From the NCBI GenBank assembly GCA_963666975.2, contig CAXVYR010000004.1, positions 1,472,001-1,536,000 on the forward strand: a stretch of 64,000 nt of DNA, read 5' to 3'. The DNA comes from Terriglobia bacterium (GTDB lineage: Bacteria > Acidobacteriota > Terriglobia > 2-12-FULL-54-10). The stretch's first letter is position 1. The number at the start of each line of letters is the position of its first letter. Shown here piece after piece: positions 1 through 64,000 of this stretch. Below the pieces are notes generated by a model. It ran no database searches and had not been told where the DNA came from. It saw only the letters and a program-made list of their open reading frames with translations. Both the position numbers and the translations under genes were made by a program.

Positions 1-1
1 C

Positions 2-1009
2 TGCCTTTCCGGGTGGTAAATGGATCGAAGTAAAGTTTAGCTTCCCATCGGGGAAAGCGGGAGTGCCGGTCACGCCGGGAAGGGTGGCACTGCTTATGAA
101 ACCGCTCAACACTTCACCCGTATTCGGATCAATATCTCCACTGGAGTCAAGGAACACCACTTCGCCCGTATCCATCCTAACTATTGCGAAGAACGCACCC
201 GCTGGCCAGACCAGCCCCTGGGTTGGGTCGGTATTGGCAGGGTCGAGTATTCCCTGTGCGCCGGTGCTGCCGCTGATCGGGGCCGGCGGCGGGTTGGGGC
301 CCGGCCCGCAGAGGGAAGTCAGCACCGGGGGATTGAACTCCTGTGCGAAGCCATTGTAGACAACTTGTCCCTGAGAGAAGTTGTAGAAGCCGAAATTGCC
401 GGACGTGTAAGTACTATCTGACACCACCCAGTTCTCGAGCACGGTGCCCCCTTGGGAAACCTCGATCTCAAACAGGCCGGGCGTGAAGTTCAGTCGGAAA
501 TCGTAGTCGGTGAAATCGGCCCATGGAATGGTATTGTGCCGCAGCACAGTTATATTTGAACTGCCAGCAGTGGACCAGAACTCGGTTGCCGTAGGGTCCG
601 CACCACCACTCACGTTCACCACCTTTAAGCTCATGCCTCGCTCGGCAAAGGTGGAGAATGCGGATTGATCCAACTGTTTCCAGTCAAACAGATAGTACTG
701 ACTGCGATTTTGGAAACCGAATACGAATCCTATAAAGTCGTCGTCGCCATTCGTGTTAACGCGCAAGGACCCTTCTATCTGCTGATTTGTAATGTCAAAA
801 TCACTCAGAAAGATCGCTGGATCGGAGTTGACCGTCTGTGTAGCGGTGGTGTTTGAGTTACTTAACACCCAACTGCTATTGGTCGATCCATACTGGACGA
901 CGGTCCAAGTGCTGAGGTCAATCGGGACGGGCGCGGCAGAAACCGTGCTAAGCGACAGTAGCACTCCGAAGGCCGTGGCAGCGATCCAAAACCCGAAGTG
1001 TCTGATCAT
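2..1009 (-). CDS. Secreted protein with N-terminal thrombospondin C-terminal (TSP_C, L-lectin-like) domain; 3' end runs off the window
   Basis: Manual translation from ATG at 1009 with RBS GAGGAG upstream is open to the window edge. Signal peptide MIRHFGFWIAATAFGVLLSLSTVSA is followed by QTVNSDP...RVNTNGDDDFIGFVFGFQNRSQYYLFDWKQ...SGNFGFYNFSQ, which matches the thrombospondin/COMP C-terminal signature. Absent from the ORF track because there is no stop in the window. Confidence 0.85.
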   Translation of the reverse strand, partial: MIRHFGFWIAATAFGVLLSLSTVSAAPVPIDLSTWTVVQYGSTNSSWVLSNSNTTATQTVNSDPAIFLSDFDITNQQIEGSLRVNTNGDDDFIGFVFGFQNRSQYYLFDWKQLDQSAFSTFAERGMSLKVVNVSGGADPTATEFWSTAGSSNITVLRHNTIPWADFTDYDFRLNFTPGLFEIEVSQGGTVLENWVVSDSTYTSGNFGFYNFSQGQVVYNGFAQEFNPPVLTSLCGPGPNPPPAPISGSTGAQGILDPANTDPTQGLVWPAGAFFAIVRMDTGEVVFLDSSGDIDPNTGEVLSGFISSATLPGVTGTPAFPDGKLNFTSIHLPPGKA

Positions 1010-1040
1010 TTTTCCAGCTCCTCACTTAATCAAGGCGAGA

Positions 1041-1153
1041 CGTAAACCCACAGGCCGGACGATTACGGCGCTTGCCATCCAGCAAACAAGGAAGCTGCTC
1101 CGTAAACCCACAGGCCGGACGATTACGGCGCTTGCCATCCAGCAAACAAGGAA
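1041..1153. repeat. 53-bp perfect direct repeat (1041-1093 and 1101-1153; 60-bp period) upstream of the TSP_C gene
   Basis: cgtaaacccacaggccggacgattacggcgcttgccatccagcaaacaaggaa occurs twice, separated by gctgctc. Confidence 0.95.
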
Positions 1154-2120
1154 TGCAACGCCCCGCCACGTAGAAATTCTCATCGCAAATTCCATACGAG
1201 CTGCTCGTCCGGATTCCGCAGGATGATCCTAATCAGGATTGAAAGGTATTAATACACGGTTCTCAAGAGGGGATAAACCAGACCAGCATACACATGCCAT
1301 GTTTACAAGTCAACTGTATTTTTGGTCGTAGCCCATTATTTTTTTTGAGATTATCCTTCAGAATGGATAGGAGAAAAGCTTCGGATCACCGCTCTATGGT
1401 GAAGTACTCAATTGTTTTTCATACCTACCCGCATAGTGGTAAATAATTCCCCTTTTTTCTCTACAAGGAACACCTGGTTCAGCAAGCGCAGCTTTGTTTG
1501 CAGTAGGTTAGCAATAGTATTATTTGGCAAAGTAGTTGCCTATATATCAAGTGGAGGTGTGCCTCTGTATGAGGGTTTCTGCGGAAAGTAACTGCACATT
1601 AAGTTACGATGGGAAGGGCAAGATTACTTCTTCCTAACCAGTGTTAACGGTTGTGCTGGCGGGTGTGCAGACGGCTTCAAGTGAACGGGCTTCCGCTTAG
1701 AAATTTTTCGCCTTGAAATAAGCTTGCGCAGCGCTCCGCCAAAAGAACCGGCCGCCATAGTCAAGTGGCTCAGAGTCAAGAATTTTTACGATTTTAAGCT
1801 AGAGTAGGCAGTAGTAGAGGGAGTATTAAAGTTATCCAGTCCGGGAGGAGCTTGCCCCGCTTTGAGCCGGAATCGTCTTCTGTTAGGAGAAGAAAATACG
1901 GGTTGAGGCGGTTGTTTCCTTTGACATACTTTGCCGTTAAAGCAAGTGAGTGATTGCTCTTTTCTGAGATAAGCAATTCTGTGCTGTTGTATTTTCCTTT
2001 CCCCTCCAAACTAAAGTGACTTTCTCGTTCCAAATAAGGAAGCTGTCGTGGTAGGATTCAAACTGTTTTCCGCAGCCCCCTAAAGAATCGGCGGAAGTTT
2101 GGCTTCTTAAACTTAAGAGC

Positions 2121-3985
2121 ATGCAAAGCCGTAGCAGAAAAGGAAAGATCGGTCCCAGGCGTCTCTCGGCATGGACCTGGCTTTTACTGCTGGGCGGTTT
2201 GCCGTTTTTGTGGCTGGCCAATTTTGCCGCAGCCCAGCAACAGACGCCTTCCAGCCTTCCGGGGCAAAGCGGCCCTGCCACATCCTCCCCCACAACCGAA
2301 CAGACAGCTTCAGAAACTCCGGCTGTTGAATTACTCAGCAAAGTCCTCCTCCGGCTTCCACGAGTTACGGCACAGGAACCACCGCCGGCAATCTCCAATT
2401 CGTGGAAGTGCGAGCGAGTTCGAATCTGGCGCGGATTACCGGCCCGGCCCGCGAGCGATCTTTTTTGACCGACGGTAACAACCATGCCATCGATTTTAGC
2501 TACCTGGAAGATTTCACCCGCGGCATGCACCGGCTGGAAGTAAATTCCGTGTTGCGCTATACCGACGACATCCGAACGGACCCGGAGCGCAACAGTGTCC
2601 AGCGCGCCTATTTCCGCATCAACGGCCCCCGCTCCGAATATAACTTCGGCGACTATCTGGTGAACTATTCCAGCCTCACCTACAACCAAAACCTCAAAGG
2701 GTTCCATTTCATTCAGAGCGCCCCCTGGGGGCAGGGATTCCGTCTGCTGGGCAACGCCGGGACATTTACCGACCGTTATGGTTCCCTGTTTCGCGAAGAA
2801 CTGCCGGGCAAGCCTTTCACCAGGGTGGTGAGCGGGCTCCGGGCAGAGCAAACGATCGACCGGGATAAGATGATCGCGCTCAATTGGTCTTACGGAAACG
2901 ACATCGCCGGTTCCCTTCCGGGCACCACAACTTTTCGCCCGGTGGTTGCCAATAATGTGGCGAGCTTGGATGCTCGGATGACATTCTTCAACGCCTGGAA
3001 TCTGGAAGGGGAGATAGCCTATAGCAGCCTGAGTCGGGATACCCGGAAGAGGATTGGAAATCGCAAGAACAAGGACTATGCCTTGCGGTTTGATAACTCG
3101 GTGCGGTTTGATAACTCGGTTCGCAAGGGACCCTGGAACTTCAATGTCTATTTTACGCGGATTATGCCCTCCTTCTTTGCGGTCAATGCCCGCCAAGTGG
3201 CGGACTTGCAGGATCTCCAGGCCCGGGCGAGTGTGCAGCTGGGGGAGCGGGTCTCCTTGCAGGGCAGCTATCGGCGCACCAATAATGACTTGCGGGGGCA
3301 AAACCGCAGGCCGGAGACGGTCTTCCAGATGCCCGATGTGCGCCTCAGTTTGCGGGTTGTAGGCAACACGCTGATCGACATGGGATACAAGGAGCGGCAC
3401 CAGGACCAGTTCGGCTCCGCTGACAGGGTAACCCAGACGCCGTTTTTCCAAATCGGCATTCCGATCTCCTCCAGCGTGCTCAGCTTTGGTTTCGAGCACC
3501 GTATCCATCTGGATCGGCTGGTGCGATCGAATCAGACTTCCAGCAACGATTTCTCGGTGGGATTCCGCAGCATCTTTAACGCCGGGGATTGGATGTTCAC
3601 TCCGCTGCTGCGCTATGAACTCAACCGGGAGATTTTTGACCGTGTGGACACCGGCAACAACAATCGCAACATCCAGGCCGGACTGATTCTAGATGCTCCC
3701 CGGTATTTCGTTTTTGAAGCTATGTTCCGCCAGGTGGGTGCGACTTTATTCCAGGACCGCCGGGTGCTTGATCCCAATGGGCTTCCGGTATTCGAGGTGA
3801 CCGGCCCCAGCGGCTTCCGCCGCCCGGCGTTTCACCTGGCCGTCACTTACAAGCTGCTCAATGACGAAAATCGGTTCATTACTCTGAGTTACGAGCGCAA
3901 CAACAACCTGTTTGCCTTGCCGGGACAGGATTTTCTTGAGAAGGTCATGCAGGCGACTGTAGTTTTTCGGTCCCGGCGTCAATAG
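2121..3985 (+). CDS. Predicted outer-membrane beta-barrel protein; single-base frameshift near 2400
   Basis: ORF 2121 gives a signal peptide and a P/S/T-rich linker and joins ORF 2402 (ISNS|VEVRA). The body shows alternating amphipathic strands and ends in a C-terminal VMQATVVF-like strand. Confidence 0.7.
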
Positions 3986-3987
3986 CC

Positions 3988-6388
3988 ATGTGGGTGATAC
4001 AAAAATTCGCGGCAGATTTCCTGGGACTGTTCCGGGCCGGCGGCTGGCGGGCTCTGTTCGGCTCTCTCCGGTCGCACCGCAATAGTTTGGCCATCTGCTT
4101 GGCCGTCACGCTCCTGGGATTTGGCATATGTTTCCATCAATTTTTCCCGCAGTCTCCGCTCCGCGTTTGTTTTCCTGGACAATGTGGAAGCCCGTTCCCT
4201 CGATGCGCGATTCCAATTTCGGGGGCCCGTGCCGCCGGGCGAGGAGATTGTGATCGTGGCTGTCGATCAGAAAACCATCGACCGGCTGGGATGGCCCTTC
4301 CCGCGCGCCCACTACGGGCGCATGCTACAGACGTTATCCGCCGATGGAGCACGCGTGGTTGGCTTCGATATGGCGTTCCCTTTCCCGGACCGCAGCAGCG
4401 GCGCGGACGTGCTATCCAAACTGGAAGAGGAATACCGGCAGAGTCACGGCTCTCGTTCCCAGGATGCTTTCCTTGAGCGTTTGCGGCTGCTACGGGAAGA
4501 AACCGACAGCGATGCCCAGTTTGCCAAAGCCATTGAAGAGGCCGGCAACGTGGTGCTGGGGCATCTGTTTTTTTACCAGCGCGCCGGGATTGAACATTTA
4601 CCCCCGGAACAGATCGAGGAGTACTACGAAGTGCTGGCTTTTGAGGCCTACCCCCAGTGGCGCAAGCTGGAAGTTTCCGAAAACGCTTCGGGAAATCAGT
4701 ATCCGTTTTATTTGGAGTCCCCGGTTGCCGTTGCCGTGGAGCCGAACCTTCCCGTTTTTGCCTATGCCGCCGAAAGCTATGGCGCGTTCAACTTCGAGGC
4801 TGACAATGACGGCACGTTCCGGCGCGCGCCCCTGATCTTTTCTTACAGCGATCCCAACCTCCCGGAGATCGAGGAAGAGTTCTATCCCTCCCTGGCCGTG
4901 CAAATAGCCCGGCTCTATTTAGGAGCGGGTCCCCAGGAAACCGTACTCTGGTTTGCCCCCAACGGACCGGAAAAGATTGAGATGGGCGAGAAAGAGATTC
5001 ATCCCGATGTGTCCGGGAAGGCTTTGATCAATTTTGCCGGGCCTAGCCAGACTTACCCGCATTACTCGTTCGCCGATGTCGCCGACGGCCTGACTCCCCA
5101 GGGCGCCTTCCGCGACAAAACAGTCTTGGTGGGAGCAACGGCCATGGGAATCGGGGACATGAGGCCCACGCCGTTTGAAAAGCAGGGGTATCCGGGCGTG
5201 GAGATCCACGCCAACGTCGTGGACAATATCCTCAACGACAAGTTCCTGCGCCGGGGCCTCAGCGAGGAGATTACGGACCTTGGGGTGCTGCTATTTTGCG
5301 GCCTGGTCATGGGTCTGCTCTTCGTTCTGGTGCGCCCGCTGATTTCGACCCTCCTGTACGGACTGGCTGCCGCGGGTTTGCTGACCTTCGTCTATTACCA
5401 TTTCGCCGTCAACGGGCGCTGGCTGTCGCTGGTCCTGCCTGCCGGCACTCTTTCTTTGAATTACCTGGGCGTCATCAGTTATCGGCTTCTGTTTGAGGAA
5501 AAAGAAAAACGCAAGGTGCGCGGCGCCTTCAGCCAGTACGTCGCGCCAGGCTTCATCCGGCAGATTCTAAAGGACCCGGGAAACCTGAAATTGGGGGGCG
5601 AAGAGGCGGAGCTGACCGTGATGTTCAGTGACATTCGGGGCTTCACCTCAATCTCGGAGAAGCTCACTCCTCCGGAGCTGGTGGAACTGCTCAACAACTA
5701 CTTGACGGAGATGACCGAAATTGTTTTTTCCAATCGCGGCACCCTCGACAAATATATTGGCGATGCGCTGATGGCCTTTTGGGGCCGGCCTTTTCTGGAC
5801 TTGCACGATCACGCCGCTCGCGCCTGCCAGGTTGCCTTGCAGATGGGAAGCAAGCTGCGCGAGATGAACAGCGTTTGGGTGAATCAGGGAAAGCCTCCGC
5901 TCCGGATCGGGATCGGGCTCAATACCGGTCCGGTGATGGTCGGCAACATGGGCTCGCGACGGCGCTTTAACTACACGGTGATGGGAGACCACGTGAACCT
6001 GAGCTCGCGCGTGGAGGGCCTGAACAAGGAATATGGCACCCAAATCATTTTGACCAAATACACTCACGATTCCGTGGCGGGCCAGTTTGTGACCCGCCCG
6101 CTGGACCTGATCCGGGTGAAAGGCAAGAACAAGCCGGTGACCATCTACGAACTGCTGGGCCCCGCCAGCGAGCAATCCCGTTATCAGCCGCTGTTGGGAG
6201 AGTTCCAGCAGGGGATGGACGCTTACAGGGCGGGAAAATGGGAGGCGGCGCTCGGAACATTTGAGGACCTTGCCGCGCGGCATCCCTCCGACGGCCCCAC
6301 GCAGGTATTTTTGAAGCGCTGCAAGAATTTCTTGAAGGAGGCTCCGGAAGACGTGTGGGATGGTGTCTACACCATGACCACAAAGTAA
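3988..6388 (+). CDS. CHASE2-domain class III adenylate/guanylate cyclase; +1 frameshift at the T run near 4120
   Basis: N-terminal TM, CHASE2 motifs (IVIVAVDQKT..GWPFPRAHY, GVEIHANVVDNIL), three TMs, and cyclase motifs FSDIRGFT, DKYIGDALMAFW, GDHVNLSSRVE. Lys in DKYIGD points to ATP specificity. Confidence 0.92.
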
Positions 6389-6432
6389 ATCTATTCGACT
6401 GCCGTTTTCCGTGACGGTACTCCGGTAAAAAA

Positions 6433-9400
6433 ATGAAGAAGCGACTCTGGAACAATAGAAAACTATTCTTGATAAGCGGGCTGCTGGCGGCTCTGGCCCT
6501 GGTATCGGCGCATAAGGGGCTGGCTCAGCGGCCGGCGAGAGCCGGAGCCATCCGCGTGGTCCTGCAACCGGGCGAGGTGGCGCGGCAGAGAGGACCTCAG
6601 GTAGTCAGGTCCACTGCCACTAAAGGCTACCGGTTGTTCTACCAGGACGTGATGGAAACGGGCCAGGGCGGCCGCATGCGCGCGCGGCTGGACGATGGCT
6701 CCATTCTCGCACTGGGGCCGCAATCTCGACTGGAGGTTGTGGAACACAACGCGGAATCGCGGCAATCCACTTTCCAACTGCAGTACGGCAAGGTCCGGTC
6801 ACAAGTGATTCAGCTGACCCAACCTGATTCGCGGTTCGAGGTCCAAACCAACACTGCAGTGGCTGGAGTCCTGGGAACGGATTTTGTGGTGGACGCCTTC
6901 AACCCGATTGCCACGCTGGTGCTTTGTATTGATGGACTGGTGTATGTCAGCAATATCGACCCGGCCGTGGCCGGCACGGTGACTCTGAATGCGGGAGAGC
7001 TGACCATTGTGCAGCAGGGCCTGCCGCCCCAACCAGCGCGGACGGCGACAGCCGAAGAGATGGAGGCTGCTCTGGAAGGGTCGAGCGGGATCGCGCCCCA
7101 GGCGGTGGCCGATGTTGGAACCGGCTTTGTGACGGCCGGAGAGGAGCTGGTCCTGGACGCGACGGATTCCTTTGTGACCGGCACGGTTGCCAGCTATCAA
7201 TGGACTATTATCCAGGCAGGGAACAACCAGACCATTTACAACCAGACGCAGAGCGATCCGCTGTTGATATTGGATACGACCACGTGGCAACCCGGCAACT
7301 ACAATGGCACTTTGACGATTACAACCGACAACAACGAGACTGCATCGGCGAACTTTGGGTTTGTGGTGCTGCCGCCCGCCTTTGCTAATACGAACCCGGA
7401 GGAAGTTATCCAGCAACTGAAGCTGGCCTATGAGACGCTCCAACCCACTGAATTCATGAAACTGTTCGACCCCGAAAAGTACGTAGGCTATGCGGCGCTT
7501 CAGGAGGCCGTGGAGACGTCGTTCCGGAACCTTTCCCAGAGCCGGGTGTTCGTGCGCAAGGCCAGTGGCCAAGTAATGGAGCAGGGGAATATGGCGATCT
7601 ATCAGGTGGACTTCGAGATCCAGTTCAGCACGAAGGCGCAGCCGGACGAACACTTTGTCGTGCAGGAACAAGTGACTTTGCGGATGGAGTCCGGCTCGGG
7701 CTGGCTCATCAGCGATGTTCCCCAGGGGTCGTTGGGGTCGGCGGGGTTGCTGGCGGTCCCGGGAGTGAATGACCCGACCCAAGTGAACACGGCCTCGAAG
7801 AAAGTGACGACGGGAATCGGGAACCAGGTGGTGGCGACACCAGGAGCGGACGGCGGAGGGGAAGTCCTGGTCAACGACTCCGACTCCGACATCACTGTTA
7901 TTTTCCTCCTGTCGGACGGAAGCACGCAAAGCTTTGACATCCCCAGCGGTGAAAGTCTTGACCTTAGTGACCTTATTTTCGAGGCTGCACCAGGGGTGCC
8001 ATCGGGGACGGAGACAATTTCGACGACCATAACCATCGGGGACAGCACCGTGCCGGGACCCGATATCACCGTAACCCTAACGGAACCAGAACCGGAGCCA
8101 GAACCAGAACCAGAGCCGGAGCCAGAGCCAGAACCGGAACCAGAACCGGAACCAGAGCCAGAACCAGAACCGGAACCAGAGCCAGAACCAACGGTGGAGG
8201 TAATAGCAGGCGAGGGCGGCGTAGGGGAAACCTTGGTCAACAACTCCGACTCCGACATCACTGTTACTTTCTTCCTGCCGGACGGAAGCACGCAAAGCTT
8301 TGACATCCCCAGCGGTGAAAGTCTTGATCTTAGTAACCTTATTTTCGAGGCTGCACCAGGGGTGCCATCGGGGACGGAGACAATTTCGACGACCATAACC
8401 ATCGGGGACAGCACCGTGCCGGGACCCGATATCACCGTAACCTTAACGGAACCAGAACCGGAGCCGGAACCAGTGCCGGAACCAGAGCCAGAGCCGGAAC
8501 CAGAACCGGAACCTCCTCCGGTGGACTTCATCCTTTCGCTTACACCCAGCACGCAACAGCAGGTGAATGCCAACATTCCCGTGGTGCTCCAGGCGGAAGT
8601 TGTGCCGCAGTCGGGGCATTCAATTTGCCGGTCACCGTGACGGTTACGGACGGAAACCAGATACAATACGACCCCATCTGTGGCAACCCTCCCGGGTTTG
8701 TGTCTTATACCGGAACGGCTGGGGTTCCGGGCAGCGGAATCCTCACCTTCGTTAGCAGCCCTCCCTATTCACCGGCCAGTTTCTGTGTGTCGGCGGGGCA
8801 GGGGTCTTCCAACTTCGATTCAGGCGTGGACTCGATTACGATCAGCGGCGCCGCTGGCAGTCAAAGTGTCCTTCTGGCTCACAGCTTCCAGATCGGCGTG
8901 CCGGAGATAGCAGTAACTTCAGTCACATTTTTCACTAATCCCTTTAACTGCTTCGGTGACCCGTGTACGTTCGATATCGCCGTGAATTCGATCTCGGGTT
9001 TCAACCTTCCCGCCACTGTTTTCCTCACGGGCCCCGGGAGTTTCATCAGCGGAAGCGGACCTGTCCTGAGCCCGTTGCCGGCGGAACTGTCCAGCGCGGA
9101 TTGTGGCCCCGAATCCGCTGGGAAGGTCGTGACGCCGGGCGGCTCTACGGTCTGTACGATCATAAACACCGCGCAGGGTGGTTTCAGCGGATCCAGAGAT
9201 GTGGAAGTGTTCGCCACCTTCGGTCCCGGCTCCGCGGCTATTCATAACTTTCAGGTTTTTGGGCTAGACTCCTGCCGGTCCAATTCGGGTTGCGGCGCCG
9301 TCCTGCAGAGTGACGCAGAACAAAGCTTCGGCAAAACCGCGCTTGGCTCCGGCCTGCCGAGTCTGACGATCTCACCCTCTGCAATTCAGTTTTCTCCGCT

Positions 9401-10280
9401 GCTGCCCAGGGAGGGCGACAAGGTCCGCATCCGGGCGCGAGTGGAGAATCAAGGAGATGGTGACGCCGTCAACGTGGCTGTCGCTCTGGTGGTGAACAAA
9501 CGGACCGTGGCCACCGAGTACGTGGACATTTCCGCCAATAGTTCGGAGGCCGTGGAACTGGAATGGGAGGCGTCGTTTGACCTGCGCCTGAGCGTGGCCA
9601 TCTCCGTCGATCCGGAAGGCCGAATTCCGCAAGAGGGGAACCTGCTCCGGATTGCTGCCGTTCCCAACCTGATCGTGGAGCCTTCCTTTTCCGCCTTGCC
9701 ACTTCAGGGGAGGTCCCTGGTGGTGGTGCCCAACGGAGAATGTGCCGGATTCCGTTTCTTGAACGGCACGCAATCGTTTTGTGGCGGCAACTCCGACTTT
9801 GAATTGAGCCCCGCCATTACAGCCGACGGGCAACTCCTGACGCAAGTTCTCGCTCTAACAGGGGGGGTCATTGATCTGGGGCCGCGACCGATCACAGGCG
9901 TTATGGCAGTCCCGGAAGCGGGATATCAGATCCGGACCGTGCTCCAAAGCGGGCACCTGTACGCGGTGGAGAGCAATCGGAAATACGCCTTGTTGTACGT
10001 GGCGAACATTCAATCGAATATCGACCCCCGCCTGGCTCAGCTTGCCGGGGACGGCGGTTCCGAGCCGCAAACCAGTTCAGGGGAACTGGCTGAGCTTTTC
10101 GAGCCGGACCTGCTGGAGAGAATGCTCGATCAATCCCTGATTACGGTGGATTTCCAGTGGGTCTACCTGGAAAATGGGTCCCGGCACTTTCAATATGGCT
10201 TTGCGGCCGGGGGCGGACGGGTGCCCCGTCCCTATGTTTTCCGCCAGCCCCGAGTGCCGTCCACGGCCCTGAAGCAGTAA
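6433..10280 (+). CDS. Large exported FecR-domain protein with PKD/Ig-like, NTF2-like, duplicated Ig-like modules, (EP)n linkers and a CARDB-like domain; frameshift at the G run near 8615
   Basis: Signal peptide, then FecR motif ([26 protein letters not shown]...[19 protein letters not shown]). ORFs 6433-8640 and 8625-10280 join as QSG(A)FNLPVTV, echoed later by [14 protein letters not shown]-like segment [20 protein letters not shown]. Confidence 0.78.
7868..8514 (+). repeat. Intragenic near-identical duplication (366-bp offset), each copy followed by a Glu-Pro (EP)n tract
   Basis: LVN(D/N)[27 protein letters not shown]...[16 protein letters not shown] occurs twice with a few substitutions. 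GAR-CCR repeats lie at about 8083-8189 and 8449-8514. Confidence 0.95.
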
Positions 10281-10316
10281 CCACGCCAGCCGGGCAGAGA
10301 AAGGCAGAGGTGTGAA

Positions 10317-10814
10317 ATGAGATTGGGAATATGGCTCATGCTTGTCCTGCTGATTGGGGTGATGACTGCTCCGAATCCAGCGGACGCAGCGGGCAGGAGA
10401 ATCTGGAATAGCCAACGGGCGGCAGGCGAGGAAGAACCGGCTAAAAGAGAAAATCCAGAACGGGCCATCACGCGATTGATCCGGCAAATGCAGATGGACC
10501 TGGAGGGCTCTTCCAGCCGGGGATTTCTGGGGAATATCAATTCCGCCAAGTTTGACGACTATCCCCGCTTTGAGGACATGATCGAGCGGCTGACCCGCGA
10601 AAACATTCTTCGAGTTTACTTCCGTCAGGTCAGCAATTCCATCCAGGGAGACAATGCCCAAACGATTATCGATGCGGAATTGGAGATGGCCCGGAAGAAC
10701 TCCCCCGCCCGGTTACAAAGGCGCCGCCAGCAGGTGGTCATCGACTTTGAACGAACCAGCAGAGGCTGGAAAATTATTAATATTACACCCCGCGGATTTT
10801 TTAGCCCCCTATAG
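10317..10814 (+). CDS. Exported NTF2/SnoaL-like fold protein
   Basis: Signal peptide, helix-helix-beta pattern and terminal GWKI motif; last gene of the cyclase operon. Confidence 0.65.
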   Translation: MRLGIWLMLVLLIGVMTAPNPADAAGRRIWNSQRAAGEEEPAKRENPERAITRLIRQMQMDLEGSSSRGFLGNINSAKFDDYPRFEDMIERLTRENILRVYFRQVSNSIQGDNAQTIIDAELEMARKNSPARLQRRRQQVVIDFERTSRGWKIINITPRGFFSPL

Positions 10815-11589
10815 CTCCGACGGAAACGCTAGGACCGGGTTGCCCATCGCCATACCCGTCCCGCAAGGTTCAGGTGGCTTGAATTTCCTCCCCCGGCATG
10901 TAGAGATCTTTTTCCGGTTGTAGTTGCACCTCGACATGCAGCCCGTAGGGAAGCGGCGGAGAAATCAGGCGAATCGGGAAGATGTAAGCCTTGACCTGTC
11001 CACGGTTGTTGGTCCACTTTCTATGTGAGTCCATACGCCGTGGCAGCCGAGTGGAGCGGAACCCGGCGCCGCCGGCTCACATGCAGGACAGCCCGGTACT
11101 ACCGGTGGTCCCGCCATGCGGGATAGAGAAACTGCTGGAGCGCCCTGCCTCCCTTGGCAACAGAAAAGGGAGTTCGAACGAAGAGTCATGGTCTGAAGGA
11201 GAAGATCGAATAGAGGAATGGTGGCAGCAAAGTTCACCGTAAGATTCCAGGAAACGAGCCGTGGTCGCAAACCGCAACGGCGTTTTGCTGATAGGATCAA
11301 GCCCCAAAGCGCGGAGGCTTGGTCCAGCGATGATTGCGCAGATCCTTCCGCAGCATCAAGGGTCACGATGAACGGTCCGACAAAAAACCTCGGCCCCCCC
11401 TTGACCCTGCTCCTGGCTTACTACGCTACTGGTGCCTCTTGACAACGCCGACGCCGTTATAGACGGTCTAGGATTTTTTCCGCCTGGACCCCAAAACGCC
11501 GCGCAATGGGGAGGTTTTCATCGAAGAGCCGAGATGCTTTCTGGCAGGCAATCCGACTTGGCCACGCTGTAATTTTTCAAAATAACTTT

Positions 11590-12507
11590 TCAACGATGGC
11601 TGTATAAAAGCTCTTCCTCAAATGACATTTGGGATTGAGCCAATTTCATTTTCTCTGCCAGCTCGGAAAGTTGTTCATCCGGAGCAGCCACAAACAGATC
11701 GGCGTAGAGCGTTCCTTCATCCTCATAATTCCTGGTACTGATTCCCCTGTCGTGCAAGAGGCGGCGCACGCTGCTTTGCTCCGCTTTATCGACAAAGTTC
11801 CGCTGAGGCAGCCGAATACCCGGCACGGAAGTCAAACAGAGTCCCGCCCGCTCGAAAGCGCTGACGATGGGGCCAATTTCAAACATGCGCAGGATCGAAA
11901 TCACAGCCAAGGGACCAAAGCCATCCGGGTGATCCTGCCCCAGATGCGGAAGCACCTTGGATAATGTAGTTTCCGTAACGTACCCGATTGCACCGGTGCT
12001 CACTAGCAGATTGCAGGAGCGAAACCACTTCAGATCTGTTTCTGTTGGATGGGCATCCGGATCCTCCAGGTTGCGCCCAATCCCCCCATCCAATAGCCCC
12101 GCATCGAGTCCGAATTGAATCGCCGGAGCAGCACTGTCCATGCCAACGCACCGCATATCCCTAGCCGGAGGGATGATATTAAGCCACTTCCGCATTGCCG
12201 CACAGCACGATGAATAATCCATCGGCGCCCGTGAGGCAAAAAATGAAACAATCTCGTCAAACGAACATCCATGCCTGACAAACGCTGAACCCATACCGTA
12301 GGAACAACCCACATCCAACATCTGCAAAGGCCAAGCTTCGGCATTCCGCTCCTTTAGAAGCTCCGCCGCCGCAATGCAATATGGACGTGTCCGGTCTCCG
12401 ATTTGATAGTTGTGTAAAGCCATACTCCTGACGTAGTCGTGAGGTGTCGGCTGTACGTAGGCATCATCAAAGTTGGCTTTTGCTTTGTTTTCTGTACGAT
12501 AGCTCAA
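11590..12507 (-). CDS. Class I SAM-dependent methyltransferase-like protein
   Basis: Motif I LDVGCSYG, motif II VGMDSA, STGAIGYV; RBS AGGAG upstream of a TTG start. Confidence 0.75.
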   Translation of the reverse strand: MSYRTENKAKANFDDAYVQPTPHDYVRSMALHNYQIGDRTRPYCIAAAELLKERNAEAWPLQMLDVGCSYGMGSAFVRHGCSFDEIVSFFASRAPMDYSSCCAAMRKWLNIIPPARDMRCVGMDSAAPAIQFGLDAGLLDGGIGRNLEDPDAHPTETDLKWFRSCNLLVSTGAIGYVTETTLSKVLPHLGQDHPDGFGPLAVISILRMFEIGPIVSAFERAGLCLTSVPGIRLPQRNFVDKAEQSSVRRLLHDRGISTRNYEDEGTLYADLFVAAPDEQLSELAEKMKLAQSQMSFEEELLYSHR

Positions 12508-12926
12508 TTAATATCTCCTGGAAGATTTCACGCTCTCGCGGAGCCGCGCGTGCCAATCTCTAAATATTAAAACTGAGGTGACGTCTGGCCGGGCCGAAAT
12601 GCTATACCAAACAGCGGAGCGTTTATACCGCAGTTAAGCGGCTGTGAATATGACTATAGTTCAAGGAAAGGGCTCCGAGCCACTTTCACCTGCAGGACTC
12701 TGTATCTCGCTAGCGCTATGTTGGGTGCTCGGGCTAAACGCCACGTTGTTTCCCCTCACTGCATTGAGAATATTGGAAAAAGCCTACACGATTGGGGAGG
12801 ATAAAGCAAAAGCAATTGGCGACAGGGACAAACAAATTGACCAAATTCTCTATTAATAGGCCTAGAGCTACTCATTCTATATCCAGGCGGAACATTACAA
12901 ACGGGCCGCTTTCTTGGAAAGGAGGG

Positions 12927-12971
12927 GGCGGGTTACTTGTAATGTATTCAATAACATCCAAGTAACCCGCC
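12927..12971. terminator. Long inverted repeat, probable terminator for the 13033-13413 gene
   Basis: 13-bp stem ggcgggttacttg / caagtaacccgcc. Confidence 0.55.
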
Positions 12972-13032
12972 GTTTATGGAAGGGGCCAGGAAGCGTGTCC
13001 TGGAAATGGCGGGTCTGTCGAAGATCTAAAAC

Positions 13033-13413
13033 TTAAAACAAACTGGAGGCGTGCGCCTCAGTCGTCTTATCCATCCAAGCCAAGACCTCATGCATGATCA
13101 TCTGGGAGTCTTTTTCGTCTTGCTCGTCTTGCGGAGCTATCCTCGCCGGGCTGTGACTTTTGGCCGCTCCGGCTTTGACGGGCAGATGTGCCTCGGGTGC
13201 TGAAGAGGCATGGACCCTCTCTTCTGCCTGTTTACAATAATTTTCTAAGTTCTCAAGCAGACATTTCCTGCTGCAGAACTGCGCATCACGGTCACTCCAG
13301 TAATATAGGAATTGCACAATCTGAACGGTTCCTTCAGCCCGGTTACTTCGCAGTTCCCACCAATACTCTTCGAAAGCCTTATCCTTACCGCACCTTCTGC
13401 AGAGAACTGTCAT
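13033..13413 (-). CDS. Hypothetical protein with putative Zn-binding motif (CxxC...FCSxxC)
   Basis: CRRC near the N-terminus and FCSRKC; RBS GGAGG upstream of the ATG. Confidence 0.6.
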   Translation of the reverse strand: MTVLCRRCGKDKAFEEYWWELRSNRAEGTVQIVQFLYYWSDRDAQFCSRKCLLENLENYCKQAEERVHASSAPEAHLPVKAGAAKSHSPARIAPQDEQDEKDSQMIMHEVLAWMDKTTEAHASSLF

Positions 13414-13452
13414 GTCTGTACCTCCGAACTAAATCTTCAATCAAAACGTCTA

Positions 13453-13753
13453 CTGGGTCCCTTTCCAGGCCATTCCGTTTAGCTTTTGGCAGGCCCTGCT
13501 GGCTATAGCCACTTGCTAATTCTCCGGCGACACGCTTCGCCTTGTTGCCCATCGGAATGACCCTCATCAGTTCCTCCAGCGTGGCCTCAGAATGCTTTGC
13601 CGTCATCAACTGGGTCCCTTTCCAGGCCATTCCGTTTAGCTTTTGGCAGGCCCTGCTGGCTATAGCCACTTGCTAATTCTCCGGCGACACGCTTCGCGCA
13701 TGACCCTCATCAGTTCCTCCAGCGTGGCCTCAGCATGCTTTGCCGTCATCAAC
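13453..13753. repeat. ~157-bp tandem duplication (second copy internally deleted) that splits a small hypothetical ORF (13385-13854, minus strand)
   Basis: ctgggtccctttccaggccattccg...gccgtcatcaac is repeated at 13453 and 13610. Confidence 0.9.
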
Positions 13754-14264
13754 GCGCAAAACAGCGTCATGTAGGAGGTCTTTTCGTCATTTGCCTGGCC
13801 CTCTTGGGGCAGCACAGTTTTCATGGGACTCGTTTGTTTCATTGCCAAAACCATTTTGATGTTGAAATTCGCTTTACATGAAGCACTATGCGGCCTAATC
13901 CCGATCGGCGCAATGGAGGGAAGGTCTCAAATTTATAGGGACTTTCTTACTAGGGCGGTGGACGCTGCATTCCGTAGCTCCTGGCGAAGCATTCGCTTTC
14001 CAATGGCACGATGTATTGCTGGAACCTGCCAACGGAGCTAGGTTCGGTTACTGGCATGTTCGGCTGCCTGCAGTAGAAGATAGGGATGAGAGAACATGAT
14101 CGTCGCAGCAAACGTAGTATCCCTTGGTTACGTTTAGTTAACACCTAATGGTTGTATTATGAAAAAAGGCTCACTTGAAAGGTGTGAGGGAGAATAGGAA
14201 GAAGAGAGAGACCCCTAGAAAGACAGGCTACCCGGAAGGATTTCTGATCAAATACCCCGGAAAA

Positions 14265-14705
14265 GCGTTGTGGCAGGACATACAGCAGATCGAAGACCGG
14301 GGCGTCAAATACATCATAGCGGCCGATTTCGGACCCGGTCAGCCCCGTGCTCGTGTCGCCCAGGATGTCGCAGATAGCCTGTAGGTTCGCTTCGTCTAAT
14401 TTTGGTATGGCAGCCATCCAATCATATCCTTTTTCTTGCCGCCGGCCCTCATGAAGAAGCCTTCGGGACGGCAGAATGATCAGCGAAGAACTTCGGCGCG
14501 TTGTGGCAGGACATACAGCAGATCGAAGACCGGGGCGTCAAATACATCATAGCGGCCGATTTCGGACCCGGTCAGCCCCGTGCTCGTGTCGCCCAGGATG
14601 TCGCAGATAGCCTGTAGGTTCGCTTCCTAATTTTGGTATGGCAGCCATCCAATCATATCCTTTTTCTTGCCGCCGGCCCTCATGAAGAAGCCTTCGGGAC
14701 GGCAG
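14265..14705 (-). pseudogene. Duplicated (~210 bp x2) N-terminal fragment of a TIGR02391-like protein directly downstream of Fic
   Basis: Copies at 14265-14474 and 14498-14705. MAAIPKLDEANLQAICDILGDTSTGLTGSEIGR resembles the TIGR02391 N-terminus (from memory) and then breaks into unrelated sequence. Confidence 0.55.
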
Positions 14706-16248
14706 GAAGCGGTTCGCCGGCTAGTCCTTTCTTTACCAGCCCGGCCAGGAAATCGGCAAACGGGACGATATCCTCACCGATACTCGCTTTTTCGAGAGCA
14801 TCCATATAAATCTTGCGGTCTCCGACGGAGATGACCGTCCACGGATACCCGCCGGAGGCCAGCATCAAATTCATCAGAAAACGCCCCATGCGGCCGTTCC
14901 CGTCCATATAGGGGTGGATATAGACGAATATGAAATGGCCCAGCACAACGCGCACCGCCGGGGCCGTTTCCTCGCGCAGCAGATCGAAAAATGCGGGCAT
15001 CGCATCCCGCACCGCCTCGCGGTTAAGCGGCACGTGCATGGACCGGCGAATATAAACCTGCCCGTTGCGATAGCCCGCAAGGTCAGAGGCTTTTAACAAG
15101 CCGCCCGTTACACTGGGGGCAAACATTTCCCGATACCACGTTCCGTGATCTTCATCCGCGACCAGTCCGGGATTTTCACCATGCAGAACCCTGTTCACAC
15201 TTTTTTGAACAGCCTGATAGGCCTGCCAATATCCGCGCGCAGCCATAGCATTGCGCTGTTGCAGGTCCTCTTCGCTCGTGTCGGGATTCCACGCACCACT
15301 GCGGACACTTTCAATCAGCTGAGGGGTTACACGATACCCCTCGATCGACAGTGAATGATAGGCATCGGTTGCGTATGCATCATCGACATGTTTCATGTAA
15401 GCGTTCCTATCACGCGGCAACCCCGGAGCTTCCGGGAAGCCGCCGATGACAGGTTCCCGCATCTGCTGCCACAAGAGCCGTATGCGATTCACATACGGGG
15501 ATGTTTCGCGGGCTGGCAAAGCAAAGGCCGGCTTGTCCGTAAAGGGGTCGCTTTCACGCACATCATACCCTGCGGCGGACATTGTCTTCGTAATATCATC
15601 CGCGATGCGGTCGCGTCCGCTGTTGCGGAATGCACCGGCAAGCCGCCCGGCAATCGTGCTGTGCCCGCCCTCCAGCAACCGGGCAAGAATGCCTGAGGCA
15701 TCACGAATCATCAACAGCGCTGCACGAACATCCGTCGAATGGCGGGAAAAGTAATTGGGGGGAGACGCAATCAGGGCAGATTCCAGTGAGAAAATACGTA
15801 TTCCTTCCTTTTCCTCTGTGTCGGCTGCAGCAGGCAATGCGGCACGAAGGTCCAGAAGTGATGTTCCGTGCGGGAGCTTGGTTACTTTGTTGCGGGCTTT
15901 GGGAGACCTCACGACAAGCTGCCGGGGTACCGTCCAGTTGCCTCCATGCAGAGACAGGGACTGCTCTGGCGAGAGACACCAGCCTTTACCAAAGCGTTCC
16001 TCCAGATAGACAGCGCCAAAACGCCAAAACGATGCATACCACGCCGTGCTCTCTCCCTTCACTTCATCCGGGCGGCTCGGGATATACCATCCTTTTATGA
16101 CCTCCCGCAGAAAGCCGTTCGCAACGAGGCGCTCGCGATGGGTTCGCGACAAATCCCTTGCTCGTATGGCGGCCGCACCGCTCGAATTCTGGAGCTTGTG
16201 TAAAATTTCCAAAGACTGTGCGAGTTTTTCTGACGGTGCTGGCATCAA
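14680..16248 (-). CDS. Fic family protein with long N-terminal extension
   Basis: Fic motif HPYMDGNGRMGR; YHSLSIEG helix. Confidence 0.92.
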   Translation of the reverse strand: MMPAPSEKLAQSLEILHKLQNSSGAAAIRARDLSRTHRERLVANGFLREVIKGWYIPSRPDEVKGESTAWYASFWRFGAVYLEERFGKGWCLSPEQSLSLHGGNWTVPRQLVVRSPKARNKVTKLPHGTSLLDLRAALPAAADTEEKEGIRIFSLESALIASPPNYFSRHSTDVRAALLMIRDASGILARLLEGGHSTIAGRLAGAFRNSGRDRIADDITKTMSAAGYDVRESDPFTDKPAFALPARETSPYVNRIRLLWQQMREPVIGGFPEAPGLPRDRNAYMKHVDDAYATDAYHSLSIEGYRVTPQLIESVRSGAWNPDTSEEDLQQRNAMAARGYWQAYQAVQKSVNRVLHGENPGLVADEDHGTWYREMFAPSVTGGLLKASDLAGYRNGQVYIRRSMHVPLNREAVRDAMPAFFDLLREETAPAVRVVLGHFIFVYIHPYMDGNGRMGRFLMNLMLASGGYPWTVISVGDRKIYMDALEKASIGEDIVPFADFLAGLVKKGLAGEPLPAVPKASS

Positions 16249-16471
16249 AATGTCCTCAGGTTAGCTTATTACGCCGTTCTATTATTAGCTTTATATGTTG
16301 TATCATTATTAGCTTATTGTGTCGAGCATAAATCAGCTCTTTCCGCAGATGATCGTCACGCGTCAATGGCTTTTCTTGCACGAACCTGTGTTCACGCGCC
16401 GCGTCGGCGTGAGCCGAGGGCGTGGCGCGCTCAAGACGTGACGGCCTGAGGAACCTCCTGGCGCGGGCCTC

Positions 16472-17374
16472 TAGAGCAATTCTCCATATGCTGTATAGTA
16501 AGGAACGAGGATTTTCTGGCGATCCAAGCACAAGATGGCGAAGACGTATTCAGACGATTTGAGGCGGAAGCTTTTGGAAGCGCACGACCGGGGAGAGGGG
16601 AGCTTGGGGGAACTGGCGTGGCGGTTTGGGGTGAGCAGCCCGTGGGCATGGAAAATTTCCTCGCAGAGACGACGAACGGGACAGATGGAGCGAGTTCGGC
16701 AGCGGCAGGGTCGGCAGAGCCGGGTGACCGCGACGGTGGAGAGGCAGTTGAAAAAAAATCGCTCCGTGCCCAGGAACAGGACACGCCGGAGAACCGCCAG
16801 CGCCGCCCAGCGTGGCGGGAACAAGTAAGCCAGCTCAATCCGCAACGGCTGGTTTTTCTGTACGAGAGCGGAGTGACGACCCAGATGACCCGGCGCTATG
16901 GCCGCGCTCCACGCGGAGAACGAATCCGGGAGGCGACACCGGCAGGACACTGGAACACGCTGACCTTGTGGGGAGCGATGACCCAGCAAGGAATGTTGGC
17001 CAGTATGACGGTGGAATCTCCGACCGATGGGGATGTCTTTCTGGCTTATCTAGACAAAGTGCTCTGCCCGCAGATGCAGGCGGGCCAAGTGGTGGTGATG
17101 GACAACCTCAGCGTGCACAAGGTGGCGGGCGTGCGGGAGCGGATCGAAGCGGTGGGAGCCACCCTGCTGTACCTGCCGCCGTATTCGCCCGACTTCAACC
17201 CCATTGAACAAGCCTGGTCGAAAATCAAACAGAAGCTCCGCTCGGCCCAGGCCCGCACCGTGGAAGCACTGCAAGCCGCTGTCGCTCAGGCCCTAGCGAC
17301 CGTCACTTCACAGGATGCCACCGCTTGGTTCCACCACTGCGGACATGCTATACGGTAAATGGAGAAATGCTCTA
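16472..17374 (+). mobile_element. IS630 family element (orfA 16535, orfB to 17358, A-run frameshift near 16751); first catalytic Asp replaced by Tyr
   Basis: Terminal IRs TAGAGCAATTCTCCATATGCTGTATAG and CTATACGGTAAATGGAGAAATGCTCTA, with TA at both ends. Motifs [10 protein letters not shown] and [13 protein letters not shown] are present; LVFLYESG replaces LVFLDESG. Confidence 0.93.
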
Positions 17375-20300
17375 GAACGAGAATCGCAACGCAAACTGAA
17401 TCTGTCGGGCAGTGGTGGTGGTGCCCGTGAGCCTTCCCGCGACAGGGTTGGGGCGGCCGGAAGCCCCCGAGAAAATAATGGTGGAGCCTGCGGTATTCCG
17501 ATTGAAATTGGTATGGTTCGGGAGATTGAAAAATTCCGCTCGAAATTGAAGCTGTCTCTTGGCATCCAGCACAATTTCCCGCTGGAGGGAAATATCCATA
17601 GTAAAGACGCTAGGCGCGGTGATGGTGTTGCGCCCGACATTCCCCAGGGTGCCCGGTGGAGGCAAGCTATATACCGAGGGGTCAAAATATTGTTCTGGCG
17701 CACCCAGAATAGGATTATTGCTCCGGCCGGGAAGCAAGTTAGGCCGGCTGGCGGCAAACAGGAACCCGGGGCTGCGGGCATTAACTACGGGGGTATAAGG
17801 GACTCCGGTGCGAAACCGCATAATTCCTCCCAGCCGCCAGCCTCCGAAAACCTGGGAAAGGAAGCCGGATCTCAACCAGCGCCCTCCGCTCCCCAAAGGG
17901 GGAGTGTAAAAGTAGTTGATCACGAGACGATGGCGCACGTCGAAATCGGAAAGGCCTCGATCCAGAGTGCGCATCAGCCCATACTGGGAAGAACCACCAA
18001 GAAAGGAATGAAAGGAATGAGAGGAGGCGTCATCCACGCTCTTACTGAAGGAATAGCTGGCACGCAAGGAAATTCCCCGACTGAGGCTCTTGTCAGCGGA
18101 GAGCTGCAGAGAATTGTAGAAAGATTGCGCATCACTATTTAGAATGCTAATCCCTCCGAACGCAGGATTCACCGGGCCGGCATCAGGTCGGCAATCCGGA
18201 ATGGCGGTCTCCCCCGGCGGAGGGCATGCTGCGGGAAAGAACAACGATTCGTCTTTCCTGATTTCCGGGACAGGAAAAAGGTTCGCTTCGTAGCCACGGA
18301 ACAAATGATTGCCCCTGGCCCCCACGTAAGAGGCACGGGCACGCCAGCCTCCGGGGAGCTGCTGTTGCAGAGTGAAGTTGTAACGCAGCACCATTGGGTT
18401 GGTCGTGTGCCGGTAGTCCATGGATCGAGCTTCGAGAGGGGTTCCGGCGGCGGCCGCTACCGCGTCGGGAAAGCTCCCCGAGGAATCAAAGTTGGTTCTC
18501 ACCGCTTTCCGGAAAAAAGGAAGCGTGCTTTTGGGCTGGTCTACCGCATATTCGAGGATTTGATCGTAGTAAATCCCAAAACCGCCAGTCAGCATCGTGT
18601 TTCCGCTGTTTCCAGGAGACCAGGAAATACCCAGGCGCGGAGAAAGATTGCGCAACGAGGGGTTATTCTTCAAAAAGGGCCCCACCTGCACCTCGGAGTC
18701 CCGCACCGGGTCAGGGAGAAAAGAGGTCTTGCCATCCTTGTCGTGGATGAGCGTGGCAAATTCATAGCGGACGCCCAAGTTGAACTGAAGACGGGAACTG
18801 ACCGTATATCTATCCTGAAGGTAGAAACCCAGCAAGGTCTGGCGAAGAGCCTTTTTGTTATCCGATCCCGGCAAAGCAACCGTCAAGGTAGTGCCCTCCG
18901 GGCCCCCCTGGAGAAAGCTCTCCAGGCTATTGAAAGACCAACTACCTCCTTTGTCCGACCCGGAGAACACCTCCCAGCGATAGCGGTGAATTTCGAACCC
19001 CGACTTCAGCGCGTGACTTCCCCTCTGGGCCACCAGATCGTCCGCAAACTGAAATGTATTCATTATTCTGTCTTGGGGTGTGATTCTCTGAGGGCCGAAA
19101 GGAGTCAAACCTGGGACGTCGATCCATCCGAACTGGGGAGCGTCGGGAACAAAGAATAACGAACGGGGGATCTCAATAGAGGATGAACTCTCTTGTGCTA
19201 ACACCGGCCTGGTGTATCCAACGCGGAACGAGTTCAATAGGCGAGGATTAAATATATGGGTTTCCACGAGAGTCAGATACTGTTGGCGGCTGTTGTTCAG
19301 GGTGGTGAAGATAAAGGAGGCCTGGGAGCCATGACTGGTGGCGTCGTCAAAGGTATAGCGAGCAAAGAGGCTGTCCCGCTCGGAAATCTGGTGATCCAGC
19401 CGAACGGTGAAAAAAATTTCATTGGTGGGCAAGAACTGCGGGGCAGCGTTTTGCTGGATCCCTCCCCCTGCCCGAACTGAGTTGGGTAACGGGTAAAGTC
19501 GCAGGTATGGCTTCACGTCTGGGTGCACGGGAACGGTTCGGAGCACCTTTCCGGCCGTGTCCGTAATAATTCCCTGCCGGGCCAGCTCGTCTGGAAAGAA
19601 GTCGATTTCCGTCTGGGTCAGCCGGTCCCGCAGCCCCTCAAAGCTGCCCATGAAAAAGGTCCTTTCCTTCACCACCGGACCCGTGAGGGTGAAGCCGAAT
19701 TGGTTGCGCTTGAAGGGGGTAGGCTCCGGGCCGGGGTCAAAGAAATTCCGGGCATCGAGCTTGCTGTTGCGAAAGAACTCGAAAAAGGTGCCGTGGAACT
19801 CGGGCGTCCCGGAGCGGCTGATGGAGTTCAGAACACCACCGCTAGCGCGGCCATATTCCGCCCCGTAGTTGCTGCTGAATACCTGAACCTGGAGAACTGC
19901 GTCAGAACCCAACTGTCCACCGGCCGCGCTTTGGGGAACCTGATTCGCAGTGTCCATGATGTTGGTCCCGTCCAATAAAAAGGCGTTCGAGGTAGACCGC
20001 CCTCCCGCTACGGTTAACCCCCCGCTGCCTCCTCCCCGCGAGGATGAACCGGCAAAAGGATCGCTCACGCCGGCCTGGAGAGTCGCCAGTTGGCTATAAC
20101 TGCGACCGTTGAGAGGAAGACCGACTAGCTGGCTTTCACTGATCTGGCCTGCATTGATGGCAGAGGACTCCCTGTCTGTACCCGCGCCCTGGGCCGTTCG
20201 TTCCTGATCTCCGGAATCTCGTTCCAACACCAAATCCAAAGTCACCAATTGCTCTGCGCCCAGTTCCAACCCTTCCTGCAACCGGCTGACAAAGCCAGCC

Positions 20301-22031
20301 TGGGAAGCCTGGACTTCGTAAGTACCGGGAACCAATCGTTGGATTTCAAACTGTCCCTCTGCGTCGCTGCTGACGGTACGGCTCAATCCCGGAGGGTGTC
20401 CCATACATAGTTGAAGGTTGAACGGCGGTTCGGCCCGAATCGAATAGAATCGGGCCAAGCCTAAATCCTATAGAAGGAGAACCGCCGAATGAAGGGAAAA
20501 TATCACGTTTTGGAACTGGGTTCCAAGGGAGCCGAAGAAACCATCCAGAAGTTTTGCCAAACCAACGGACAGATGCTGTTGCCGGTGGTGGATCTGATCA
20601 CGGAGGCGCGTCTGGCGGTGGATGAGGTGATTGATCGGGCCGGGCGAGGTTTGATTGAAACGATTCTGAGCATGAGCGCAGAGCAAATCGCGGGGCCAAA
20701 GAGTCCCGGGAAGGCGAGCGGAGAGGTGCGCTGGCATGCCGGCAATTGGGGAGGGTGAAACTGGCCGATCGCCAGCTGCGGGTGGAGCGGCCCCGGCTGC
20801 GCCGGAAGGGCGGAGGGGAAGAAGCGGTGCCGGCCTACGAAGCGCTGCGGAAAAGCGAGAAGACGGGCGAGGAGATGTTCGAGGCACTGTTGAAAGGGGT
20901 TTCGACGCGGAACTACCGCGAGGTGATCCCGGAGATGGCCAACAGCGCTGGGGTGTCGAAGTCTCAGGTGAGCCGGGAAGCGGCCGAGCAAGGAGCGCGG
21001 CGGCTGGAAGAACTGTTGGCGCGGCGCTGGGAGGAGGTCGAGATTCTGGTGATTTACCTGGACGGAATGCGGTTCGGCTCCCACCACGTCATCAGCGCCG
21101 TGGGCGTGGACAGCGAGGGCCGCAAGCATGTGCTGGGGATTCAACTGGGCGCGACCGAAAACGCCGCTGCGGTGAAAGACCTTCTCACCCGCCTGCGCCA
21201 GCAAGGTCTGCGCACGGATCAGCGCTATCTGTTTGTGATCGACGGCGCCAAAGCGCTCCGCGCGGGGATCGAGGAAGTATTCGGCAGCAATCAGCTGGTG
21301 CAGCGTTGCCGTACTCATAAGCTGCGCAACGTGGCTGAGCGGTTACCAAAGGGCGACAAAATGCTGGCGAATCAGGTGCGGTCGCTGATGCGCGCCGCCT
21401 GGCGATTGCCCCAAGCCGAGGAAGGCATCGTGCGCATAAAGAAGCTCGCTGGGATGATCGAGTGCGATCATCCGGCAGCAGCCGCCAGCTTGCGCGAAGG
21501 GTTGGAGGAGACCTTTACGATCAATCGAGCCGACGTTCCTCCCAGCCTCCACCGCTGCCTGGCAACCACGAACCTCATCGAGAGCCCGCAGTCGGGCGTG
21601 CGGAAAAAGACTGGCAATGTTTGCCGCTGGCGCGACGGCGAGATGACGTTGCGCTGGGTGGCAGGAGCGTTTCTGCTGACCGAGAAGAATTTCCGGAAGA
21701 TCATGGGTTATCACGATCTCTGGGCTTTGGCATCGATTCTCGGCCGAAGTCCAAACGCTGCTTCCTCTCACAAGGAGAAAGTGGCGTAATATGAACTCAA
21801 CCCGCCGTCCCAACCTGCAACTGAGTTTGGGACACCTTCCAATCCCGTCGCCAGACGCTTCACCCTCACCGCCGTCCCCGCGAGGGGCGCTCCTGACTGA
21901 TCCTGCACCGTACCCCGCAGCGTCGCCATGCTCCCCTGTGCCAGCGCCCCTGTCCTTGCCCAGAAAAGCAGCGTGATCAGAAGCGCTGCCGAAAGAGCCA
22001 AACCTTGCACTACTGATTTGTATGCGTGCAT
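17372..22031 (-). pseudogene. Oar-type TonB-dependent receptor with carboxypeptidase-regulatory-like N-domain, interrupted by IS256
   Basis: The N-part (signal peptide, LRGTVQDQSGAPLAG...KRLATGL) and the C-part (SRTVSSDAEGQF...LPLNGRSY...RQIQFALRFSF) rejoin in frame when the IS and one TSD are removed. Confidence 0.92.
20392..21839 (+). mobile_element. IS256 family element; transposase 20489-21789 with 1-bp frameshift near 20740
   Basis: IRs GAGGGTGTCCCA.../...TGGGACACCTTC; 8-bp TSD CAATCCCG at 20384-20391 and 21840-21847; motifs GVSTR, IYLDG, VIDG, QRCRTHK, TTNLIES. Confidence 0.95.
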
Positions 22032-22223
22032 GTTCCTCATTTCCTCGATAAGGCGGACCTCAACCGGAATTAGTTTTTTGACCCGCCGGTGGTTGCGATT
22101 GTACACCCATCTGCCTCCAACTGCGCCCTTCCAGCGCAGTTTTGCTCTCCGGATCTCCGTGGGCATGGTATTGCTCTCACCTGATGGGTTGACCGGCCCC
22201 GGTTTTTTAATCCATTATGAAAG

Positions 22224-23427
22224 TGAGTTTTGCGGCAGAATCTAATACCTAAAGAAGGGGGACAAGCCGTGAAACAAAAGCGATTCAGCGTGGAGCAGAT
22301 TGTAGGAGTGTTGAAGCAGGCAGAGGTGGGGGTGCCGGTAGGGGAGATGGTCCGGAAGGTAGGGATCTCGGAGCAGACGTTCTACCGCTGGAAGAAGCAG
22401 TACGTGGGGCTGGAGATCGACCAGGTACGACAGCTGAAGCAGCTGCCGGAGGAGAACCAAAGGTTGAAGCGGTTGGTGGCCGATCTGACGCTGGACAAGA
22501 CGATGCTACAGGACGTTTTGGCAAAAAAATTCTGAAGCCCTCGCGACGCCGCCAGGTAGTGGGATACCTGTGCGGGGGCTATCGGGTAAGCGAGCGGCGG
22601 GCGTGTGCGGTGTCACATCTAAACCGTGGAACCTGCCGATACCAGAGCCATCAGGACCCTCGGACGGAACTGCGGATGCGGATCCGGGAGATGGCGCAGG
22701 TGCGGATTCGATATGGGTGTCGGAAGATTCTGGTATTACTGCACCGGGAAGGCTGGCAAGTGGGAAAGACGATGGTAAGCCGGTTGTATCGGGAAGAGGG
22801 ATTGGCGCTACGGCGGACGGTGCCGAGGAGACGCCGGGTGGCGGTAGAGCGGCGGGAGAGAATCAAACCGGCAGCACCGAACCAGGTGTGGAGTCTGGAC
22901 TTTGTGTCGGATCAACTGGCGGACGAACGAGAGTTCCGCGCGCTCACGGTGATGGATGCGTACACGCGGGAGAGCTTGGCCATCGGGCTCGGGCAGAGTT
23001 TGAAGGGGGAAGATGTCGTGCGGGTGTTGCAGGGAATCCAAAGGGATCGGGGTGGACCGAAGAGGCTGTTCTGCGACAATGGCTCGGAGTTTTCGAGCCG
23101 GGTGCTAGACCTGTGGGCGTATCAGAACGGGGTGAAGATCGATTTCTCACGGCCCGGCAAGCCGACCGACAATGCGCGCATCGAATCGTTCAACGGGACG
23201 TTCCGGGAGGAGTGCCTGAATGTACATTGGTTCACAACACTGGGAGAAGCCAGGCAGTTCATCGAGGCTTGGCGGAGGGAGTACAATGAGAGTCGTCCTC
23301 ACAGGGCCCTGGGGGAGAGGACGCCGAACGAGTTCGCCTTTCCGATTGCAGCTTCGCTGCAATCGGAAAGGCCTGGAAACAGCCCAAAACTTACCCTGAA
23401 ACTGGTACAAAAATCCGGGGCCCCTCA
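22224..23427 (+). mobile_element. IS3 family element (orfA ~22270-22535, orfB, -1 frameshift at GCAAAAAAAT)
   Basis: TG...CA ends with imperfect IRs; DDE motifs WSLDF, CDNGSEF, NARIESFN, RPH. No target duplication is visible. Confidence 0.92.
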
Positions 23428-23509
23428 AGTTCAGAGGGAAGTTGCGGACCGGATGGATGCAATTCTGAATCCGGTGGCTGTCAAATCAGACACAGACAGA
23501 CCGAACTGA
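23428..23509 (+). pseudogene. Possible extreme C-terminal tail of a tyrosine integrase, cut by IS3, abutting the tRNA 3' end
   Basis: VQREVADRMDAILNPVAVK resembles integrase C-terminal helices; the stop lies about 20 bp from the tRNA CCA end. Confidence 0.4.
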
Positions 23510-23529
23510 GCGGGAAGCTGTTGAAAGAA

Positions 23530-23607
<78 letters not shown>

Positions 23608-23681
23608 ACAAAAACTGCTTTACTTATTCTAAAGCATTTTCCAACCGGACATCCATCTAAAATTCCAATCCCCGGTCAAAA

Positions 23682-23723
23682 CTGTACCAAAACTTCTCTC
23701 AACTGCCTGGCCTGTACCAAAAC
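23682..23723. repeat. CTGTACCAAAAC x2, putative integrase arm-type sites (left end)
   Basis: Copies at 23682-23693 and 23712-23723; the same 12-mer occurs twice at the other island end. Confidence 0.75.
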
Positions 23724-23732
23724 CAAACCTGT

Positions 23733-24000
23733 TTAGTTGGCGTGGCGGTTCAGTTTCGTAAGGGCCTCTCGCTTCATCCGCAACTTCATTTGGGAATACT
23801 TCTTGAACACCTCGGCATCGCCAAGCCGCAGCAGCTGGGTAACCCATTCATCGGCTAAGACTCCGGCACTTAAACGGGTGGCGTAAGTCGAACGCAGATC
23901 GTAGATCCGGAAATACGGGATCTTAGCTCGGCGCAAATTAGCGGACCAAGCTGTCTTGCAAGTTGTCAGGTGTCCCGTCGGATTTAAACTGTAGGCGACT
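23733..24000 (-). pseudogene. C-terminal remnant of a tyrosine recombinase/integrase
   Basis: FRIYDLRSTYATRL (HxLR box variant) ... KKYSQ (catalytic Tyr). The N-terminus is missing; an IS3-like RPHSALGY scrap lies on the + strand at about 24025-24055. Confidence 0.85.
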
Positions 24001-24388
24001 TTACGCGGGCAATCTGGGAATTGCCGTCTCGACCGCACTCGGCACTCGGCTATAGCTTGAGGAAGTCTTCTATTCCCAATTGCTTTACCCTCCTACCTCG
24101 TGTAATCTTTCCTCATTTTTTCAATATGGCGGGGTTACAGCGTGCCCATATCCCCAGGTGCCCGTCTTGGCTCATACGAGGTTCTCAGCTCGCTAGTTGC
24201 GGGTGGTAAGGGGTTCACTGGCCCGAATCTCTGGCTATAAAAATCTCCTACCAAAACCTCCAAATATCTTGGGTGCTGCTTCTCGGGTCTCTTGGGGAAG
24301 CAGTCCAATCACGCTACCCCTGAACATTTGAGGACCTAACGACCCAGTGAGCGCTAGAATGGTCCCATCCCGCACCGAGCGTGAGACT

Positions 24389-25061
24389 ATGAGCGAAACA
24401 CAGTCTTCGGCAGCCGTCGTCCCTGGCTCACTGGACTACGCAAGGATTCCGCTCGCACTCCTCGGCATCCTGGCGGTCGTCTGCCTCGGCACGGTCTACG
24501 ATCCACCCGCCGGTCGCCTAAACTGGCTCTTAGAAGTCGGGCCTGCGCTCATTGGCATCGGCGTACTCATTGCCATGTATCGTGCGCTACCCATGACACA
24601 CGTCATTTATTGGTGCGTGTTTCTGCACACGCTGATCCTTATTTACGGTGGCTACTATACCTATGCGGAGACTCCCTTGGGCAACTTGGGCCAGAGATAC
24701 GTTCGAGTTGAGCCGCAACCATTACGACCGTGTTGGGCATGTGGCTCTCGGCTTCTTCCCGGCACTCATCATTCGCGAGGTTCTCCTGCGCAAGACACGG
24801 CTGCGGAGAGACGGCTGGCTCTTCTTCATAGTCGTCAGCATCTCGCTCGCCATTGGCGCCTTCTGGGAGCTAGTTGAGTGGTGGACAACACTCATTGTGG
24901 CATCGGACGTTGGCCAATCTTTCCTGGGCTCCCAGGGTGACATCTGGGATGCGCAGTGGGATATGTTTCTAGCTCTAGTGGGCGCGGCGGTGTCATTGTT
25001 ACTTCTCTCAAGGCTCCACGACCGCGCGCTGAGCAAACTCCTGACAGAGCTGCCAACCTGA
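24389..25061 (+). CDS. DUF2238 (YjdF-like) membrane protein; +1 frameshift near 24686
   Basis: WLLE, GGYYTYAETPLGN|WARD, RNHYDRVGH, FLGSQGDIWDAQWDM. Confidence 0.85.
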
Positions 25062-25227
25062 CCGCCTCAAGAGTGACATGACCGGCTCTTTTTGTACTAC
25101 TTTGCAGGCCAGATAAAATGCCGCGACTGATCACAGGACAACCTGACCAATGCAAATTATTAAATTTATTTGTGAGACGCCTACGGCCAACTCCCCCCTA
25201 GATGGGACCCACGACCCGACCCCCTTG

Positions 25228-25622
25228 GATAATCAAACGTCCCTGATGAGTTCGCAGCAGCAGCTGATGAAGACAGGAAGACGCCTGGTAAAACATGCCC
25301 GGTATTATTGGTGATTGCTGGCAGAGAGCCATCTGACGAGACGTTTATTTGCCAGCATACTGGGGCAGATAGATGGGCTGCCGCTTCTGTCGAGATAGCC
25401 GAGGCTATTGGAGTCGGGAAATCGATCCAGATGAACCAGGGACGGAGGGGTGTCTGATCAAACCAGATCGGAAGACCGCTGTCAGCAGTTTCGGGACTCG
25501 CGTTGGCGCAGAGAGGCTCCTGTGTCGAGCTCCTGGACCCAGCCAAAGGAAAAATAGTGCGCTGGCATCCATCCAGGGGCGTGTAGTATGGGACTATTGG
25601 GGGCCAAAATGGAAATTCCGGC
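25228..25622 (+). mobile_element. IS1380-family right-end remnant
   Basis: Translates as SLMSSQQQLMKTGRRLVKHARYYW*LLAESHLTRRLFASIL, like an IS1380 transposase C-terminus with an internal stop; ends in ...AAATGGAAATTCCGG. Confidence 0.7.
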
Positions 25623-25710
25623 TAATAGACATGGTCCACAACTGCGCGCACTGAGCGTTCGCGAATGGTCGGTGCCGCAATGAATGGGGTCCATCGGGAG
25701 GTTGACCGAC

Positions 25711-26679
25711 ATGTCTTCAAAATTTCTCGTGCTGATTGGATTCGTAGTCGGAGTCACTGTCGGTGTCGGTATCGGCGTAGCGATCACAACCACAGGGTCC
25801 TCGCCCAGCACTGAGCTGCGTGCGGCCTTCAACGACGAGTTCCTCAGTCGCAAGGATGGATACCCAGGCTTGACAGCGACCTACGGCTTGGAGTTCCAAT
25901 CAGCCCCACTCCCGATTCCGATGCTGGATCTCGGATCGAAGTACCAGAAATTGATCCGTGGTGAAATCGATGTGATCGAGGGCTTCACGACTGACGCTTC
26001 GATTCTCGAACTTAGCCTCGCGGTGTTGGAAGATGACAAGGCCCTGTTTCCACCTTACGAAGCGGCACCGTTGGTCCGGGCTGCAACGCTGAGCAAGTAT
26101 CCAGGCCTAGAAGCAATCCTGAATCAGCTCACCGGGGAAATCTCCGAAGGAACGATGCAGCATCTCAACCACGAAGTGGAGGTGAAAGGACGTAACGTTC
26201 AAGAGGTGGCACGGGATTTTCTGGAGACTCAAGGGCTGATTCCGCCAGGCGCAACGTCCGGCGACGGCACGACCGGCAGCATCATCATTGGAAGCAAGAA
26301 TTTCATCGAGCAGGAGATACTTGGTGAGATCATGGCCATCTTGATCGAGTACCAGACGGACATCCAGGTTGTTCGCCTGCTGAATCATGGGGGCACCATG
26401 ACCTGTTTTGGCGCGCTCGCGTCTGGCGCTATCGACCTCTATCCCGAGTATTCGGGAACCGGCTTGGTGCAAATCTTGGGCCGAGACGCGATTCGTGACC
26501 CTGATGAGACCTACGAGACGGTCCGCAGAGCATTCAGCCAAGAATACGATCTGGTATGGCTCGATCGTTTCGGCCTCAACAACACCTATACACTCCAAAT
26601 GCGGCGTGAGCGTGCTGAAGAACTTGGCATCCGGACGATCTCTGACCTGGCTAGCTATGTCAACAGCCACCAACAATAG
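25711..26679 (+). CDS. Glycine betaine/osmoprotectant ABC substrate-binding protein (OsmF/OpuCC type), circularly permuted
   Basis: RBS GGAGG and N-terminal TM; motifs EFLSRKDGY, LEDDKALFPPY, IGSKNFIEQ, DLYPEYSGT, NNTY. Confidence 0.88.
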   Translation: MSSKFLVLIGFVVGVTVGVGIGVAITTTGSSPSTELRAAFNDEFLSRKDGYPGLTATYGLEFQSAPLPIPMLDLGSKYQKLIRGEIDVIEGFTTDASILELSLAVLEDDKALFPPYEAAPLVRAATLSKYPGLEAILNQLTGEISEGTMQHLNHEVEVKGRNVQEVARDFLETQGLIPPGATSGDGTTGSIIIGSKNFIEQEILGEIMAILIEYQTDIQVVRLLNHGGTMTCFGALASGAIDLYPEYSGTGLVQILGRDAIRDPDETYETVRRAFSQEYDLVWLDRFGLNNTYTLQMRRERAEELGIRTISDLASYVNSHQQ

Positions 26680-26725
26680 GAACATCGCCGCCCCGGGCAG
26701 CTAAGCGTGCGGAGATTGGTGAAAG

Positions 26726-28918
26726 ATGGAAAGCGACGTATCGAAGCTTCAACGAGATCGACAGGGCCACATCTCGACCGGGGTTGTGTATCTGTTTATT
26801 CTGTGCTGCTACGGCGCACTCGGGCATCCGGAGCTGTGGGCACAAACCCAACTAGCGCAGCCTCCCGTGGAGGCGGGCCGGACCACCGATCCGCGTCAGG
26901 AGCAACTGCTTCAAGCACAGATCACGGTCACCGATCTCAGGTCCAGACTGGGTAAGCTCCGCGAACGTCGGCGAGCGCTGCAGTCGGAGTTCCAGCCTCC
27001 GGCGTGGACCAGCGGCTTGGATTTGGTTGGAGAGCAATGGTTTCAGGCGGAGCTTGAGGTTGCCCAGTCAGAGATGGCTGCCGTCGAGGCGTGGCTTAAG
27101 GCCAAAGAGATCGAGGTCGATGTTCTCCAGCAAATACAGGAACTCTACGAACTTTACGAATCCATGGTGGGATCCGAAGAGCGGATCAAACTGATCCAAC
27201 AATATAACGATACTATTCGTCTCGTTGCGGTGACTGAGGTAGTGGAAGACGGCCTGCTGAAGCTCATAGATACATGGGAGAGCGCTCAGCTTTCCTACAC
27301 TCGGCACCAGGAGGTGTTGGACCGAGCCATCGAGGATTCGAAGACGAGGGACGTGAACGAAGAGGTCCTGCAACGGTTTGCTGACAAGACGAATCAAGCC
27401 CGTCAAGAAATTGCGATCCTTCAACAGCATGCCGACACGGCCCCGCAGCAACTTGAGTACCTGCGGAACAGGCTGTTGCCTTTGGCGAACGAGCGTCGGA
27501 AGGTGGCCGAGGAGCGTCTGAAGAGGACCGAGCCCGAACCGTTCCAGCTTGCGGCGACTCAGTCTAGATGTGTCCTTCCGGGGGATGCCACCGTTGATGA
27601 GCTCACACGGGTGTGGGAATGCAAGGATGATGAGGCAAGGCTCGTTGCCAATGAAGCACATGTCTTGAGGGAAGAGGCTCTGATGGCTACGACGCTATTC
27701 TCTTCGATGCAGAATGACAAGGGACGATACGAATGGAATCTGGAGTTTGCGCGGACTGAGCTAGCGAGGCTCAAAAGGGAGCAGGCTGCGGACGATGTCA
27801 TCGCCGTTGCGGAGGCACGGATCGACTCCCTGCAGGGCACGGTGGACAGCGCGCAAGAGTCCCTTTCCAAGCTGAACGGGTGGGTGCAGGCGACCGAGCT
27901 TCGGGCGCGGGAGCAAGAGCTTCACACTGAATCCGCGCTCAGGGACGTTGCTGCCGTGAAGGCCCGGCTGGACAATGAAATAAGACGGATTCGCAACGCG
28001 AAGATTATTTCCTTCGCGATGGCCATCTTCATCGCTGCGATCACGATCGGTCTGGTCACTCTGGTCAGGCGTCTGGTGCGAACGAGGAAAGTCCTGAGCC
28101 TGCCCGACGCGGAGAAGCAAAGGCAGCGCTATGCCCCGTACGTGCTGATCCGCCGCGCGGCTGTCCCTGTCATTGTTTTCGTGGGAACTCTTCTCATCTT
28201 GATGCAGTTCGAGACGTTTCAGCGCATCGGCGTGACGATCCTCGCGTCGGCAGGTCTGGTCAGCCTCGTCGTTGGCCTCGCCGCCCGTGACGTGCTGGCC
28301 AACACCATGGCTGGCGTTACGCTCTGCTTCTCGCAGCCCATCCGGGTTGGTGACACAGTCATGATCGGGGACGAATACGGCACGATCGAGGATATTGGGC
28401 TGCTCCAGACGAGGTTACGCGCTTGGGACAACCGGCGCGTGGTCATCCCGAACGAAGTCTTGTCGAAGAAGGAAATTGTGAACTACACGCTCGGCGATCA
28501 GAAAATACGCGCAAAGGTACCCATTCACCTTGACTACGCCGCGGACGTCAAGAAGGAGCGATCGATTCTAATCGACGTGGTCAAGCAGAGCCGGAACTGG
28601 AACGGTCAAAAGGAACCGGATATCTGGTTTATGGAGCTGGGACAGCAGACCATCACGCTATGGGTCGCCGCATGGGCGGACGATCCGGACAAGGCATGGG
28701 GCCTTCGCTGCGACATCCTGGACAATGCGCTGGACAGGTTCAAGCAAGAAGGGATCCCCCTCCCGCGCACGCACTATCAATATGAAGACCCAAAGACTGT
28801 CTTCGAATCTGGGACGCATCCAGCATCTGGAACACAGGAACGTGACAAAGATTCCGAGGTAAGCAGGTTGCGTGAAATCGATGCGACCATCTTCCCCCGA
28901 AGAGGCCCAGCGAATTAA
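26726..28918 (+). CDS. MscS family mechanosensitive channel with ~430-aa exported coiled-coil N-region
   Basis: C-terminal ASAGLVSLVVGLAARDVLAN...QPIRVGD...GTIEDIGL..T......VVIPN. Confidence 0.9.
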   Translation: MESDVSKLQRDRQGHISTGVVYLFILCCYGALGHPELWAQTQLAQPPVEAGRTTDPRQEQLLQAQITVTDLRSRLGKLRERRRALQSEFQPPAWTSGLDLVGEQWFQAELEVAQSEMAAVEAWLKAKEIEVDVLQQIQELYELYESMVGSEERIKLIQQYNDTIRLVAVTEVVEDGLLKLIDTWESAQLSYTRHQEVLDRAIEDSKTRDVNEEVLQRFADKTNQARQEIAILQQHADTAPQQLEYLRNRLLPLANERRKVAEERLKRTEPEPFQLAATQSRCVLPGDATVDELTRVWECKDDEARLVANEAHVLREEALMATTLFSSMQNDKGRYEWNLEFARTELARLKREQAADDVIAVAEARIDSLQGTVDSAQESLSKLNGWVQATELRAREQELHTESALRDVAAVKARLDNEIRRIRNAKIISFAMAIFIAAITIGLVTLVRRLVRTRKVLSLPDAEKQRQRYAPYVLIRRAAVPVIVFVGTLLILMQFETFQRIGVTILASAGLVSLVVGLAARDVLANTMAGVTLCFSQPIRVGDTVMIGDEYGTIEDIGLLQTRLRAWDNRRVVIPNEVLSKKEIVNYTLGDQKIRAKVPIHLDYAADVKKERSILIDVVKQSRNWNGQKEPDIWFMELGQQTITLWVAAWADDPDKAWGLRCDILDNALDRFKQEGIPLPRTHYQYEDPKTVFESGTHPASGTQERDKDSEVSRLREIDATIFPRRGPAN

Positions 28919-29024
28919 GCTTGGATGGTGGAAAGCCTTCTGGTGGGCATTGTCATTGAAGAGTTTTAGCAGGATTGATGATCAGGTAGGAATTCCCGTA
29001 TTACATTTCGTGCTGCGAGGTGAA

Positions 29025-30092
29025 ATGTTACGCTTAAGAACTTTTATTTCTCTACTAACTTTGGGCTTATTTCTTATAAGTCCGCTTCCGGCCCAGACCC
29101 AGGAAGTTGCTTCCGAAGCCAAGGCTCTTCCTATCTCGTCTGAAACGCTTCAACAAACGCTCTTAGAAACGCTACAAATATTTCGCAGTCTTAAAAGTGG
29201 AAAGGTATATATATCCGGTTCTGAGAAGGTTGATCCCGACTGGTTCGGCATTGCCATCGCAACCTTCGATGGTCAGATCTTCACCGTTGGGGATGCGGAT
29301 AGGGCTTTCCCCATTCAGTCTATCTCTAAACTGTTCGTTTATGGATTAGCCTTGGAGGATCACGGACTGAAGATCATGCTCGAGAAGGTGGGCGTCAATG
29401 CCACCGGCCTACCCTATAACTCGATCATTGCGTCCGACGTTCGGGCGCCTTCAAAGGGAAATCCCAAGGCACTGCAAAACCCTATGGTCAGCGCCGGAGC
29501 GATTGCCACGGCAAGCCTTATAAAGGGCGCCACAGAACAAGAGCAATGGGAGCGGGTACTCAGCATGTATGCTCGCTATGCCGGCAGGGAATTGATGTTG
29601 AATGAGCAGGTCTACCAAGCGGAGATGAAAAATGCCGCCATGACCCGGGCACTGGCAGAGCTTTTGAGCGCATATAATCTGCTGTATTCCGGCGTCGACG
29701 TAACTGTCGATCGATACCTCAAGGGGACCTCTGTAAACATCACGGCAAAGGATCTGGCGATCATGGGGGCTACCCTTGCCAATGGGGGGATCAATCCTCT
29801 GACGAATGAGCGCGCCGTTGAAGAGAAATATGTACAAAATATTCTCTCCGTAATGGTAACGGCCGGTCTCTATGATGATTCCGGGAAATGGCTGTTTGAA
29901 GTCGGTCTACCGGCGAAAAGCGGTGTAGGTGGCGGCATTGTGGCGGTCGTCCCCGGACGATTTGCCATCGCAGTTTACTCTCCCCCCTTGGACTTGCGCG
30001 GCAACAGCGTCCGCGGGGTCAGGGTCGTGGAAGAATTATCGAGGCGATGGAATTTACACATATTAGCCCCGCAACAAGAAATATCACGATAA
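29025..30092 (+). CDS. glsA: Glutaminase A with signal peptide
   Basis: FPIQSISK catalytic S-x-x-K, NPMVSAGAI, GLPAKSGVGGGI, SPPLD..GNSVRG. Confidence 0.93.
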   Translation: MLRLRTFISLLTLGLFLISPLPAQTQEVASEAKALPISSETLQQTLLETLQIFRSLKSGKVYISGSEKVDPDWFGIAIATFDGQIFTVGDADRAFPIQSISKLFVYGLALEDHGLKIMLEKVGVNATGLPYNSIIASDVRAPSKGNPKALQNPMVSAGAIATASLIKGATEQEQWERVLSMYARYAGRELMLNEQVYQAEMKNAAMTRALAELLSAYNLLYSGVDVTVDRYLKGTSVNITAKDLAIMGATLANGGINPLTNERAVEEKYVQNILSVMVTAGLYDDSGKWLFEVGLPAKSGVGGGIVAVVPGRFAIAVYSPPLDLRGNSVRGVRVVEELSRRWNLHILAPQQEISR

Positions 30093-30202
30093 ACATTAGA
30101 ACGAATCACCAAACTTGCAATCCGGTTAGAATGAACCTTCGGAAGCCTGTCATCAGGCCCGAGTGCCAATCAGCTTCTGCACTAAGAGATTTAGAGCAAA
30201 CA

Positions 30203-30270
30203 ATGCTGGAATTGACCGGTGTCTCCAAGACCTACGACGGAACGCAAGCCTTGCAGCCCATAGACCTGCA
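30203..30270 (+). pseudogene. N-terminal stub of an ABC transporter ATP-binding protein
   Basis: MLELTGVSKTYDGTQALQPIDL, then loss of similarity before the Walker A motif. Confidence 0.6.
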
Positions 30271-30318
30271 CGGCATTTTGTCAGACCGTAGCCGTTTCGG
30301 GAAGGAGAAGTACGAAGC

Positions 30319-31860
30319 ATGTGCGGTATCACCGGCATCTGGGGCGACTGTGACGAAGAGATAGTCCGCGAGATGATGCGCCGGCTGGCTCATCGGGGTC
30401 CAGATGCGCAAGGGATGCTTCTGCAACCGGAGAGCCCGGGTGCCCTGGGGCACCTGCGGCTGGCCATCATGGACCCGGCCGGAGGCGATCAGCCGATCCG
30501 GACCGAGGAGGGCGCACGGGCAATCGTAGCCAACGGGGAGATCTACAACTTCCCCGTGCTACGCTCTAGCCTAGAAAGCCGGCATACGTTCCTGACCAAT
30601 AGTGACAGCGAGGCGGCTCTTCACCTATACGAGGAACAGGGCTCGGAGTGCGCTCGCTACCTGGACGGGATGTTTGCCCTCGCCATTGCTGACGGGGAGA
30701 ACCTCTTCGTCGCGCGGGATCCGATCGGCATCAAGCCCCTCTACTTGGGTCGGAGGAAGGATTCCCTGCTCTTCGCCTCCGAGATCAAAGCCCTCATCGG
30801 GCTTTGCGATGATGTCACCGAATTCCCGCCCGGCTCGTGGTTCCACTCGCAGACTGGGATCCGGTCCTACTACGAGGTGCCCAACCAGGAGCCAACGTCC
30901 AGGACGGTGGCGGAGTACATCACCGGCATTCGCGAGACGCTTGAGCAGGCGGTGACGAAACGCCTCATGAGCGATGTCCCGGTGGGCGTCTTCCTCTCTG
31001 GAGGCCTCGATAGCAGCATCATCGCGGCGCTGGTCCGACCGCATGTCAATGAACTCCACACCTTCTCAGTGGGGATCGAAGGTAGTCGCGATCTGGAGGC
31101 TGCCCGCTTGGTGGCGCGGCACCTCGACACCGTGCATCACGAATATCTCCTGGTTCCTTCGGAGGTTGTTCAGAAGCTGCCCGAGATCATCTACCACCTG
31201 GAATCATTCGACCAAGATCTCGTGCGGAGCGCCATCCCCTGCTACTTCACCGCGCGTCTGGCAGCCGAGGAGGTGAAGGTCATCCTCACCGGCGAAGGGG
31301 CTGACGAACTCTTCGCCGGATATCGTTACTACCTCCGGTACAAGGACCTGCCCCTCCTTCACCGCGAGATGCGCAGGTCAGTTCAGTCCCTGCACAACAT
31401 CAATCTCCAACGCGTTGATCGCATGACGATGGCCCACTCGATCGAGGGACGCGTCCCGTTCCTCGACTTGGAGATGATTGATCTCGCTCAGTCGATCCCA
31501 CCAGAACTCAAGCTCCAGAGGGATGGTGTTACAAGACCCGTTGAGAAGTGGGTGCTGCGTCAGGCATGCGAGGATATCCTGCCCCCACAGATCGTCTGGC
31601 GGCATAAGGAGCAGTTCGACGAGGGCAGTGGCACCGTGGACTTGCTAGCCGAGGCCATCATGGGACTCATGCCGGCAGCGGAGGCTAGGCAATACTCCAC
31701 GTGTCATCCGGAGGCGCAACTGCGATCGCCGGAAGAGTGTCTCTATCACAAGCTCCTTTGCGATGCCTACTCGGATCCCGCTCCGGTTCTGAATAACGTC
31801 GCTCGCTGGGAGGAATCGCTTCAAAAAGGATTTCCCCCTTTTCCCGGATTTCTTTTATGA
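30319..31860 (+). CDS. asnB: Asparagine synthase (glutamine-hydrolysing) family amidotransferase
   Basis: MCGI Ntn start, HRGPD, NGEIYN, LSGGLDSS, LTGEGADELFAGY, EGRVPFLD. Confidence 0.92.
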   Translation: MCGITGIWGDCDEEIVREMMRRLAHRGPDAQGMLLQPESPGALGHLRLAIMDPAGGDQPIRTEEGARAIVANGEIYNFPVLRSSLESRHTFLTNSDSEAALHLYEEQGSECARYLDGMFALAIADGENLFVARDPIGIKPLYLGRRKDSLLFASEIKALIGLCDDVTEFPPGSWFHSQTGIRSYYEVPNQEPTSRTVAEYITGIRETLEQAVTKRLMSDVPVGVFLSGGLDSSIIAALVRPHVNELHTFSVGIEGSRDLEAARLVARHLDTVHHEYLLVPSEVVQKLPEIIYHLESFDQDLVRSAIPCYFTARLAAEEVKVILTGEGADELFAGYRYYLRYKDLPLLHREMRRSVQSLHNINLQRVDRMTMAHSIEGRVPFLDLEMIDLAQSIPPELKLQRDGVTRPVEKWVLRQACEDILPPQIVWRHKEQFDEGSGTVDLLAEAIMGLMPAAEARQYSTCHPEAQLRSPEECLYHKLLCDAYSDPAPVLNNVARWEESLQKGFPPFPGFLL

Positions 31861-32099
31861 ACGCTCAGCGGCAACCTTCTGCTAACCTCCAACGTTAATA
31901 TTGATGGGGGTTTCAGGATTGACATTGGCTTCAGGAGGGCTCGACTGAAGGCAACCGGGTGTATACTCGCAACCGCCGGAAGGGCCAAAAAACTAATTCC
32001 GGCTTAACGATAATTAGGCGATCATCTGCGTGCCATCCGCGAGGCGAATTACGATCGATTTGCTTGCTGAACCTGATACGCCGTCCCTATAATTGTCAG

Positions 32100-33455
32100 A
32101 TGCCCAGACGCGCCACGCCCCACTGTTCCCAACCCACCCGAGCCATACTCATCCTCCTCTTGTGGCTGGCCGCGACGGGGTGCGCACGAGACGTGGCGGA
32201 TCGAGACCCGGGTGATCTGGTCGTACTGACACGTAACGCCCCAACCACCTACTACATCGACCGCGATGGCGAGTTGGCCGGGCCTGAGTACGAGATGGCA
32301 ATCGCGTTCGCAAAATCGGTAAACCGACAGGTTCACTTCGAGGTACTGGATTCGATAGACGAGATCGTGCGGGCTCTGGAAGAAGGCCGGGGAGACGTGG
32401 CCGCGGCCGGGCTGACGCGAACTGTCGCACGGGAGCAACGCTTCGTAACCGGGCCGCCCTATCAATCAGTCGAGGAAACGGTCGTCTGCCGTCCAGGAAT
32501 CGTCCTGCAGGACATGACGGAGCTGCCCGGCTTGGAAATCGGCATCATCGCAAACAGCAGTTACGAAGAAACGCTCACCGAGTTGCGTGAACGTGTGCCC
32601 GAGTTGAGATGGAACGCGATAACGGACGAGGTAACCGAACAGGTGTTGCGGCGAGTGGCCGAGGGGGATCTGGACTGCACGGTTGCGGATTCGAACATCC
32701 TCGCCATACACCAAAGGTATTTGCCGGAACTCAAGTCCGCTTTGACCCTCGGCACCGAGAAGGAACTCGTCTGGTTGCTTCCTGCCGGCAGCGAACGGCT
32801 GGTGGAATTGCTGGACGCATGGTTTGAAAACTACCGTGTGAGCGGTGAGCTGGCGGTTCTGATGAATCGCTACTACGGGCACCTCAATCAGTTCGATCCA
32901 TACGACGTTCAGGTGTTTGCCAGACGGGTAGATAGCCGTCTTCCGCAGTACCGGAATTTGTTCGAGCAGGCCGCCGGAGAAACGGGTCTCGAATGGACGC
33001 TTCTCGCTGCCCAGGCATACCAGGAATCCCACTGGGAACCCGAAGCGACCAGTCCGACCGGCGTTCGCGGCATCATGATGCTGACACAACCCACCGCCGC
33101 TTCCCTAGGAATCGAGAACCGGCTAGATCCCTCGGCCAGCATCCTTGGAGGGGCACGCTATCTCAGCCAGCGTCTCGAACGGATACCTCTACACGTTTCC
33201 GCGCAGGACCGGCTGTGGATGGCGCTGGCGGCTTACAACATCGGCCAGAATCATCTCCGCGACGCACGGATGCTTGCGGTAATGCTCGGGGAGAATCCGA
33301 ACACGTGGACCGGCGTGAAGGAGATCCTGCCCCGACTGTCGCAGCGCCGCTACCACCAACAGCTACCCGCGGGTTACGCCCGAGGGCTGGAAGCGGTGAT
33401 CTACATCGAGCGCATCCGCAACTACCACGATTTGCTCTTGGATCTGGTCAACTAG
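32100..33455 (+). CDS. mltF: Membrane-bound lytic murein transglycosylase F
   Basis: Lipobox LAATGC, PBPb domain, then SLT motifs AYQESHW, SPTGVRGIMMLT, ALAAYNIG, GYARG.EAV.Y. Confidence 0.93.
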   Translation: MPRRATPHCSQPTRAILILLLWLAATGCARDVADRDPGDLVVLTRNAPTTYYIDRDGELAGPEYEMAIAFAKSVNRQVHFEVLDSIDEIVRALEEGRGDVAAAGLTRTVAREQRFVTGPPYQSVEETVVCRPGIVLQDMTELPGLEIGIIANSSYEETLTELRERVPELRWNAITDEVTEQVLRRVAEGDLDCTVADSNILAIHQRYLPELKSALTLGTEKELVWLLPAGSERLVELLDAWFENYRVSGELAVLMNRYYGHLNQFDPYDVQVFARRVDSRLPQYRNLFEQAAGETGLEWTLLAAQAYQESHWEPEATSPTGVRGIMMLTQPTAASLGIENRLDPSASILGGARYLSQRLERIPLHVSAQDRLWMALAAYNIGQNHLRDARMLAVMLGENPNTWTGVKEILPRLSQRRYHQQLPAGYARGLEAVIYIERIRNYHDLLLDLVN

Positions 33456-33671
33456 AGCCAATCGCCGATATTTTCCCGAAGGGACCTTTTGGAGTGGATT
33501 GTAGGTCCTCACATGTTATCTTTTCTACGCGGAGAGACTCCCGGCAGGGGCCAAGTCTAGCAATACAAAACCGAAAAAGGACGGGTGCTTTAACAACACT
33601 TGATTGTGGAAGCACCTAAACAGGTCTAGATTAGATCGACCAGGCCGTCCATAGATTAATGAGGGTAGCAA

Positions 33672-35210
33672 GTGACTGAAAAGAATAAGGCAAAACGGAT
33701 TTCTAGGCGGGATTTCATAAGGACAACTGGAGCAGGGGTGCTGACTGCCGGAGTCAGTGCCAACATTGGCGTTATGGCCCAGAAAGAAAACCCACTAGAT
33801 CGAACCAACATCGATTCCAGCGATCCTAACTTCCAACCAATCCTGGAGGACTTACAGGGCAACATTCTAGCGAGCCATGGTCGAGATCATAGCGTTCATA
33901 TTTTCCTTAAGTTCAGATCAGACCTGGATGTCACAAATAAATGGATCCGAAGTTTTGCACAGAGCTACATCACATCAGCTAAGAAACAGGCCGAAGATGC
34001 GGAACGATATCGAAATGAAAACATTACAGGAGGCCTGTTCACCACCTTTTTTCTGTCTGCGCCCGGTTATAGGGTTCTGGAATTTCCGCTTGTAAAAATT
34101 CCATGCGGGCAGTAGGAGGCCTGTTCACCACCTTTTTTCTTGCGCCCGGTTATAGGGTTCATTTCCGCTTTTAAAAAAGGCAGTAGGAGCTTTCTTCGGC
34201 ATTTTACCCGTGTAAAGCTGAAAGACCCAGAAGTCCAGGACTGGGAAGAAGGTTTTCAGGATGAGATCCATGCATTAATTCTCATCGCCGATGACAGCAG
34301 CGAAAAGCTGGCTGAGGAAGCAGGAAAAATCCGGATGGAGGTCGAAAAGTTTGCGAGCATCCTTAATGTGGAAGTCGGACAAAGACTGAAAAGAGATGGA
34401 AAGGAAATCGAACCCTTCGGCTTTGCAGATGGAATCAGCCAACCATTGTTTCTGAAAGGCGACATTGAACGTGCGAAAAATCAGGGGACGGACAAATGGG
34501 ATCCATCTACAAATTTAAGCCTGGTTCTTACAAAAGATCCAAACGGGCTAACCGACTACAGTTTTGGCAGTTACCTCGTATACAGAAAACTCGAACAGAA
34601 TGTGGCAGGTTTCAAAAGACGGCTGCAATCCCTAGCTGAAGAGCTCGAAATAGATGAGGAATTGGCAGGAGCCCTCGCCGTTGGACGATTCCAGGATGGA
34701 ACTCCGGTAACACTCCAGGACACTCCCGGAATGGGAGCCATTTCTAACAATTTCAACTACGCTGACGACAGAGATGGAAATAGATGTCCTTTCCATGCAC
34801 ATATCCGAAAGTCAAATCCGCGCGGTGATACAGTGCCACCCCTTAGGGAGGAACGGCAACATCGGATTGTTCGCCGGAGCACGGTCTATGGGACGAAGAA
34901 TTTACAGTCGGAGCCAACAGAGGACATTGGACTGCTCTTTATGTGTTATCAAAGCGACATAGCAAATCAGTTCGAGTTTATCCAAGATTCCTGGGCCAAC
35001 CAGGTTCACTTTGCTCGGCAGAACACAGGTCTCGATCCAATTATTGGTCGTGGCGAGCAACTCCCCGAGGGACAATTGTGGCACAAAGAGTGGGGAGGTC
35101 GGCCAGATTCAACCGATATTGTGCATTTCGGCTTGGCTCATTTTGTTTCCATGAAGGGTGGAGAATATTTCTTTGCGCCTAGCATCGGTTTTCTGAAGCA
35201 GATCGAATAA
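33672..35210 (+). CDS. Tat-exported Dyp-type peroxidase; reading frame broken by a noisy ~87-bp duplication at ~34028-34190
   Basis: SRRDFI twin-arginine signal, LQGNIL, EPFGFADGISQP (GxxDG), GSYLVYRKLEQ, CPFHAHIRKSNPR, IVRR, GGEYFFAPS. Confidence 0.88.
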
Positions 35211-35340
35211 CTCATGTTTAATGAAACAGCCCTTTAGCCCGGTTGTTTGCTGGAGGGCATGGATAACCAACGAGTCCAAGACTGTTTCAGATGATAGCTG
35301 TTCAGACTATCCGTAAGGCATGGTTGGAGGAGGAGGAGTT

Positions 35341-37254
35341 ATGGTGACAGAAAAGCGCATGAATACTCGAAAACAGCCTTTCCCTTTTTTCTACAAGAAC
35401 CTTTCGTGGATTGTAGTATTCGGTTTGCTTTCCTGCATGGAAGTGATCGCGTTCCAAGCGTCGGATGCAGTAGAGGGCGATGATAGCCTAGAGGAACAAG
35501 AAAAGGGTGCATGGTATACCCCGCCGCTCCCTTCACTTGGCGATCGAATGCAGGCAGTGCATTCGGTTTTGTTGCCAAATGGCAAGGTCCTAATGGTCAA
35601 CGGAAGCAGCAATCGGAATAGAATTGAAAATAACGAAATACTGGATGGAGTTGACGTAACAGATTATGCTACTGTCAATAATACAGCCATCTTCGATCCG
35701 GAAGCACCGCCTGCGAGTCCCGGCATTACCCGCATTGGATCTCCCAACAATCCCGATGAAGCCGGTGAGTCTACAGACCTTTTCTGTTCTGGACATATAC
35801 ACCTCTGGAACGGAAATGTTCTGTTTGTCAGTGGAACACGATTCTACTATCCTCCCGAATCCTTTCGTGGCCACAAGAATGCAGTTGTATTTGATTGGAA
35901 GAATCTATCATGGCAGTCTGTCGGCAAAACAATAGACGGACACTGGTATCCCACATTGGTCCCTCTGTCTGACGGCAGGATTGCAGTTTTCTCCGGCTTT
36001 TCTGATGATGCGCCGGCCAACAGTCCACTTGTAGAGTTCTATGATCCAAAACAGTCCACTGAAGAGGCATGGACAGCAGTGAACATAGCCACACTGCCCG
36101 ACGGGCCTTTCACTTCTACGATAAGCACAGATCCGACAGACATTGACATGCTGCAATTCTACCCACGCATATTCCCGCTTTCCGACGGACGTCTGTTTAT
36201 TACCGGAGACGGTGCAGGCGTAGCGAACGTGGAGAGCCAGAATACCTATTTCATGTCTGTTTCCAGCGCGAACGGCGATCAGCCTCCTGTGGTTTCGTTC
36301 AGTCCTGGACCAAAGAGGATAGCTAAAAACAAGCAGTACGGCACAGCCGTGGTTGATCCCAATTCCCCCAATGGCGACATTCTGCTGATCGGAGGGATGG
36401 GGGGTACTAACAACGCGATCAACCACGGACCTGGCATGTTTGCCGTTCCCAGCGCGTATGTAACTGGCAACCTGGAACGTCTACGGGCACCTACAGCACA
36501 GAGTGACTGGTCCGTAGAACTCACGAAGCAATTTCTGGGTGATCAGCCAGAAGACGTCCGTACCATGCACTTGGCTGTAATTCTACCCACGAAACAGATT
36601 CTGGTAATGAACGGGGGCAATTACGCGTTCCACCGCCCCGTATACCATCCACTCCTTTTAACTCCAGATCCGTCTTCTCTCGGCGGCTACCGCATGAAAC
36701 GGATGAAATCTGCCAATCAACCTCGACTCTACCATAGTGCAGCGCTGCTCCTGCCCGATGGACGTGTCTTTACTGCGGGGGGCAATGCAAATCGTGCTGT
36801 CAGGAATCCAAACGACGGGGCCGTAACCCTCCTTGTTAAAAGAACGCCGCAGGGAATCTTTCAATTTGCAGAGAAAGGAGAATATGTGATTCCAGCCGAA
36901 AACTGGCAGATTGAAATATATGAGCCACCGTATCTTTTTATTCCAGGACCACGACCGGAGATAACTCAGGCACCCGAATCTGTAAACTATGGTGAGTCGG
37001 CAGCCCTCACTGTGAATAATATGACGATCGACGCTTCCCTTATAATGATCAAACTAGGCTCAGTGACGCACGGGTGGGATAACGGTCAACGATTGACAGA
37101 TCTGAGGTTCTCCCAGGACCTTAATAGAGGTGAAGTTACCTTCACGTCGCCGACCAACGCTAATGTCAACCCACCCGGCTACTATATGCTTTTCTACTTA
37201 AATGGCAGCGGAAAGCCTTCTCGTGCGGCCATGGTTCGACTTGGTGGAACATAA
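35341..37254 (+). CDS. Copper radical oxidase (galactose/glyoxal oxidase, AA5/GlxA-like; kelch plus C-terminal DUF1929-like domain)
   Basis: Signal peptide; DLFCSGH (Cys), WYPT, FYPR (Tyr), RLYHSAALLLPDGRV (Tyr-His), GSVTHGWDNGQR (His), PPGYYMLF. Confidence 0.9.
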   Translation: MVTEKRMNTRKQPFPFFYKNLSWIVVFGLLSCMEVIAFQASDAVEGDDSLEEQEKGAWYTPPLPSLGDRMQAVHSVLLPNGKVLMVNGSSNRNRIENNEILDGVDVTDYATVNNTAIFDPEAPPASPGITRIGSPNNPDEAGESTDLFCSGHIHLWNGNVLFVSGTRFYYPPESFRGHKNAVVFDWKNLSWQSVGKTIDGHWYPTLVPLSDGRIAVFSGFSDDAPANSPLVEFYDPKQSTEEAWTAVNIATLPDGPFTSTISTDPTDIDMLQFYPRIFPLSDGRLFITGDGAGVANVESQNTYFMSVSSANGDQPPVVSFSPGPKRIAKNKQYGTAVVDPNSPNGDILLIGGMGGTNNAINHGPGMFAVPSAYVTGNLERLRAPTAQSDWSVELTKQFLGDQPEDVRTMHLAVILPTKQILVMNGGNYAFHRPVYHPLLLTPDPSSLGGYRMKRMKSANQPRLYHSAALLLPDGRVFTAGGNANRAVRNPNDGAVTLLVKRTPQGIFQFAEKGEYVIPAENWQIEIYEPPYLFIPGPRPEITQAPESVNYGESAALTVNNMTIDASLIMIKLGSVTHGWDNGQRLTDLRFSQDLNRGEVTFTSPTNANVNPPGYYMLFYLNGSGKPSRAAMVRLGGT

Positions 37255-37411
37255 CTTCCGAGCTTACCTTAAAGGTGCCTTGGTGTCCTCACGGATTAGT
37301 CCATATGAGCCCACAACGCCAAAATTCAAAGAGAGTCCTTCGGGCAGGAAGAAAAGGTCCTCGAATCTTGTTAATGGAATCTTGTTCAACGTACCGATAA
37401 ATTTGTCAGGT

Positions 37412-37807
37412 ATGAGCAATTTAATCGTAGTGCTCGGGATTCTGGTAGTGACCAGTCTGCTGCTGGCACAGGATGTCAACCCTTGGTTAGTTCCGGAAGC
37501 AGCAAAGAAGCACAAGAACCCCGTGACCTCCTCCCCAGAATCGATTAAAAAAGGAATGCTATTTTATAGAGGTAACTGCATGCCTTGTCACGGCGTGAAA
37601 GGGGATGGTGACGGTCCCAAGCGAGAAGAACTTCCCCGTAAGCCGGGCGATTTTACTGATCGTAGGAAGATGAGCACGATGGCAGATGGAGAGATTTTTT
37701 GGAAGATGAGTAAGGGGCGTGACCCCATGCCCTCGTTTGCTGCAAAGCTCAGTGAAGAGCAACGCTGGCACTTGGTGAATTATGTGCGCACCTTTGCCAA
37801 TAAATAG
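37412..37807 (+). CDS. Exported monoheme c-type cytochrome
   Basis: Signal peptide, CMPCHG heme motif, distal PMPSF Met, WHLVNYVR. Confidence 0.9.
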   Translation: MSNLIVVLGILVVTSLLLAQDVNPWLVPEAAKKHKNPVTSSPESIKKGMLFYRGNCMPCHGVKGDGDGPKREELPRKPGDFTDRRKMSTMADGEIFWKMSKGRDPMPSFAAKLSEEQRWHLVNYVRTFANK

Positions 37808-38074
37808 GGGGCTCCGAATGGTCCTCTCCAGGTCCTTAAAGCTCGTCGCCCCAGCGTCCAGTACCAGCTTTTTCAGACACCTCTCTATTCCTGGAGGATA
37901 ATCGGAATCGTTTTCTTTGGTGCCAGTCTGCTGGCAAATAATCGTCTCTTCAAATGGCTTTCCGCTACCAGCAACCAATAATATCGCGCGCTCCACCAGC
38001 CATCAGGCGGGTACTTCCGTCATTAGAGGCCCGCCGTATGCTTTTAGGCGAAGGGTAAGCTCAATATCGAAAAT

Positions 38075-38356
38075 TCCCGTGTTGTATTCCTTCCTCCATC
38101 CCTCGATCACAATTTGAGCCTTTTTCAACGAGTAGAAGATCTCTCCATTGAGGCACTCATCCCGCAACTCTGGGTGTGGATTCCGGCTTCTTTGCAGGCT
38201 TGGGGCACCGTCTTCCCGTTCGCTATTTGCACTTCGATCTGATGCAGGACCGTTACAATCTGTTCCGGTTTGTTCTTCTGGATCGACATGACCTGTTTTC
38301 CTCCTGGTCGAGATTCTCTCTCACTTCAGGTGGTACAAAAAACGCCGGTCAGGTCA
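38075..38356 (-). mobile_element. Internally deleted IS3-family remnant
   Basis: Left end TGACCTGACC...; orfA start MSIQKNKPEQIVTVLHQIEV...ACKEAGI is joined directly to the orfB end LRDECLNGEIFYSLKKAQIVIEGWRKEYN. Confidence 0.8.
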
Positions 38357-38366
38357 TGCTTCCATG

Positions 38367-38389
38367 CTGTACCAAAACTGTACCAAAAC
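38367..38389. repeat. CTGTACCAAAAC x2 tandem, putative integrase arm-type sites (right end)
   Basis: ctgtaccaaaactgtaccaaaac. Confidence 0.75.
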
Positions 38390-38500
38390 CCTCAGGATTC
38401 AGTGCATTGGGATTAGCCTTGAGCGAAAAGCAGATTCCCTAAATTGTTGAAAACGTTGAAAGCAGAACACAAAGGATAGAGCCGTTGGAAAGGGCCATGA

Positions 38501-38544
38501 TGCTCCCGAAGCAGGTGCTCTACCAGGCTGAGCCACGCCCCGAC
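38501..38544 (-). repeat. Displaced 5' half of tRNA-Pro(CGG) (att site)
   Basis: Identical to tRNA nt 1-42 plus 2 upstream bases; no T-arm or 3' acceptor strand follows. Confidence 0.92.
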
Positions 38545-38597
38545 TAGGCTGGCGGGAATCTTCCAGGTTTTCCCACATTCCTAAACTGGCTAGAGCC

Positions 38598-38627
38598 AGT
38601 GTATGGTCCCTCCCAAAGCTTTGTCAA
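38598..38627 (-). promoter_or_regulatory. Sigma70-type promoter, probably the original tRNA-Pro promoter
   Basis: TTGACA-N18-TACACT on the minus strand, about 55 bp upstream of the tRNA 5' fragment. Confidence 0.65.
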
Positions 38628-38833
38628 CCGGGGACCGGAAATTCGCTGTCCTCCATGCTTCAGACGAGGCAGCCTAAAACGTGCTTCCTGCGGCTCGCGC
38701 ACATGCTAATTTCTTGGCCCGCCTGCGGAATGCATCCAAGAAGGAAGGCCGCCCAGAGGCCAGCAACTCTTTCGATGCTTCTATCAATGTTTTCAGGCTT
38801 CGTTTTCAGGCTTCGTTCCTATCCATGTTCCTA

Positions 38834-39607
38834 TTAACGGACCGAGAGCGTATTGAAGGATTCGATCCAATTTGACAGCGAGTGCAGGGGAGAAGGCTCG
38901 GTGCCGCCAAGGGTCAGCGGGGTGATGGCGATATAGCCGTCGCGAACGGCGGCATAATCGGAGTCGGGGGTGATTTTCTGCGCATCCACTTGCTCCGACA
39001 TCCAATAATATTTGCCATCCTTGGGGTCGGTGGTCTCCACCAGGACATTCCGGGCAATCCGGGTGCCTTGACGCGCCAGACGGACTCCGTTGCTCCAGCC
39101 GTCCGGCACGTTCACATTCAAAGTCACTCCCGCAGGCAGTCCTTCTTCCAAGACCATGCCTGCCAGCCGGGCTGCAAAGTCAGCCGCCGGCTCAAACTGA
39201 AAATTCTGCCGCGCGCAAATGGAGATTGCGATCGAGGGAACCCCGTGCAGCGTGCCCTCCACGGCCGCTCCCACCGTCCCCGAGTAGTAGGCGTTTGCCC
39301 CCAGGTTCGATCCCTTGTTGATGCCGGAAAAAACCATGTCCGGCCTTTCCGGGATGATGTGATTCAGCGCCAAGATGACCGCGTCCGCAGGAGTTCCATG
39401 CACGGCATGCCAATCCGTTTTCACCTGCTCATAGCGGAGGGGGCGTGACAAAGAAATCGAGTGGCTGGAGGCGCTCATCTCCTGGCGAGGAGCCACCACC
39501 CGCACCTGCCCCACGCGGCCCAGCGCCTGGGCCAAAGCAACAATGCCTTCCGAATCGACTCCATCGTCGTTGGTCACCAGTATGCTGGGTCTGGAACCTG
39601 CGGCCAC
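38834..39607 (-). CDS. surE: 5'/3'-nucleotidase SurE
   Basis: ILVTNDDG, SASSHSIS, GTPAD, SGINKGSN, YSGTVGAA; start set to the GTG after an AGGAG RBS to avoid overlap with the tRNA. Confidence 0.95.
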   Translation of the reverse strand: MAAGSRPSILVTNDDGVDSEGIVALAQALGRVGQVRVVAPRQEMSASSHSISLSRPLRYEQVKTDWHAVHGTPADAVILALNHIIPERPDMVFSGINKGSNLGANAYYSGTVGAAVEGTLHGVPSIAISICARQNFQFEPAADFAARLAGMVLEEGLPAGVTLNVNVPDGWSNGVRLARQGTRIARNVLVETTDPKDGKYYWMSEQVDAQKITPDSDYAAVRDGYIAITPLTLGGTEPSPLHSLSNWIESFNTLSVR

Positions 39608-39664
39608 CTGGAATGCTCCTGTGGGAAAAGAATCTGCAAGGGGAAAACAGACAATCAACAGCAA

Positions 39665-39743
<79 letters not shown>

Positions 39744-39756
39744 TCTTTCACAGGTA

Positions 39757-40176
39757 TCACGTTTTCTCTAGCATGGTCAAGATTTCATCCAGCTCCCGGC
39801 GAATGCGCCCGAAAGCGGAGCGGGATGGTTCCGAGAAAGGCAGGCCGGTTTGCCGCCCGCGGGCCGGGGACGAATCCGAGCGGGAGCTGCTCCTCTTTTT
39901 TTTAAGCTGGTTCCGGGCGCCCGGAATCGTAAAGCCCTGCTGGTAGAGCAATCGCTTGATCTCGAGAACCACCTCGATGTCTTTCCGGCGATAACGGCGA
40001 TGCCCCGATTTGCCTTTGAAGGGACGAAACATCGTGAACTGGGTCTCCCAGAAGCGAAGCACGTATGGCTCCACGCCGGTGATGCGGGACACTTCCCGGA
40101 TTGGAAAGTAGAGTTTGTCGGGAATCTCCCCAGTCCCAGACTGCTTGTCCGCGCCAGCCGCTGCGGAGAGGGCCAT
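39757..40176 (-). CDS. MerR-family transcriptional regulator
   Basis: IPDKLYFPIREVSRITGVEPYVLRFWETQF...GHRRY...GFTIPGAR; merR-tRNA(Pro)-surE order. Confidence 0.92.
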   Translation of the reverse strand: MALSAAAGADKQSGTGEIPDKLYFPIREVSRITGVEPYVLRFWETQFTMFRPFKGKSGHRRYRRKDIEVVLEIKRLLYQQGFTIPGARNQLKKKRSSSRSDSSPARGRQTGLPFSEPSRSAFGRIRRELDEILTMLEKT

Positions 40177-40474
40177 GGCACTCGCCGCCTCCCTCGAAGA
40201 TGCTCCTCGAACCATGTCTTTAGTCTCTTTACTGTGTTCTGTGAGAGCGAACAACAACCCATCTTAACAATAGTGCCTGTGTCTGCGCAATTGTCAGCCG
40301 CGGATCGCAATGAACGGTCTTTCCGCCTTGGCTGTCTTGCCTTTTCCGGAAGGCCAAAACTCCTTTTCCGGAATCACCAGTGTAACCTGTAAAGTAACTA
40401 AAAAAGTAACCAGGCCAGCCTGGCGCCGGTCCGTAACTGCCGATTCTTCATTTGTGATATCCTATGAATTGACA

Positions 40475-41170
40475 ATGAATTGCAGACGATCAAAGCTCCA
40501 CTTATGCCTCTTGGGATTGATTCTGCTTGCCTGCTACAAGCAGACAGAAATCCTCGCTCACGCCTCTCCCCCTGCACCTCCCCAACGATCCATGAGCGAG
40601 GTGCTGAAAAATGTGGAAAGGAAATACAATCGCCTCAAAACCGTGCGAATGCGCTTTCAGCAGATTTACCGGCAGGGCGACCGGATCATCCGCGAAGAAG
40701 AAGGCATCTTGTACCTGCGCAAGCCGGGCAAGATGCGATGGGAGTATGAGCGTCCCGAGCCGAAGCTGTTCCTGACCGACGGACGCCGGCTGATCCTGTA
40801 CCTCCCCAATGAAAACCGGATGACGGAGACGGCGGTGAAAGAAAGCGGCGACTTGCGCACTCCTCTGCGATTTCTTCTGGGAAACATGCGGTTTGCCGAA
40901 GAGTTCCGGCGAATTGAAACCTCAACGGATTTTGAGCCTCTCGAAGACGGCAATCTCGTTCTCAAGGCATTTTCCGAGCGCCTGGAAAACCGCCTGGAAT
41001 GGGTATTGTTTGAAATCAACCCCGAACACCAAATCCGGAGGCTGGTCCTGCAAGAACCGGGTGATATTCAGCAGGAGTTTCGATTTGAAGGGGAAGAGTC
41101 GAATCTCCCCCTATCGGAGCAACTGTTCCGCTTCCTGCCGCCGGAGGGCACAGAAGTAATCCGGCAGTGA
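40475..41170 (+). CDS. lolA: Outer-membrane lipoprotein carrier protein LolA family
   Basis: FQQ...EGILYLRKPGKMRWEY..PEPKLFLTDG...TPL..L...LFRFLPPEGTEVI. Confidence 0.88.
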   Translation: MNCRRSKLHLCLLGLILLACYKQTEILAHASPPAPPQRSMSEVLKNVERKYNRLKTVRMRFQQIYRQGDRIIREEEGILYLRKPGKMRWEYERPEPKLFLTDGRRLILYLPNENRMTETAVKESGDLRTPLRFLLGNMRFAEEFRRIETSTDFEPLEDGNLVLKAFSERLENRLEWVLFEINPEHQIRRLVLQEPGDIQQEFRFEGEESNLPLSEQLFRFLPPEGTEVIRQ

Positions 41171-41242
41171 GAAGAGCTTCCCGGCTGTCTGTGATACGAA
41201 GGGCTGGAAAGAAGAGAGAAGGCTCTCTCCCGAGAAAGTACG

Positions 41243-42451
41243 ATGCCTGAATACATCTGCCGACTCGCCAACGACCGGGGAAAGGTTCTGAACCTGGTGG
41301 AGAAAGCTGACTCCGAATCGGAGCTGCTGGACCGGTATAAGCAAAAGGGACTGTATGTCTATTCGATCCGCCCTCGCACACATTTGAGAAGCGCCCTGAA
41401 AACGGGCGGTTCAAAAAAGAAAGTCAAACTCTCCGAATTTCTGATCTTCAATCAGCAGTTTGTCACCTTGATCCGGGCCGGGCTTCCGATCCTGAAGTCC
41501 CTGGACCTGCTGGCGGCGCACATTGCCCAGCCCTCGCTGCGCATTTCCATCAACGAGATTCGCGATAGCGTCCGGGGAGGCTCTTTGCTTTCCGAGGCTT
41601 TTCGCGAGCAAGCCATCTTCCCGAATATCTATATCACTTCCGTGCTGGCCGGCGAGAAGAGCGGAAGCCTGGAAGCAGTCCTGGACCGTTATATTGGTTA
41701 CCAGCGCACGGCCCTGAGCGTGAAGAGGAAGCTGCGGGCTTCTCTGGTCTACCCGGCGCTGCTGCTGGTCATGGTGACGCTCCTGGTGAGCTTTCTGGTG
41801 ACTTACGTCATCCCGAACTTTGCCGATCTCTACCGGACCATGTCCGAGCAACTCCCGCCCATGACGCAGGCCTTGATCACGTTCACCGACGCCTCCAGGC
41901 AATATGTGATTGTGTTGACGCTGCTGCCGGCAGGAATGGGTTTCGGTTTCTGGTTGTGGAGTAAGACGCAAAGCGGCGGGCAGACTCTGGACCGCTTCAA
42001 GATGAAACTGCCGCTGGCGGGAAGCATTTGGACCAAGCACCAGGTGGCTCAATTCGCCCGCATCTTGGGAACGCTGCTTTCCGGCGGCATTCCGCTGGTG
42101 CAGGCGCTCGAAACGGCCAGCCAATCGGTGACTTCCCCGTTGCTGCGGCATTCGCTGGACGCCGCCACCCGCCAGGTGCGCGAGGGCAATCCACTGTGGG
42201 AAAGTTTGTCCCGGACGGGTTTCTTTCCGGAAATGGCCATCGAGATGATCCAGGTCGGAGAGTCCTCGGGCGCCATGCACCAGATGCTGACCAGCGTGGC
42301 GGAATTTTTCGAGGAGGACGTCAGCACGAACCTGACCGCCATGCTGACGCTGGTCGAACCGGCCATCCTGATCTTTATGGGCCTGGTGGTGGCGTTTGTC
42401 TTAGTGGCGCTTTATCTGCCGATCTTTTCTCTGGCAGGCAAGGTAGGATAA
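41243..42451 (+). CDS. Type II secretion/type IV pilus platform protein (GspF/PilC family)
   Basis: Two T2SSF repeats (AGEKSGSL, VGESSG, EPAILIFMG...YLPIF). Confidence 0.93.
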   Translation: MPEYICRLANDRGKVLNLVEKADSESELLDRYKQKGLYVYSIRPRTHLRSALKTGGSKKKVKLSEFLIFNQQFVTLIRAGLPILKSLDLLAAHIAQPSLRISINEIRDSVRGGSLLSEAFREQAIFPNIYITSVLAGEKSGSLEAVLDRYIGYQRTALSVKRKLRASLVYPALLLVMVTLLVSFLVTYVIPNFADLYRTMSEQLPPMTQALITFTDASRQYVIVLTLLPAGMGFGFWLWSKTQSGGQTLDRFKMKLPLAGSIWTKHQVAQFARILGTLLSGGIPLVQALETASQSVTSPLLRHSLDAATRQVREGNPLWESLSRTGFFPEMAIEMIQVGESSGAMHQMLTSVAEFFEEDVSTNLTAMLTLVEPAILIFMGLVVAFVLVALYLPIFSLAGKVG

Positions 42452-42457
42452 TAGGGT

Positions 42458-44110
42458 ATGGAGAACGAACACCAAAGCGGTACGGCGAAACTCGGCAACG
42501 GGGTTGAAGTAGAAGCAAAGGACGCCGCGCAGGATCAGGAGCGCAGCCGGCAATTGGCGGCCCGCTACCGCTGCGAGTTTATCCATCTGCAGAACTACAA
42601 AATCGACCATGAACTGTTCCGCACCATCCCGGTGGACCTGATGTTCCGCTACAACTTCGTCCCCTTGCGGGCCGAGGGTGAGACGCTGGAGATCGCCATG
42701 GCGGACCCCAGCCAGCTGATGATGATCGACGAGGTGTCGCTGCTGCTGGACAAGCGCCTGGTCGTTCGCGTAGCCACCCTTGCTGAGATCAGCGACTATC
42801 TCAAGAAAACCGAGCAGTCCCAGCGTGTGCTCGACGAGGCGACCGAGGGCTTCACGCTGGACATCATCCGCGACGAAGAAAACGGCGAGGAGACCATCTC
42901 GATTGACCGCCTGACGCGGGACAGCGCGATCAGTCCGGTGATCCGCCTGGTCGACACTACGATTTTTACGGCCCTGGAGCGCCGGGCCAGCGACATTCAC
43001 ATCGAGACCCGCGACAACGAGGTGATGATCAAATACCGGATCGACGGGGTGCTGCACCAAGCCATGCAGCCGATCTCCAAGGAATTCCAATCCGCCATCA
43101 TCTCGCGCATCAAGGTCATGTCGGAGTTGGACATCGCCGAGCGGCGCGTGCCCCAGGACGGCCGCTTCCGGGTCCGCTACAAGAACCGTTACATTGATTT
43201 CCGCGTCTCCATCATGCCCGCCATCCACGGCGAGGACGCCGTACTGCGCGTTCTGGACAAGGAATCGATGAGCGAAAAGTTCCGCAACCTGACGCTCGAT
43301 GTCGTCGGCTTCACGGAAACGGACCTGAGAAAGTTCCGGCACTTTATCTCGGAGCCTTACGGCATGGTGCTGGTCACGGGGCCTACCGGCAGCGGCAAAA
43401 CAACCACCCTGTATGCGGCGCTCAACGAAATTCGCACCGACGAAGATAAAATCATCACCATTGAAGACCCGGTCGAGTACCAGATTCGCGGAATCACGCA
43501 AATCCCGGTCAATGAGAAGAAGGGGCTGACCTTCGCGCGGGGCCTGCGCTCCATCCTGCGGCACGACCCGGACAAGATCATGGTGGGAGAAATCCGCGAC
43601 AACGAAACAGCGCAGATCGCCATCCAATCCGCCCTCACCGGGCATCTGGTTTTCACCACCGTCCACGCCAACAACGTGGTCGACGTGCTCGGGCGCTTCT
43701 TGAACATGGGCGTGGAACCTTACAACTTCGTCTCGTCGCTCAACTGTATTCTGGCGCAACGCCTGGCCCGCGTGATTTGCAACAATTGCAAAACACAGGT
43801 TCGCTATCCCGATTCCGTGCTGGAGGAATCCGCCCTGCCTCCCGCCGTCTGGTCTGGGGTGCCTTTCTATGAAGGGGCTGGGTGTATTGAGTGTTCCGGA
43901 ACCGGGTTCCGGGGACGCACGGCGATTCACGAGCTGCTGGAATTATCGGATCACATTCGGGAATTGATCCTGGAGAAAAGGCCCACCTCGGAGATTCGGC
44001 GGGCCGCAGAGGAAAAAGGTTTGACACCGCTGCGCGAGTCTGCTGTCGAAAGGGTCAAGAGCGGCATGACCACGCTGAAGGAGATCAACAAGATCACCTT
44101 TATCGGGTGA
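42458..44110 (+). CDS. GspE/PilB family assembly ATPase
   Basis: ASDIHIE, PQDGR, GPTGSGKTTT, TIEDPVEY, LRHDPD, CxxC...CxxC. Confidence 0.95.
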   Translation: MENEHQSGTAKLGNGVEVEAKDAAQDQERSRQLAARYRCEFIHLQNYKIDHELFRTIPVDLMFRYNFVPLRAEGETLEIAMADPSQLMMIDEVSLLLDKRLVVRVATLAEISDYLKKTEQSQRVLDEATEGFTLDIIRDEENGEETISIDRLTRDSAISPVIRLVDTTIFTALERRASDIHIETRDNEVMIKYRIDGVLHQAMQPISKEFQSAIISRIKVMSELDIAERRVPQDGRFRVRYKNRYIDFRVSIMPAIHGEDAVLRVLDKESMSEKFRNLTLDVVGFTETDLRKFRHFISEPYGMVLVTGPTGSGKTTTLYAALNEIRTDEDKIITIEDPVEYQIRGITQIPVNEKKGLTFARGLRSILRHDPDKIMVGEIRDNETAQIAIQSALTGHLVFTTVHANNVVDVLGRFLNMGVEPYNFVSSLNCILAQRLARVICNNCKTQVRYPDSVLEESALPPAVWSGVPFYEGAGCIECSGTGFRGRTAIHELLELSDHIRELILEKRPTSEIRRAAEEKGLTPLRESAVERVKSGMTTLKEINKITFIG

Positions 44111-44171
44111 ACCATGATTGGGCGAGCCATCGCAGAAGATAGATAAATAGATAAAAGGAACTCACGGCACT

Positions 44172-45248
44172 ATGCGGGGAAACGGCGCACAAAAGCAGGC
44201 CGGCGCGGCAGCTCGATTTTGGAGCAAGCTATGGAACAGCCCGCAGCCCACGCTCGGGGTGGAAATCTCCACTCAAGCCGTTAGCGTAGGACGCTGGTCT
44301 CACGGGTCGGCTCAAATCGAGACAAGCGCCTGGAAGCCGCTTTCTGCCGGGGCTGTGGAGGGCTCCCCTTTGCGGGAAAACATCCAGCGGCCGGAGGAGG
44401 TCCAGCAGGCTTTGGCCGCCGCTCTTTCTTCGCTGGGTATCCTCCCGAGCTCCCCCTCCCCGGCTCATTCTGCAAGGCGTCCGACCGACGTTGTTCTGGT
44501 GATCCCCGACCAGGCCGCCCGCCTGTTCGTTCTCCACTTCGACACCTTCCCGGAGAAACCGCAAGAGGCGCAAGCTTTGGTGAAGTGGCGGTTGAAAAAA
44601 TCCGTGCCGTTCGATATCGAATTGGCGGCCCTTTCCTACTATGTACGGCCAGCAGGAAATGAATTGCAGGTGGTCGCCGTCACGACGCCCCAATTCGTCC
44701 TCCAGCAATACGAAACCGTGGCCGAGAGTTTCGGTTTCCGTCCCCGATGGGTGACGCTTTCCACGCTGGCGTCGCTGGGGCTGGCCGAGGCTACAGACAT
44801 AGAAGACACGCCTCGCGGAGCAGCGCCCGCGGCTCCAGCGGAAGGATCGAACGGGCAAACTTCCGGCCTGCCGGGCGTTTTGGTTGCGAAGTACAGCCCT
44901 CCGGGTTTTACCACTGCCATCCTGCAAGGCAGCCATCTGCGGCTGTTTCGGACCGTGGGAGTGGATGCGAGCGAAGAGGGTTTGCTGTCACCGGCAGACG
45001 TTCTGGAGGTGCTCCATCCTTCCGTCGTTTATTTTCAAGATAACTTTGCGGGTCCCTTGCAGCGAGCCTGCCTGTGCGGCCTGGGAGAAAACAGCGCGGC
45101 GATTGCGGAGGCGCTGGAAGGCGAGATGCATTTGAAAACCGCCCCCCTTGTGCCGGAGCAGCACGGTTCTGCGGATACAGACCGCAATCGATGGGAACGG
45201 CATTTCGCAGCCCTGCTGGGCGTCGCCAGGGAGCAAGCAGGCCTATGA
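44172..45248 (+). CDS. PilM/GspL-like actin-fold assembly protein
   Basis: LGVEIS, WRLKKSVPFDIE; operon position. Confidence 0.75.
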   Translation: MRGNGAQKQAGAAARFWSKLWNSPQPTLGVEISTQAVSVGRWSHGSAQIETSAWKPLSAGAVEGSPLRENIQRPEEVQQALAAALSSLGILPSSPSPAHSARRPTDVVLVIPDQAARLFVLHFDTFPEKPQEAQALVKWRLKKSVPFDIELAALSYYVRPAGNELQVVAVTTPQFVLQQYETVAESFGFRPRWVTLSTLASLGLAEATDIEDTPRGAAPAAPAEGSNGQTSGLPGVLVAKYSPPGFTTAILQGSHLRLFRTVGVDASEEGLLSPADVLEVLHPSVVYFQDNFAGPLQRACLCGLGENSAAIAEALEGEMHLKTAPLVPEQHGSADTDRNRWERHFAALLGVAREQAGL

Positions 45249-45955
45249 GAATTCCCATCAATCTGGCTTCCCGGCCCTATGATAATCTGCGGCCTTTCTA
45301 CAATGCCGCCGCCCTGGCCGCGATTTTGCTGGTGGCGCTGGCCTCGGTGGTGGCCTGGAACGATTGGCAGAATCGCCGGGATACTCGTTTGCTGACCGAG
45401 CAGAGCAACCAGTTGGAAACAACGATGACGGAACTCAGCCGCGAACAACAGGAGATGGAGCAATGGCTGCGGAGACCCGAGGTGCAGGAGATACGAGACC
45501 GCTCTGCTTTCCTGAATTCGCTCATCGTTCGCAAGAGCCTTTCCTGGACCCAGATGTTCATGGACCTGGAAACCATTCTGCCCGCGCGCGCGCAGGTGAC
45601 CGCCATTCGGCCCCGCTTGAACCGGGACCAGCAGGTGGAGGTGAGCCTCTCGGTGGCGGCTGCCAGCATGGGCCCGCTGGTGGAGTTTCTCAAAAAACTG
45701 GAAGCGGCTCTGCAGTTCGGATCGCCGGTAGTGCATGCTCAGCGGCCACTCTCGACTGCGAGCGCAGAAGGCCAGATCACGCTCGAGTTGAGCGTCCTGT
45801 ACTACCAGGTCGCTTTAGACCAGGAGGTTGCTCCAGAACAAGAGGTCGCTTCCGATCCAGCTTCCTCACCGGCAGCAGCCATGACCTTGAGCCCTAAGAC
45901 GCCGGTAACGCTGGCGCATGCTTCTCCGGCACGCTTGCGAAAGGAGGAGAGATAG
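45245..45955 (+). CDS. PilN-like protein
   Basis: MRIPINLA motif, single TM, coiled coil, SWT.....LE..LP. Confidence 0.8.
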   Translation: MRIPINLASRPYDNLRPFYNAAALAAILLVALASVVAWNDWQNRRDTRLLTEQSNQLETTMTELSREQQEMEQWLRRPEVQEIRDRSAFLNSLIVRKSLSWTQMFMDLETILPARAQVTAIRPRLNRDQQVEVSLSVAAASMGPLVEFLKKLEAALQFGSPVVHAQRPLSTASAEGQITLELSVLYYQVALDQEVAPEQEVASDPASSPAAAMTLSPKTPVTLAHASPARLRKEER

Positions 45956-45958
45956 CCC

Positions 45959-46555
45959 ATGCGACTTGCCGGTTTGCTCCGTCCCGGCAACCCTGCCGCC
46001 TCCCCGGGCAGGAATGGGAAAAAGCCCGCCCGCGCGCGCATCCGGACGATTCTGGGCATCTTGGTAGCCGCCGACGCTTTGCTTCTGCTGTTAGTTTTTT
46101 GGCCCCCCGGACTTTCCCTCCAGGCGCGGCAACTCGAGTTGCAAAGGCTCCGCGCCGAGCACGAAGCCACACGAAGCGTGGTAATTCAAATGCGCGATCT
46201 GAAAGCAAAGCTGCAAGACGCCATCCAGGACCGGCAGCAGTTCTCCCAGCAGAACCTCTTGTTCCGGGAGGGCGCCTTCTCCGTGATGCTCGAGGATCTG
46301 GAGCGGCTCGCCACTCAAAACCGGCTGAAGACCGCAGGAGTCAACTATCAGTTGCAGGAAGAACGCGATCAGGATTTGGTCAAGGTGGAGGCCACCTTGA
46401 CCGTGGAGGGCGGATACTCCGACCTGGTGTACTTCATCAATCGCCTGGAACAGTCGCAGTTATTCTGGATTATCGACAGCTTGAACGTCTCAGGCGCCAT
46501 CAGCCGGGAGTTGCGCCTGAACTTGCGGATGGAAACATACTTCGTGCCCTCCTAG
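45959..46555 (+). CDS. PilO/GspM-like protein
   Basis: TM, coiled coil, VEGGYSDLVYFINRLE. Confidence 0.8.
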   Translation: MRLAGLLRPGNPAASPGRNGKKPARARIRTILGILVAADALLLLLVFWPPGLSLQARQLELQRLRAEHEATRSVVIQMRDLKAKLQDAIQDRQQFSQQNLLFREGAFSVMLEDLERLATQNRLKTAGVNYQLQEERDQDLVKVEATLTVEGGYSDLVYFINRLEQSQLFWIIDSLNVSGAISRELRLNLRMETYFVPS

Positions 46556-46567
46556 GGGCTGGAACTC

Positions 46568-47182
46568 ATGCAGATTGGCACACAAGAACGCAGGAAGCTG
46601 ATCGCACTGCTGGTGCTGGCGGCGATCTGCGCTCCGTTGATTTACAGAAATGTTCTCCTGCCGGAAGAGTCCCGCGTGCCTCCGGCCTTATCGGCGGAAA
46701 GCAGTGCGTCAGGTGATGCTGATTCCGGTTCTGCCTCTCGCCGAACCTCGTCCTCTTCCCGGGACGGGACTTTGGGCCAACAGCAACTGGCAGCGCTGGA
46801 CCCGACACTCCGCGTGGAACAGCTCGAGCGAAGCAAGCACGTGAAGTACGCCGGTGAGTCCCGCAATATATTCCAGTTTTATACGCCTCCCCCGCCGCCC
46901 GCACCGGCGACTGCCCCCGGGATCGAATCTCCCGTGCCTGATCGCCCTTCTTCCCCTGCTCCGCAGCCCATCAACCTGCCCTTGAAGTTCTACGGCGTAG
47001 CCAGCCGTCCGGGATCCTCTCATAAAAAAGCATTCTTGACCGACGGGGAGGAGATTTTCATCGGCGAAGAGGGGGACATGATCGCCAAGCGTTACAAGAT
47101 CATCCGCATTGGGGTAAACTCCATTGAGATGGAAGACAGCCGGGATAAACGGCGTCAACAGCTTCCGTTGATTGAAGAGTAG
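46568..47182 (+). CDS. PilP/GspC-like membrane-anchored protein
   Basis: TM, RNIF + poly-Pro, LKFYG...AFL..GEEIFI..EGD; position after pilO. Confidence 0.6.
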   Translation: MQIGTQERRKLIALLVLAAICAPLIYRNVLLPEESRVPPALSAESSASGDADSGSASRRTSSSSRDGTLGQQQLAALDPTLRVEQLERSKHVKYAGESRNIFQFYTPPPPPAPATAPGIESPVPDRPSSPAPQPINLPLKFYGVASRPGSSHKKAFLTDGEEIFIGEEGDMIAKRYKIIRIGVNSIEMEDSRDKRRQQLPLIEE

Positions 47183-47258
47183 ATGATCCTGAAAAAGAGG
47201 TCTTTTGCGACTGGTTCGCGTGCTATCTTAGCGTTGAAATGGCAAGGGGAATTCGCGG

Positions 47259-47483
47259 ATGCAAAAAAGCAGTTATACCGCCGTATTGGAAAAAGAAGGT
47301 GAACTATACGTTGCTCTCTGCCCTGAACTGGACGTGGCCAGTCAGGGAGCAACGGTGGAGCAGGCTATTGCCAATCTGAAGGAAGCGGTGGAACTGTTCC
47401 TGGAGTGCGCTGACCCGGATGAAATCAAACAGCGTCTGCACAGTGAAATACTTGTGACGCGATTTGAAGCAGTGCATGGGTAA
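47259..47483 (+). CDS. hicB: HicB-family antitoxin (short, no DNA-binding domain)
   Basis: YVALCPELDVASQGATVEQAIANLKEAVELFLE. Confidence 0.88.
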   Translation: MQKSSYTAVLEKEGELYVALCPELDVASQGATVEQAIANLKEAVELFLECADPDEIKQRLHSEILVTRFEAVHG

Positions 47484-47697
47484 GCTTCGAGTTCTTTCAG
47501 GCCGAGAGGTTTGCCAAGTTCTTGAAAGATACGGCTTCGCTGAAGTGCGGCGGCGAGGAAGTCATCTTATCATGCAGTGCAAACGCGAAGGGACCACTGT
47601 GACAGTTCCTGTCCCCAACCATGCCGAAATCAAAACAGGAACTCTTCTTTCAATCATTCGACAAAGTGGGGTTTCTCGGCAGGAATTCGAAAGATGA
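47476..47697 (+). CDS. hicA: HicA-family mRNA interferase toxin
   Basis: GF.EVRRRGSH...VPVPNH.EIKTGTLLSIIRQSG. Confidence 0.9.
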   Translation: MGKLRVLSGREVCQVLERYGFAEVRRRGSHLIMQCKREGTTVTVPVPNHAEIKTGTLLSIIRQSGVSRQEFER

Positions 47698-48680
47698 TGG
47701 CAAATAGACACCAAGCGCGCACAGGGAAGACCGAAACACCCGCGCGGAAAAGAGAAAAGGGCTACGTGCTGCTGGTCTTCATCCTGTTCTCCGCCCTGCT
47801 GGTGGTGGGACTTTCCGCCATCATTCCGCAGGTGGCTTTTGAAGGGCAGCGAGTAAAAGAAGAAGAGTTGCTCTTTCGCGGCCAGCAATACCAGCGGGCC
47901 ATCCAGCTTTTTTTTCGCAAGTTTGGCCGCTACCCCAACTCTCTGGAAGAGCTGGAGAAAACCAACGGCATCCGCTTCCTCCGCAAGGCGTACCTCGACC
48001 CCATGACAAAAGAAAACGACTGGCGGCTGATTCACATCGGGCCGGGCGGCGTCTTTCCGGATGCGAAGAACCCTCCCCAGCCTCCGGCCAACCTGGGCGC
48101 TCTGGCTCCTTCCCAGCAGGGCGGCACGGGTTTGGAAGCTTCGCCGGGAATGTTTCGTTCCACCGGGCAGTCCCAATCCGGTGCGCCCGCCCTAAACCCC
48201 TCGGCAAATCCCAGCGCCAATCCTTTGCAGCAACCGAGGGCATCTGCGCTTGGAGTATCACAGGGCAAGCCTCCGGTGTCGCCCGCCACTTCCGGAGCTT
48301 TCAACGCTTCCGCACAAAGGTCCGGCGCACAGGTGTTCGGAGGCGGAGGCATTGCCGGCGTGGCCAGCCAGAGCACGGAAGGGTCCATCAAAGTCTTCAA
48401 CGGCTACAGCCAGCATGACGATTGGGAATTTATTTACAATTTTCGCTGGGACCCGATCGGCGTGGCGGCCCTTGCAAAAATTACAGGGGCACAAAACCAG
48501 CCTGCAGCTGCAACCCAACCTCCCGCGCAGCAGCAGCAACGCCAAACGCCTGCCGGGGTCCGCACGCCCCAGGTGCCGCAGTGGCTCGGCGCGCCCCCTC
48601 GCGATGCGCGGCGTCCTACCTCTCCGATTTTCCCGCGTCCGCCGTTTCCGGGATTGCCCTCCACTCAGCAGCAAAGATAA
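47694..48680 (+). CDS. Pseudopilin-like type II secretion protein with Pro/Gln-rich regions
   Basis: KG|YVLL prepilin-like site, hydrophobic helix, EEELLFRGQQYQRAI...YPNSLEEL...FLRKAYLDPMT. Confidence 0.75.
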   Translation: MMANRHQARTGKTETPARKREKGYVLLVFILFSALLVVGLSAIIPQVAFEGQRVKEEELLFRGQQYQRAIQLFFRKFGRYPNSLEELEKTNGIRFLRKAYLDPMTKENDWRLIHIGPGGVFPDAKNPPQPPANLGALAPSQQGGTGLEASPGMFRSTGQSQSGAPALNPSANPSANPLQQPRASALGVSQGKPPVSPATSGAFNASAQRSGAQVFGGGGIAGVASQSTEGSIKVFNGYSQHDDWEFIYNFRWDPIGVAALAKITGAQNQPAAATQPPAQQQQRQTPAGVRTPQVPQWLGAPPRDARRPTSPIFPRPPFPGLPSTQQQR

Positions 48681-48771
48681 AAAGATCAGTTCGCCGCAGA
48701 ATCCTTGGTCAGAATTAACGAGGCAGATGATTGCGAAGCGGGAGTGTCGGGCAGAATAACGTCAAAACAAG

Positions 48772-49671
48772 CTAGAGAACATACTGCTCGATGGCATAAG
48801 CGACGCCGCCCGAGTCGCAGTCGAGCGTGGCGGCCCAACCCTGCTGCTTTACCTCTTCCTTTAATGCCTCATCGGCGTTGCCCATGACCACGGGAAGCCC
48901 GGCAAACCGCAGCATCTCCAAGTCGTTGTAGTTGTCGCCAATCGCCATGATCTCGGAGGCGGCAATGCCTCGCATCCGGCTCCAATATCCCAGCGCGTTT
49001 CCCTTGGAAGCGCCCGCGCGGATCACATCCAGGATGCTCATATCTCTCTTCGGATATTCGGTGCGCAACAACTGAAAGCGGTCTTGCGACGGCTGGATGT
49101 TTTCCGAACCGTCTCCCAGGCGAGCTTGAACTTCGCGCATGACGGCGAGGGGCCCGGTGAACATAATTTCCAAAGGGTCGCCGTCCAAGGCATCTTCCAA
49201 AGAAACGGCATACTGCACGCGCTCCCGGTTCCGCTCCAGCCACAGCGTGGCGGCCACGCCGTCGGCAGGCCCCGCCGCTCGTCCGGCAGCGGAGGCGCCA
49301 TCTGCCGGTGTTTCAATTCTCAACTGGCCCGGCCCCGGCTGGTCATACATAAGAACCGTATAGGGACGAAACTCGCGCGTGGCCTCCAGTACACTCGCCG
49401 CAACCTCTGACGGCAGCAGATGCCGCAGGAAAGTCTCGCCTTCCTTCGAGCGGATGACCGCGCCGTTGCTGGCGATCAGCGGAACGTCAAAGGGAAGCAG
49501 CTCCACCTTGGAGAGGGCAAAGTAGAAGTTCCGCCCGGTGACCGGCACAATCTCTACACCGCGATGGACAGCGGCCTGGAGCGCCTCGGAATCCCGCTTG
49601 GAGATACGTTTTTGGGAGTTGAGCAGCGTTCCATCGAGGTCGATGGCGATCATCCGGATGCGGGACTTCAT
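48772..49671 (-). CDS. Cof-type HAD-IIB hydrolase
   Basis: DLDGTLL, VTGR, SNGA, SKG, AIGDNYNDLEM. Confidence 0.93.
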   Translation of the reverse strand: MKSRIRMIAIDLDGTLLNSQKRISKRDSEALQAAVHRGVEIVPVTGRNFYFALSKVELLPFDVPLIASNGAVIRSKEGETFLRHLLPSEVAASVLEATREFRPYTVLMYDQPGPGQLRIETPADGASAAGRAAGPADGVAATLWLERNRERVQYAVSLEDALDGDPLEIMFTGPLAVMREVQARLGDGSENIQPSQDRFQLLRTEYPKRDMSILDVIRAGASKGNALGYWSRMRGIAASEIMAIGDNYNDLEMLRFAGLPVVMGNADEALKEEVKQQGWAATLDCDSGGVAYAIEQYVL

Positions 49672-49724
49672 TACTTAAAAAGGGTATCACAAAGCGGACG
49701 AGGGGACGGACGACGCCGCCAAAA

Positions 49725-50204
49725 TCAGGGGGTGCGGGTTGCTCCCGTAACCTTTCGCCACCACCGTTTCGGTGTCATCCTGTGCGGTTTGAGCAGAGTT
49801 AAAAGCCTTGATCCAGGGTTGTTGTTAACGTAGTAGCCTTTGCTGGTCCATGAGTTGGTTGTAGTCCATCCCATCGTCATAGCCACTTCGAAAGCCTCTC
49901 GGTAGGTCAATGCGAATGTAACCGTGCTAGCGGCACGTTCCAGATTCCAGACATAAGCCAGAATTAAGTCTGGAAATTTCGCATACTTCCGGTCGAGAGA
50001 AAAGGACCGTTGCGACGCCGCCTTCATCTGAATCGGCTTGGCGATGAAGGATGGAACTTTCGATTCGAGATCAGCATAAGCAATCAGATCAATTCCTCGG
50101 TCGCGAATCGGCAGTGCGACTTCCAGACCGCTTCGTAGAAGTTCATCTATAAGTCGGTTTCTTCCGAGCAGCTCAACGACTTGGGAATCCATCGGTGTCC
50201 TCAT
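49725..50204 (-). CDS. PD-(D/E)XK-like nuclease-fold hypothetical protein
   Basis: E..G helix, DRGIDLIA and PIQMK motif. Confidence 0.55.
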   Translation of the reverse strand: MRTPMDSQVVELLGRNRLIDELLRSGLEVALPIRDRGIDLIAYADLESKVPSFIAKPIQMKAASQRSFSLDRKYAKFPDLILAYVWNLERAASTVTFALTYREAFEVAMTMGWTTTNSWTSKGYYVNNNPGSRLLTLLKPHRMTPKRWWRKVTGATRTP

Positions 50205-50239
50205 GATGCCTTTATAAACTCGATAGTTTGAATTTACTA

Positions 50240-50428
50240 CCGCTTGCCGAAGGGAGCGCTTTCTCTCGCTGTGGGCTTGTTTTGCGAACGAAGCAGAGCC
50301 GCGACCGCAAGGGAGCGGACAAAGAAGCTTTCTGACATCCCGCTAGCGTTTATGACCGCTTGCTGATCCCTCGGCTTCGCTCCCTTCGGCTATGCTCAGG
50401 GCAGGCGGGACAGGCGCGCGCGGCTCGG
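50240..50428. repeat. REP-like palindromic elements, apparently nested
   Basis: GAGCCGCGACCGCAAGGGAGCGG pairs with CCGCTTGC...GCGCGCGGCTC, and the second arm is interrupted by CCCTTCGGCTATGCTCAGGGCAGG. Confidence 0.5.
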
Positions 50429-50493
50429 ATTGGATTTACGATCCCACGGCAAATTGGAACTGCCAATTTTACACATGATACATGCGGGTCCTT

Positions 50494-51357
50494 TCAGGAT
50501 TTTGCGGTCTTTTGATATTCGAAGAACCCGCGGCCCGTCTTGCGGCCCAGCCGGTTTTCGGCGACCATCTGGCGAAGAATCGGGCCGGGCTCAAACCGCT
50601 CTCCCAACTCTTCGGTCAGCGACTCCATGATGCGAAGCTCCGTATCCAAACCGATCAAGTCCGCCAGTTGAAACGGTCCCATGGGAAAGTTGTAGGCTAG
50701 GCGAATCCCCGAATCGATATCCTCCACCGTGCCCACCCCTTCTTCCAGGCAACGCAGCGCCTCGCAGAGGTATGCCTGCCCAATCCGTGTGGTGATAAAC
50801 CCGGGCCGGTCGAGGGACACAATCGCTTCTTTGCCCAAACCCTCACAGAAGCGGCGCGCGAAAGAAACAGTCTCTTCCGAAGTTTTCTCGCCGCGCACCA
50901 ACTCCACCAGCTTCATGACCGGGACCGGATTGAAAAAGTGCGTTCCCACCACCCGCGCCGGATGCCGGGTGACGCTGGCAATCTGCGTAATGGAGATGCC
51001 GGAGGTATTGCTCGCCAGGATCGTCCCGGCCGGGCAGATTTTGTCCAGTTTCACAAAGACTTCTTGCTTTACTTTCAAATTTTCGAAAACGGCTTCCACC
51101 ACGATCTCTGCCTCGCCGAGAACGGTGATGTCGGTGGTGTAGCGAAACCGCTTCCGTATTGCGGATGCCTGCTGCTCGGAAACAAGCCCGCGCTTCATGC
51201 CGTTTCCGATCAGTTTGTCGATCCTCGCCCGGCATCCCTCCAGCAGTTGCTCATTCAGTTCAGCGATGGTGACCGGCGCATCGGATTGGAGAGCCACCGT
51301 ATAGGCGATCCCCGCTCCCATGATCCCGCCTCCAACAATACCCACGCTTCTCACCAT
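50494..51357 (-). CDS. 3-hydroxyacyl/3-hydroxybutyryl-CoA dehydrogenase
   Basis: GGGIMGAGIA, VEAVFE, ASNTS, GTHFFNPVPVMKLVE, PMGPF.LADLIGLD, LGRKTGRGF. Confidence 0.93.
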   Translation of the reverse strand: MVRSVGIVGGGIMGAGIAYTVALQSDAPVTIAELNEQLLEGCRARIDKLIGNGMKRGLVSEQQASAIRKRFRYTTDITVLGEAEIVVEAVFENLKVKQEVFVKLDKICPAGTILASNTSGISITQIASVTRHPARVVGTHFFNPVPVMKLVELVRGEKTSEETVSFARRFCEGLGKEAIVSLDRPGFITTRIGQAYLCEALRCLEEGVGTVEDIDSGIRLAYNFPMGPFQLADLIGLDTELRIMESLTEELGERFEPGPILRQMVAENRLGRKTGRGFFEYQKTAKS

Positions 51358-51640
51358 ATCTTTTACCCTCCCTGATGCCCCCTCTGAAAATTGTATGCCT
51401 ATACAAACGATTCGTGCCACCCACTGCCGGTGGCGGGCCGGTTGTTACAGGATGTCAGCAACTTTCGGCGATGGCGTCTCTGGTGAACGCATGCTTGACC
51501 TCGTATGCATCTGTTCGAGCCAGCGCTGATGATCACTCACCGCCGATCCAAGTGGGTGACAGTACGCATTTCGATACTACGCATTGCGGATTATCTAGAC
51601 CTGTTTCGCAGTTCGTGTATCCCCTATTGCGCTCTTGCCA

Positions 51641-52455
51641 GGGCGTGTTAACACTAATTGGGATTTTGTGGTATGCTTCGGTTCATGGAAATCACCGAGG
51701 CACAGTATCTTCGTATCGAGCCCAGCCTTCCGCGCCAACGAGGCCATGTCAGCCTTTCCAACCTGCAGGTGCTCAACGCGTTGTTGTACGTGACCGAGCA
51801 GGGGTGCAAGTGGCGCGGACTGCCGAAGCGTTTTGGCAACTGGCACACCATCTACACTCGTCTGAATCGCTGGTCCAAGGCCGGCGTGTTGGATCGCGTC
51901 TTGGAGCAGTTGCAGCGGGAGCAGATCGTGCGCATTAAGATCGAGGCCGTAAAACTGGACTCGACCACCGTCAAGGTGCATCCGGACGGCACCGGCGCAT
52001 CAAAAAAAACGGACCTCAGGCCATCGAAAAATCCCGTGGCGGATGGACCACCAAGATTCATATGGTTGCCACGGATGCTCGAACGGCCATAACCTTTGCT
52101 CTCTCGCCGGGCCAAGCCTCCGACGCAGTCCAAGGCCGCGAACTTCTGGGCGGCATCGGGCCGTTGCCCGCACCGTTGCATCTCATCATGGACCGCGCCT
52201 ACGAGGACAACAAGACTCTCCAACTGGCTCTGGATTTTGGCTTCATCCCGGTGGTTCCGCCCAGAAGCAATCGCCTGCAACCCTGGCAGTACGATAAAGC
52301 CATGTACCGCAAGCGCAATGAGATCGAGAGGCTTTTCCGCAGACTCAAAGGCTTCCGCCGCATCTTCTCGCGCTTCGATAAACTCGACGTCGTCTTTCTG
52401 GCTTTCCTCAACTTCGCTCTGATCGTCGAGGCCCTCCAATAGTGTTAACACGCCC
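51641..52455 (+). mobile_element. IS5 family (IS427-like) element; two ORFs joined by an A-run frameshift near 52002
   Basis: Perfect IRs GGGCGTGTTAACACTA / TAGTGTTAACACGCCC; GCKWRGLP..FGNW.TIY.R, LDST, MDRAY, RNEIERLF. Confidence 0.93.
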
Positions 52456-53438
52456 TAGTCGGGCAGGGCCGGCGCTACGCGGAGGTGTTCCAGGCGGCGG
52501 AAGTAACTTTGCGCCCGCTGAATGTCGCGTTGGATTTGGGATTTGAGTTCGGCTGCGGAGGCGAACCTGCGCTCCTCGCGCAAGCGGTGGAGGAAACTTA
52601 ATTCCAGCGATGACGGTGGCGGGCCCTCCCATGGCTCCAGCAGGTGAGTCTCCACCCCAAGTTCGCGTTCTCCGAAGGTGGGCCGGTATCCCACGTTGGT
52701 GACGGAGCGGAGCGCGGGCGCTTCCACCCCGGCCCCATCCGTTTCTGCAAGCCGTGCCCGCGTCACATAGACACCCACGGCAGGGAGTATCCCGTCGTAA
52801 GGGGCCAGGTTCAATGTGGGCACCGTCTGGTTGCGGCCGATGCCGAGGCCTGCCTGGACGGAGTTCCGGATGCTGAAGGCACGGCCCAGCAGGCGGTTCG
52901 TCATGCTCATCTGTCCATTCTGGAGCAGGCAGCGGATCTGGGAGCTGCTGACGGTCGCCGTCCGAAAACGGACATGGGGGAGAACTTCCGTCTGAAAGTT
53001 CCACCGGAGGCCCATCTGCTTCATCGTTTCCGGATTCCCCGCCTGGTGGTGGCCGAAGCGGAAATTCTCGCCGACCCATACCGACTCGCTTTGCAGGGCT
53101 TTCACCAAGACCTCTTCCACGAACCGTTCGGGCGACCAGCGGGAAAACTCTTCCGTGAATGGCAGCACCAGAAGACGGTCGATTCCGCTCTTCCCCAGCA
53201 ACTCCAGCTTTACAGGGAGAGGCGTGAGCAGACGGGGAGCTTTCTGCGGCGCCAGAACCTGGGCGGGATGAGGATCAAAGGTGATGGCAATGGAGGAGGC
53301 GTTGCGTTCTCTGGCGCGCTGGCGCACCCTGCGCAACAACTCTTGGTGCGCCAAGTGCAGGCCGTCAAAGTTGCCGACGGTCACGACAGCGCGGCGGTCC
53401 TTTTCCGCGCCTGCTTTCCAGGAATGAAAAATTTCCAT
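52455..53438 (-). CDS. ribF: Bifunctional riboflavin kinase / FAD synthetase
   Basis: GNFDGLHLAH, VGENFRFG, VSSSQIR, PTLNL, NVGYRPTF, LREERRF. Confidence 0.95.
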   Translation of the reverse strand: MEIFHSWKAGAEKDRRAVVTVGNFDGLHLAHQELLRRVRQRARERNASSIAITFDPHPAQVLAPQKAPRLLTPLPVKLELLGKSGIDRLLVLPFTEEFSRWSPERFVEEVLVKALQSESVWVGENFRFGHHQAGNPETMKQMGLRWNFQTEVLPHVRFRTATVSSSQIRCLLQNGQMSMTNRLLGRAFSIRNSVQAGLGIGRNQTVPTLNLAPYDGILPAVGVYVTRARLAETDGAGVEAPALRSVTNVGYRPTFGERELGVETHLLEPWEGPPPSSLELSFLHRLREERRFASAAELKSQIQRDIQRAQSYFRRLEHLRVAPALPD

Positions 53439-53443
53439 GGCCG

Positions 53444-54256
53444 TTATCGGGTCCTTTTCCGAACCGCTGACGAGCCCGGCACGGGGGCCGTTTCAAACTC
53501 CACCTGCATCTCGTCGTAGCACAGCCGCACATGGGGCGGAAGGCTGGCGTTGGTTTCTTCGTGGCCCAGGTCGTGCGCAATATGAGTGAAGAATGCCTGC
53601 CGCGGCTGGATTCCCTCCACCTGCCGCAAGGCCTGCTCCACCGTCAGGTGCGCGGGATGCGGCTCGTGCCGCAGCGCGTCCATAATCACGACGTCCAGCC
53701 CTCGCAGCAGATCCAGTGAGGATTCCGGGAGCTGGTTGAAGTCGGTCAGATAAGCCACCGGCCCGATGCGGAAGCCCAGCACTTCCAGGTGCCCGTGAAT
53801 CACCGGGATGGGAATGATCTCCAATCCAAACAAATTCAGCGGACCGGTGATTACGTGGTCCTCCAGAAGCGCCACCCCGCCGTAGGGGTAGTTGCCGTCG
53901 AAAATGTATTGGAAGACGCGGCGTATCCCGGCGATGGCCGGCCGGTTGCCGTAAATCGGGATGACCACACCCTGCTGCAGGGTAAAGGCGCGCGTGTCGT
54001 CCAGCCCCAGGATGTGGTCCGCATGCGCGTGCGTGTAGAGAACTGCGTCCAGCCGGTCGAGGTTGGCGCGGAGGGCCTGCGTGCGAAAGTCCGGCCCGGT
54101 GTCGATGATGACGGTGCGGTTGTTGTACCGCAGAAGAATGGAGGGCCGGGTGCGTTTATCGCGAGGATCCGAGGAAAGGCAAACAGGGCAGCGGCAACCG
54201 ATGGTGGGCACCCCGAGCGAGGTTCCCGATCCGAGCACTGTCAACTCCACGCGCAT
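53444..54256 (-). CDS. MBL-fold metallo-hydrolase (PhnP-like)
   Basis: LGSGTS.GVP..GC.C.VC, IDTGPD, THAHADH, THIAH. Confidence 0.92.
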   Translation of the reverse strand: MRVELTVLGSGTSLGVPTIGCRCPVCLSSDPRDKRTRPSILLRYNNRTVIIDTGPDFRTQALRANLDRLDAVLYTHAHADHILGLDDTRAFTLQQGVVIPIYGNRPAIAGIRRVFQYIFDGNYPYGGVALLEDHVITGPLNLFGLEIIPIPVIHGHLEVLGFRIGPVAYLTDFNQLPESSLDLLRGLDVVIMDALRHEPHPAHLTVEQALRQVEGIQPRQAFFTHIAHDLGHEETNASLPPHVRLCYDEMQVEFETAPVPGSSAVRKRTR

Positions 54257-54257
54257 T

Positions 54258-54764
54258 TCACTTCCCCCCGCCTGCTTTGCGAGAGATCTCGACGAAGCAC
54301 ATGCGGAGTTCGTAGAGGCTGTTGGTCAGCAGCCCTTCTTCTTCCTGTGTCAAGTTGCCTTTTGTTTTTTTCTCCAAAACATGCAGCAGTTCGATTGTCT
54401 CTTGCGCCGCCGCTATATCCGCCTTGGGCTGTTCCTCTCCTGGATTTCCCATCATGCCCAACTGAAACATCGCCGTGGTGGCGAGCGAAAGAATCAAATG
54501 CTGGAAGTTGACCGGGCCGCGCTGCGCGGGAGCGGGCTCGGGACCGGATGGCTCCGGCTGCTTGCCGGAAGCCGGAGGTGGCGAAGAAGGAGGTGAAGGT
54601 GGTGGTGGAGTTGCTTTCTGTGGCGGGACTGGCCGTGGCGGGACTGGCTCGGTGTCGGCGCGAGGCTGTCCGTCGCTGGTGAACAGTCTCCGGTCGGTTA
54701 CCTTGAACTCAGATGCCTCCTCTTCGTTCTCATCTTCTTTTTTTCTCTTATCCGGCATGGTCAA
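54258..54764 (-). CDS. DUF1844 domain protein
   Basis: FKVTDRR N-terminus; F..LILSL...A..QLG...AQETIELL..LEKKTKGNLT.EE..LL...LYELR. Confidence 0.88.
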   Translation of the reverse strand: MTMPDKRKKEDENEEEASEFKVTDRRLFTSDGQPRADTEPVPPRPVPPQKATPPPPSPPSSPPPASGKQPEPSGPEPAPAQRGPVNFQHLILSLATTAMFQLGMMGNPGEEQPKADIAAAQETIELLHVLEKKTKGNLTQEEEGLLTNSLYELRMCFVEISRKAGGGK

Positions 54765-55024
54765 TAGCGCACCTTTCGATTTTCCCGCCTAACGGATTCG
54801 CCCGGCATTTCCGCACAAATTCCCAGCACATATTCCCAGCACAACGGCTGCCCGTTTTTCAAACTGCAAAGTCTCAGTTTACATCCCCCCGGCGAGGACA
54901 GGCAAGCCAGAGGCGGCGCGCTCCAGGCGCAATGCACAAGCATGCATCTCCCCGGCTGGACGATCAGCCCGCACCCGGGCGGAACAGTTCCGGCAGGGAA
55001 TGAAAACTTGTGAAGCGGGGTCTG

Positions 55025-56164
55025 CTAGAGCAGCGTCCGGGAAATGGTCAGACGCTGGGACTCGTTGCCTTCTTCCAGGATTTGCAGCAGCTTGGCCTGG
55101 CGGATTCGCCGCTCCAGGGGAAACCGGTGGAGGTAGCCGGATTCGCCCAGCAACTGGGCGCAATCAATGGTGAGGCGCATCGCCGTATCCGTGGCAAAGC
55201 ACTTGGCCGCCGCTCCGAGCTTGGTCAACTCGCTGCTGCGCTGGTCAAAGGCCGCCGCGGCCCGCACCATCAGGCCGCGCACGGCCTCTACAGCGATGGA
55301 CATATCCGCCAGCTTGAGTTTGGCGCTTTCCGATTCGGCGATTCGTTTTCCGAACTGTTTATGCTCGCGGGCATGGAACACTGCCGTATCAAGCGTTGCC
55401 TGGCACAGGCCCGCGGCGAGGGCAGCCAGCAAAGGACGGCTGCAGTCGGTCATCCGGGTCCGGATGGTAAATCCGTCACCGGCCTGGCCGATCCGCTGGG
55501 ATTCCGGTATCCGGCACTCCTCCAGGGCCAGTCCGCTGGTGGAGAAGCCGTGAGATCCAATCTCTCCGTTGCGCTTGAGAACCGAGAGTCCGGCCGTGCC
55601 CTGCTCGACCAGAAAAACGCTGTTTCCCTGCGTGTGCGAGGAGAGTTCCTTCGCAAAAAGAATGATCCACCGGGATGCCTCCGCGTTGGTGACCAGTTGC
55701 TTGGCGCCGCTCAAGACATACTCACCCTCCTGTTTGCTGGCGCTGGTGCGAAAACCTCCCGGCTCGGGCTCTAACTCCATCGAGGCGAAGGTCGCCCACG
55801 AACGTCCCCAGACAACGTCGGGCAGAAACTTTTCTTTTTGTTCCTCACTTCCCTCGGAGATCAAAGGGACAGCCGCCAGCTGGTTGCTCACCAGAATCAT
55901 GGCCACATTGGCAGAGTAGCGGGCCAGTTCACTGATCAGCAAACAATTAGACACCATGCTGCCGCTGAGGCCGCCATACTCTACAGGAAACGGAAATCCA
56001 ATCACGCCGTTTTCCCGCAGAATATGAAGAATCGTCCAGGGAAAGCCCCACTCTTCGGAGTTCTGCTCCAGCAGTGGACGAATCTGCTCCCGCAACAAGC
56101 TTTCTACGGCGGGGACGAGCACATCGTGGTCATCCGTGGTAGCGAGAAGGGACTTGAGTGACAT
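55025..56164 (-). CDS. Acyl-CoA dehydrogenase family protein (divergent)
   Basis: FPVEYGG, YVLSGAKQLVTNA, REHKQFGKRI, QLLGESGY; FAD and catalytic motifs are degenerate. Confidence 0.85.
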   Translation of the reverse strand: MSLKSLLATTDDHDVLVPAVESLLREQIRPLLEQNSEEWGFPWTILHILRENGVIGFPFPVEYGGLSGSMVSNCLLISELARYSANVAMILVSNQLAAVPLISEGSEEQKEKFLPDVVWGRSWATFASMELEPEPGGFRTSASKQEGEYVLSGAKQLVTNAEASRWIILFAKELSSHTQGNSVFLVEQGTAGLSVLKRNGEIGSHGFSTSGLALEECRIPESQRIGQAGDGFTIRTRMTDCSRPLLAALAAGLCQATLDTAVFHAREHKQFGKRIAESESAKLKLADMSIAVEAVRGLMVRAAAAFDQRSSELTKLGAAAKCFATDTAMRLTIDCAQLLGESGYLHRFPLERRIRQAKLLQILEEGNESQRLTISRTLL

Positions 56165-56488
56165 TTTCCACCTCTCCTCCGGGGATTATACGTCCCGCCA
56201 ATGACCTCTTGCAACGATACGGACGAAACGGCCGGCAGGAACCGGCTTGAGCGAAGCCGATACGAAGAGCTTTATTAGAGGAAGGGGTGTATCTTGAAGA
56301 GGGTGAGGCGAGGGGGGAGCTTCGTTCACGATCATCTGATAACACCGAAATTTCATCCCTGTTCCATTGAATTGGCCTCACCAGGAAAGTTATCCTTAGA
56401 ATCTCCTGGTCGGAGGAGTGCCAAAGATGGAACGGGGGGTGATCTGGCATTGTCCATCCCTTCCGAAGGCTTATTTTACTATAATATA

Positions 56489-57476
56489 GGGGCTGTCCTA
56501 GCTAAGGGTGATTCTGTCTCGATTTGATCCATGTCTTCAATTGGTTAAGCAGTGTCCGGTGGTTACCGCCATTGAAGCGCCATTCGCACTCCTTCAGGAA
56601 GAGGTGAAAACTCTGTTTGGGCACCCCGTTGAAGCGCCGAAGATGCCGCTTTGCCTGGTTCCAGAAGTTCTCGATCCCATTGATGTGGTTCCGTTCGTCG
56701 ACGAACCGTTCCGAGTGGTTGATCCGAACATGGTGGAAGTCCGACACATCCAGAGCATCGTAGCTCGAAAAGCCATCCGTGTAGACGATGCTGTCGGGCT
56801 GGATCAGGCGCTCCATGATCGGCATCAACGTGTCCGTACGGGCATTGGGGATCATCACCGTGTAGACCCTTCCTCCACGCTTCAAAAGCCCGAAAACCGG
56901 GACTTTCCCGCCAGCACCACGACCGCGTTTGCCCTTGCGGCGACCACCGAAGTAACTCTCGTCCACTTCGATTTCGCCGCAAACCGAAGAGGCTTCTGGG
57001 TCTCCTCGGCAATCACCGTGCGAATCCGTGTATAGAACGAAGCTCTCCCGCCAATATGGAGTGCCGTCGATCAACCTCTCCTACTTCGAGGTGGACCCTC
57101 CTCGTTGTGAAACTGATTCCGGAGGAGACCGCACGGCGCTATCCCGCTCAGCACGCATGACCGCGTTCCTGCCCTGACCATAGCCATCGTGCGACCCCAC
57201 CGAACGTAACTCTCGTCCAATCAAGTTCATGACCGGCTTCAACGTGGAGCCGGTGGTGGCTTTCTGGGTCTCCTCGGCAATCACCGTGCGAATCCGTGTA
57301 TAGAACGAAGCGGCCGTGTTCCGATGAACCCCGACAAGCTCAGCCGCCGCCCGTGCCGTCGTCCCGGCAACGAAGTGCTCCACCAACCGATCCCGCTTCG
57401 CCTTGCTCAGCCGACTACGCCGTTCGTACATATCGCCATCCTATCCCTAAGCAATCTGCTTAGCTAGGACAGCCCC
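56489..57476 (-). mobile_element. IS1595 family (IS1016-like) element; transposase 57431->56502 disrupted by a ~215-bp insert flanked by ~50-bp direct repeats
   Basis: 18-bp perfect IRs GGGGCTGTCCTAGCTAAG / CTTAGCTAGGACAGCCCC; EVDESYFG, VYTDG, HINGIENFW, KECEWRFN. Confidence 0.92.
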
Positions 57477-57477
57477 T

Positions 57478-57723
57478 AAGGTATTTAAGGGAAAGGGCTG
57501 CGAGAAGTGCAATCAAAGCGGTTACAAAGGCCGCGTGGGACTCTACGAAGTCATGGAAGTAAACGACGACATCCGGGAGTTGGTCTTGGTGGGCGCTTCG
57601 GCACTTGAGTTGAAAAAGAAGGCTATTGAGTTGGGCATGATCACCCTTCGGCGCAGCGGGCTCACCAAGATCAGCGAAGGAGTTGCCACGCTGGAGGAAG
57701 TGATTCGCGAAACCGTGCTGTAA
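57478..57723 (+). pseudogene. pilB: 3' remnant of pilB, truncated at the IS1595 end
   Basis: KVFKGKGCEKCNQSGYKGRVGLYEVM...GMITLRRSGL.K..EG..TLEEV.RET, directly upstream of pilT-pilC. Confidence 0.88.
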
Positions 57724-57804
57724 GCTTCCCGGCAAGGGGATATCCGTTCAGGTTGATGATGTTATTTCAGGCCGGGGAATGCCTGGTCGGCAAGCGAGGA
57801 GAAG

Positions 57805-58914
57805 ATGGCGGTAACACTCAGTGAGTTGCTCAAGAAAATGCTGGATATGAACGGGTCTGATTTGCACATCACGACCAACAGCCCCCCGCAGATCCGCGTG
57901 GACGGCTCCTTGAATCCCCTGGATATGCCTCCGATGACCCCTCCAGAGACGAAACAGATGGCCTACAGCGTGCTAACCGACGCCCAGAAACACCGTTTCG
58001 AGGAAAACCTGGAGCTGGACTTTAGTTTTGGCATCAAGGGGATGGCGCGCTTCCGCGGCAACGTCTTCAACCAGCGGGGCGCCGTCGGAGCGGTCTTCAG
58101 AATGATCCCATACGAGATCCGTTCGTTTGCTAGCCTGGGACTGCCGCCCGTGGTGGCCAAACTCTGCGAAAAACCCCGGGGATTGGTTCTGGTAACCGGT
58201 CCCACCGGGAGCGGCAAGTCCACCACCCTGGCCGCCATGCTGGACAAGATCAATGCTGAACGCCACGACCACATGATTACCATCGAGGATCCGATCGAGT
58301 ACCTGCATTCGCACAAGAATTGCCTGGTCAACCAAAGAGAGGTTAACTCCGACACGCATTCTTTCTCCAATGCGCTGCGAGCCGCGCTGCGCCAGGACCC
58401 GGACGTGGTGCTCATCGGAGAGATGCGCGACCTGGAAACCATTGAGGCCGCTCTGCGGATTGCGGAAACGGGCCACCTGACCTTCGGCACGCTGCACACC
58501 AATTCCGCCTCCTCCACCATCAACCGAGTTGTGGACGTTTTCCCGGCGCACCAGCAGCCGCAGATCCGGGCGCAATTGTCGCTGGTGCTGGAAGGGATTC
58601 TCTGCCAGGCCTTGCTGGAAAAGGCTTCCGGGCCCGGCCGGGCCATGGCGCTGGAAGTTCTGGTGCCCACCCCCGCCATCCGCAACCTGATCCGGGAGGA
58701 CAAGATTCACCAGCTCTATTCCGCCATGCAGACCGGTCAGGACAAATATGGCATGCAGACGTTCAATCAAGCCCTGGCCACGCTCTACTTCCAAAAACAG
58801 ATCACCCTGCAGACGGCTTTGCTCCGTTCGAGTAATGCCGACGAGCTGCAGGACATGATCAACCGGGGAACAGGGACATTGCAGGGCGCCAGAGCGGGAA
58901 ATGTAAAGAGATGA
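57805..58914 (+). CDS. pilT: Type IV pilus retraction ATPase PilT
   Basis: GSDLHI, GPTGSGKSTT, ALRQDPD, AETGH, AIRNLIRE motif, GMQT. Confidence 0.97.
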   Translation: MAVTLSELLKKMLDMNGSDLHITTNSPPQIRVDGSLNPLDMPPMTPPETKQMAYSVLTDAQKHRFEENLELDFSFGIKGMARFRGNVFNQRGAVGAVFRMIPYEIRSFASLGLPPVVAKLCEKPRGLVLVTGPTGSGKSTTLAAMLDKINAERHDHMITIEDPIEYLHSHKNCLVNQREVNSDTHSFSNALRAALRQDPDVVLIGEMRDLETIEAALRIAETGHLTFGTLHTNSASSTINRVVDVFPAHQQPQIRAQLSLVLEGILCQALLEKASGPGRAMALEVLVPTPAIRNLIREDKIHQLYSAMQTGQDKYGMQTFNQALATLYFQKQITLQTALLRSSNADELQDMINRGTGTLQGARAGNVKR

Positions 58915-59021
58915 GTAAATCGTTACGGCATTTCGCAAACCGGAAAGCGCACTTCAGGCTGGCGGCTCGGAGACGTCCGCTTGCCCCGATTCGGTAAAGG
59001 AACTACTGCGGAGGAAAAACG

Positions 59022-60242
59022 ATGCCTGTTTTTGTTATTGATGGCCGCACTGCAAGGGGAGCCAAAATCTCGAGGGTGGAGCGAGTCGCCGACAGCAAGG
59101 CCGCTCTGAGCGCTCAACTGCGCCGTGAGCGAATTACCCCCACAAAAATCAAGGAAAAAGGGAAAGAGTTCGCCTTTCCCACCTCCATTGGCCGGCAGAA
59201 AGTCACGGCCAAGGAGATGGCCGTTTTCCTTCGCCAGTTCTCCGTCATGATTGATTCGGGGCTGCCGCTGGTGCAGTGTCTGGAGATTCTGGCCGGCAAT
59301 CAGGAAAACGCGACCTTCCAGAAGATCATCACCGATGTCCGTTCTCGTGTGGAGGGCGGCTCCACTCTGGCGAACGCCATGGGTGAGCATCCCAAAGACT
59401 TCGACCATCTGACGGTCAACATGGTGGAGGCCGGTGAAACAGGCGGTATTCTGGACGTCATTTTGCAAAGGCTGGCCCTGTATGTGGAAAAGGCCGTCAA
59501 GTTGAAGGCCGCTGTAAAATCGGCCCTGGTCTATCCCACAGCCGTAGTGAGCGTCGCGATCGTCATCATCACGCTCCTGCTATGGAAAGTGGTTCCCGTC
59601 TTTGTCAATATGTTCACCAGTCTGGGCGTGGACCTGCCGTTGCCCACCCGCATCGTCGTGGCCATAAGTAATTTCATCGGCAGTTGGTTCTTTCTTGGGG
59701 TAGTTATCATTCTAGGGGTGGCTTTTTTCGTGGTCATTCCAGGATTCTACCGGACGGAAAGAGGCCGCTTCGTGATTGACAGCATCATGCTGAAAGTGCC
59801 GGTGCTGGGCATGCTGTTGCGAAAGATCGCAGTGGCTCGCTTCACCCGCACTTTGGGGACGTTGATCACCAGCGGCGTTCCGCTCCTGGAGGCGATGAGC
59901 ATCACGGCCCGCACCAGCGGCAATGCGGTGATCGAGCGCGCCATCATGAAGGTCCGCAAGGCCGTGGAAGAGGGCCGCACCCTCGCCGATCCCCTGAAGG
60001 AAACCGAGGTCTTCCCGAACATGGTCACCCAGATGATTGCCGTCGGCGAGCAGACCGGCGCGATGGACACCATGTTGCAAAAGATCGCCGATTTCTACGA
60101 GGAAGAAGTGGATGTCGCCGTGAAAGATTTGCTGACCCTGCTGGAGCCGATCATCATCGTGTTCCTGGGCGGCACTATCGGCGGCGTGGTGATCTCCATG
60201 TACCTGCCTATGTTCGAGTTGATTGCCAATATGGCTGCATAA
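59022..60242 (+). CDS. pilC: Type IV pilus platform protein PilC
   Basis: RQFSVMIDSGLPL, AGETGGILD, VGEQTG..D.ML.KIADFYEEEVD, MYLPMF. Confidence 0.93.
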   Translation: MPVFVIDGRTARGAKISRVERVADSKAALSAQLRRERITPTKIKEKGKEFAFPTSIGRQKVTAKEMAVFLRQFSVMIDSGLPLVQCLEILAGNQENATFQKIITDVRSRVEGGSTLANAMGEHPKDFDHLTVNMVEAGETGGILDVILQRLALYVEKAVKLKAAVKSALVYPTAVVSVAIVIITLLLWKVVPVFVNMFTSLGVDLPLPTRIVVAISNFIGSWFFLGVVIILGVAFFVVIPGFYRTERGRFVIDSIMLKVPVLGMLLRKIAVARFTRTLGTLITSGVPLLEAMSITARTSGNAVIERAIMKVRKAVEEGRTLADPLKETEVFPNMVTQMIAVGEQTGAMDTMLQKIADFYEEEVDVAVKDLLTLLEPIIIVFLGGTIGGVVISMYLPMFELIANMAA

Positions 60243-60441
60243 ATCGATGGCCGGGTAGAAACCAGCTAAAGGGCTGGTCCAGAGGGCTGGTAAAAATAAA
60301 GGGAGGGTCTCCACGCTACCTGCGAGGAAAGCAGCGCGGGGGTCTCACCCCTGATTTATGCTGAGCTATCACCGGCTGCCTTCTTCCGCTTCTGACCCTT
60401 TCGAGTCTCACAGAGAGGCGTCCTCAAGTTGCTGATTTCCC

Positions 60442-60450
60442 TGCTATAAT
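60442..60450 (+). promoter_or_regulatory. Extended -10 promoter element upstream of panBCD
   Basis: TGCTATAAT about 100 bp upstream of panB. Confidence 0.5.
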
Positions 60451-60548
60451 ACAGTTGCAGCTTAACTTGTGCCCGTAATCTGTATAGAAGCATCCGGTGG
60501 TTTCTCTACCCGGCGGGCGGCGGTCTTTTTAGAAGGCGGAATGTTGCT

Positions 60549-61403
60549 GTGGCAAACGCAAAGCGTGTCACCTCCACTCAGGTGGTGAAAAAGAAGCAGA
60601 AGGCAGAAAAGATCGTCATGATCACTGCCTACGATTATCCGACCGCCTGCCTGGTGGACGAAGCCGGCGTCGACATGGTTTTGGTGGGAGACTCCCTGGG
60701 AATGGTGGTCTTGGGCTATGAAACGACCATCCCGGTGACCCTGGATGAGATGATTCACCACACCAAGGCTGTAGTGCGCGGAGTAAAGCGGGCTCTGGTC
60801 GCCGTGGACTTGCCGTTTCTCACCTATCAGACGGGCCCCGCCGACGCGCTGCGCAGCGCGGGACGCCTGATGCAGGAGGCTGGAGCCACGGCGGTGAAGT
60901 TGGAGGGCGGAGCGAACGTCTATCCCCAGGTCCGGGCGCTGGTGGGCGCGGGAATTCCCGTGGTCGGCCATCTGGGACTTACTCCCCAGTCGATTCACGT
61001 CTTTGGCGGCTACAAGCTCCAGGGGCGGGGCGAAGAAGCGGCCCAGAAGTTGCTAGCCGACGCCAGGGCGCTGGAAGAGGCCGGGGCCTTTTGTCTGGTG
61101 CTGGAATGTATTCCGGAGGAGCTGGCCGCGCGGGTCAGCGGCAGTATCTCCATCCCGACCATCGGAATCGGGGCGGGCGCGCGGTGCGACGGCCAAGTAT
61201 TGGTGCTGCATGACATGCTCGGCATCACCGGCAAGGTCAGGCCGCGCTTTGTAAAACAATATGCACGGCTGGAAGAGACCATCCGCGATGCCGTGGGACA
61301 ATACGCGCAGGAAGTCCGCCAGGGCGAATTCCCAGCTCCCGAGCATAGCTTTGCCCCGGAAGAAGTCACCAGCTCCCCAGTCCCATTCCTGAAAAAGAGA
61401 TGA
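60549..61403 (+). CDS. panB: 3-methyl-2-oxobutanoate hydroxymethyltransferase
   Basis: TAYDY, LVGDSLG, VKLEGG, GHLGLTPQS, TIGIGAG, DGQVLV. Confidence 0.97.
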   Translation: MANAKRVTSTQVVKKKQKAEKIVMITAYDYPTACLVDEAGVDMVLVGDSLGMVVLGYETTIPVTLDEMIHHTKAVVRGVKRALVAVDLPFLTYQTGPADALRSAGRLMQEAGATAVKLEGGANVYPQVRALVGAGIPVVGHLGLTPQSIHVFGGYKLQGRGEEAAQKLLADARALEEAGAFCLVLECIPEELAARVSGSISIPTIGIGAGARCDGQVLVLHDMLGITGKVRPRFVKQYARLEETIRDAVGQYAQEVRQGEFPAPEHSFAPEEVTSSPVPFLKKR

Positions 61404-62266
61404 CGGTCGTCCTTCGCACGATCCCGGAGACCAGGCGCTGGGTCCAAACAGAGCGGACGAGCAACCGCACCCTCGGACTGGTTCCCACCATGGGTTCCTT
61501 TCACGAAGGGCACCTCAGCCTCATCCGCCGGGCGCGCCGGAGTTGTGACCGAACGATAGTCTCCATTTTCGTGAACCCGTTGCAGTTTGGGCCCGGAGAA
61601 GACTACGAAAGCTATCCCAGGGATTTCGACCGCGATCTTTCGCTGGCCACCCAGGAAGGAGTCGAAGCCGTCTTTCATCCGGAAACGGAGGAGATGTACC
61701 CGAACGGGATGGTTACTTCCATTGGCGTGGGAAAACTGGGGGAGGTATTGTGCGGCGCCTCTCGTCCCGGCCACTTTCAGGGGGTCGCGACCGTAGTCGC
61801 CAAGCTGTTTCACATTGTCCAGCCCGACCGCGCCTTTTTTGGACAGAAAGACGCGCAGCAGGCCTTGATTATCAGAGCGATGACTCTGGACCTGAACTGG
61901 CCTCTCCAGATTGAAGTCTGCCCCACGGTGCGGGAACCGGACGGATTGGCATACAGCTCCCGGAACAGATATTTGAACGCGGAGGAGCGTTCCCGCGCCA
62001 CCGTGCTCTATCGTTCCCTGCGGCTGGCGGAGACGCTGATCCACTCCGGCGAGCGGAACGCTGCCGGCGTGGAGCAGCAGATGCAGAAAATGATCTGCGC
62101 CGTGCCGGGAGCTGAGATCGATTATGCGCGGGTGGTGGACCCGGCTACGCTGGACGAGTTGCGGCAAATCCGTGGAGAAGTGCTGGCCGCCGTTGCGGTG
62201 CGTTTTGGAAAGACGCGCCTGATTGATAATTTAATCATCGCGCCGGAGAGGCAAGAAAGTGGATAG
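61400..62266 (+). CDS. panC: Pantoate-beta-alanine ligase
   Basis: [48 protein letters not shown]. Confidence 0.97.
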
Positions 62267-62645
62267 CCGGATGTTGCGGACCATGATGCGAGCCAAGGTG
62301 CACGGCGCGACGGTTACCGGGGTGAACCTCGACTATGTGGGAAGCCTCACGCTGGACAGTAGCATTCTGGAAGAACTCGACATTCTTCCCAATGAGATGG
62401 TTCAGGTTCTCAACCTGAACAACGGCGCGCGTCTGGAAACCTATGTGATTGCCGGGGAGAAGGGCAGCGGCGAGGTGGCTTTGAACGGAGCCGCAGCACG
62501 GCTGGCGCACCCCGGAGACCGAATTCTGATCCTTGCCTATGCCCTGATGAGCGAGGAGGAAGCCCGGACCCACAGGTCGAAGGTAGCCGTTCTGGACGAG
62601 CGCAACCGGATTGTGGAGATTCGCCAGGCGGGCGCGGATGGGTGA
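62259..62645 (+). CDS. panD: Aspartate 1-decarboxylase
   Basis: AKVH.ATVT, YVG|SLT cleavage site, [14 protein letters not shown]. Confidence 0.97.
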
Positions 62646-63247
62646 TCATCGTGCGAATTAGCAAAGTCTACACTCGCGGCGGGGACGAGGGGAAAACCAG
62701 CCTGGCTACCGGTGCGCGCATCAGCAAGGCCTCCCGGCGCGTCTCGGCCTACGGCGATGTGGACGAGCTGAATTCCTTCCTCGGCTTGGCGCGCGCGCGG
62801 ATCGCCGATCAAGCGCTGCAGCAATTGGTCGGGCAAATTCAAAACGACCTGTTCGTCGTCGGCGCCGACCTGGCCACTCCCGTTCCCGATCCTGCTCCCG
62901 ACCCGGCTAAAGCCAAACCCGATTCGATGCGCAGGATCAGCCAGAAGGAAGTCGAAAGCCTCGAAAAATCCATAGACCTTTACAACGACTCCCTGCCGCC
63001 CCTGAAAGAATTCATCCTTCCCGCCGGCAACGAAGCAGGCGCGCTGCTGCACGTGGCCCGCGCCGTGGCGCGCCGCGCCGAGCGCGGAGCGGTGAGGCTG
63101 TCGGAAGAAGCCGAGGCAGAAGAGGCGGGACGGATCAACCCGCAGGCGATTACCTACCTCAACCGTCTTTCGGACCTGCTGTTCGTGCTGGCGCGGGTGG
63201 TGAACCGGCAGGGCGGCTCAGCGGAAGTTTTCGCTGAGTTCCATTGA
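62642..63247 (+). CDS. PduO-type cob(I)alamin adenosyltransferase
   Basis: [41 protein letters not shown]. Confidence 0.93.
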
Positions 63248-63311
63248 CTGGGGCCTGAATAACACAGAGAATTTCTTTGTTTGGGTCTTGGCAGGTCCAG
63301 GGCTGTCGGCG

Positions 63312-64000
63312 TCACCGGGGTGAGTGAGATGCTGATGTCTGTACAGCTTTCTCCGGCAGCGCGGTCGAGGGCGCGAGACCTGCGGCGCGGCGGGCGGCGG
63401 CGCGGTAACGCTTCATGTCCGCATGGGCATAGGTGGCCAGCCGCTCGGCGGCGAGCGACCCTTCGGCGTGCAACGAGGTCACCTCCCAGAAGCCGCCCAG
63501 CTCCGATGCCACCAGGTCCTTGACCAAGTGAATCACCTTGAACCGCTCTTCGGAGGAGACCTTCTGGCTCCCTGCCATATATTTCTCCAGGTCGGCGCGC
63601 GTTTCCGCGTTGTTCCAGTCGCGCTCGGAAGGCACCGTGACGATGATCCCTCCGGCGATGTCCTGCACGGCCTTCACCGCCTGGTGGTAGTTGTCGGCAA
63701 AAAAGAATTTGGAGGCGTTGCCCACCACCGGGTCGGGATAGTACAAGCCGGTCAGCGAATCCGGAACGGCTTTGTAGCAAGCCGCTTCGCTCAGCGCCAG
63801 GATGCTTTCCGCATACATCACCAGCCATGCAATCTTGTCCCGCACGTGGGCCACCCGCTCGATGCCGTTCGCCTCGGCGATTAACTGCGCCGCTCCAGCG
63901 AGCAATTCCGCAAAGGGATACTTATAAGCGGCCGCCGTGACGCGGTGGAAGTTGGCGAACATGCCCGCCAGCGGCCCGGCAAACTGCCACTCGCCTTCCA
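63312..64000 (-). CDS. 4-hydroxyphenylacetate 3-hydroxylase / 4-hydroxybutyryl-CoA dehydratase family protein (C-terminal part; 5' end outside the window)
   Basis: EWQFAG...FANFHR, QDIAGG..VTVPS..D, LHAEGS. Confidence 0.8.
   Translation of the reverse strand, partial: EGEWQFAGPLAGMFANFHRVTAAAYKYPFAELLAGAAQLIAEANGIERVAHVRDKIAWLVMYAESILALSEAACYKAVPDSLTGLYYPDPVVGNASKFFFADNYHQAVKAVQDIAGGIIVTVPSERDWNNAETRADLEKYMAGSQKVSSEERFKVIHLVKDLVASELGGFWEVTSLHAEGSLAAERLATYAHADMKRYRAAARRAAGLAPSTALPEKAVQTSASHSPR

Follow-up and report, generated by a model that had tools for sequence, protein, structure and literature searches.

A barrel, CHASE2 cyclase, FecR giant and NTF2-like gene set that recurs across species and is decaying in a Terriglobia bacterium

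The stretch of DNA analysed here (64 kb of one contig, hereafter the window) contains a decaying copy of a four-gene envelope module. In intact relatives, the module is probably a relay of the NsrA–CyaK kind, organized around a core of barrel, giant and NTF2-like protein and usually equipped with a CHASE2 cyclase. The recurring core consists of a predicted outer-membrane barrel (about 26 strands, no plug), a giant exported protein and a small secreted NTF2-like paralogue. The giant combines a conserved FecR–PKD–NTF2-like head with a conserved CARDB and Cys-rich tail, joined by a stalk of highly variable length in which Ig-like repeats occur with Pro-rich linkers; at most loci the gene for the CHASE2 class III cyclase lies between those for the barrel and the giant. 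Because other species show this gene order too, the arrangement exceeds what chance would give.

Table 1. Features of the gene set, with positions in the window
Feature	Position	Strand	Description
Gene 1, 5′ part	2121..2332	+	Frame of 2121: signal peptide plus an N-terminal Q-x-P...PGQ stretch that is conserved
Gene 1, barrel part	2333..3985	+	Predicted plug-less outer-membrane beta-barrel, ~26 strands; without signal peptide as assembled
In-frame 18-nt tandem duplication	3086..3121	+	RFDNSV twice; this assembly only
Gene 2	3988..6388	+	CHASE2 class III nucleotide cyclase; CHASE2 ~4166-5305, cyclase domain ~5609-6142
Gene 3, N-terminal part	6433..8616	+	Signal peptide, FecR 6646-6942, PKD-like 7129-7353, internal NTF2-like 7393-7728
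(EP)n arrays, gene 3	8083-8190 and 8447-8513		
G4 run, gene 3 frame switch	8613..8616	+	Orthologues continuous through ...QSG...
Gene 3, C-terminal part	8616..10280	+	Cys-rich Ig-like region, CARDB 9357-9629, conserved end of ~200 aa
Gene 4	10317..10814	+	Secreted NTF2-like protein, intact; paralogue of the gene 3 internal NTF2-like domain

A preliminary description of this DNA had proposed four co-oriented genes with export signals or transmembrane segments, encoding a barrel, a CHASE2 cyclase, a FecR giant and an NTF2-like partner, and no ECF sigma factor. The layout was confirmed by the open reading frames and their translations, and all four fold or domain calls hold. The genes lie on the + strand at 2121-10814, separated by 2, 44 and 36 nt. 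Two open reading frames each make up gene 1 (2121-2468 and 2402-3985), gene 2 (3988-4476 and 4121-6388) and gene 3 (6433-8640 and 8625-10280), which reflects a frame break in each, and gene 4 is a single frame (10317-10814). As read from the translations, the products of genes 1, 3 and 4 begin with a basic stretch and a hydrophobic stretch followed by an Ala-rich end, and that of gene 2 has a hydrophobic helix N-terminal to CHASE2 and a hydrophobic block C-terminal to it. No Sigma70_r2 match was found within the 64-kb window, the nearest being more than 170 kb away, and scans for promoters and terminators performed no better than on shuffled sequence. Transposase genes are present at 16.6-23.5 kb of the window, and the neighbours of the orthologous sets have their counterparts on a different contig in this genome.

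Gene 1 is predicted to encode a plug-less outer-membrane barrel. The AF2 model of an intact orthologue, that of genome G004 (pLDDT 83.4, pTM 0.74), has about 26 strands and no plug. Its Foldseek matches were outer-membrane barrels throughout, with the pilus ushers FimD and PapC giving the lowest E-values, and its best VIA match was MtrB (PDB 6r2q chain B; Z 19.0, 466 residues aligned, rmsd 4.7). The earlier reading of gene 1 as a barrel is supported by the model and by both structural searches. At the sequence level, neither gene 1 nor its G004 orthologue matched any Pfam family at E ≤ 0.01; Plug and TonB_dep_Rec gave no match, nor did the Slam barrel and TPR_Slam families of Slam/type 11 secretion.

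Gene 2 gave strong Pfam matches to CHASE2 (PF05226, 1.9e-60) and Guanylate_cyc (PF00211, 5.6e-27), and its closest solved relatives are adenylate cyclases (6fht, 2w01 and 3r5g). Residues D504, K544, D548, N626 and R630 are invariant across 33 sequences; these may be the two metal-binding Asp residues, the substrate Lys, and the transition-state Asn and Arg.

The gene 3 product, of about 1280 aa, consists of a FecR head (PF04773, 6e-16), a PKD domain (PKD-like, 2e-6), an internal NTF2-like domain, EP linkers, a CARDB domain (1.5e-8) and a Cys-rich end; no TPR region was found in it. Its N-terminal part also holds two near-identical modules with (EP)n linkers between them, and its C-terminal open reading frame by itself is without a signal peptide. 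In NCBIfam, the cluster proteins gave only matches below the cut-off (LipL45, Lsa33, FecR and low-complexity matches on the EP repeats). The PDB sequence search returned no match for the FecR-head profile at E ≤ 0.01 and, for the C-terminal part, a sole weak match to a cell-surface protein domain (0.0079); the last 217 aa scored at best 0.81 in the ESM Atlas, below the level of a lead. Gene 4, which matched no Pfam family by sequence, is assigned from its AF2 model (pLDDT 83.7, with a core above 93) to the NTF2-like superfamily, with a predicted alpha+beta cone fold. Foldseek matched this model to NTF2-like/SnoaL folds (141 matches at E ≤ 0.001), among them 3rob (TMt 0.75-0.77), 3b8l and SnoaL2.

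To assess conservation, the barrel profile was scanned against one genome per species. The scan returned 34 loci, 33 labelled Acidobacteria-type and one from an uncultured bacterium; contigs of G004, G005, G008, G020 and G027 are among them. Of the 31 loci with 658 nt or more of downstream sequence, 24 have the CHASE2 cyclase directly after the barrel, and in all 17 with at least 4 kb downstream the FecR head follows the cyclase. Where barrel, cyclase and giant occur in this order, the gaps around the cyclase gene are ~100-220 nt or the genes overlap. The conserved synteny that the preliminary description had asked for was observed. Intact four-gene sets are present in G004, G005, G008, G183 and G274, and soil and groundwater relatives retain the intact set. 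In G020, the locus holds counterparts of genes 1 to 3, and the NTF2 gene lies at the end of the giant; G027 has barrel and giant on separate contigs, with a cyclase adjoining neither. Barrel and giant co-occur: among 41 relatives, the barrel is present in six, namely G000 and the only five genomes with FecR-head matches in open frames of more than 1400 aa. The giant ranges from ~1280 to 4553 aa across loci, with Ig-like, He_PIG, cadherin-like and CARDB modules. Short FecR proteins adjoin CHASE2 cyclases in G017 and G025.

The cyclase is not constant. In four of the 31 assessable loci (L055, L056, L057 and L060), barrel, giant and NTF2 genes occur but the locus lacks a cyclase. Production of cNMP is therefore an optional addition to the module and does not belong to its invariant core, which may have a job other than signalling.

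If the relay works like NsrA–CyaK of Sinorhizobium, the FecR head would stay in the periplasm and modulate the CHASE2 sensor, the barrel would hold or thread the stalk so that the tail is placed outside the cell, and surface events would alter cNMP synthesis. Exposure of the tail at the surface and contact between FecR and CHASE2 are inferred. Complex prediction with the periplasmic part of CHASE2 (residues 6-385) and the FecR head (residues 32-257) scored 0.08 and 0.07, where the mark was 0.32; these values speak neither for nor against such a contact.

An alternative, which we consider unlikely but worth weighing, is that barrel, giant and NTF2-like protein form an export-and-anchor system for a surface fibre or adhesin, resembling an usher or two-partner pore and devoid of sensing, and that the cyclase is a co-regulated neighbour or senses something else. 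The loci in which the trio occurs alone fit this explanation, as do the great length range and the modules of the stalk, which are typical of surface proteins, and the usher matches of the barrel. It accounts poorly for the position of the cyclase gene between those of barrel and giant in 24 of 31 loci, with the gaps or overlaps given above. It is also at odds with the available text of PMC5192318 and PMC9239204, in which FecR-domain proteins adjoin CHASE2 proteins in unrelated phyla, and with that of PMC7529298, in which NsrA, a FecR–barrel protein, is genetically required for CyaK signalling.

A more specific version of the relay is a speculative one to which we give little weight: barrel, FecR giant and NTF2-like protein might together form a fibre threaded through the outer membrane that senses contact or mechanical force. 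In this picture the Pro-rich stalk would run inside the barrel, much as MtrA is sheathed by MtrB, and the NTF2-like partner would bind its paralogous domain in the head of the giant. Tension on the distal Cys-rich tail, or a ligand bound there, would then shift the periplasmic FecR head relative to CHASE2. Such a sensor, if real, would be an undescribed kind of fibre and would for the first time explain in physical terms what CHASE2 domains respond to.

The copy in this genome is a different matter. The three frame breaks were compared with assembled contigs of four public sequencing runs from four studies, with depths of 4 to 12; such contigs drop rare variants. In gene 1, the frame of 2121 matches orthologues only as far as about 2332, where the frame breaks; the barrel frame is open from 2330, with its first start codon, GTG, at 2402, and the barrel profile match spans an open stretch of 551 aa. 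In runs X8 and X9 an additional 10 nt follow position 2332 and bring the 5′ frame and the barrel frame into one. These 10 nt are missing from the window and from two of the four runs, and the two runs in which they are present lack 1 nt at 3698, which causes a frameshift inside the conserved motif APRYF. A T6 run at 2461-2466 had been considered as the site of the gene 1 break and was rejected in favour of ~2332. The gene 3 frameshift at the G4 run is kept in all four runs, with no indel relative to the window, and one run has an additional 1-nt loss at 9745. By contrast, the gene 2 break at 4121/4122, a 2-nt gap, is confined to this assembly; all four runs carry GC inserted behind 4121.

Gene 1 has therefore had its signal-peptide part cut off by a 10-nt deletion, and gene 3, encoding the giant, is split by a 1-nt deletion. 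Because two of the three frameshifts are present in independent read-derived contigs, this copy is a decaying operon, and the module is being lost in this genome. The preliminary description had listed genuine frameshifts among the outcomes that would count against its proposal; those of genes 1 and 3 are seen in the read-derived contigs, and the proposal is not upheld for this copy. Genes 1 and 3 of this genome should be annotated as pseudogenes. The state of near relatives is given by three genomes: with these queries, no barrel, giant or NTF2 gene was found in the same-genus genomes G001 (95% complete) and G002 (83% complete), and in the complete genome G003 the flanking genes are the same but enclose only the NTF2 gene. 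As contigs hide rare variants, intact alleles could persist as a minority. The 735-aa FecR piece and the gene 4 product could also still work together with the cyclase, which is intact in all four runs; the short FecR proteins beside CHASE2 cyclases in G017 and G025 fit this.

That all three breaks are assembly errors in an intact, working operon is very unlikely. The assembly does have private differences, namely the gene 2 break and the 18-nt duplication near 3084, both of which are missing from all four runs, and gene 4 and the remainder of genes 1 to 3 are intact. However, the gene 3 break is identical in contigs from four studies, the gene 1 break is found in two runs and replaced by a different inactivating indel in the other two, one Pfam scan of the 45 other open reading frames in the window found no domain split over two frames, and the set is absent from the same-genus genomes. 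That the breaks are regulatory, with the G run serving for phase variation or for programmed frameshifting that toggles a surface protein, is more improbable still: surface proteins are often phase-variable and the gene 3 break does sit in a homopolymer, but four G are short for slippage, no length variant of at least 10% was seen in the four runs (though contigs hide minor variants), orthologues have one unbroken open frame, and the 10-nt loss in gene 1 shows no repeats apart from an AC overlap of 2 nt.

Four known systems resemble parts of this module. The structure most similar to gene 1 is MtrB, of the MtrCAB porin–cytochrome complex, a wide barrel that has about 26 strands and no plug and forms a sheath around another protein. 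The link to MtrB/PioB porins is a likeness of fold only: identity is ~9%, gene 1 has no Pfam match and no cytochrome genes nearby, and sheathing of the giant would be a parallel drawn from the fold. FecA–FecR–FecI likewise uses a FecR domain (PF04773) in an envelope relay with an outer-membrane barrel. Here, however, no ECF sigma factor is nearby, gene 1 has no match to a plug or TonB-dependent receptor, and the FecR protein carries a cleavable-type signal peptide rather than a cytoplasmic anti-sigma part.

FecR adjoining CHASE2 has already been published for Burkholderia and Campylobacterota (PMC5192318 and PMC9239204, in their available parts). In the Burkholderia 'BiofilmReg' operon, as given there, a LysM–FecR protein is encoded with a CHASE2 histidine kinase and a DUF4136 protein. 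This operon and the Campylobacterota CHASE2 cyclase cluster share with the present set a secreted FecR-domain protein beside a CHASE2 sensor, plus a small extracytoplasmic fourth protein; in the same portions of the text, their FecR proteins are short, a dedicated 26-strand barrel does not appear, and outputs or partners differ: one has a kinase, the other a phosphodiesterase together with a TPR protein. The four-gene set itself was not found in the literature on CHASE2 with FecR or on CHASE2 outer-membrane or periplasmic adenylate cyclases. The factors sensed by CHASE2 are unknown according to the available part of PMC5192318, and the accessible literature on CHASE2 with FecR gives no established ligand or activation mechanism.

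The closest known system, and the only genetically studied CHASE2 input route found in that accessible literature, is NsrA–CyaK (also CyaD1/CyaD2) of Sinorhizobium meliloti, in which a CHASE2 class III cyclase is likewise encoded beside a FecR and outer-membrane barrel partner. According to the available text, NsrA is required for signal-dependent cAMP synthesis with CHASE2 cyclases in Sinorhizobium (PMC13001267, PMC7529298), and its barrel portion comprises aa 600-1200 (PMC7529298). The gene upstream of cyaK on pSymB encodes a protein of 1190 aa that contains FecR and TPR and matches a barrel weakly. Given these two observations, the earlier statement that FecR and barrel are split over two genes here is fair as a description of domain content. 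It does not extend to the barrel sequence, for which the gene 1 profile showed no similarity to the 1190-aa NsrA-like protein (hhalign probability 0.2%, with a single sequence on the target side, such that distant homology is possible). FecR and barrel are fused in NsrA, whereas here they are encoded separately in the order barrel, cyclase, FecR protein; the FecR protein here is a giant with Ig-like repeats in which no TPR was found, whereas the NsrA-like protein has TPR; and a fourth, NTF2-like gene is present. The clade offers a naturally dissected version of such a system, in which barrel, FecR head and cyclase each have a gene of their own, together with natural controls in the cyclase-less loci, the NTF2-only genomes and the decaying copy described here, so that each contact could be tested singly in intact orthologues.

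Seven long open reading frames between 2121 and 10814, identified by ORF listing and translation, resolve into four genes on the plus strand, and their coordinates bear out the intergenic gaps of 2, 44 and 36 nt noted in the preliminary description. In a Pfam scan, gene 2 exhibited a CHASE2 domain (1.9e-60) followed by a class III cyclase (5.6e-27), and gene 3 exhibited FecR (6e-16), PKD-like (2e-6) and CARDB (1.5e-8) domains. Genes 1 and 4 gave no Pfam match, and the only NCBIfam matches of the four-gene set were below cut-off. As judged by eye from the translations, genes 1, 3 and 4 have signal-peptide-like N-termini, and the CHASE2 domain of gene 2 is flanked on either side by hydrophobic helices.

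Features of the four-gene set and of the DNA 3′ of it (window positions)
Feature	Position	Strand	Source
Gene 1, barrel	ORFs 2121–2468 and 2402–3985	+	ORF calls
Gene 2, CHASE2 cyclase	ORFs 3988–4476 and 4121–6388	+	ORF calls
Gene 3, FecR-headed giant	ORFs 6433–8640 and 8625–10280	+	ORF calls
Gene 4, NTF2-like	ORF 10317–10814	+	ORF call
Fic-domain protein	14680–16248	−	Pfam scan
DDE_3 transposase	16618–17358		Pfam scan
Mutator transposase	20746–21789		Pfam scan
IS3-like HTH_Tnp_1 + rve pair	22230–23509		Pfam scan

For gene 1, the intact orthologue from G004, a genome of the same family, was used. It has 80 relatives in a large protein collection; none carries a Pfam domain, and those with names are all hypothetical proteins of Acidobacteria or Terriglobia. 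A model built from 48 of these relatives (pLDDT 83.4, pTM 0.74) contains approximately 26 strands, counted from DSSP elements, with a disordered N-terminal stretch and no plug. Its Foldseek matches are exclusively outer-membrane barrels, and a separate structure search of 48,161 representative chains ranks MtrB first (Z 19.0, 466 residues aligned, rmsd 4.7). Right behind the signal peptide, the orthologue N-termini share a short stretch, Q-Q-x-P-S-x-L/V-P-G-Q/S (window 2200–2260), which is followed by a disordered linker and might be a periplasmic docking peptide. The 132 relatives of gene 4 likewise lack Pfam domains. Its model (pLDDT 83.7; core >93) resembles NTF2-like/SnoaL folds, such as 3rob (TMt 0.75–0.77), and residues 321–432 of gene 3 are a paralogue of it (26% identity, pairwise E 5e-7). 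The Pfam matches and the fold models of genes 1 and 4 therefore uphold all four domain assignments made previously. In P0142, a 230-aa metagenome protein, the end of CHASE2, as far as the start of the second membrane helix, is fused to an NTF2-like signal peptide and body; from its sequence, it looks as if the remaining cyclase and the entire giant gene had been deleted, and the fusion could be an assembly artefact.

The four-gene layout is real, as first described, and the set is conserved in other genomes. The order barrel, cyclase, giant, NTF2 is intact in three genomes of the same family (G004, G005 and G008) and in two of another (G183 and G274); G020 has the first three genes at its locus, and its NTF2 gene is located at the end of a 4,553-aa frame. 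Across a phylum-wide sample, the barrel profile matched 4 of 301 genomes, including the source genome. Among 41 relatives, the barrel occurs in the source genome and in exactly the five genomes that have FecR-head matches in open frames of >1,400 aa, a pattern among akin genomes to which no statistic is attached. A scan of one genome for each of 185,579 species returned 34 barrel loci, which take in contigs of G004, G005, G008, G020 and G027; all are titled Acidobacteria, Acidobacteriota, Terriglobia or groups within, except for one ‘uncultured bacterium’. Neighbouring genes were scored by tblastn. A CHASE2 gene lies directly downstream of the barrel in 24 of the 31 loci with at least 658 nt 3′ of it, and a FecR head comes next in all 17 loci that pair a cyclase with 4 kb or more of downstream sequence. 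At four loci (L055, L056, L057 and L060), the barrel is followed directly by a FecR giant (1,465 to >3,300 aa) and the locus contains no cyclase; the invariant core does not include this gene. An NTF2-like match alone follows the barrel at L034, nothing follows it at L048, and the barrel at L058 is partial. Of the 34 loci, 12 show the small NTF2 gene; at most of the remaining ones, the contig or its 10-kb flank stops first.

The giant protein consists of a head of approximately 440 aa (FecR, PKD and NTF2-like), a middle of variable content and length, and a tail of approximately 550 aa (CARDB and many Cys), giving totals of 1,485 to 4,553 aa. Within the family, head and tail keep 50–67% identity. 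A search of 1.84 billion representatives with the head alone gave 6,114 matches at E ≤ 0.001, many of them at the N-terminus of 1,000–4,349-aa proteins. Such a long string of Ig-like modules would seem not to fit into the periplasm, and we therefore infer that the giant spans the outer membrane, for which the co-encoded wide barrel would be the obvious candidate route. At 7830–8520, gene 3 contains two near-identical modules of approximately 85 aa, an (EP)n linker behind each (arrays at 8083–8190 and 8447–8513), which look like a recent internal duplication; here, the short-read contigs of all four public runs fragment and depth climbs to 150–330.

Three frameshifts had been described, and alignment with orthologues places them between ~2295 and 2375 in gene 1, where the barrel frame opens at 2330, at 4121/4122 in gene 2 and in the G4 run at 8613–8616 in gene 3, where orthologues continue ...VVPQSG-F/A... 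unbroken. Contigs of the four runs, from four studies and each with 97–98% of the stretch's sampled words, were aligned to the window. In gene 2, all four have two extra letters after 4121, restoring the frame (consensus ...TLLGL...); this break is private to the assembly and represents either a strain difference or an error. An in-frame 18-nt tandem duplication at 3086–3121 is likewise private, being absent from all four runs. All four contigs span the gene-3 G run without an indel; one run is missing a further letter, at 9745, and in another an EP array is 12 nt shorter. For gene 1, ten extra letters after 2332 connect the signal-peptide and barrel frames in two runs (depths 4.1 and 5.8) and are missing from the other two runs and from the window; the two runs that carry them are one letter short at 3698, a frameshift within the conserved APRYF motif. 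On these indels, seen in assembled contigs of depth 4 to 12 in which minority alleles are not visible, gene 1 is broken in two distinct ways within the population, and the gene-3 break is present in every source. None of the 45 other ORFs of the window has a domain split over frames in one Pfam scan. The preliminary description held that real frameshifts would mark a decaying operon, and by that standard this genome's copy is one.

With these queries, no barrel, giant FecR protein or NTF2 gene was found in either genome of the same genus, G001 (95% complete) or G002 (83% complete), the sole FecR match in G002 being a weak one to a short FecR protein (9.9e-6). In the complete genome G003, also from this family, the NTF2-like gene occurs alone (L025, G003:C1:1674000-1693900, 10001–10723, minus strand), between the two genes, one MoaD-like and one of 426 aa, that border the full cluster in G005, with a clean absence of the other three. 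The MoaD/MoaE-type genes that lie 3′ of the set in orthologues are on another contig (C2) in the source genome, and transposase genes occupy 16.6–23.5 kb of the window. Together, the breaks, the absence in relatives, the displaced flanking genes and the transposases fit with the module undergoing loss in this lineage. The mobile DNA (14680–23509) lies just 3′ of the broken cluster, and an intact 1,028-aa OMP_b-brl_4 barrel sits among its three transposase types. At the other end, an ORF running past the window start (2–1009, minus strand) encodes a thrombospondin C-terminal region (TSP_C, 8.3e-27), a domain found mainly in animals.

The window contains no ECF sigma, in agreement with the preliminary description, and gene 1 has no plug; the set is therefore not a Fec-type system. 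The only other CHASE2 protein of the source genome is a 655-aa histidine kinase (L023, G000:C3:1002000-1016000) that adjoins an NtrC-type regulator, a sigma-54 activator response regulator; its upstream neighbours are a TPR protein that matches TPR_Slam weakly and two short ORFs, of 193 and 167 aa, that lack annotation. FecR proteins adjoining CHASE2 sensors are already known in Burkholderia and Campylobacterota (available text of PMC5192318 and PMC9239204, respectively), and no description of the four-gene form was found in the literature searched on CHASE2/FecR/barrel systems. The proposal of a trans-envelope cAMP relay, its receptor function split between barrel and giant, holds in that the module is real, conserved and NsrA–CyaK-like in its parts list, but not in that the cyclase lies outside the invariant core and this copy is decaying; signalling contact between the module proteins remains putative. 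The NsrA–CyaK relay of S. meliloti is summarised in the available text of PMC13001267. On pSymB of this species, the gene just upstream of cyaK encodes a 1,190-aa protein that combines FecR with TPR repeats and ends in a weak barrel match; the gene-1 barrel has no detected sequence similarity to it. The domain content of the present set matches that of NsrA plus CyaK, FecR and barrel here being on two genes.
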